This document shows positions 1 to 41,710 of a DNA stretch of 41,710 nucleotides, piece after piece (the stretch's first letter is position 1; each line of letters begins with the position of its first letter). Source of the stretch: Macrostomum lignano (lineage: Eukaryota); NCBI GenBank assembly GCA_002269645.1, contig NIVC01002912.1, positions 1-41,710 of the forward strand. The letters are read 5' to 3'. The position numbers and the translations under genes are program-made. The notes beneath the pieces are model-generated. The model saw nothing but the letters and a program-made list of their open reading frames with translations, was not told the origin of the DNA and made no database searches.

Positions 1-1065
1 TTATAAATGGAATTTAGAGTGCCATAGAAGCTTAGAAATGGAACATCATGGAGCTTGAGAATGGAACATCATGTAAGCTAGAAATGGAACACCATGGAAG
101 CTTGAGATTGAACATCATGGAATCATGGAAGCTTGAGATTGAACATCATGGAAGCTTGAGATGGAACATGGAAGCTTGAGATAGAACATCATGGAATCAT
201 GGAAGCTTTGAGATTGAAAATCATGGAAGCTTGAGATATAGCAACCATGCAAGCTTGAGATAGAACATCATGGAATCATGGAAGCTTGAGATTGAACATC
301 ATGGAATCATGGAAGCTTGAGATTGAACATCATGGAATCATGGAAGGCTTGAGATTGAACATCATGGAGGCTTGAGATGAAACACCATGGAAGCTTGAGA
401 TGGAACATCATGGAAGCTTGAGATGGAACATCATGGAAGCTTGAGAGAATCATGGCGAACATCATGGAGGCTTGAGATGGAACATCATGGAAGCTTGAGA
501 TGGAACATCATGGAAGCTTGAGATGGAACATCATGGAGGCTTGAGATGGAACATCATGGAAGCTTGAGATGGAACATCATGGAAGCTTGAGATGGAACAT
601 CATGGAGGCTTGAGATGGAACATCATGGAAGCTTGAGATGGAACATCATGGAAGCTTGAGATGGAATAATGGAGGCTTGAGATGGAACATCATGGAAGCT
701 TGAGATGGAACATCATGGAGGCTTGAGATGAAACACCATGGAAGCTTGAGATGGAACATCATGGAATCATGGAAGCTTGAGATTGAACATCATGAAGGCT
801 TGAGATGAAACACCATGGAAGCTTGAGATGGAACATCATGGAATCATGGAAGCTTGAGATTGACATCATGGAGGCTTGAGATGAAACACCATGGAAGCTT
901 GAGATGGAACATCATGGAATCATGGAAGCTTGAGATTGAACATCATGGAGGCTTGAGATGAAACACCATGGAAGCTTGAGATGGAACATCATGGAAGCTT
1001 GAGATGGAACATCATGGAAGCTTGAGATGGAACATCATGGAAGCTTGAGATGGAACATCAGGGAA
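1..1065. repeat. Minisatellite, ~23 bp unit ATGGAACATCATGGAAGCTTGAG (runs off window start)
   Basis: Directly visible tandem copies with variant units. Confidence 0.95.
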
Positions 1066-1621
1066 GCTAGAAAAAAATCATGAAATATAGAAATGGAGAA
1101 TTATAGAAAATAGAAATAAAACATCATTTGAGACTGCTAAATTATCGACTCCACTCCCAAAAGGAGTTTCCCAACTTTAACTAGACTCTTGATTCTTTAA
1201 CACGAAATATAGTGATCTAAGAGTTGGGAATGAAAAATATTCTTTCTCTTATTCATCAAGCAAAACCCACAAGTTCAGTACACAATAAATTGAGTGCTCA
1301 GCTCGTATCAGTCATTTAAATTTCTATAAAAGCATGGAAAAATTAAAACGTTCTCATCGACCTTTTGCCCACCTAGTCAGCCAAACCTTAAAAACCGGTA
1401 TATATATTTTTATTGTTGGTTAAGCGGTGACCCAGTCAGAAAAAATATTCCAGGCCAAAAATGATATAAATGTTCCGTGGCGAGAATGTGTGGAGAGTTC
1501 AGCAGTAAATGAACGCTAAAAAACAAATTTCTATGAATGAAATAAACTCTTAAACCTGGCAGAAAGATGAACAAAGTAAATTCTTAAAGACTGAGAAAAT
1601 GTCACTAGCACGGCACCGCGG

Positions 1622-3311
1622 TCAGTAGGCCGAGTTGGCCGGACTGCTATTGACGGCGTCAAACGCATCAAACAGCAGCTGCTGCTGCTGCTGCTGCTGC
1701 AGCCCGCGCGGCCCGCCGGCTTTCCACCCTGAAGTCGAACGTCGCCCATGTCGCCGGGCGCGAACTGCTGCTGCTGCCTGCCAGCGCTGCTGGAGTACAT
1801 GTGCTTCACCAGCTCGCGCTCGAAGCTGTTCAAGTCTTCGGAGCGCTCCTCGTCTTCGTGGTCGGCGGTTTCCGTCTTTTCGTTGCCGGCGTAGGGAGAT
1901 CGAGACGACAGCAGCTGCTGGCGGTGCTGCTGAAACTGCTGATGCTGCTGCAGTTGCTGCTGTTGAAGCATCTGCTGCATCAGCTGAGGCGGCATCTCCT
2001 GGCCCGGCATGCCGGACTCGTCAAAGTCGGTCATGATGTCGGAGCTGCCGGTAGGAGGCTGGGCGGCCGCCTGCTTCATCCGCGGCATGCGCGCTGCTGC
2101 TGGCCTGGATGTAGCTGTTGAGCGAGGGCGGCTTGCTGAACGGCTGCCGTTCTGCCGCACCGCGCAGGAGGGCGCAGTCGTCGCCAACGCTGCGCAGCTC
2201 GGAGGCGGGCACGCGCCCAGCTCCTGTCAGATTGATGGTGCTGTCCTGCTCTTTCTCGTTGATGATGCTGATGTGAGTCTTGATGGCCAGCAGAGAGTCA
2301 GTTGGTAGGGCGACATTCTCCGGCAGGCAGCTGAAGATCTTCTGCAGATGCTCCACAGGCAGTCGCAGAAACGTTTTTCGCCACTTGGTGGCTGTGAGGG
2401 CTCGGCGAATGATGTCGGCCAGGGAGTTTCATCGGGCCGTTTTTAACCTTGCAGTGCATGCGGTAGTACAGGCCCATCAGCAGTGCGATGGCGCAGTCCT
2501 GGTCCATGATCATGGGGTCCAGGCTCTGGATGCGGGCAACAAACCCGGCCTTGGTGTCGGGCGTCGGCTGCAGCTCAAGGAAGCAGCGGTTTTTGAACAG
2601 CGTCTCCAGCGCGCTGATCAAGTTGTGCGACTTGCGACACTCCGGGTCCTCGTAGTACGCCACGCGGGCGATGCGGCGGAACAGGCTGATCTTCTGGCCG
2701 AACCCGTCATCGTCCAGCACCTGCGGCTGCCAAATCTCCGGCCGAATGGTGATGAGGCTCTCGAGCAGGCTGCTGATATTGATGTTGAGCCGCGTCTTCA
2801 TAGTCTCGGTGCCGTAGTGGAGAGTGTCGCGATATTTGAATACCTTTTGGCTGGCCTTGCTCTCATAGTGCAGCTCGAATGGCCGGCTGATGTCCAATGT
2901 CAGCGCCTGTCCGTCCTTCATGAACGGCGGCGCCACGCTGCTCAGGGAGCTGATGGCCTCGTAAAACTCCCGCCTGATGGCGACGCACACGGGCAGGATC
3001 TCGACAATGTCGCCGCCGGCAACGCCTCGGCTGAATACGTCTGTGGCGAAGCTCTTCTGGTGCCCATGGTTGACTCCGCTGCGCAGGATGATCTCCACCG
3101 ACTTCTCCTCCTTGAGGTAGATGGCCAGACTCAGCGGGTTGAGGTACAGCACGGCGTTGCGGTGAAACATGGACTGAGAGTCGCGCGAGTCGTTCCCGAT
3201 GAGGTCTGGCTGGTCGGCGATCTGGAAGATCTGCTGGAACAGCTCGGGCCTCTCCTCACCATGGTGGTGAGACGGTGGTGCGACCTGCCACGGATCATGT
3301 TGATCATCCAT
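1622..3311 (-). CDS. Unrecognised protein with two degenerate ankyrin-like motifs, a possible SOCS-box-like segment and a Gln-rich C-terminus; frame broken by ~3 single-base shifts
   Basis: ORF 2298-3500 contains NPLSLAIYLKEEKSVEIILRSGVN and ILPVCVAIRREFYEAISSL. Protein-like sequence continues in ORF 2021-2356 (SLADIIRRALTATKWRKTFLRLPVEHLQKIF) and ORF 1531-2187 (MTDFDESG...QQQQ). GC-rich codon style. Acceptor-like TTTCAATTAG|CAG at 3450-3445; first in-frame ATG at 3311. Boundaries are inferred. Confidence 0.6.
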
Positions 3312-3709
3312 TTCGTGTACGGGTGATGGCTGCGTAGGAACGGTGGTATGTTCAGGTGCGAGTTGGGGAACTGCGGCGGCAGCGGGCAGCTGGTCATCGT
3401 TGCTGATCGGCGGAATGCAACTTGGCAGTACTGCGGTTTGCAACCTGCTAATTGAAATTATTTTAATTATAAATAAAAGATCAAAATTATATGGCTGCAT
3501 TGTTTAAACAGCTGCTGACCATAGATGCAAAACCGGGTACAGTGCAGCAGCCTCGTGTGCTACGCTTGGGCAATGCGTTTAAGCCATAGAATTAAGCTCA
3601 TTTACATTTATTCTGCTAGTATAAATAGCGACGACTCGTCACTGCGGGGAGAAATATTTCAATGCTATTTGATACCCGTCACTGGGTTCGACTCCGGATG
3701 CTGTCACGT

Positions 3710-3724
3710 TAACTAACTAACTAA

Positions 3725-3777
<53 letters not shown>

Positions 3778-3896
3778 GACTAACTAACTAACTAACTGAC
3801 TAACTAACTAACTAACTAACTAACTGACTGACTAACTAACTGACTAACTAACTAACTAACTACTAACTAATAACTAACTAACTAACTAACTAACTG

Positions 3897-3943
<47 letters not shown>

Positions 3944-3967
3944 GACTAACTAACTAACTAACTAATG

Positions 3968-4006
<39 letters not shown>

Positions 4007-4039
4007 GACTAACTAAGTAACTAAGTAACTAACTAACTG

Positions 4040-4081
<42 letters not shown>

Positions 4082-4126
4082 GAACTAACTAACTAACTAA
4101 CTAACGAACTAACTAACTAACTAACT
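3710..4126. repeat. (TAAC)n tetranucleotide microsatellite
   Basis: About 100 tandem CTAA units with occasional CTGA/CGAA variants. Confidence 0.97.
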
Positions 4127-4514
4127 TAAGTATCAGCCATTATTTAAATAAGGTGCTACCTAAAGCTCATTCAAAGTGAACTCTCAAAAAATCAAATAAC
4201 AGTTGTATAAAATCCATTCACATAGCATTTTTTAATGAGCTGGGCGAAAGCACAGCGACTCAACGAGTCACAGACAAAGTTGAAATTTGGAATATCTTAT
4301 GCTAAATTTATTGTTTATTTTACAGAACCAATTAGCTTTACAATTACTGGAATGCGAAATTTTACCGCTAAGCCAGCAAAAATAGCTTTTGCAAATTCAT
4401 GGTCTACTACAATTAATCACCATAAACTCTGGGCACCTAATTTTGGCCGTAAACTGTGAAATTCAGTGATGTGAGGTGTTAAAAAACTTGTCAACATCGT
4501 GCCAAAGGCTGGAC

Positions 4515-5429
4515 TAGATATGGTACTGTCAAGCCAGATATGGAACTGGGAAGCTAGATATGGAACTGTCAAGCCAGATATGGAACTGGGAAGCTAGATA
4601 TGGAACTGGGAAGCTAGATATGGGACTGGGAAGCTAGATATGGAACTGGGAAGCTAAATATGGAACTGGGAAGCTAGATATGGAACTGGGAAGCTAGATA
4701 TGGAACTGGGAAGCTATATATAGAACTGGGAAGCTAGATATGGGACTGGGAAGCTAGATATGGATCTGGGAAGCTAGATATGGAACTGGGAAGCTATATA
4801 TGGAACTGGGAAGCTAGATATGGAACTGGGAAGCTAGATATGGAACTGGGAAGCTAGATATGGGACTGGGAAGCTTGATATGGAACTGGGAAGCTAGATA
4901 TGAGACTGGGAAGCTAGATATGAGACTGGGAAGCTTGATATGGAACTGGGAAGCTAGATATGGAACTGGGAAGCTAGATATGGAACTGGGAAGCTAGATA
5001 TGGAACTGGGAAGCTAGATATGGAACTGGGAAGCTAGATATGGAACTGGGAAGCTAGATATGGAACTGGGAGGCTAGATATGGGACTGGGAAGCTAGATA
5101 TGGACTGGGAAGCTAGATATGGAACTGGGAAGCTAGATATGGACTGGGAAGCTATATATGGAACTGGGAAGCTAGATATGGAACTGGGAAGCTAGATATG
5201 GAACTGGGAAGCTAGATATGGAACTGGGAAGCTAGATATGGAACTGGGAAGCTAGATATGGAACTGGGAAGCTAGATATGGAACTGGGAAGCTAGATATG
5301 GAACTGGGAAGCTAGATATGGAACTGGGAAGCTAGATATGGACTGGGAAGCTTGATATGGAACTGGGAAGCTAGATATGGAACTGGGAAGCTAGATATGG
5401 AACTGGGAAGCTAGATATGGAACTGGGAG
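4515..5429. repeat. Minisatellite, 20 bp unit ATGGAACTGGGAAGCTAGAT
   Basis: About 45 tandem copies visible. Confidence 0.97.
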
Positions 5430-5523
5430 GCTATAAGTGAAGCAAGGCAAGTTTACCCACACTAGAATGTCACACTGAGACGCACGAAGAGCATTCTTAA
5501 AATCAGCAAGCAAACATGCAAGG

Positions 5524-6081
5524 TTAGACATCGGCGCTGAGCAGAGCGGACTCAAGCACCCGCTGCCTGCCGGGATGAATGGTGACCCATCGGGGCTCCA
5601 GCGGGTCGGCAGAATAGCCGTACACCACCAAGGAGCCACGGCAGACGGCCACAATCTCGCGCATGCAGTCCTCGTTGATCAGATCGGAGACCAGCAGGCG
5701 AAGGATTCGCAGAGCCGGCGCGAACACCGACTGCGGCGCGGCAGCTCCAGCTCTTCGAAGTCTTCGTCTCCGCCGCTGGACTCGCCGTCGTCGTCTGAGT
5801 CGTCGTTGTCGTTGCCGACGTAGGAGGAGTTCCCGTCCGGCGACCGTTCGCCACCGGCGCCACCGCAGGCGGCGGCAGCGACGGAGGCTCGTCGGCGCCA
5901 TCTGGCTGCCCGCTCGGCCAGCCGCAGTCGCAGCAGGGCGAGAGTCCGGCGCCACGATGGCAGGTCGTGAATGATGGGCAGGAATGGCCGGCTGGTGATC
6001 TGCTTCAGGCCGCTGAAGTCCGCCTCCTGCAAGCTCGGACAGGCGGCCAGCACGGAGGAGACGCCGCGGTCTGTGACGAAC
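5524..6081 (-). CDS. LRR protein, exon 3 (terminal); one frameshift near 5740
   Basis: Acceptor CCCGCTCGCAG|G at 6082. The phase-2 junction joins ...DVSFNP to FVTDRGVSSVLAACPSLQEADFSGLKQIT. The C-terminus LRILRLLVSDLINEDCMREIVAVCRGSLVVYGY...ADV* lies in the shifted frame. Confidence 0.8.
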   Translation of the reverse strand, partial: VRHRPRRLLRAGRLSELAGGGLQRPEADHQPAIPAHHSRPAIVAPDSRPAATAAGRAGSQMAPTSLRRCRRLRWRRWRTVAGRELLLRRQRQRRLRRRRRVQRRRRRLRRAGAAAPQSVFAPALRILRLLVSDLINEDCMREIVAVCRGSLVVYGYSADPLEPRWVTIHPGRQRVLESALLSADV

Positions 6082-6124
6082 CTGCGAGCGGGACGCGTTT
6101 TCTTAGAAACGGGATGGTCTACAG

Positions 6125-6695
6125 ACATCTATGCAGCTTTCTAGTGTCCATAGATCTAAACGGCAGTATCTAGTGTCTATAGATCTAAATGGTGGTATCT
6201 AGTGTCTATAGATCTAAACGGCAGTATCTAGTGTCTATAGATCTAAATGGTGGTATCTAGTGTCTATAGATCTAAACGGCAGTATCTAGTGTCTATAGAT
6301 CTAAACAGCAGTATCTAGTGTCTATAGATCTAAACAGCAGTATCTAGTGTCTATAGATCTAAATGAGAGTATCTAGGGTCTATAGATCTAAATGAGAGTA
6401 TCTAGGGTCTATAGATCTAAATGGTGGTATCTAGTGTCTATAGATCTAAATGGTGGTATCTAGTGTCTATAGATCTAAATGGTGGTATCTAGTGTCTATA
6501 GATCTAAATGGTGTTATCTAGTGTCTATAGATCTAAATGGTGGTATCTAGGGTCTATAAATCTAAATGAGGGTATCTAGTGTCTATAGATGTAAATAGTG
6601 GTATCTAGTGTCTATAGATCTAGCTCGTAAATGAGAGTATCCAGTGTCTATAGATCTGTGAAGTGTACACTGCTTGCCTAACGGAGTGTACATCT
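6125..6695. repeat. 29 bp satellite (GTCTATAGATCTAAAYGGCAGTATCYAGT), first block
   Basis: Tandem copies visible; degenerates toward 6695. Confidence 0.95.
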
Positions 6696-6698
6696 TAA

Positions 6699-7929
6699 CA
6701 GTAGAAAGACCATAGGGGGTGTATTTCAAATACACACTTTTCCTTTGTCTGGATCTCCGAAAATATTCAACCAATTGCCATCAAAATCCAGAACACGGGC
6801 TAAAATTTTCCGCTCTATTCGATGAAGCAACTTCGAGAATCACGAAAAATCGGCATCGTCGAGATATTCAACGATTCTCCTCGGGTGTCCGGTGGCAAAA
6901 ACCACCAACATTGGAAAATTTTTTCTGCTAGCAAAATCTCACCATGAAACCACGTCGGCTCAACAAACTATGCATATCAGGCGCAGGGACCTTCTCTCTC
7001 GGCATCCCAGGCAACAGGGTCCCCCCCATCACCGTCTGGAGCATCGGCGGCGACCGTCGGGACCTTCAACAAAAGCACCCGATCGGCATCTCAGAGACAG
7101 CTGCGCTCCCAAAACTGAAATGAAAGAATCCACGTCTGCATGCAGCATTCAGTCAGTAGTCAGCCTTGATAGAAAAATCACGATGTTGGCGGTGTCAGCT
7201 CGTCGGGGCCGCAAGGTGCACTCCGTTGAAGGTCCCGAAGGTCGTCCAGACAGAGCTGAATGCTGAACATGGTACAAAAGCACTGTATAATACGCAGACA
7301 TGTCTGGTTTGGTGCCTTGATAAAAAATCACGATTTTGGGGTGTCAGTTCGTCAGGGCCGCAATGTGCACTCCGTTGAAGGTCCCGAAGGTCGCCTGTAT
7401 GTCTACAGGTCAGCCTAGAGGGTCGCCATCGTCCATTTCATTCACCGATTGTGACTACTGACTGAACTCCGCATGCAGACGTGGATTCTTCCATTTCAGT
7501 TTTGGGAACACAGCCGTCTCTGCGATGCCGATCGGGTGCTTTTGTGGAAGGTCCCGACGGTCGCCGTCGATGCTCCAGACGGTGATGAAGGGGACCCTGT
7601 TGCCTGGGATGCTGAGAAAAAAGGCCTCTACGACAGATGGACCCAGATTATTGAGCCAATATGGATTCACCATAAAGGTTTATACAGTGTAGTGTTGGTT
7701 GTCCTTGCCACCAGTGTCTTCGACAAGAATCGTTGAATATCTCGACGATGCTGACGTCGGATGACTTTGAAAGTTAATTCGTTGGAAAGGGGGGAATTTT
7801 GATCCATGCGGTGGACTTTTACGAAAATCGGTAATTCGGTTTGCGAGCTATCGTGAAATGGGTCGTGTGTATTTGAAATACACCCCGTGGTCTTTCCCTA
7901 TGGGGAAAAATAGCGTGCTCTTTATTCTG
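6699..7929. mobile_element. Non-coding foldback/TIR element (~1231 bp): long imperfect inverted arms, CAG...CTG termini, TTAA flanks
   Basis: TTAA at 6695-6698 and 7930-7933. Termini CAGTAGAAAGACCA vs reverse complement CAGAATAAAGAGCA. GGGGTGTATTTCAAATACACAC at ~6716 is inverted at ~7866. Arms 7003-7162 and 7452-7615 are near-identical inverted copies. The spacer holds two ~85 bp direct repeats. Confidence 0.75.
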
Positions 7930-7933
7930 TTAA

Positions 7934-8181
7934 ATGTCAGCATTTAGTGTCTAGATTTAAACGGTAGTATTCAGTCTCTATAGATCTAGACTGTGGAGAC
8001 TTCTAGTGTGCATAGATCAAAATTGTAGTGTCTAGTGTCTATAGATCTAAATGGTAGTAGCTTGTTTCAATAGATCTAAATGAGAGTATCCAGTGTCTAT
8101 AGAACTAAATGGCAGTATTTAGTGTCTATAGATCTAAATGGCAGTATCCAGTGCCTATAGATCTAAATGAGAGTATCCTGT
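7934..8181. repeat. 29 bp satellite, middle block
   Basis: Same GTCTATAGATCTAAA unit, more degenerate. Confidence 0.9.
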
Positions 8182-9857
8182 TTACCAGCAGACTACGCTG
8201 GAACATACGTCCTCTGCAGCTCTACGGCAGAGATATTGCCTTCGCGCACCAGACCAGATGTCTCGGGGTCACACTTGACCACCGGCTCAACTGGTCCTTC
8301 CACGTGAAAGCAAAAGCCAAGCGTGCCTCAGCCATCCTGGCCCAGCTCCGACGAGCACTTGGCACTTCTTGGGGTCTATCCCCAAAGCGGCTTTGGTGGA
8401 TCTATACTTCCGTAGTTAGACCTGCCATTACGTACGCCTCTGTTGTCTGGGTTAGCGCTACCCAGGTCAAAAGCCATGCAGACCTGCTCAACACGATCCA
8501 AGGCAGAGCGTGTAGGCTTATCTGCAACGCCACCAGGTCCACGCCCTTTGCTGGCATGGGGGCCTTCCTTAATCTACCGCCTCTTGACCTCTTCGTCAGG
8601 GGTGAGGCGGCTAGATCGACGCGGCGTCTAATTGATGCTGGCGTCAAATTCATTCACATGAGAGCACCTGCTAAGCGGAACCTTGTCCCGCATAGCGACC
8701 TGTGCCTCAACTTTCTCAACGAGTGTCAGGCCAATCGCGTCTTCACCGATGGCATTGCCTCAACGCTCAACCTGAGACAGCGCTACTCCGTAGCTATCGA
8801 CTCGCGCGATAACATCAATGACCAATGGAACCTTGGTGAGCTTCATTGCTACACCGACGGTTCTAAGCAGTCAGCCAACACCGGCTTTGGTGTTGGAATC
8901 TTTCTGAACGGGAGGGTCATCGCTACCCACGCTCAATACACTGGGTCAACTCCAGTGTTTTCGAAAATGAAGTTCTGGCCATCAGCTCCTGCACTGCAGA
9001 GCTTCTCGCCACTGGCGTTACTGGTAAGAACATCATTTTCCATTCGGACAGCCAAGCTGCCTTGCACGCCATCAGTGGCTGCAGCACCAACTCTGCTACA
9101 GTCCTTGACTGTATCAAACTCCTCAATGTGTTGGGTTCCGCCAACAAAATTACCCTTAAGTGGGTTCCGGGGCATGTGGGGATCCGAGGAAATGAGCTGG
9201 CTGACACCCTTGCAAAAGTTGGTGCCTCCGGCTCCTCTCTCGGCCCCGAACCTCTTGTCCCGATTCCTGGCTGTGTCATCGACTCGCGCATCAAAGCGTG
9301 GATCAGGACTCAGCACCGCTCGACTTGGGCGAACCGCACGGAACTGCAGGCAATCCAGAGGCGCTGTCCCTCAGCCCTCTCACCAGCTCCGGAAGCTCCT
9401 CTTGCGCCTCTCGCGCAGAGACATCCGGGCTGCCACCATGACCCTCTCTGGTCACGGCTGCTTCTCCAGGCACCAGTACCTGCAGGGCAACGCCACCAAC
9501 GCCACCTGTAGTTTCTGCAACTCAGGTGACGAAACCGCTGAGCATTTCGTCAGCATCTGTCCCGCCTTCACGCGGGCCAGACTCACTTACCTCGGGCCAC
9601 ACACATCTATTACTGAAGCGTGCAAACCCGAAAACTTTAATCAGCTCATGCGCTACCTTCGGGCCACCCGCAGGGCTGAACTCTCCTTTCCAGAGAGCAC
9701 TATAGCTGCTGGCGACACTGGGGACCTCCCTGGGCGGCGCCAACCCTCCGTCCATAGCGACGCGTCGGCCGTTCAGGGATTTGCGGAATGGGCGCCCGCG
9801 CCTTCCCGCTGTGTCCCCTCCGGGACAGCCCTGCAGCTAAGTCAAGTAAGTCAAGTC
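8182..9857 (+). mobile_element. 5'-truncated non-LTR retrotransposon with RNase H (LOA/Lian-like): RT thumb region, RNase H, CCHC finger
   Basis: TRCLGVTLDHRLNW and WGLSPKRLWWIYTSVVRPAITYASVVW. RNase H motifs YTDGSK, HSDSQAAL and KWVPGHVGIRGNELAD (middle part in the frame of ORF 9062-9511). CSFCNSGDETAEHFVSICP. Target duplication ATCCTG(T) at 8175-8181 and 9858-9864. Tail AAGTCAAGTAAGTCAAGTC. Clade call comes from motif memory. Confidence 0.88.
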
Positions 9858-10662
9858 ATCCTGTGTCTATAGATCTAAATGGCAGTATCTAGTGTCTATA
9901 GATCTAAATGAGAGTATCCTGTGTCTATAGATCTAAATGGCAGTATCTAGTGTCTATAGATCTAAATGAGAGTATCCTGTGTCTATAGATCTAAATGGCA
10001 GTATCCAGTGTCTATAGATCTAAACGGCAGTATCCAGTGCCTATAGATCTAAACGGCAGTATCCAGTATCTATAGATCTAAATGATAGTATCCAGTGTCT
10101 ATAGATCTAAATGATAGTATCCAGTGTCTATAGATCTAAACGGCAGTATCCAGTGTCTATAGATCTAAACGGCAGTATCCAGTGTCTATAGATCTAAACG
10201 GCAGTATCCAGTGTCTATAAATCTAAACGGCAGTATCCAGTGTCTATAGATCTAAACGGCAGTATCTAGGGTCTATTGATCTAAACGGCAGTATCCAGTG
10301 TCTATTGATCTAAACGGCAGTATCCAGTGTCTATAGATTTAAAAGGCAGTATCCAGTGTCTATAGATCTAAACGGCAGTATCCAGTGTCTATAAATCTAA
10401 ACGGCAGTATCCAGTGTCTATAGATCTAAACGGCAGTATCCAGTGTCTTCTATAGATCTAAACGGCAGTATCCAGTGTCTATAGATCTAAACGGCAGTAT
10501 CCAGTGTCTATAGATCTAAACGGCAGTATCCAGTGTCTTCTATAGATCTAAACGGCAGTATCCAGTGTCTATAGATCCAAACGGCAGTATCCAGTGTCTA
10601 TAGATCTAAATGGCAGTATCCAGTGTCTATAGATCTAAACGGCAGTATCCAGTGTCTATAGA
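9858..10662. repeat. 29 bp satellite, third block
   Basis: About 27 homogeneous tandem copies. Confidence 0.97.
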
Positions 10663-10698
10663 CATTATACAACCGCTAACAACAGACCGGCAACTCAC

Positions 10699-11490
10699 GG
10701 GTTGAAGCTGACGTCAAGCTTTACCAGCTGCTGCAAGTTGGCCGCCACGCTGAACATCAGCCGGTCGGTGACCAGTCGGGAGCCTTTGATGAAGGACAAA
10801 TCCACCGATTCCAGTTTCCGACAACCGGAAATCACCGCCTCCAGGTCGGTGCCGTCGGCCAGGTTGCACCGGCAGGCGAAATGGCGCAATTCCAGCAGCT
10901 CCGAGCCGATGGCGCGGCAAGCCTGCGGCGTCAGCCGGGGACACCAGTTCAGCGACAGGCAGCGCAGTCGGTCAGCCGCATCAGCGAGGCGAACAGCTGG
11001 CCAGCCTGCTCATCGGCGAGTTCTTCCCAGCCGTCAAGATGCAACGAGTGCAGCTGGTTGAGCTGGCCAAGGAATACCAGATTGACTGGCTCAGTGAGCA
11101 GCAGCTCGCTGAGATCGAGGCCGCGCAGTTCGACAAGTCGGCAGAGCGGCTCGGCGATGCCAGCCAGCTGCAGGCGGCAGCAGCGCAAGTCCAGCCACAC
11201 CAGGCCGGGGCAGAGGCTGCACACGGCGGCCAAGTCCGCCTCCGTGAGGCCATCAGAGCTGGCCAGACTCAGCGAGCGAAGGCAGCGGCCGCGCAGGGCG
11301 CAGAGCTGCAGCAGAGACTCCCGAGCTGAAGACCAGGCGGTGCAGAAGGCCAAGTCCAGCTCCGCCAGGCCCTGCTCTGCATCCGGTTCTTCATCATCTG
11401 AGCCAGAGTCTTCTTCATCACTGTACTCATCTTCAGCTTCGTCGGCGCAGTCAATCAGCTGATCTTCATCATCTTTGGCGTCTTCGAAAT
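10699..11490 (-). CDS. LRR protein, exon 2, 3' portion (downstream of LTR insertion); frameshift near 10970
   Basis: Acidic tract EDAKDDEDQ...DEE, then Cys-containing LRRs (LRSLSLASSDGLT, LVWLDLRCC, LHSLHLDGWEEL, LESVDLSFI, LVKLDVSFNP). Donor CC|GTGAGT at 10698. Confidence 0.85.
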
Positions 11491-11804
11491 TGTGACATTG
11501 TGGCGATATGCTAGTGTATTTTTATTATTGCAATATTATGCTTTGTGCATTCTTAGTTAGTTAGTATTTGCGTGCGCGCTGATTAGCTAGTGTGTTTCAG
11601 TGCATGTGCACTGCGTCGGGTTGTTTGCGTTTTACGCGTGGCTAGCATGGTGGGGTCTGAGCAGTCAGGCTAACCACCCTCTTTAGTCCTAGGGTTGATG
11701 AATAAGAATAAACAAGTCATATAAGAGCCCAGTTGTGTGTACTGGCTCTCCACGTTCAACTTTCCTACGCATTCACTACAAGCCTTTAGCTTCAATATAT
11801 TACA
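11491..11804 (+). repeat. 5' LTR (314 bp)
   Basis: Begins TGTGACATTG, ends TATTACA; identical by eye to 15819-16132; contains AATAAA. Confidence 0.97.
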
Positions 11805-14800
11805 ATGGCGACGAGGATGGGATTCCAATACTAACTGCCAATACTAACATTGAGGTCTGGCTGGAACGGCTCGACCATTACTTTACCTGCAAGGAGGTAA
11901 AGGAAGAAGCTAAAGTGGCCACACTCGTCACTGCCATCGGTGAGGAGGCATATACCGTGTTGAGAAACCTGTGTCTACCTGCCAAGGTCTCCGACAAGTC
12001 TCTGGCCCAGTTGACCAAGATTCTGGAGGACCACTACGCTCCAAAGCCGTCCGAGTTGGCAGCCAGATTTCGGTTCCAAAGACGCCTGCAGCAGCCTGGC
12101 GAGAGCCTTGCCGAGTTTGTTGCCAGCCTGAAGGCCTTGTCAAGTCACTGCAATTTCAGTGCTTCCCCGTGTGAGCACTGTCACTTCGGCGGCACTCTAG
12201 ATGAGCGACTGCGAGACCAGCTGGTTTTCGGCCTGCACAGCGATGCCTACCGAGCGAAGCTGCTGGAGGAGAAAAATCCCACCTTCAACTCGCTGCAGGA
12301 GAGAGTTCTATCCCTCGAGGCAGTGGAGCGGTCATCATCGGAGATGGCGCAGAAGTCAGCAGCACAAGTAGCCCAGCTGCACGCTCACCAGCTGAATAAG
12401 CGCCAAGGACCCAAGCCAGCGCTCGAAGGTTCGCAGCAGCGCAAGGGCGGTGGCAACAACAGCAGAAGCGGAGTCGGCAGCAGCGGCAACACCGGCAGTG
12501 GCACCTGTGCAAGCTGCGGCGGTGCTCACAGTCGCCAGCAGTGTAAGCTGCGAGACGCTAAATGCCACGCGTGCGGAAAGACGGGCCATATTCGCAAGGT
12601 CTGTCGCTCAGCCAAGCTGCATTTTCTACAAGAAGTGACACCGACACCACCACCGGAAGCCTCCGCGCAGCTGCCGATTTTTGCCGTGCAGCCGGCTGGT
12701 GGCAACGCGGGTCCGACGGTGCAGCTGCAAGTCAATGGCCAGCCATGCCGGTTCGTCATCGATACGGGCTCCGCCGTCACTCTGATGCCCGAGTTTCTGC
12801 AGCTCATGCTTCTACCGCGGCTCTCCATGTCACCGTCCGTTGCTGTCCTACGCACCTTCACCGACGAGCAGTTCCGCCCTCTCGGCCAAGCGTTGGTCTC
12901 CGTTCAGCAAGATGGTCAGCAGCTGCAGTTGCCCCTGCTGATCGTCAAGCACGGCGACACGGCCCTGCTCGGTCGCGACTGGCTGGCCAAGCTGCGGCTA
13001 GACTGGCCGAGCATCATGGCGCAGGTTCACGCCGTCCACGACTCCGAAGACATCGGCAGCATCGTCAAGGAGTTCGCACCAGTCTTCGAGGACGGCCTAG
13101 GCGAGTTCCGGCACGGCCAGGTGCGGCTTCAAGTCTCCGAGGACGCTCAGCCCAGGTTCTTCAAGGCGCGGCCGGTCCCCTACGCGCTGCGCGAGCGCGT
13201 CGACGCCGAACTGCAGCGCATGGAGTCCAGTGGCATCATAACCGCCGTGAAGCACAGCGACTGGGCTGCGCCGATCGTGCCGGTCGTCAAGAAGGACGGC
13301 AGCGTTCGGATTTGCGGAGACTACAAGCTGACATACAACGCGGCGAGCAAGCCGGAGCACTACCCGCTGCCCCGCATCGAGGACCTCTTCGCCAAGCTCG
13401 GCGGCGGCTGCAAGTGGACCAAGCTCGATCTGTCCAACGCCTTCTTGCAGCTTCCTCTGGCCGACGACAGCAAGGCGTTTCTCACTATCAACACGCCCAG
13501 AGGCCTCTTCCAGGTCAATCGCCTCCCATTCGGCATAACGAGCGCCAGCGCGATCTTTCAACGCACCCTGGACACCCTGCTGGGAGACCTGGATGCCGTC
13601 CAAGTCTTCGTCGACGACATTCTGGTCACCGGCAGCACCCTGCAACAGCACAAGAGGAACCTGGCGCTGGTCCTGCGGCGCTTGAAGGACGCCGGCCTGC
13701 GGCTCAACAAAGAGAAATGCAAATTCTTCGAAGACTCTGTTGAGTACCTCGGCCATCGGATCGACGCCAGCGGACTCAAGCCGCTGCCGGACCGGGTCGC
13801 CGCCGTCCAGGACGCGCCAGCACCCAAGGACGTCAGCCAGCTGCGCTCGTTTCTGGGCATGCTAGCGCAGTACTGCAAGTTCCTGCCCAACTTGTCTACC
13901 GTCCTGGCGCCGCTCCACCAGCTCTTGGCCAAGAACACCCGCTGGTCATGGGGGCCACCGCAGCAACAGGCATTTGCAGAGGCCAAGCGGCTGCTGCTCG
14001 AGTCACCGGTTCTCGTGCACTACAATCCGAATCTGCCGCTGCGATTAGAGTGCGACGCCTCTCCCTACGGCCTGGGGGTCGTCTTGACGCACCGCATCGA
14101 CGACAAGGACTGCGCGGTCGCCTTCGCTAGCCGCAGCCTAACAGCAGCGCAGCGCGGCTACTCCCAGCTGGACAAGGAGGCGCTGGCCATCATGTTTGGT
14201 CTGCACCGGTTTCACCAGTTCCTCTATGGCCGGCGGTTCACCATCGTCACCGACCATCTGCCGCTGCTGGGTCTGCTGGGCGAGCGCAAGGGCATTCCGG
14301 CACACGCGGCCGCCCGGATGCAGCGCTGGGCCATTCGGCTGTCGAGCTACGACTACACGCTGGAGTTCCGGCCGACCGAAAAGCATGCCAACTGCGACTC
14401 GCTCTCGCGGCTGCCGCTGCCGCACCTGTTCGAGGAGGAGCCGGCCGTCAACTCGCTGCTGCTCGACGAGGGCTCCGGATCGGCCATCACGGCGCTGGCG
14501 GTGGCGCGGCACACTAGGACAGACGTCTCACTCGGTCGGGTGCTTCGCTGCTTGCAGACCGGCGCGCCCATCGGCGACGACCTGAGCGACTTCGCCCGGC
14601 GGCAGTCGGAGCTGTCAGTCGACCAAGACTGTGTCCTGTGGGGCGCAAGGGTCGTTGTGCCTACAGCGCTGCGTCGACGCGTGATCCAAGAGCTACATCA
14701 GGCGCATCCCGGCATCAGCAGAATGCGCGCCCTGGCTCGCAGCTACGTGTGGTGGCCCGGCCTCGACGGCGATCTGGAAGCTGCGGCCAAGTCCTGCCGC

Positions 14801-15792
14801 ACCTGTCAGCTCAACCAGCCCGACCCGCCCAAGGCGCCGGTGCAACCGTGGCCTCTGCCATCCGAACCGTGGGAGCGCCTGCACATCGACTTTGCCGGTC
14901 CGGTCGACGGTCATACGTACCTGGTGGTAGTCGATGCTCATAGCAAGTGGCCGGAGGTCCAGCGGATGCGCGGTACAACGTCGGCGGCCACCATCGCGGC
15001 TCTGCGGGAGATGTTCGCGCGCCAAGGCATTCCGCGCACCCTGGTGTCCGACAACGGGCCGCAGTTCGCCTCCGCCGAGTTCGCCGAGTTTACCCGGGCC
15101 AACGGCATTCGTCACGTGTTCTCGGCGCCGTTTCATCCCGCCACCAACGGCCAGGCCGAGAGGTTTGTGCAAGTCCTGAAGCGACATCTGCTCAAGAGCG
15201 GCCACTCTGACGTCGAGCTTCAGCGACTGCTGCTCAGCTACCGCAACACCCCACACAGCATCAGCGGCGCAGCCCGAGTCAGCTGCTCATCGGCCGTCGG
15301 CTTCGCTGCCGTCTGGACCTCCTGGCACCGTCGCTGGCTGACGACGTCCAACGGCGGCAAGAGCGGCAGCTGCAGGGACGCAGACCAGCGCGCGAGTTTC
15401 AGCCGGGTGATCACGTCCTCCTCCGCGACTACAGCGCCGGCGCGAAAGCCGGCGACACGCCACGCTGGGCTGAGGGTGTCGTCACGGGCGCCGGCAGCCG
15501 CAACTACACGGTTGACTCGGAGCGAGGCCAGCACTTCCGGCACGCTGATCAGCTGGTGGCAGCCCGCGCTGACTCCGCCGACACCGTCCATCCGCCGCCT
15601 GCTACGGATGACGGCGCCGCCCCGAGTGACAGCGGCGTGCAAAGCGCTGACGCCGCAGCCGTCGCCGACACGGCCTGTGGGGCGTCATCCGGCACTGACG
15701 ACGAGCATGCGAGCGGCGTGCGACACGAGCCGGGCACTACACGGCGGTACCCACTGAGGGTTCGAGGCCCACCTCAGAGACTTCAGCTGTGA
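11805..15792 (+). CDS. Gag-Pol polyprotein (single ORF); apparent 1 nt deletions near 11825 and 15270
   Basis: Two zinc knuckles (CASCGGAHSRQQC, CHACGKTGHIRKVC). Protease VIDTGS. RT DLSNAF and FVDDIL. RNase H CDASPYG, DKEALAI and TDHLPL. Integrase HHCC, HIDFAG, SDNGPQF and NGQAERFV. After 15270 the shifted frame reads SPSQLLIGRRLRCRLDLL...RRYPLRVRGPPQRLQL*. Confidence 0.95.
11806..11825 (+). promoter_or_regulatory. Primer-binding site complementary to the 3' end of tRNA-Ser(GCU)
   Basis: TGGCGACGAGGATGGGATTC, 1 nt after the LTR, is the reverse complement of GAATCCCATCCTCGTCG-CCA, the 3' end of metazoan tRNA-Ser(GCU) as I recall it. Confidence 0.85.
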
Positions 15793-15808
15793 AGGGGAGA
15801 ACTGACTC

Positions 15809-15818
15809 AGGGGGGAAG
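15809..15818 (+). promoter_or_regulatory. Polypurine tract
   Basis: AGGGGGGAAG immediately before the 3' LTR TG. Confidence 0.9.
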
Positions 15819-16132
15819 TGTGACATTGTGGCGATATGCTAGTGTATTTTTATTATTGCAATATTATGCTTTGTGCATTCTTAGTTAGTTAGTATTTGCG
15901 TGCGCGCTGATTAGCTAGTGTGTTTCAGTGCATGTGCACTGCGTCGGGTTGTTTGCGTTTTACGCGTGGCTAGCATGGTGGGGTCTGAGCAGTCAGGCTA
16001 ACCACCCTCTTTAGTCCTAGGGTTGATGAATAAGAATAAACAAGTCATATAAGAGCCCAGTTGTGTGTACTGGCTCTCCACGTTCAACTTTCCTACGCAT
16101 TCACTACAAGCCTTTAGCTTCAATATATTACA
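15819..16132 (+). repeat. 3' LTR (314 bp)
   Basis: Identical by eye to the 5' LTR; followed by TSD GAAAT. Confidence 0.97.
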
Positions 16133-16284
16133 GAAATTGTCTGCTTCAGAGTCGTCTGCAACGTCCGAGTCGGCGAGGCTGCTGGCGCTCTCGCTGGCGC
16201 AGCTGTGATAGCTGGAGCCTCCGGACTGCGGCTTCGGCTGCGCGCTGTCCGCTGCGGGTGGCGGATTTGGTGTTGCTGCGGTAG
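16133..16284 (-). CDS. LRR protein, exon 2, 5' portion (upstream of LTR insertion)
   Basis: Acceptor CTTCCCCCTTAG|CT, phase 1, matches the exon 1 donor. Reads ATAATPNPPP...DDSEADNF and joins in frame to EDAKDDED at 11485 once the element and one TSD are removed. Alternative acceptors at 16296 and 16308 are possible. Confidence 0.82.
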
Positions 16285-16810
16285 CTAAGGGGGAAGCTAA
16301 TAGGGTAGCTAATAGGGTAGTTAACGGATAGCTAATGGGGTAGCTAATAGGGTAGTTAACGGGTAGCTAATGGGGTAGCTAATAGGGTAGTTAACGGGTA
16401 GCTAATGGGGTAGCTAATAGGGTAGTTAACGGGTAGCTACTGGCAACTAAGGGGCAGCTAATGGCAACTAAGGGGTAGCTAATAGGTAGCTAAGGGGAAA
16501 GCTAATAAGTCTATTATAGGGTAGCTAATGGGTAGCTAATGGTAACTAAGAGGTAGCTAATGGGTAGCTAATGGTAACTAAGAGGTAGCTAATGGGTTAG
16601 CTAATGGTAACTAAGGGGTGGCTAATGGGTAGCTAATGGTAACTAAGAGGTAGCTAATGGGTAGCTAATGGTAACTAAGGGGTAGCTAATGGGTAGCTAA
16701 GGGGGAAGCTAATGGGTAGCTAAGGGGGGAGCTAATAGGTAGCTAATGGGTAGCTATTGGTAACTAAGGGGTAGATAATGGGTAGCTAAGAGATAGCTAA
16801 ATGGTAGCTT
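16285..16810. repeat. Minisatellite of 11-12 bp units (GGGTAGCTAAT[A/G]) with higher-order variants, filling most of LRR intron 1
   Basis: Tandem copies visible up to the splice acceptor. Confidence 0.93.
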
Positions 16811-16870
16811 ATTAGTCTGTGCCACAAGACACTCTGTTGTCCCTCATCAAGCCATCCGGGAGGCACTCAC

Positions 16871-17681
16871 CCTGTCTGTCCATCGCAATCGGCTCAGTCG
16901 CCCGCTCGTCTTCGCCGACAGAAGTCGCCTCGGAAATCTCCGCCAAGCAGTCAAACAGCGGCCGGAGCTCCGCCAGATGCGTGGCCGTCAGCGAGCGCAG
17001 GTGCCGCCCAGCGAAGCGGCACAGATCCCGCAGGCCGGCCGCCGTCACCCGGGTGCCGCTGAGATTCACCCGACGAAGCCGGCCGCCGCCAGCTGGCAGG
17101 CTGGCGAATGCGGAGTCGCAGACCAGCGGACAGGCGGCGGCGGACAGGCGGCGGAGGCGGCGCCGGCCGGACAGCAGCACGCAGCGCAGGGCGGCGCCGG
17201 TAAGGCTGTCGCACTGGTCCAGCTCAAGGCAGCGCAGGCGGGGCGCCAGTCGGGGCAGGTCGGTCAGCAGGCGCTTGTCAAGCACCAGCTGGGAGCACTG
17301 AGCCAGGCGGAGTCGGCGAAGACCCGGACAGGCGGGCAGAGCGGCGCGCAGGTCGGCCGGGGCCAGCAGGCAGCAGGCGGTGAGGTCCAGCTCGGTCAGG
17401 CCGGGCCCGGCCGCCAAGTCGCGCAGGTGTCGGCCGCGCACGGCGCGGGGCTGCGCGGCGCTCAGATGGGCCAGCAGCTGTCCGGCCAGGCGCCAGTCCT
17501 CATTGTGCAGGCCGGGCGCCGAGGCGGCGCCGCGATGATCCCGAGCCTGGTCGGCGAGTTCGGCGAAGCACAGCGAGTACAGGCTGGGCGGCGGGGCTCG
17601 CGCCGTGGCGGCGGCGGCGGCAGCGGCGGCCGCATCAGCGAAGGAGTCGTCGTCTTCGTCTGAGTCACTGATGTCGGCCAT
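16871..17681 (-). CDS. LRR protein (RNI-like, AMN1/FBXL-type repeats), exon 1, with N-terminal BC-box-like motif
   Basis: MADISDSDEDDD...PPSLYSLCFAEL; LRRs LTELDLTACC, LRRLRLAQCSQL, LRCLELDQCDSL, LRRVNLSGTRVT. Donor CAGG|GTGAGT at 16870. No F-box recognised. Confidence 0.85.
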
Positions 17682-17727
17682 GCGCGGCCAGCCGGACGCT
17701 GAAATGCGGGTTGCGATGGCGTGAAGC

Positions 17728-17872
17728 GTCTCCATGGCAACCGGGAAATTCAGCTGGAGACCCCATGGCCATGGCAACCAGGAGATACTCGGGTCGGTAA
17801 TCGGGCACAGCATAACCATGGCAACCAGGAGATACTCGGGTCGGTAATCGGGCACAGCATAACCATGGCAAC
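17728..17872 (-). promoter_or_regulatory. Cluster of four RFX X-box-like motifs 47-190 bp upstream of the LRR start codon
   Basis: Minus-strand GTTGCCATGGAGAC (17728-17741), GTTGCCATGGCCAT (17765-17778) and GTTGCCATGGTTAT (17812-17825, 17859-17872), compared with the consensus GTTGCCATGGCAAC. Confidence 0.65.
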
Positions 17873-17887
17873 CAGGAGATACTCGGG
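17769..17887. repeat. 47 bp tandem repeat, ~2.5 copies, each carrying CCATGGCAAC
   Basis: Unit CATGGCAACCAGGAGATACTCGGGTCGGTAATCGGGCACAGCATAAC. Confidence 0.95.
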
Positions 17888-18821
17888 GCAGTGACTGAGT
17901 GATCATGTGGGTGTTGAAATATCGTTGATTTTCACAAATAAAAAATAACATAACAAAGAAATATGAGATGATAATCAAAATGAATACTTTTATATTTGAA
18001 TCGAAGCCAGATAAACAGAATTTACTCAAGCAATAAAAGAGAAAAATAGGAAAATTTAATGAACTCAAGCAAAATTTATACGCAATATTTAATGAGAGGC
18101 TAATGAGAGGCCTGGGAGGGCGATGCAATTTTCGAAACAAATCAACATCAGACCAGGCAGTCTAAAAACAGGTATCGCAAAATTTGCGGCAATCAATTAT
18201 TAAAATTACATGGAAGAATTAAAACAAAATAAATGTGCGCAATATCCTTAGGAGAGAAAAAAAATTCCCTTACATAAAAAAACAGGTTCGCATTCCTTCA
18301 TTGAGGTAAGATTGAGAAGAAAGTATATATAATATATAAAAGTTCTCAATAAAAACTTTTTCGTTCGATTCGCATGGAGAATCTACAATCGTCATAATTT
18401 TTCTTAAAACACAGAAAAAATTTAAGGTCACGAGAAAATTGAAACAAAAAATACAAATAATTAAAACAAAATACCCGACTTTTTCACGCGCATTTTTAAT
18501 TTTTTTAATCATCAAGCCGGAAGCGCAAATATAAATTAGGAGAAAAATTCGAAAAAAGGTCGATTCATTTTCTCACTCATACCGAATTGTAATACATAAT
18601 TGATAAAATTCTGAGCAATCAACTCGCCTTTGATTTCATCAATAATATCTGATATATTAGCAAAACAAAACAATAGTAACAGAATGCACATATTTACACA
18701 AATTCCAAAAGAACAGATTTTATTAACTTTACAAGATTTCTGTTGCCATTGAACAGTACAAGAATCTCGTTTGTTTTACCTAACACGTGACTGCTACACA
18801 TTTAGCTGACGCTTGCTATGT

Positions 18822-19270
18822 CTGTCGATCTATCTAGACTACAGGTTGCTGTCTATAGATCTGTCTAGAATATTAGCTGCTTTGTCTATAGATCTATCTA
18901 GACAATAGGCTGCTCTGTCTGTAGATCTATCTAGACTATAGGTTGCTCTGTCTATAGATCTATCTAGACAATAGGCTGCTCTGTCTATAGATCTATCTAG
19001 ACAATAGGCTTCTCTGTCTGTAGATCTAGCTAGACAATAGGCTTTTCTGTCTATAGATCTGTCTAGAATATTAGCTGCTCTGTCTGTAGATCTATCTAGA
19101 CAATAGGCTGCTCTGTCTGTAGATCTGTCTAGAATATTAGCTGCTCTGTCTGTAGATCTATCTAGACAATAGGCTGCTCTGCCTATAGATCTATCTAGAC
19201 TATAGGTTGCTCTGTCTGTAGATCTATCTAGACTAAAATTTAATTTATCTATAGATCTATCTATAGTACA
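18822..19270. repeat. 33 bp minisatellite (CTATAGATCTATCTAGACAATAGGCTGCTCTGT)
   Basis: About 13 copies; degenerate relatives at 19440-19570. Confidence 0.93.
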
Positions 19271-21198
19271 GGTTTTATGGATCTGTCTATTTTTAAGGCT
19301 TATGTTCACTTTAATAGAAGCAATTTGGCTGAATAAGGAAAATATTGGGATAGACCATTTGTTAGCTCAATATAAAATTCGCAAGGCTTGATAAACTTTC
19401 ATTTTTTATTTGCGTTTGTTAAGGGGTTGAATTTTCAGTATCTATAGATCGATATTAGAGCACGCACTGTCTATAGATCTATATTAGATTTTCCATGGTC
19501 TATAGATTGAGATTATAGATCGCATTGTCTATAGATCCAAATTCGATTTTCTACTGCCTATAGATAGAGATTGGAGCTTGCTACAATCTACATACCTAAG
19601 CTTCCATCTTCCATCTACCTATGCTAAAAGTTTCGGTTTTCAGCCATCAGAACGGTCAGCATTGAACTCGAATATTTTTTTCTTTTATTTCCTTGTCCCA
19701 GCAAAACAGTAAAGAAGACAACGCGCCTCTTAAAAAAGGAATTTTTCACCCATAATAAGAAAAAGGATATTTTTACAGCCAAAGAGGTAGCAGCTTAACC
19801 GACAGAGATAGCTCAAGAAAAGAATGATGAGTATTAACTAAGCAAGAGCAAATAGTTGAGTGCGGCGAAGAGGTAGGCAATTAAAAAAACAGCGAATTTT
19901 CTTACTTTTTTACTGTAAGTAGTGCGATTCGCAAAACAAATCAAGTTTAATGAATAAAAAACTAGTTGAGTCTGGAGAGCAAGAAAGCGGAGTTTAAGGA
20001 ACTGATTATTACAAAAAATTGTTGTTGCACTGGAAATGAACAAAAACAATACCTCACAACAGAAGACGCTAATAAAGAAATTGAAAACACAAAAGGGGCG
20101 GATTAACTTAAATCCCCCCTAGGGATTATTTAGATCTGCAATAAACACAGACTGACTGCTTAATCCACCTGACGGTTTCTGATTGAAAAAAACTTATTTT
20201 ATTATTCAATTGAAACAAAAACAAAGGTTATAGGAAAAACACTTAAAAAACAGCTCGGATTTCACTGACGGACTTTTTAAACAAACAGACGAAAAAACAA
20301 CACGAGAAAAAAAGAGAAATAATCGACAACATCCCTGAGTCGCGGGCTCAGTCAGATGTATACTTTGTCTAACATTTAAGCTGCTTTAGACTAAAAGACC
20401 AACTATATGTCAATTGGTAACAGAGAGTAGAATTGCCAGACACAATGCAAACAGAAAAGTACATTTTGATCAACAACAGCAAGTATAATAATAATATGCG
20501 AATATATATATATATATAAGTTAAGCTACGTAAAACGCGGGGAAAAAACAAACAAAAAACACAGACAGACTACTGAGAAATTTGCACAAAATATTAATGA
20601 GAAAAAATATATATGCTTAGTGAGTAAAATCAATGAGTATTACAGGCGAAATTAGTAAGCACACTAATAGTATCAAGGTAGGCGGTTATAAAACTTCTGC
20701 ATTAATTAACTACTGCTAAGTAGTCAGTAGGAACTATTTCTCAGAGAAACAAGTGGCACACGTTCAGCTGCTCTACTAAAACCACAATAGCATTAACAAC
20801 ACACAATTCAATCCACAGAGCAATGGCGGTGTGTCAGTCAGTTTAGAGGTTGGCAGTGTTCGGTTTTGATTAAGGACAGGATTAAACTACCGCTTATGAG
20901 CTTCGTTTCTTAGGAAAATGTTTTGAAGGCCGATGACGTAAACCGACAAATACACTATTTTCTATTAAGTCCTGGTCTCCAAAATAAAGTATATACAGAA
21001 CGCGACATTCACGTTTCAAAGTTTTGAAGGCCACTTTTCGCCGAAAAGCACACTACGGAGATAGGAACTTTTCATTTTGTTCATATACTTCATATTTACT
21101 TTCAAAAAAAACAATTCTAAGAAACGAAGCTACCCCCTTCCAATTATCTACACTTTAGTAGTCCTTGGTTGGAGCCTGCTGGCGTAGTGATCCTTGGA

Positions 21199-21575
21199 TC
21201 AGAGGTGGTGATAGCTGGGCTGGGACGCTGCTGGCAGCGGCGGCTGCTGCACCTGCTGCTGGTGGCTCTGCTGGCTAATGGCGCCATTGTTCTTCTGTAT
21301 GTCGAACATCTCCGAGTACAGCGGAGGCAGGTGGCTTCTGTGCCAGTTCTCTCTGTACCAGTGCATGCAGTGGTGCACAGACAGGCTCAGACTGCTGGCC
21401 TGCCGCATGGCGCAGTGCAGCTGGCCGAGTCCCAACGGCTGACGCGACTTCCGTCTGGCCACGTCCGACTCAGTCAGCTGATGATCGCCTGGGGATTCGA
21501 GCTCCTGGCCCAGGCTGCTCAACAGGCGGCCGTGCACCGCTGACACGTCTTCGGCTCCGGCCAGGCCCGGCCGGT
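21199..21575 (-). CDS. E78: E78-type nuclear receptor, terminal exon (end of LBD)
   Basis: Acceptor CCCATCTCCCGCAG|AC completes the P-DRPGL motif. Ends with WYRENWHRSHLPPLYSEMFDI, matching the E78-type C-terminal helix. Confidence 0.85.
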
Positions 21576-21584
21576 CTGCGGGAG

Positions 21585-21765
21585 ATGGGAATGGCTATTG
21601 GGATTAGGAATGGGATGGCGAATGGGATGGCGAATGGGATAGCGAATGGGATGGCGAATGGGGTGGCGAATGGGATTAGGAATGGGATTAGGAATGGGAT
21701 TAGGAATGGGATTAGGAATGGGATTAGGAATGGGATTAGGAATGGGATTAGGAATGGGATGGCGA
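21585..21765. repeat. 12 bp minisatellite (GGGATTAGGAAT / GGGATGGCGAAT)
   Basis: About 15 copies abutting the splice acceptor. Confidence 0.95.
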
Positions 21766-21889
21766 ATAATTATAAGAATATGACGCCTGATCCCATTGCG
21801 TCAGGTCTGGGGATCGTGACCCCAGTGCAAAATCGTATCAGGTGCAGCACAAAGAATCAATCAGATCCTAAATCAAGTTTTTAAATCTC

Positions 21890-23718
21890 AGATCCCAGAT
21901 CCTAGATCCCAGATCCTAGATCCCAGATCCTAGATCCCAGATCCTAGATCCCAGATCCTAGATCCCAGATCCTAGATCCCAGATCCTAGATCCCAGATCC
22001 TAGATCCCAGATCCTAGATCCCAGATCCTAGATCCCAGATCCTAGATCCCAGATCCTAGATCCCAGATCCTAGATCCCAGATCCTAGATCCCAGATCCTA
22101 GATCCCAGATCCTAGATCCCAGATCCTAGATCCCAGATCCTAGATCCCAGATCCTAGATCCCAGATCCTAGATCCCAGATCCTAGATCCCAGATCCTAGA
22201 TCCCAGATCCTAGATCCCAGATCCTAGATCCCAGATCCTAGATCCCAGATCCTAGATCCCAGATCCTAGATCCCAGATCCTAGATCCCAGATCCTAGATC
22301 CCAGATCCTAGATCCCAGATCCTAGATCCCAGATCCTAGATCCCAGATCCTAGATCCCAGATCCTAGATCCCAGATCCTAGATCCCAGATCCTAGATCCC
22401 AGATCCTAGATCCCAGATCCTAGATCCCAGATCCTAGATCCCAGATCCTAGATCCCAGATCCTAGATCCCAGATCCTAGATCCCAGATCCTAGATCCCAG
22501 ATCCTAGATCCCAGATCCTAGATCCCAGATCCTAGATCCCAGATCCTAGATCCCAGATCCTAGATCCCAGATCCTAGATCCCAGATCCTAGATCCCAGAT
22601 CCTAGATCCCAGATCCTAGATCCCAGATCCTAGATCCCAGATCCTAGATCCCAGATCCTAGATCCCAGATCCTAGATCCCAGATCCTAGATCCCAGATCC
22701 TAGATCCCAGATCCTAGATCCCAGATCCTAGATCCCAGATCCTAGATCCCAGATCCTAGATCCCAGATCCTAGATCCCAGATCCTAGATCCCAGATCCTA
22801 GATCCCAGATCCTAGATCCCAGATCCTAGATCCCAGATCCTAGATCCCAGATCCTAGATCCCAGATCCTAGATCCCAGATCCTAGATCCCAGATCCTAGA
22901 TCCCAGATCCTAGATCCCAGATCCTAGATCCCAGATCCTAGATCCCAGATCCTAGATCCCAGATCCTAGATCCCAGATCCTAGATCCCAGATCCTAGATC
23001 CCAGATCCTAGATCCCAGATCCTAGATCCCAGATCCTAGATCCCAGATCCTAGATCCCAGATCCTAGATCCCAGATCCTAGATCCCAGATCCTAGATCCC
23101 AGATCCTAGATCCCAGATCCTAGATCCCAGATCCTAGATCCCAGATCCTAGATCCCAGATCCTAGATCCCAGATCCTAGATCCCAGATCCTAGATCCCAG
23201 ATCCTAGATCCCAGATCCTAGATCCCAGATCCTAGATCCCAGATCCTAGATCCCAGATCCTAGATCCCAGATCCTAGATCCCAGATCCTAGATCCCAGAT
23301 CCTAGATCCCAGATCCTAGATCCCAGATCCTAGATCCCAGATCCTAGATCCCAGATCCTAGATCCCAGATCCTAGATCCCAGATCCTAGATCCCAGATCC
23401 TAGATCCCAGATCCTAGATCCCAGATCCTAGATCCCAGATCCTAGATCCCAGATCCTAGATCCCAGATCCTAGATCCCAGATCCTAGATCCCAGATCCTA
23501 GATCCCAGATCCTAGATCCCAGATCCTAGATCCCAGATCCTAGATCCCAGATCCTAGATCCCAGATCCTAGATCCCAGATCCTAGATCCCAGATCCTAGA
23601 TCCCAGATCCTAGATCCCAGATCCTAGATCCCAGATCCTAGATCCCAGATCCTAGATCCCAGATCCTAGATCCCAGATCCTAGATCCCAGATCCTAGATC
23701 CCAGATCCTAGATCCCAG
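21890..23718. repeat. Perfect 14 bp tandem array (AGATCCCAGATCCT)n, ~130 copies
   Basis: No variant unit seen across 1.83 kb. Confidence 0.98.
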
Positions 23719-23766
23719 TGCAGCAGCGGAGAATCCCAAAGCCGGTAGTCAATGCCAGCGACAGAC

Positions 23767-24166
23767 CTGGCCTAGTCAGCACCACGGCGCACAGCAGCGC
23801 GACTTCCCGTTCGGTGAGCTGCAGGCTGTCAAGCGCCCGCAGGTAGTCGCGCATTGAGGTGAGCAGCGTTGGCGACCAGACAAAGTCCAGCTCCTGCTGG
23901 CTGACCAGCAGGCCGCCCGGCAGCAGGAGGCGGCCAGCCTGGCAGGCGGCAAAACAGCGGGACAGCTGCATCAGCCAGATCTCCATGAACGAAGACTTAA
24001 TCAGAGTCAGCTGGTCGTCCTGGCTGAACTTGGCGAAGCCGGGCACTCGTTTGGCGAATTCTACAGTCTGCTCGATGCACGGCACAAGCAGGTGCGAGAG
24101 GGCCTGGTGCATGCCGAGCCTGTGCTCTTCGAGACCGTCCGGGCGGAGATCTCGGCCTTCAGCTGC
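23767..24166 (-). CDS. E78: E78-type nuclear receptor, LBD exon
   Basis: Signature EQTVEFAKRVPGFAKFSQDDQLTLIKSSFMEIW and LDSLQLTEREVALLCAVVLTRP. Acceptor CAG|GCA is phase 0; donor CCAG|GTCTGT is phase 1. Confidence 0.88.
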
Positions 24167-24221
24167 CTGTGTTTTTTATGCCATTTTTCTTTAGCGTTTT
24201 TCGTTATTTATTATTTATTAC

Positions 24222-25275
24222 TTAGGGGAAGACAGGAAGGGGAAGACAAAGAAGGAAGACAGAGAGGCGAAGACATGGAGGGAAGACAGGGAGGGGAAGA
24301 CAGGGAGGGGAAGACAAAGAAGGAAGACAGAGAGGCGAAGACATGGAGGGAAGACAGGGAGGGGAGACAGGGAGGGAAGACAGGGAGGGGAGACAGGGAG
24401 GGAAGACAGAAAGGGGAAGACAGGGAGGGAAGACAGGGAGGGAAAACAGAAGGGAAGATAGGGAAGGAAGACAGAGAGGGGAAGACAGGGAGGGGAGACA
24501 GGGAGGGAAGACAGAAAGGGGAAGACAGGGAGGGAAGACAGGGAGGGAAAACAGAAGGGAAGATAGGGAAGGAAGACAGAGAGGGGAAGACAGGGAGGGG
24601 AAGACAGGGAGGGAAGACAGGGAGGGGAAGACAAGGAGGGAAGACAGGGAGGGGAAGACAGGGAGGGGAGACAGGGAGGGAAGACAGAGAGGGGAAGACA
24701 GGGAGGGGAAGACAAAGAAGGAAGAAAGAGAGGCGAAGACATGGAGGGAAGACATGGAGGGAAGACAGGGAGGGAAGACAGGGAGGGGAGACAGGGAGGG
24801 AAGACAGGGAGGGGAGACAGGGAGGGAAGACAGGGAGGGAAGACAGGGAGGGGAGACAGGGAGGGAAGACAGGGAGGGAAGACAGGGAGGGAAGACAGGG
24901 AGGGAAGACAGGGAGGGAAGACAGGGAGGGAAGACAGAAAGGGGAAGACAGGGAGGGAAGACAGGGAGGGAAGACAGGGAGGGAAGACAGGGAGGGAAGA
25001 CAGGGAGGGAAGACAGGGAGGGAAGACAGGGAAGGGAAGACAGAAAGGGGAAAACAGGGAGGGAAGACAGGGAGGGAAGACAGGGAGGGAAGACAGGGAG
25101 GGAAGACAGAAATGGGAAGACAGGGAGGGAAGACAGGGAGGGAAAACAGGGAGGGAAGACAGGGAGGGAAGACAGGGAGGGAAGACAGGGAGGGAAGACA
25201 GGGAGGGAAGACAGGGAGGGAAGACAGGGAGGGAAGACAGGGAAGGGAAGACAGAAAGGGGAAAACAGGGAGGAA
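24222..25275. repeat. Purine-rich 13 bp minisatellite (GGGAAGACAGGGA)
   Basis: Tandem copies; the plus strand is almost entirely G/A. Confidence 0.96.
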
Positions 25276-25276
25276 A

Positions 25277-26320
25277 TATCCAGTCTGTGAACTGTCCAGT
25301 CTGTGAAATATCCAGTCTGTGAAATATCCAGTCTGTGAACTGTCCAGTCTGTGAAATATCCAGTCTGTGAAATATCCAGTCTGTGAACTGTCCAGTCTGT
25401 GAAATATCCAGTCTGTGAAATATCCAGTCTGTGAAATATCCAGTCTGTGAAATATCCAGTCTGTGAAATATCCAGTCTGTGAAATATCCAGTCTGTGAAA
25501 TATCCAGTCTGTGAAATATCCAGTCTGTGAAATATCCAGTCTGTGAAATATCCAGTCTGTGAAATATCCAGTCTGTGAAATATCCAGTCTGTGAACTGTC
25601 CAGTCTGTGAAATATCCAGTCTGTGAAATATCCAGTCTGTGAAATATCCAGTCTGTGAACTATCCAGTCTGTGAACTGTCCAGTCTGTGAAATATCCAGT
25701 CTGTGAAATATCCAGTCTGTGAAATATCCAGTCTGTGAAATATCCAGTCTGTGAAATATCCAGTCTGTGAACTGTCCAGTCTGTGAAATATCCAGTCTGT
25801 GAAATATCCAGTCTGTGAAATATCCAGTCTGTGAACTATCCAGTCTGTGAAATATCCAGTCTGTGAAATATCCAGTCTGTGAACTATCCAGTCTGTGAAA
25901 TATCCAGTCTGTGAACTGTCCAGTCTGTGAAATATCCAGTCTGTGAAATATCCAGTCTGTGAAATATCCAGTCTGTGAAATATCCAGTCTGTGAACTATC
26001 CAGTCTGTGAAATATCCAGTCTGTGAAATATCCAGTCTGTGAAATATCCAGTCTGTGAAATATCCAGTCTGTGAACTATCCAGTCTGTGAACTATCCAGT
26101 CTGTGAACTATCCAGTCTGTGAACTATCCAGTCTGTGAAATATCCAGTCTGTGAAATATCCAGTCTGTGAACTATCCAGTCTGTGAAATATCCAGTCTGT
26201 GAAATATCCAGTCTGTGAAATATCCAGTCTGTGAACTATCCAGTCTGTGAAATATCCAGTCTGTGAAATATCCAGTCTGTGAAATATCCAGTCTGTGAAC
26301 TATCCAGTCTGTGAACTATA
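25277..26320. repeat. 16 bp minisatellite (CTGTGAAATATCCAGT)
   Basis: About 65 copies with GAACTAT/GAACTGT variants. Confidence 0.97.
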
Positions 26321-26834
26321 GCTCAGAGTCGCTATAAAATTTTCTACGTGTCAGATGGCTGCGCCACCAGCCTTCCTTTAGCTAAAAATTTGAGCTGTCA
26401 ATTTTTGTGATTTAGCCGGCCGTGTCGACTGCTGCATAAGCCTGATGACTATTGAGGAGCCACATTGAAAAAAAATTGGCTCAAAACTCCCAGCACAGCA
26501 CTTGAGAATGGATAAATAGGCAGTAGCAGGTAGCAACAGGTGCCAACCTGAAGCCAAACAATGGCAGTAGCACCGAGTTGAGGGGAAGGAATTGGTGTTT
26601 GGGATAGAATTCTCCGTGCCAAATGGACCGATAATTCACTAGATGAGCAGTTCTCAGACAAAGAAATTTCAGTTGTTTAACAATACTATTTTGTAAGATT
26701 TTCTCCATAGGCGATGCTAAGTCCTTAACACTGTTTAATAAGAGTTCTCTCGCTAAGTTATGAAACTTGAAAACTTTTACCCCTTTTATTCATTTTTCTC
26801 TAACTTGTCAATGTTATCATGTTATCATTGTCAA

Positions 26835-28455
26835 TGCACACCTGAATATTCAGTGGGTCATGTAGGCAGGCTACCTACCTGCCTACTGCACACCTTAATA
26901 TTCAGTGGATCATATGGCTACCTACCTGCCTACTGCACACCTTAATATTCAGTGGATCATATGGCTACCTACCTGCCTACTGCACACCTTAATATTCAGT
27001 GGATCATATGGCTACCTACCTGCCTACTGCACACCTTAATATTCAGTGGATCATGTGGCTACCTACCTGCCTACTGCACACCTGAGTATTCAGTGGATCA
27101 TATGGCTACCTACCTGCCTACTGCACACCTTAATATTCAGTGGATCATGTGGCTACCTACCTGCCTACTGCACACCTGAGTATTCAGTGGATCATATGGT
27201 TACCTACCTGCCTACTGCACGCCTGAGTATTCAGTGGATCATGTGGTTACCTACCTGCCTACTGCACGCCTGAGTATTCAGTGGATCATGTGGCTACCTA
27301 CCTGCCTACTGCACACCTGAGTATTCAGTGGATCATATGGCTACCTACCTGCCTACTGCACGCCTGAGTATTCAGTGGATCATATGGTTACCTACCTGCC
27401 TACTGCACACCTGAGTATTCAGTGGATCATATGGCTACCTACCTGCCTACTGCACACCTTAATATTCAGTGGATCATGTGGTTACCTACCTGCCTACTGC
27501 ACACCTGAGTATTCAGTGGATCATATGGCTACCTACCTGCCTACTGCACACCTTAATATTCAGTGGATCATGTGGCTACCTACCTGCCTACTGCACACCT
27601 GAGTATTCAGTGGATCATGTGGTTACCTACCTGCCTACTGCACACCTGAGTATTCAGTGGATCATATGGCTACCTACCTGCCTACTGCACACCTTAATAT
27701 TCAGTGGATCATGTGGCTACCTACCTGCCTACTGCACACCTGAGTATTCAGTGGATCATATGGCTACCTACCTGCCTACTGCACACCTGAGTATTCAGTG
27801 GATCATGTGGCTACCTACCCACCTACTGCACACCTTAATATTCAGTGGATCATATGACTACCTACCTGCCTACTGCACACCTGAGTATTCAGTGGATCAT
27901 ATGGCTACCTACCTGCCTACTGCACGCCTGAGTATTCAGTGGATCATGTGGCTACCTACCTGCCTACTGCACACCTGAGTATTCAGTGGATCATATGGCT
28001 ACCTACCTGCCTACTGCACACCTTAATATTCAGTGGATCATATGGCTACCTACCCACCTACTGCACACCTTAATATTCAGTGGATCATATGGCTACCTAC
28101 CTGCCTACTGCACACCTGAATATTCAGTGGATCATGTGGTTACTTACCCACCTACTGCACACCTTAATATTCAGTGGATCATATGGCTACCTACCTGCCT
28201 ACTGCACACCTTAATATTCAGTGGATCATATGGCTACCTACCCACCTACTGCACGCCTTAATATTCAGTGGATCATATGGTTACCTACCCACCTACTGCA
28301 CACCTTAATATTCAGTGGATCATATGGCTACCTACCCACCTACTGCACACCTTAATATTCAGTGGATCATATGGCTACCTACCCACCTACTGCACACCTT
28401 AATATTCAGTGGATCATGTGGTTACCTACCCACCTACTGCACACCTGAATATTCA
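26835..28455. repeat. 47 bp minisatellite (CTACCTACCTGCCTACTGCACACCTTAATATTCAGTGGATCATATGG)
   Basis: About 34 copies with interspersed variant types; no spacers. Confidence 0.97.
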
Positions 28456-28884
28456 GACTAAATACCATAAACATTCAATGAACTGAATATCCACTAACCA
28501 GCTATTACCTGCTTAAACACTATAAAAATGCTAATAGATGACAAAGCATGAAGCTATATACCCGCCAATTGGCAGCATTTTAATGGGTGCAGTTTGCTAA
28601 AACTACCAAAAAACTGTCGTAAAAAAAGCTCGCAAGATGCGGGTTGGATTAATGAGAAGAGAAGAGGGGAAAGATGAGAACAGGACGGTTGATAGTTATA
28701 ACTGGTTCCCAACCCCATCCAATATCCATAAGCAAATATAGCAATTAAAATCGCCAATAAATACACAAGAGAGTCGTAATTCAGCAAAGTATTGTTGCCG
28801 CGACAACCGATTGTAAGCTGTCATAAAGCAGCCCTAATAACGGAATGCTTTCACAAAGTTAAAAGTTACTAATTTATAGTTTAT

Positions 28885-30105
28885 GAAATTTAGGGGTTTA
28901 TGAAGCTTAGAGGTTTGTGAAGTTTAGGGATTGTGAAGTTTATGGCTTGTGAAGTTTATGGCTTGTGAAGTTTAGGGGTTGTGAAGTTTAGGGGTTGTGA
29001 AGTTTATGGCTTGTGAAGTTTATGGTTTGTGAAGTTTATGGCTTGTGAAGTTTATGGCTTGTGAAGTTTATGGCTTGTGAAGTTTATGGCTTGTGAAGTT
29101 TATGGCTTGTGAAGTTTATGGCTTGTGAAGTTTAGGGGTTGTGAAGTTTAGGGGTTGTGAAGTTTATGGTTTGTGAAGTTTATGCCCTGTGAAGTTTATG
29201 CCCTGTGAAGTTTATGGTTTGTGAAGTTTATGGCTTGTGAAGTTTATGGCTTGTGAAGTTTATGGCTTGTGAAGTTTATGGATTGTGAAGTTTATGGCTT
29301 GTGAAGTTTATGGCTTGTGAAGTTTATGGCTTGTGAAGTTTATGGTTTGTGAATTTTATGGCTTGTGAAGTTTAGGGGTTGTGAAGTTTATGGCTTGTGA
29401 AGTTTATGGTTTGTGAATTTTATGGCTTGTGAAGTTTAGGGGTTGTGAAGTTTATGGTTTGTGAAGTTTATGGTTTGTGAAGTTTATGGCTTGTGAAGTT
29501 TATGGCTTGTGAAGTTTAGGGGTTGTGAAGTTTATGGTTTGTGAAGTTTATGGTTTGTGAAGTTTATGGTTTGTGAAGTTTATGGTTTGTGAAGTTTAGG
29601 GGTTGTGAAGTTTGGGGTTTGTGGAGTCTAGGGGTTGTGAAGTCTGGGGCTTGTGAAGGTTATGATTTGTGAAGTTTATGATTTGTGAAGTTTAGGGGTT
29701 GTGAAGTTTATGGTTTGTGAAGTTTATGGTTTGTGAAGTTTATGGTTTGTGAAGTTTAGGGGTTGTGAAGTTTATGGTTTGTGAAGTTTATGGTTTGTGA
29801 AGTTTATGGTTTGTGAAGTTTATGGTTTGTGAAGTTTATGGTTTGTGAAGTTTATGGCTTGTGAAGTTTATGGTTTGTGAAGTTTATGGCTTGTGAAGTT
29901 TAGGGGTTGTGAAGTTTAGGGGTTGTGAAGTTTATGGTTTGTGAAGTTTATGGTTTGTGAAGTTTATGGTTTGTGAAGTTTATGGTTTGTGAAGTTTATG
30001 GTTTGTGAAGTTTAGGGGTTGTGAAGTTTGGGGTTTGTGGAGTCTAGGGGTTGTGAAGTCTGGGGCTTGTGAAGGTTATGATTTGTGAAGTTTAGGGGTT
30101 GTGAA
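28885..30105. repeat. 16 bp minisatellite (TTGTGAAGTTTATGG[C/T])
   Basis: About 75 copies. Confidence 0.97.
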
Positions 30106-30330
30106 CCCCCAAAATCCAATAAAAATGTGTAGATATTAATTACCAGAATTTCTATTCCTCATGCTTGAACAGTATAGCTGACTCTATCCCCAATATTATT
30201 CCTTGTACGCATCTTGTATGCATAAACATATTCCATATCTGGTCTGGTACAGGATGATTAAGTCGTATTACTCAAACACATACACACGCACAAACTGGCG
30301 CCAAGGGCTGTTCTGTAGTGCTCGCATCAT

Positions 30331-30333
<3 letters not shown>

Positions 30334-30376
<43 letters not shown>
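30334..30376. repeat. (CAG)n microsatellite
   Basis: About 14 triplets. Confidence 0.9.
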
Positions 30377-30377
<1 letters not shown>

Positions 30378-30494
30378 TCACGAGGGGGGAGGGTCAGAGG
30401 GAGCGCGGCCACTTGCCAAAAGAGCGGGGGATGCATAATTAATTAGGTAGGGCGTGGGGGGAGTCAGCGAGAGAAAGGATGAGAGAACGATAGG

Positions 30495-30499
<5 letters not shown>

Positions 30500-30544
<45 letters not shown>

Positions 30545-30547
30545 TCT
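30500..30547. repeat. (CT)n microsatellite
   Basis: About 22 dinucleotides. Confidence 0.92.
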
Positions 30548-30962
30548 TTCATTTCTCACCATTATTTTTTTCTGAGCATCTGCAAAAGTAGAAGATGAAC
30601 AGAATTGGCTAAGACTGATTATCATTATGATTAGTTAGCCTAATAAGTATGGATATATTATATATTAATACTATACTACTGGAATAATACCATCCATGCT
30701 TATATGCGAAACTGAGATAAATGAGATGCGAGCCAATATTCTAAAGCCGCTAAATGCCCGATTTTCGAACCCGGCTGTGCGCGCAGCTACTGAGCTGCCA
30801 GTTCGGGAGAGAACGGAGCAGCCAGAAGAAGAGTTAATCAATGGGCTGGGTTGGGGAGGAATCCTCGTCCGCAACAGGTGGGGGACTGGGGGCATCGGGA
30901 CCGGGATCGCAGGTTAGGACTGGCGGCATCGGATTTAGGGTCAGTAATGATATGTAGAGCGA

Positions 30963-32840
30963 TCGGGATCAGGAATGGGATCTCGAGTCGGGATCAGGAA
31001 TGGGATCTCGAGTCGGGATTAGGAATGGGATCTGGAGTCGGGATCAGGAATGGGATCTGGGAGTCGGGATCTGGAATGGGATCTGGGAGTCGGGATCTGG
31101 AATGGGATCCGGAATGGGATCAAGAATGGGATCTGGAGTCGGGATCAGGAATGGGATCTGGAGTCGGGATCAGGAATGGGATCTGGAGTCGGGATCAGGA
31201 ATGAGATCTGGAGTCGGGATCAGGAATGGGATCTGGAGTCGGGATCAGGAATGGGATCTCGAGTCGGGATCAGGAATGGGATCTGAAGTCGGGATCTGGA
31301 ATGGGATCTGGGAGTCGGGATCTGGAATGGGATCTGGGAGTCGGGATCTGGAATGGGATCCGGAATGGGATCAAGAATGGGATCTGGAGTCGGGATCAGG
31401 AATGGGATCTGGAGTCGGGATCAGGAATGGGATCTGGAGTCGGGATCAGGAATGGGATCTGGAGTCGGGATCAGGAATGAGATCTGGAGTCGGGATCAGG
31501 AATGGGATCTGGAGTCGGGATCAGGAATGGGATCTGGAGTCGGGATCAGGAATGGGATCTGGAGTCGGGATCAGGAATGGGATCTGGGAGTCGGGATCTG
31601 GAATGGGATCCGGAATGGGATCAAGAATGGGATCTGGAGTCGGGATCAGGAATGGGATCTGGAGTCGGGATCAGGAATGGGATCTGGAGTCGGGATCAGG
31701 AATGGGATCTGGAGTCGGGATCAGGAATGAGATCTGGAGTCGGGATCAGGAATGGGATCTGGAGTCGGGATCAGGAATGGGATCTGGAGTCGGGATCAGG
31801 AATGGGATCTGGAGTCGGGATCTGGAATAAGATCTGGAGTCGGGATCAGGAATGGGATCAGGAGTCGGGATCAGGAATTGGATCTGGAGTCGGGATCAGG
31901 AATGGGATCTGGAATAGGATCTGGAGTCGGGATCAGGAATGAGATCTGGAGTCGGGATCAGGAATGGGATCTGGGGTCGGGATCAGGAATGGGATCTGGA
32001 GTCGGGATCAGGAATGGAATCTGGAGTCGGGATCAGGAATGGGATCTGGAGTCGGGATCAGGAATGGGATCTGGAGTCGGGATCAGGAATGAGATCTGGA
32101 GTCGGGATCAGGAATGGGATCTGGAGTCGGGATCAGGAATGGGATCTGGAGTCGGGATCAGGAATGGGATCAGGAGTCGGGATCAGGAATTGGATCTGGA
32201 GTCGGGATCAGGAATGGGATCTGGAATAGGATCTGGAGTCGGGATCAGGAATGAGATCTGGAGTCGGGATCAGGAATGGGATCTGGAGTCGGGATCAGGA
32301 ATGAGATCTGGAGTCGGGATCAGGAATGGGATCTGGAGTCGGGATCAGGAATGGGATCTGGAGTCGGGATCAGGAATGGGATCTGGAATAGGATCTGGAG
32401 TCGGGATCAGGAACGGGATCAGGAACGGGATCAGGAACGGGATCAGGAGTCGGGATCAGGAATTGGATCTGGAGTCGGGATCAGGAATGGGATCTGGAAT
32501 AGGATCTGGAGTCGGGATCAGGAATGGGATCTGGAGTCGGGATCTGGAATGGGATCTGGGAGTCGGGATCTGGAATGGGATCTGAAGTCGGGATCTGGAA
32601 TGGGATATGGGAGTCGGGATCTGGAATGGGATCTGGGAGTCGGGATCTGGAATGGGATCCGGAATGGGATCAAGAATGGGATCTGGAGTCGGGATCAGGA
32701 ATGGGATCTGGAGTCGGGATCAGGAATGGGATCTGGAGTCGGGATCAGGAATGGGATCTGGAGTCGGGATCAGGAATGGGATCTGGAGTCGGGATCAGGA
32801 ATGGGATCTGGAGTCGGGATCAGGAATGGGATCTGGAGTC
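30963..32840. repeat. 25 bp minisatellite (GGAGTCGGGATCAGGAATGGGATCT; a 13+12 dimer)
   Basis: About 75 copies with recurring higher-order variants. Confidence 0.97.
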
Positions 32841-33805
32841 TTCTATATATAACGCTGACGCAGTAATAAACCCAGCTGGCAAATCAGATCGGAGATCAGC
32901 ATTAGTCAGTCGGTTAGTCAAGCCGGCCACTACAACTTGCCCATAAGTGTTTAAAAAAGGCACACCGGGTTTACAATACGGATAATTGTTGGCCATACAG
33001 CTATCCTGATATATTGGGAGAACAAAGACTAATTTTCCGGGCTAACTACTATACAAAGAGCAGATCCAGCGCAGACATAATTTAGCAAGGGAATAAATTT
33101 ATGCTGGGGGGGGGGAGAGAAAGACCGCGGCGTCAGAAAAGCAGAAGAGAAAAGGTAAGAAAAAACTAAATAAGGCAAACTGAGCCACAGAACACCCACC
33201 ACCAGCAGCAGCTGCAGCAAAGGAGCGGGGGGCGGCATTGCCTTTTGTTAGCTAATTATAATATTATAATATTAATGAGCAATGATTACATAGGGGATCC
33301 AAGTTGGACACGTTGAGCTGGCACAGAACACTCAACTCTTTTTCATGCATAGATTATAGATGGATGGATTTTTTTCTCGATGAAGATGATAGAGTCTTGT
33401 TTGAAATGGGTTTTTTTAGATCCTAAACCTCCGACCTTCGACCCGCTGGCTAGAGACCGCAGATCACAGGTCAGAACGAGGCAGATAACAAAAGACTACA
33501 ATACGGCTAAAGAAGCATGGGCCCTTGAATTGCATGGCCTGCATCATTCATGCTCTTCTTAGCCTAGTTCGTGAAATCGCTATTCTCTGCGAAGGGCTTT
33601 TCACATCAGAATGAAGACAGAAAATGGAGTGCCCGCTTCACAGACTATAATATTGATAATATTAATAAGCATACTAATCAGTACTGCCGCTCCTGGGGCT
33701 GACCCCTGAGCACATGCAAGGTGTACAGCGGTCCTTTGACTTTCTAATCATCAGGCGTGTGCACTCTCTGTGACTTTTTGGCCCTCGGGAACGTGAATCG
33801 GAGGA

Positions 33806-35475
33806 CCTAGAATCTTCGCAAACTAGAATATTCACAAACTAGAGTCTTCACAAACTAGAATCTTCACAAACTAGAGTCTTCACAAACTAGAATCTTCACA
33901 AACCAGAATCTTTACAATCTAGAATCTTCACAATCTAGAATCTTCACAATCTAGAATCTTTACAAACTAGAATCTTCAAAAACTAGAGTCTTTACAAACT
34001 AGAGTCTTCACAAGCTAGAATCCTCACAAACTAGAGTCTTTACAAACTAGAATATTTACAAACTAGAGTCTTTACAAACTAGAATATTTACAAACTAGAA
34101 TATTTACAAACTAGAATATTTACAAACTAGAGTCTTCACAAACTAGAGTCTTTACAAACTAGAGTCTTCACAAGCTAGAATCCTCACAAACTAGAGTCTT
34201 TACAAACTAGAATATTTACAAACTAGAGTCTTTACAAACTAGAATATTTACAAACTAGAGTCTTCACAAACTAGAATCCTCACAAACTAGAGTCTTTACA
34301 AACTAGAATATTTACAAACTAGAGTCTTTACAAACTAGAATATTTACAAACTAGAATATTTACAAACTAGAATATTTACAAACTAGAATATTTACAAACT
34401 AGAGTCTTCACAAACTAGAATCTTCACAAACTAGAGTCTTCACAAACTAGAATCTTCACAAACTAGAGTCTTCACAAACTAGAATCTTCACAAACCAGAA
34501 TCTTCACAATCTAGAATCTTCACAATCTAGAATCTTCACCATCTAGAATCTTTACAAACTAGAATCTTCAAAAACTAGAGTCTTTACAAACTAGAGGCTT
34601 TACAAACTAGAGTCTTCACAAGCTAGAATCCTCACAAACTAGAGTCTTTACAAACTAGAATATTTACAAACTAGAGTCTTCACAAACTAGAATCTTCACA
34701 AACTAGAGTCTTCACAAACTAGAATCTTCACAAACTAGAGTCTTCACAAACTAGAATCTTCACAAACCAGAATCTTCACAATCTAGAATCTTCACAATCT
34801 AGAATCTTCACAATCTAGAATCTTTACAAACTAGAATCTTCAAAAACTAGAATCTTCAAAAACTAGAATCTTCACAAACTAGAGTCTTTACAAACTAGAA
34901 TCTTCAAAAACTAGAATCTTCACAAACTAGAGTCTTTACAAACTAGAGGCTTTACAAACTAGAGTCTTCACAAGCTAGAATCCTCACAAACCAGAATCTT
35001 TACAATCTAGAATCTTCACAATCTAGAATCTTCACAATCTAGAATCTTTACAAACTAGAGTCTTCACAAACTAGAATCTTCACAAACCAGAATCTTCACA
35101 AACCAGAATCTTTACAAGCTAGAGTCTTCACAAACTAGAATCTTCACAAACTAGAGTCTTTACAAACTAGAGGCTTTACAAACTAGAGTCTTCACAAGCT
35201 AGAATCCTCACAAACTAGAATATTTACAAACTAGAGTCTTCACAAACTAGAATCTTCACAAACTAGAGTCTTCACAAACTAGAATCTTCACAAACCAGAA
35301 TCTTTACAATCTAGAATCTTCACAATCTAGAATCTTTACAAACTAGAATCTTCAAAAACTAGAATCTTCACAAACTAGAGTCTTTACAAACTAGAGGCTT
35401 TACAAACTAGAGTCTTCACAAGCTAGAATCCTCACAAACTAGAATATTTACAAACTAGAGTCTTCACAAACTAGA
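33806..35475. repeat. 16 bp minisatellite (TTCACAAACTAGAATC)
   Basis: About 100 copies with higher-order blocks. Confidence 0.97.
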
Positions 35476-35483
35476 AATGATAC

Positions 35484-35645
35484 CAGGGGCGTAGCCAGGA
35501 ATTTCCTACGGGGGGATACACCAAGGTAAAAGTGCTATGACAGAGTCACATGGTAGCATGTATAGCAACATACGGCAACAAAAAAGTTTTGGTCAGGCTC
35601 TTTGGGGGGGATACATCCCCCCTATCCCCCCTCCCTACGCCCCTG
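35484..35645. mobile_element. hAT-type MITE, 162 bp
   Basis: 11 bp TIR CAGGGGCGTAG...CTACGCCCCTG; 8 bp TSD AATGATAC at 35476-35483 and 35646-35653. Confidence 0.88.
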
Positions 35646-36445
35646 AATGATACACAAATTACGATAATTATCAATTTTTTTATTGGGCTTCTAATCCAGA
35701 TTATTCCGAGGTCCCTGGCTGTCACTAGACAACAAAGACCGAACAGCGGCCGGGGCTCTAACCCCCACACCGAACTATAGCCTGTCAAGTGCTAAGCTGT
35801 CATATTTATTGCGCAACAGCCAAGGGGGTAAGGGCAATAAAAAAGCGGTATTACTATCATCAACATTACTATTATTATCAATATTATTACATATTGAGTT
35901 CTAAAGTGGATGAAGGCCCGGTCCAAAAACTCAGTGACCCGTCAATGTAAATAACCGTATAAATCTTATCGGTTTTTTTCTGTATACAGATTAAACTCCC
36001 CAGATAAGAATAGAGTCCTATTCAATTTTAAGTGAATACTTTTTATATGCATATAGTTATAATACAACTAACTAAATAGCATTTTTTCAAGACAATTTTA
36101 AAACTTCATTCATGTATGAAAAAAAACCTTGAAAGCATTCCTACACACACGCACTAAAAAACCAGGGTCCGATTTCTGAAACTAGAAGAGGATTTTGGGG
36201 ACCACCTAGGCAGCTGGGAACCATGGAGACGTGGCCTTGAGAGTCTGCAGACTGCGGGAGGGAGGGACTCCGCCAATCAAGGCCACAAATAAATCAGGGC
36301 TCCGGACGGCCCACCACCTGTCGGCAACGAAGAATTTGTTGACTATTTTTTCAATAAAAAAACTCATAGACATCTGGATTGGAAAACCACAGCTCCAATT
36401 AAACATAAACCTATTGTTAAATATTTTGCGAGCAGTCCGATACAG

Positions 36446-36766
36446 GGGGGGGGTTTCACAAACTCGAAATTTCACAACGTCGAAAGCACCTTCTTTCACA
36501 AGATCGAAATTTCACAAGGTCGAAATTTCACAACATCGAAAACTTTAGCAAGAGACTTCATAAGGTCGAAATTTCACAACATCGAAAACTTTAGCAAGAG
36601 ACTTCATAAGGTCGAAATTTCACAACATCGAAAACTTTAGCAAGAGACTTCATAAGGTCGAAATTTCACAAGCTCGAAATTTCACAACGTAGGAAACTAC
36701 TGTATGGTTCTTGTTATATTAAATTTTCGACGTTGTGAAATTTCGATCTTGTGAAAAGCCCCCCCC
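36446..36766. mobile_element. Mutator/Foldback-type MITE, ~321 bp, with 16 bp subterminal repeats
   Basis: G8...C8 termini, inverted TTTCACAA/TTGTGAAA subterminal repeats, and a 9 bp TSD CCGATACAG at 36437-36445 and 36767-36775. Confidence 0.82.
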
Positions 36767-38019
36767 CCGATACAGACTCTACATTTAGTAGTCCCTGGCT
36801 AACGGATCGCTTCAACTAAGCTGCCAATTAATATAAATAAAAAACTAGGTTCAAAAAACTTATCTTAACTACTGCAATAGAATGATTGAAAAATAGAAAT
36901 CGAAAAAAGGAAAAGGAATAAAAAACTAGGAGAGAAAGGTGAAAAAACAAACTCTTACTGAGCTCACTGAACTGACAGACAGTTTGAAATGCGGCTCCCC
37001 GGGATTGCCAGGCTACAGGGAGCCGGCCTGTCTGTAAGGCAGCTTAAAAGGGTGGAAAAAAAGCAAACACGGGTGACCCGGCGTGTTTGAGACGCTAACA
37101 ATTAAGGCACAAGTGGGGGGGGGGGGTAGCCCCACACCTCACACTGCGCACCTGGAGTCTGGTGAATGCAACACACAAAAGACTCGAAGAAGGCCTATTG
37201 TCAGACGGATAAAACTCGCTCCCTAACTTGCCACATCCATAGGGTTTACTTCTCAGCCAGTTGAGAGAATATCGCCGACATTATAAAAATTTGTTCTGCG
37301 CAAATTGTCCCAATCCTAAGCTTATGTCATCCATGCCAGCCCCCCCGTCACATCCTCAATAGAATTGACACGTGGATCGGGGACACGGAGAGCATAGCTA
37401 TCGCACTCAGCTAATTAGAGATACGGTTTTTACACTACACACAGAGCTACTGCCTGCAACTGTCAACTTTCCATTGCTGTAAGGCTAGAAGGACCTGTCA
37501 GACAGGAAACAAAGGAAAAGACACAAAACCACATTGAAGCCGGAGTGGAAAAGCAAAATTTGGCCACCCAGCAAATGAAGAAGAAGAATGCATTCGAGTG
37601 GCGTGCGCGATTCAAGATTCGCCCGCCAGATCCCAACGGCCAGCCACCCACCCACACACAGCAGCAGCAGTGCAGCGGGTTCGATTCCTCTTTGGCAAGC
37701 TGACAGCTGACAAGGTCAAGACAAGCCGAATGAGAGGATTGCCGGTGAAACAAAGAAACGAAGACAAAAATTGCTAGGCAATATGCTGGGTTGCATAGCA
37801 ATATGACAAGCAGAGAGAATAGGAGGGAAAAACATAAGCTGGAATGCGACTTGCGGCTTTATGGAATTGGAAAGCTGGGGGATAGACACCTTTGGGCCAA
37901 GTGTGCCGCCAGCCCCCTCTTACTGTGCTGTGCGGCTTCTGCTCGCAGGCACAGCTGGCAGTCATGCTGAGGGCAACAGCGGCCCCCAATCTCCACTCTA
38001 ATTGCAGAGCGGGAAAATG

Positions 38020-40682
38020 GAAGATATCAGGGAGAATCAGAGAGAGATATCAGGGAGAATCAGAGAGAGATATCAGGGAGAATCAGAGAGAGATATCAGG
38101 GAGAATCAGAGAGAGATATCAGGGAGAATCAGAGAGAGATATCAGGGAGAATCAGAGAGAGATATCAGGGAGAATCAGAGAGAGATATCAGGGAGAATCA
38201 GAGAGAGATATCAGGGAGAATCAGGGAGAATCAGAGAGAATCAGAGAGATATCAGGGAGAATCAGAGAGAGATATCAGGGAGAATCAGAGAGATATCAGG
38301 GAGAATCAGAGAGATATCAGGGAGAATCAGGGAGAATCAGGGAAAATCAGGGAGAATCAGAATCAGAGAGAGATATCAGGGAGAATCAAAGAGAATCAGT
38401 GAGAATCAAGGAGAATCAGAGAGAATCAGAGAGAATCGGGGAGAATCAGGGAGAATCAGGGAAAATCAGAGAGATATCAGGGAGAATCAAAGAGAATCAG
38501 TGAGAATCAAGGAGAATCAGGGAGAATCAGAGAGAATCGGGGAGAATCAGGGAGAATCAGGGAAAATCAGGGAGAATCAGAATCAGAGAGAGATATCAGG
38601 GAGAATCAAAGAGAATCAGTGAGAATCAAGGAGAATCAGAGAGAATCAGAGAGAATCGGGAGAATCAGGGAGAATCAGAGAGATATCAGGGAGAATCAGA
38701 GAGATATCAGGGAGAATCAGGGAGAATCAGAGAGAATCGGGGAGAATCAGAGATATCAGTGAGAATTAGACAGAATCGGGGAGAATCAGAGATATCAGGG
38801 AGAATTAAGGAAAATCAGCGAGGGATATCAGTGAGAATCAAAGAGAATCAGTGAGAATCAAGGAGAATCAAGGAGAATCAAGGAGAATCAAGGAGAATCA
38901 AGGAGAATCAAGGAGAATCAAGGAGAATCAAGGAGAATCAAGGAGAATCAGAGAGAATCAGGGAGAATCAGAGAGATATCAGGGAGAATCAAGGAGAGAT
39001 ATTAGGGAGAATCAGGGAGAATCAGGGAAAATCAGGGAGAATCGGGGAGAATCAGAGAGAATCAGGGAGAATCAAGGAAAATCAGGGAGAATCAGGGAGA
39101 GATATCAGGGAGAATCAGGGAGAATCAGAGAGAATCAGAGAGATATCAGGGAGAATCAGGGAGAATCAAAGAGAATCAAAGAGAGATATTAGGGAGAATC
39201 AGGGAGAATCAGGGAAAATCAGGGAGAATCGGGGAGAATCAGAGAGAATCAGGGAGAATCAAGGAAAATCAGGGAGAATCAGAGAGAGATATCAGGGAGA
39301 ATCAGGGAGAATCAGAGAGAATCAGAGAGATATCCGGGAGAATCAGGGAGAATCAGGGAGAATCAGAGAGAATCAGAGAGATATCAGGGAGAATCAGGGA
39401 GAATCAGAGAGAATCAGAGAGATATCAGGGAGAATCAGAGAGAATCAGGGAGAGATATCAGGGAGAATCAGGGAGAATCAGAAAGAATCAGAGAGAATCA
39501 GGGAGAGATATCAGGGAGAATCAGGGAGAATCAGAGAGAATCAGAGAGAATCAGGGAGAGATATCAGGGAGAATCAGAGAGAATCAGGGAGAATCAGAGA
39601 GAATCAGGGAGAATCAGAGAGAATCAGGGAGAGATATCAGGGAGAATCAGAGAGATATCAGAGAGATATCAGAGAGAATCAGGGAGAATCAGAGAGAATC
39701 AGAGAGATATCAGAGAGAATCAGGGAGAATCAGAGAGAATCAGAGAGAATCAGGGAGAGATATCAGGGAGAATCAGGGAGAATCAGTGAGAATCAGAGAG
39801 AATCAGGGAGAGATATCAGGGAGAATCAGAGAGATATCAGAGAGATATCAGAGAGAATCAGGGAGAATCAGAGAGAATCAAGGAGAGATATTAGGGAGAA
39901 TCAGGGAGAATCAGGGAAAATCAGGGAGAATCGGGGAGAATCAGAGAGAATCAGGGAGAATCAAGGAAAATCAGGGAGAATCAGGGAGAGATATCAGGGA
40001 GAATCAGGGAGAATCAGAGAGAATCAGAGAGATATCAGGGAGAATCAGGGAGAATCAAAGAGAATCAAAGAGAGATATTAGGGAGAATCAGGGAGAATCA
40101 GGGAAAATCAGGGAGAATCGGGGAGAATCAGAGAGAATCAGGGAGAATCAAGGAAAATCAGGGAGAATCAGAGAGAGATATCAGGGAGAATCAGGGAGAA
40201 TCAGAGAGAATCAGAGAGATATCCGGGAGAATCAGGGAGAATCAGAGAGAATCAGAGAGATATCAGGGAGAATCAGGGAGAATCAGAGAGAATCAGAGAG
40301 ATATCAGGGAGAATCAGGGAGAATCAGAGAGAATCAGAGAGAATCAGGGAGAGATATCAGGGAGAATCAGAGAGAATCAGGGAGAATCAGAGAGAATCAG
40401 GGAGAGATATCAGGGAGAATCAGAGAGATATCAGAGAGATATCAGAGAGAATCAGGGAGAATCAGAGAGAATCAGAGAGATATCAGAGAGAATCAGGGAG
40501 AATCAGAGAGAATCAGAGAGAATCAGGGAGAGATATCAGGGAGAATCAGGGAGAATCAGAGAGAATCAGGGAGAGATATCAGGGAGAATCAGAGAGAATC
40601 AGGGAGAATCAGAGAGAATCAGGGAGAATCAGAGAGAATCAGGGAGAATCAGGGAGAATCAGAGAGAATCAGGGAGAATCAG
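38020..40682. repeat. Purine-rich 10 bp minisatellite (GAGAATCAG[G/A], variant GAGATATCAG)
   Basis: 2.66 kb of tandem copies starting ~35 bp inside the intron. Confidence 0.97.
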
Positions 40683-40716
40683 AACAAAACATCTGAAAGC
40701 AAGGCCTGAAACTGAC

Positions 40717-41700
40717 CAGCGAGCAGTGCCGGGTGCCAGGCAGCTGGGCCAGTCGGACATCGCAGTAGGCGCTGGCCGCCCGAAACGCCTGATGAACGGA
40801 AGCGGCCAGTTGGCGCTGACTGGCGTCTTCGTCTGGGTCCGGCTTGCGCGGCTGGTGTTGGAGCTGCTGCTGAAGCTGGTGCCGGGGCTGGTGCTGCTGC
40901 TGATAGTGCTGCTGCGGATGCTGATAGCCCTGCTGACAAGTTGGCGGCCGAAGCAGCTGCTGTTGAAACTGTGGCGGCGGCGGCGGCGCCTCAACGATCC
41001 CAGCAGGCCGAGTCGCCGGAGCGGCCGCGGCGTCGACGTTGGAGCTGACGAGGCCGACGCCGCGGTGGCCGTCGTAGTTGTGGACACTCGGCCGTAGCGC
41101 ACGGAGTCCTTGGACATGCCGGCCGACAGGCACTTTCGGAATCTGCAGTGCTGGCAGCGATTGCGATTGACTCGAATGACGGGACATCGGCCGTCGCGCA
41201 GGCATTTGTACTGAATCTGCTTCTGTATGCTGCGCCTAAAGAAGCCTTTGCAGCCTTCGCAGGAGATCACGCCGTAGTGATAGCCGCTGGCCTTGTCGCC
41301 GCACACTTTGCAGGCGCGTGAAGGAGCCGCCGCTGCCGCCGCCGTTGCCATTGGTAACGCTGCCGATGTCGGGATCAGGCTGTCGGTGACTGACTCTCTG
41401 CTGCTGATCCGGGTGCTTCTGGATGCATTGATAAGCGGCTGGTGGGACGGCGTGCAGCGCCGGCTGCGGCTGGTGAGGCGGCGGCGGCGGCGGTGGCGGC
41501 GGCGCAGGCGGTGGAGCGCCTGCCGTCGGCACAGAGGAATCAGCGCTGCCAGCGGCGAAGTAGTCGGAGGCGGCGCTGCGGATGCCGATTCGGACGCCGC
41601 CGATGTTGATACCGCCGACGAGATTGAAGCCGTTGCCATGTGAGCCGCGGCAGCTGCGGCGCTGGTGATGAGGATGGTGATGATGGTAGTCCCAGCTCAT
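40717..41700 (-). CDS. E78: E78/Eip78C-type nuclear receptor (NR1 subfamily): N-terminal region, C4 zinc-finger DBD (41312-41086) and hinge; several frameshifts
   Basis: [76 protein letters not shown] closely matches the E78 DBD as I recall it ([20 protein letters not shown]). The hinge continues in the frame of ORF 40669-41205 to donor CTG|GTCAGT at 40716. The start codon is uncertain and may lie outside the window. Confidence 0.85.
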
Positions 41701-41710
41701 AGTAGTGGTT

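Follow-up and report, generated by a model that had tools for sequence, protein, structure and literature searches.

The window, that is, the entire 41,710-bp contig NIVC01002912.1 of the Macrostomum lignano Mlig_3_7 assembly (GCA_002269645.1), carries on its minus strand a gene, BOX15_Mlig014984g3, that is judged from its sequence matches to be an FBXL-like LRR gene, and on its plus strand, within exon 2 of this gene, a 4,642-bp LTR retrotransposon (Table 1). The two are therefore antisense to each other, as an earlier sequence-only reading of the window had described. The full-length 761-aa product of an uninterrupted copy of the gene (P0122) matched LRR_6 with 28.4 bits (Pfam cut-off 23.4), and the PDB search retrieved FBXL2 (6o60_C, E=3.6e-11, with exon 1) and FBXL17 (E=9e-6). 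The LRR assignment came from these two sources, Pfam searches with the host fragments having given nothing useful, and no F-box family was present among the Pfam matches of P0122 or of P0121, the protein deposited for the window. The UniRef name of the protein is 'F-box/LRR-repeat protein 20', which is a source label only.

Table 1. Coordinates of the retrotransposon, its domains and the interrupted host gene in the window.
Feature	Position	Strand	Remarks
LTR retrotransposon	11491-16132	+	4,642 bp; host gene on - strand
5' LTR	11491..11804	+	314 bp, TGT...ACA ends
3' LTR	15819..16132	+	314 bp
Target-site duplication GAAAT, left	11486..11490		Same letters as 16133-16137
Target-site duplication GAAAT, right	16133..16137		Single copy in both empty-site contigs
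Candidate primer-binding site	11806..11823	+	TGG start, 1 base past LTR; read from sequence
Polypurine tract AGGGGGGAAG	15809..15818	+	Adjoins 3' LTR; read from sequence
gag-pol, one gene, broken as assembled	11805..15792	+	Compared with sibling copy L002 and distant homologues
gag capsid-like region	11843..12139	+	Weak Pfam PNMA, E=7.6e-5, below cut-off; aligns with homologues' gag
Two gag zinc knuckles	12506..12604	+	CX2CX3HX4C and CX2CX4HX4C; read from translation
Aspartic protease, DTG	12713..12997	+	Pfam RVP 21.7 bits (cut-off 20.7) and gag-asp_proteas
Reverse transcriptase, FVDD	13289..13762	+	Pfam RVT_1 E=2e-29; Ty3 RT 4ol8 E=8e-77
RNase H	13949..14350	+	Pfam RT_RNaseH_2 E=6e-31, RT_RNaseH E=2e-29
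Integrase zinc-binding domain	14657..14821	+	Pfam Integrase_H2C2 E=7e-16
Integrase catalytic core, D, D, E	14867..15205	+	Pfam rve E=7.5e-16; foamy-virus (PFV) integrase E=3.5e-21
Host exon 1, first LRR block	16871..17690	-	ATG 17681-17679; protein models P0121 (window) and P0122 map here
Host intron 1	16252..16870	-	Mostly 11-bp tandem array; GTGAGT donor from 16870, acceptor AG 16253-16252
Host exon 2, upstream of insertion	16133..16251	-	Ends ...SEADNF
Host exon 2, downstream of insertion	10699..11485	-	EDAKDD..., second LRR block
Host intron 2	6082..10698	-	29-bp tandem arrays; LINE-like ORF 8109-9872 on +
Host exon 3	5524..6081	-	Stop TAA 5526-5524
GT splice donor from antisense end of 3' LTR	16130..16131	-	Exon of deposited model ends at 16132
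Last exon of deposited chimeric model	3134..3444	-	Covers 5' UTR and beginning of the following gene, in frame with its ATG (3397-3395)

Boundaries of the element and empty sites

Comparison of the repeats in the window showed that the two LTRs are identical (314/314) and have TG..CA termini; the corresponding bound on their divergence is below about 1% (95% limit, 3/314), which is a limit on divergence and not an age in years. Together with the target-site duplication and the order of the protein domains described below, this upholds the view that the element is structurally complete. The candidate primer-binding stretch starts with TGG; no tRNA gene with which to compare it was found in the window or in loci L001-L004, and Rfam returned for this region nothing beyond a snoRNA-like match attributable to chance (E=0.25). 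There is no further copy of the element, nor a solo LTR, in the window. The 5' LTR contains the motifs TATAAG (at 11720) and AATAAA (at 11707), which were rejected as promoter and poly(A) signals because their order yields no sensible R region. The canonical heat-shock element motif (GAAnnTTC or TTCnnGAA) is absent from the 314-bp LTR and so, by that criterion, the element falls outside the heat-inducible M. lignano LTR-retrotransposon families, which bear it.

Within the assembly, the locus is present free of the element in two further contigs, NIVC01002411.1 and NIVC01002993.1 (loci L003 and L004, respectively). Each has one ATTTC at the exact site, with continuous sequence and the same neighbouring genes, and the flanks in the window are collinear with both of them over many kilobases on either side. 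The products of these empty sites (P0122, 761 aa, and P0271, 762 aa) read SEADNFEDAKDD across the position of the insertion, and the UniRef entry A0A1I8GCW1 is identical there. It had been predicted that excising the element plus one GAAAT would restore the host frame within the acidic linker of LRR coding exon 2. The join, ...SEADNF|EDAKDD..., exists as exact DNA and protein in the two contigs and the UniRef entry. Similarly, the flanks belong to one exon in the empty allele, the site being inside a single 303-codon exon (exon 2) in NIVC01002411.1. The LRR gene is thus present in at least three near-identical copies in M. lignano, one interrupted and two uninterrupted, in agreement with the suggestion that the insertion was polymorphic or buffered by another copy. 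The uninterrupted paralogues were detected by an exhaustive representative protein search; a word-index search that used the N-terminal part of the host protein yielded no entry but the model of the window itself. The existence of two element-free contigs therefore indicates that the empty site is real, that its flanks form one exon and that the loss would be buffered by the uninterrupted copies.

Chance cannot account for two direct repeats of 314 bp that match perfectly at a distance of 4.3 kb, are bordered by the same duplicated 5 bp and have a verified empty counterpart. An assembly that is redundant and repeat-rich (PMC5730564), and a contig that is short and poorly polished, could in principle have led to a chimera in which a retrotransposon was wrongly joined to the LRR locus. 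A misjoin, however, does not create exact LTR termini bordered by 5 bp that are perfectly duplicated there and occur once in the empty site, the collinearity of both flanks extends for many kilobases, and the deposited transcript model uses an LTR base at the junction. We consequently give almost no credence to an assembly artefact. Another possibility is that the filled site occurs at low frequency in a pooled DV1 culture and is not fixed on one duplicated chromosome. The genomic DNA reportedly came from the DV1 culture line and not from one animal, and a lower read depth would be in line with the consensus of this contig being poorer than that of its sister contigs. However, the filled haplotype forms its own 41.7-kb contig, with 50 private substitutions in non-coding DNA over the 11.4 kb compared with the sister contigs, and this needs substantial read support; we consider such a variant unlikely.

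Coding capacity and classification of the element

The Pfam domains follow along one frame in the order gag-PR-RT-RNaseH-IN, which is that of Ty3/gypsy elements. The best match among solved structures was the Ty3 Gag-Pol (7q5b, E=5.9e-98), over RT-RH-IN and extending through the integrase, and this match and that of the Ty3 RT (E=8.4e-77) outranked those with caulimovirus-type, retroviral and foamy-virus enzymes. On the basis of its domain order and of its RT and IN matches, we classify the element as Ty3/gypsy type. A sibling copy was found at locus L002 (2687-7338), which has its own target-site duplication (GTTGG), LTRs with one mismatch and a single uninterrupted gag-pol frame of 1,320 aa, and is 99.3% identical to the copy in the window. 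These features make plausible the proposal that the family may be active. The protein closest to that of the element was M. lignano BOX15_Mlig026022g1, and the closest ones outside Macrostomum were metazoan 'K02A2.6-like' pol proteins with 40-46% identity.

A single frame, the PR-RT-RH-IN order and the CCHC knuckle type are features that separate Mag from other clades, and the element displays a single gag-pol frame (in the sibling), a PR-RT-RH-IN order that is not Gmr1-like and CCHC knuckles that are not of the CsRN1 type. LTR retrotransposons are known to make up 21% of the M. lignano genome, and 180 Mb of its assembly are duplicated at an identity of at least 95% (PMC5730564); 1,928 LTR-retrotransposon copies have been described, and 78 of the 137 families are Mag (PMC12801592). 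Considering this predominance of Mag in the literature and the 'K02A2.6-like' names of the matches, the element probably belongs to the Mag clade. With M. lignano Mag families such as Mlig-id115|Mag (PMC12801592), it shares the host genome, the superfamily, a compact size (4.6 kb), a gag-pol in one frame and a pair of zinc knuckles in gag. Compared with Ty3 of Saccharomyces cerevisiae (Metaviridae, Ty3/gypsy or Ty3/Mdg4 superfamily), it has in common the gag-PR-RT-RNaseH-IN order, the TG..CA ends of the LTRs and a 5-bp target-site duplication; in contrast, the sibling copy carries one fused gag-pol frame and Ty3 two overlapping ones, the similarity is distant and the host is an animal.

Although the description of the element as full-length was correct for its structure, it did not extend to its coding sequence. 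The long ORF at 11735-15757 (+) has no internal stop, but gag-pol as assembled presents two frame changes, one in gag and one in the integrase part, stops and large insertions or deletions being absent. These changes were judged against the sibling copy and distant homologues, the latter aligning to the copy in the window in two frames and to the sibling in one. No ATG-initiated frame spans the entire gag-pol, and as assembled this copy is not coding-competent (autonomous).

The quality of the contig bears directly on these breaks. Compared with its sister contigs, it shows 25 single-base gaps in 11.4 kb, mostly in homopolymers, and at least one of the gag-pol breaks may accordingly be a consensus error. 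Taken further, the element could be coding-intact and autonomous, with both frame changes being consensus errors of a PacBio-based contig. One of the breaks indeed amounts to the loss of one base from a homopolymer of four, and a single-base gap of this type, private to it, is also present in the sibling copy. Moreover, over some 2.6 kb of the host gene there are two single-base gaps and no substitutions with respect to the sister contigs, and the neighbouring gene also has several frame changes relative to both of them. The assembly was polished with short reads using Pilon (PMC5730564), a procedure that is presumably weak in multi-copy sequence. The other break, however, is a multi-base difference in length whose size is not divisible by three and which is no homopolymer slip; this would be unusual for a consensus error, and we are inclined to doubt that the element is intact.

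The same data are relevant to the state of the host copy, since the element might have hit a dispensable duplicate that was already decaying, and thus have changed nothing. There are two further frame changes in the host gene relative to NIVC01002411.1 and NIVC01002993.1, and with three near-identical copies one would be free to decay. In exon 2, the downstream part shows one single-base gap near 10970 (CCC to CC) with no substitutions with respect to both contigs, and in exon 3 there is one single-base gap near 5727 (GGG to GG) with respect to NIVC01002411.1. A mini-intron was discarded for the exon 2 change: the candidate GT..AG span is only ~23 nt, and NIVC01002411.1 reads straight through. 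In contrast to what is expected of a true pseudogene, which should gather more substitutions than indels, exons 1-3 have no substitutions and only single-base homopolymer gaps, and the neighbouring gene has gaps of the same kind. In addition, the deposited model implies that the interrupted copy is transcribed. The absence of substitutions, the homopolymer gaps and the identical pattern in the neighbouring gene make decay less likely than consensus error, and we regard a pre-existing pseudogene as improbable.

Effect on the host message

From the host codon TTC (16135-16133), the frame enters the antisense LTR for exactly 44 codons and then meets a TAG. The protein is therefore cut, as had been anticipated, ahead of its second block of LRRs, which occupies approximately residues 350-600 of P0122. 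The route that was proposed for the message fared less well: the 44 codons and the TAG are in the sequence, but the deposited RNA-seq-guided model splices at the LTR edge instead. Its protein P0121 (...DNF-C-C-K...) requires T(16132) plus GT(3444-3443) at the junction, and the splice spans 12.7 kb and skips the element and the remaining LRR gene. The donor is a canonical GT situated one base inside the element, and the acceptor is in the 5' UTR of the following gene. If this model is correct, a fusion message would join the first LRR block to the 591-aa neighbour protein, and the interrupted copy would be no simple null; we advance this only tentatively. The GenBank model BOX15_Mlig014984g3 is a chimera produced by the insertion, and the same built-in donor would come with any element that ends in ...TTACA and inserts antisense into an exon. 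From its geometry, LTR-driven transcription antisense to exon 1 is also possible.

Discussion

We believe with a high degree of confidence that these results reflect the recent antisense integration of a Ty3/gypsy-type, probably Mag, LTR retrotransposon into exon 2 of one FBXL-like LRR copy of the DV1 genome. Integration took place through a staggered cut of 5 bp at GAAAT and left this sequence duplicated, and the two LTRs have remained undiverged after being copied from one template. The interrupted copy would be unable to make the 761-aa protein. Its message would either enter the LTR (44 codons and TAG) or be spliced from the donor at the LTR edge to the first acceptor found in the next gene downstream. 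By either route the protein would lose its second LRR block together with the C-terminus, and the function of the interrupted copy would be covered by the uninterrupted ones. With regard to the element, the single-base gag-pol break, at least, may be a consensus error of a poorly polished contig; should the breaks be real, the copy in the window would have been mobilised with proteins from intact siblings such as that at L002.

Classical gypsy or copia insertions in Drosophila and IAP insertions in mouse truncate messages or supply cryptic splice or polyadenylation sites. The case described here has in common with them an LTR element in a gene that leads to chimeric or shortened transcripts, and differs in that the assembly also contains two copies of the gene with no interruption and in that the cryptic donor lies within the opening bases of the LTR read antisense. 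It is, in this sense, an ordinary, textbook truncation allele made by a transposon, and a fresh instance of a catalogued kind. We found no report of insertion polymorphism in the M. lignano LTR-retrotransposon paper, where the transcriptional activation of these elements is reported (PMC12801592).

The results have practical implications in an organism that is a model for regeneration and transgenesis. The poor single-base consensus of contig NIVC01002912.1 breaks reading frames, and the existence of at least three near-identical gene copies matters for knock-down or knock-out design. Finally, a filled site and two empty counterparts in one assembly represent direct sequence evidence of recent transposition, and show that a Ty3/gypsy family has been mobile in the recent past of the line that was sequenced.

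Insertion site and its empty counterparts

The sequence-only reading had proposed that removal of a 4,642 bp LTR retrotransposon, together with one copy of its flanking 5-bp duplication, restores the frame of a leucine-rich repeat (LRR) gene (BOX15_Mlig014984g3) to which the element is antisense. This reconstruction is directly verified by uninterrupted sequence on two other contigs of the same assembly, NIVC01002411.1 (L003) and NIVC01002993.1 (L004), each of which carries a single ATTTC precisely at the position of the element. The L003 product, P0122 (761 aa, BOX15_Mlig018667g2), reads ...DSEADNFEDAKDDEDQ... across the insertion site without a break, L004 encodes P0271 (762 aa), and the UniRef entry A0A1I8GCW1 likewise spans the site. 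The window itself, as a search with the host gene established, is the complete 41,710-bp contig NIVC01002912.1 of that assembly, Mlig_3_7 (GCA_002269645.1). That the flanks might not form one exon had also been considered; in L003 the insertion site lies within one 303-codon exon. It is worth noting that P0122, whose N-terminus is identical to that of the window copy, was recovered by exhaustive protein search, while a word-index search with the host N-terminus as query returned only the window's own model; a negative from the word-index search should not be taken as absence.

The LRR block encoded by exon 1 matched FBXL2 (E=3.6e-11) and FBXL17 in a search of solved structures, and full-length P0122 passed Pfam LRR_6. 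Because Pfam detected no F-box domain in the host protein, we refer to it as FBXL-like rather than FBXL. The neighbours in L003 and L004 are those found in the window, with a nuclear receptor gene upstream, its order relative to the LRR gene being conserved, and a 591-aa gene downstream (one frame at 20492-22267 in L003), in whose product no Pfam family was found. Host intron 2 contains an antisense ORF of 587 aa that, judged by motif, resembles the C-terminal end of a LINE-type (non-LTR) reverse transcriptase with RNase H after it; it gave no Pfam match at E<=0.1, and a collinear long alignment suggests that it is also present in L003. Tandem arrays are abundant, with 19 of them (28-40682, units of 4-75 bp) totalling 18.4 kb, or about 44% of the contig.

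Features of the host gene, the element and the surrounding window
Feature	Position	Strand	Detail
Downstream gene	1625-3397	-	ATG at 3397
Related 29-bp units	6140-6622, 7931-8178, 9858-10662		Repeated
587-aa ORF	8109-9872	+	Within host intron 2
Exon 2, downstream part	11485 to donor at 10698	-	Resumes EDAKDD..., second LRR block
Target-site duplication	11486-11490, 16133-16137		GAAAT, directly outside each LTR
Element	11491-16132	+	4,642 bp
LTRs	11491-11804, 15819-16132	+	314 bp each
Candidate primer-binding site	from 11806	+	TGG-initial, one base past 5' LTR, read from sequence
Gag/PNMA-like region		+	First in Pfam order, weak match
Aspartic protease		+	Second, after gag, Pfam
RVT_1		+	Third, after protease, Pfam E=2e-29
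RNase H		+	After RVT_1, two Pfam models, E about 1e-30
Integrase zinc domain		+	After RNase H, Pfam E=7e-16
rve core		+	Last in order, Pfam E=7.5e-16
Purine run	15809-15818	+	AGGGGGGAAG, adjoins 3' LTR, read from sequence
Exon 2, upstream part	16251 to insertion	-	Ends ...SEADNF
Intron 1	acceptor 16253-16252	-	619 nt, mostly 11-bp tandem array
Intron 1 donor	directly after exon 1	-	GTGAGT
Exon 1	17690-16871	-	ATG at 17681, LRR block
Nuclear hormone receptor gene	21199 to beyond 27690	-	zf-C4 + Hormone_recep
14-bp tandem array	21890-23718		131 perfect copies
10-bp tandem array	38026-40682		255 copies

Structure and classification of the element

The element is bounded by direct repeats that match at all 314 positions, start with TGT and end with ACA. 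No further copies or solo LTRs were found within the window, and a search of the LTR for a heat-shock element motif found none, which places the element outside the families carrying such motifs. One long frame on the + strand (11735-15757), with no internal stops, fills the interior and encodes two zinc knuckles in gag. Pol ends just 26 nt short of the 3' LTR, a gap too small to hold an env gene. The top matches among solved structures were the Ty3 Gag-Pol polyprotein (7q5b, E=5.9e-98), spanning RT-RH-IN, and the Ty3 RT (4ol8, E=8e-77), and the element belongs to the Ty3/gypsy (Ty3/Mdg4) class.

The protein closest to its Gag-Pol was P0001 (BOX15_Mlig026022g1, 1,320 aa), also from Macrostomum lignano, followed by the metagenome protein P0002 (62% identity) and then by metazoan "K02A2.6-like" pol proteins (40-46%). 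P0002 comes from a 4,583-bp contig of a JGI metagenome, where it is labelled "transposase InsO family protein", and the gag pattern at its gag-pol N-terminus matches that of the element; the contig probably holds a related flatworm element that was mistaken for a bacterial transposase. LTR retrotransposons make up 21% of the M. lignano genome (PMC5730564), in which 1,928 LTR-bearing copies have been described; these fall into 137 well-defined families, of which the Mag clade accounts for 78 (PMC12801592). The element fits this picture of an LTR-rich, Mag-dominated genome and is itself probably of Mag type, a putative clade placement.

Comparison with a second copy

The gene for P0001 lies in another full-length copy of the element, 4,652 bp in length (NIVC01000860.1, 2687-7338; L002), which is flanked by GTTGG duplications, has LTRs differing at 1 of 314 positions and carries gag-pol as one uninterrupted, ATG-initiated frame. 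The two copies differ by three length differences and 19 substitutions, with a strong bias towards transitions (18, against a single transversion); 9 of the 19 are at CpG sites. In the longest block free of indels, seven differing codons were synonymous and six nonsynonymous, which hints weakly at purifying selection in this lineage.

Assessed against the L002 copy and eleven distant homologues, the window gag-pol showed no stop codons and no large insertions or deletions, but its frame changes twice, once within gag and once in the portion encoding integrase. As assembled, it lacks an ATG-initiated frame covering the whole of gag-pol, and the distant homologues align to it in two frames as against one in L002. 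Of these changes, one comes down to a single base missing from a 4-base homopolymer; a comparable gap is private to the L002 copy.

These single-base breaks have to be read in the light of the consensus quality of the contig, which comes from a Canu assembly of PacBio reads polished with Pilon (PMC5730564). Over 11.4 kb of non-tandem sequence, the window and L003 differed by 50 substitutions and 34 gap events, of which 25 were single-base, mostly in homopolymers, with the base missing from the window in 17. Single-base gaps also disrupt the frames of ordinary genes on the contig: the host exons carry two, a CCC run shortened to CC at about 10970 and a GGG run shortened to GG at about 5727, each shifting the frame, and the downstream gene is in five frame pieces as against one in L003. 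No substitutions with respect to the sister contigs were found in exon 1 and adjoining DNA, in both parts of exon 2 or in exon 3. From these comparisons, the gap pattern is more suggestive of uncorrected PacBio consensus error than of gene decay, and the element's single-base break, like the host frame changes, is provisional. The insertion itself is not threatened by the poor consensus, since a misjoin would not give a perfect target-site duplication at the exact LTR ends.

Predicted effects on the host transcript

Translation running on from TTC into the antisense LTR meets a TAG after 44 codons, in full agreement with the claim made from the sequence. The deposited model of the interrupted gene, P0121 (417 aa), differs, continuing after ...DNF with C-C-K-P-Q.... 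To give this sequence, the exon must end on the opening base of the antisense LTR (16132) and be followed by a GT donor at 16131-16130, joined to an acceptor at 3446-3445; the acceptor falls within the downstream gene's 5' UTR, and the frame runs on through the ATG of that gene. Since the annotation was genome-guided, by StringTie/TACO on RNA-seq (PMC5730564), this chimeric junction should have spliced reads behind it, and it is possible that a splice donor at the LTR edge produces a gene fusion. By either route, the window copy would lose its C-terminus along with the second LRR block (residues 314-761 of P0122).

Age and significance of the insertion

LTRs that are identical over 314 bp have diverged by less than about 1% (95% limit, 3/314). 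By comparison, the LTRs of the L002 copy differ at one position in 314, divergence between that copy and the window element is 0.4%, and the haplotypes with and without the element are 0.44% apart outside tandem DNA, with no divergence in exons. Set beside these figures, the bound indicates that the insertion is young relative to the divergence among duplicated or allelic copies of the locus.

Taken together, these results show an integrase-type insertion with a 5-bp duplication, antisense within a coding exon of a gene that has uninterrupted sister copies, and support overall both the initial observation and its interpretation. The window LRR copy would have lost its function through truncation or cryptic splicing, a loss that the other gene copies may buffer, and, if the frame changes are real, the proteins for the element would be supplied in trans. 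The case calls for caution in using the GenBank model of this gene and the contig that carries it, which is poorly polished. The element, probably of the Mag type, is of a well-catalogued kind and adds one more Ty3/gypsy copy to a genome rich in them; it provides a clean pair of filled and empty sites.
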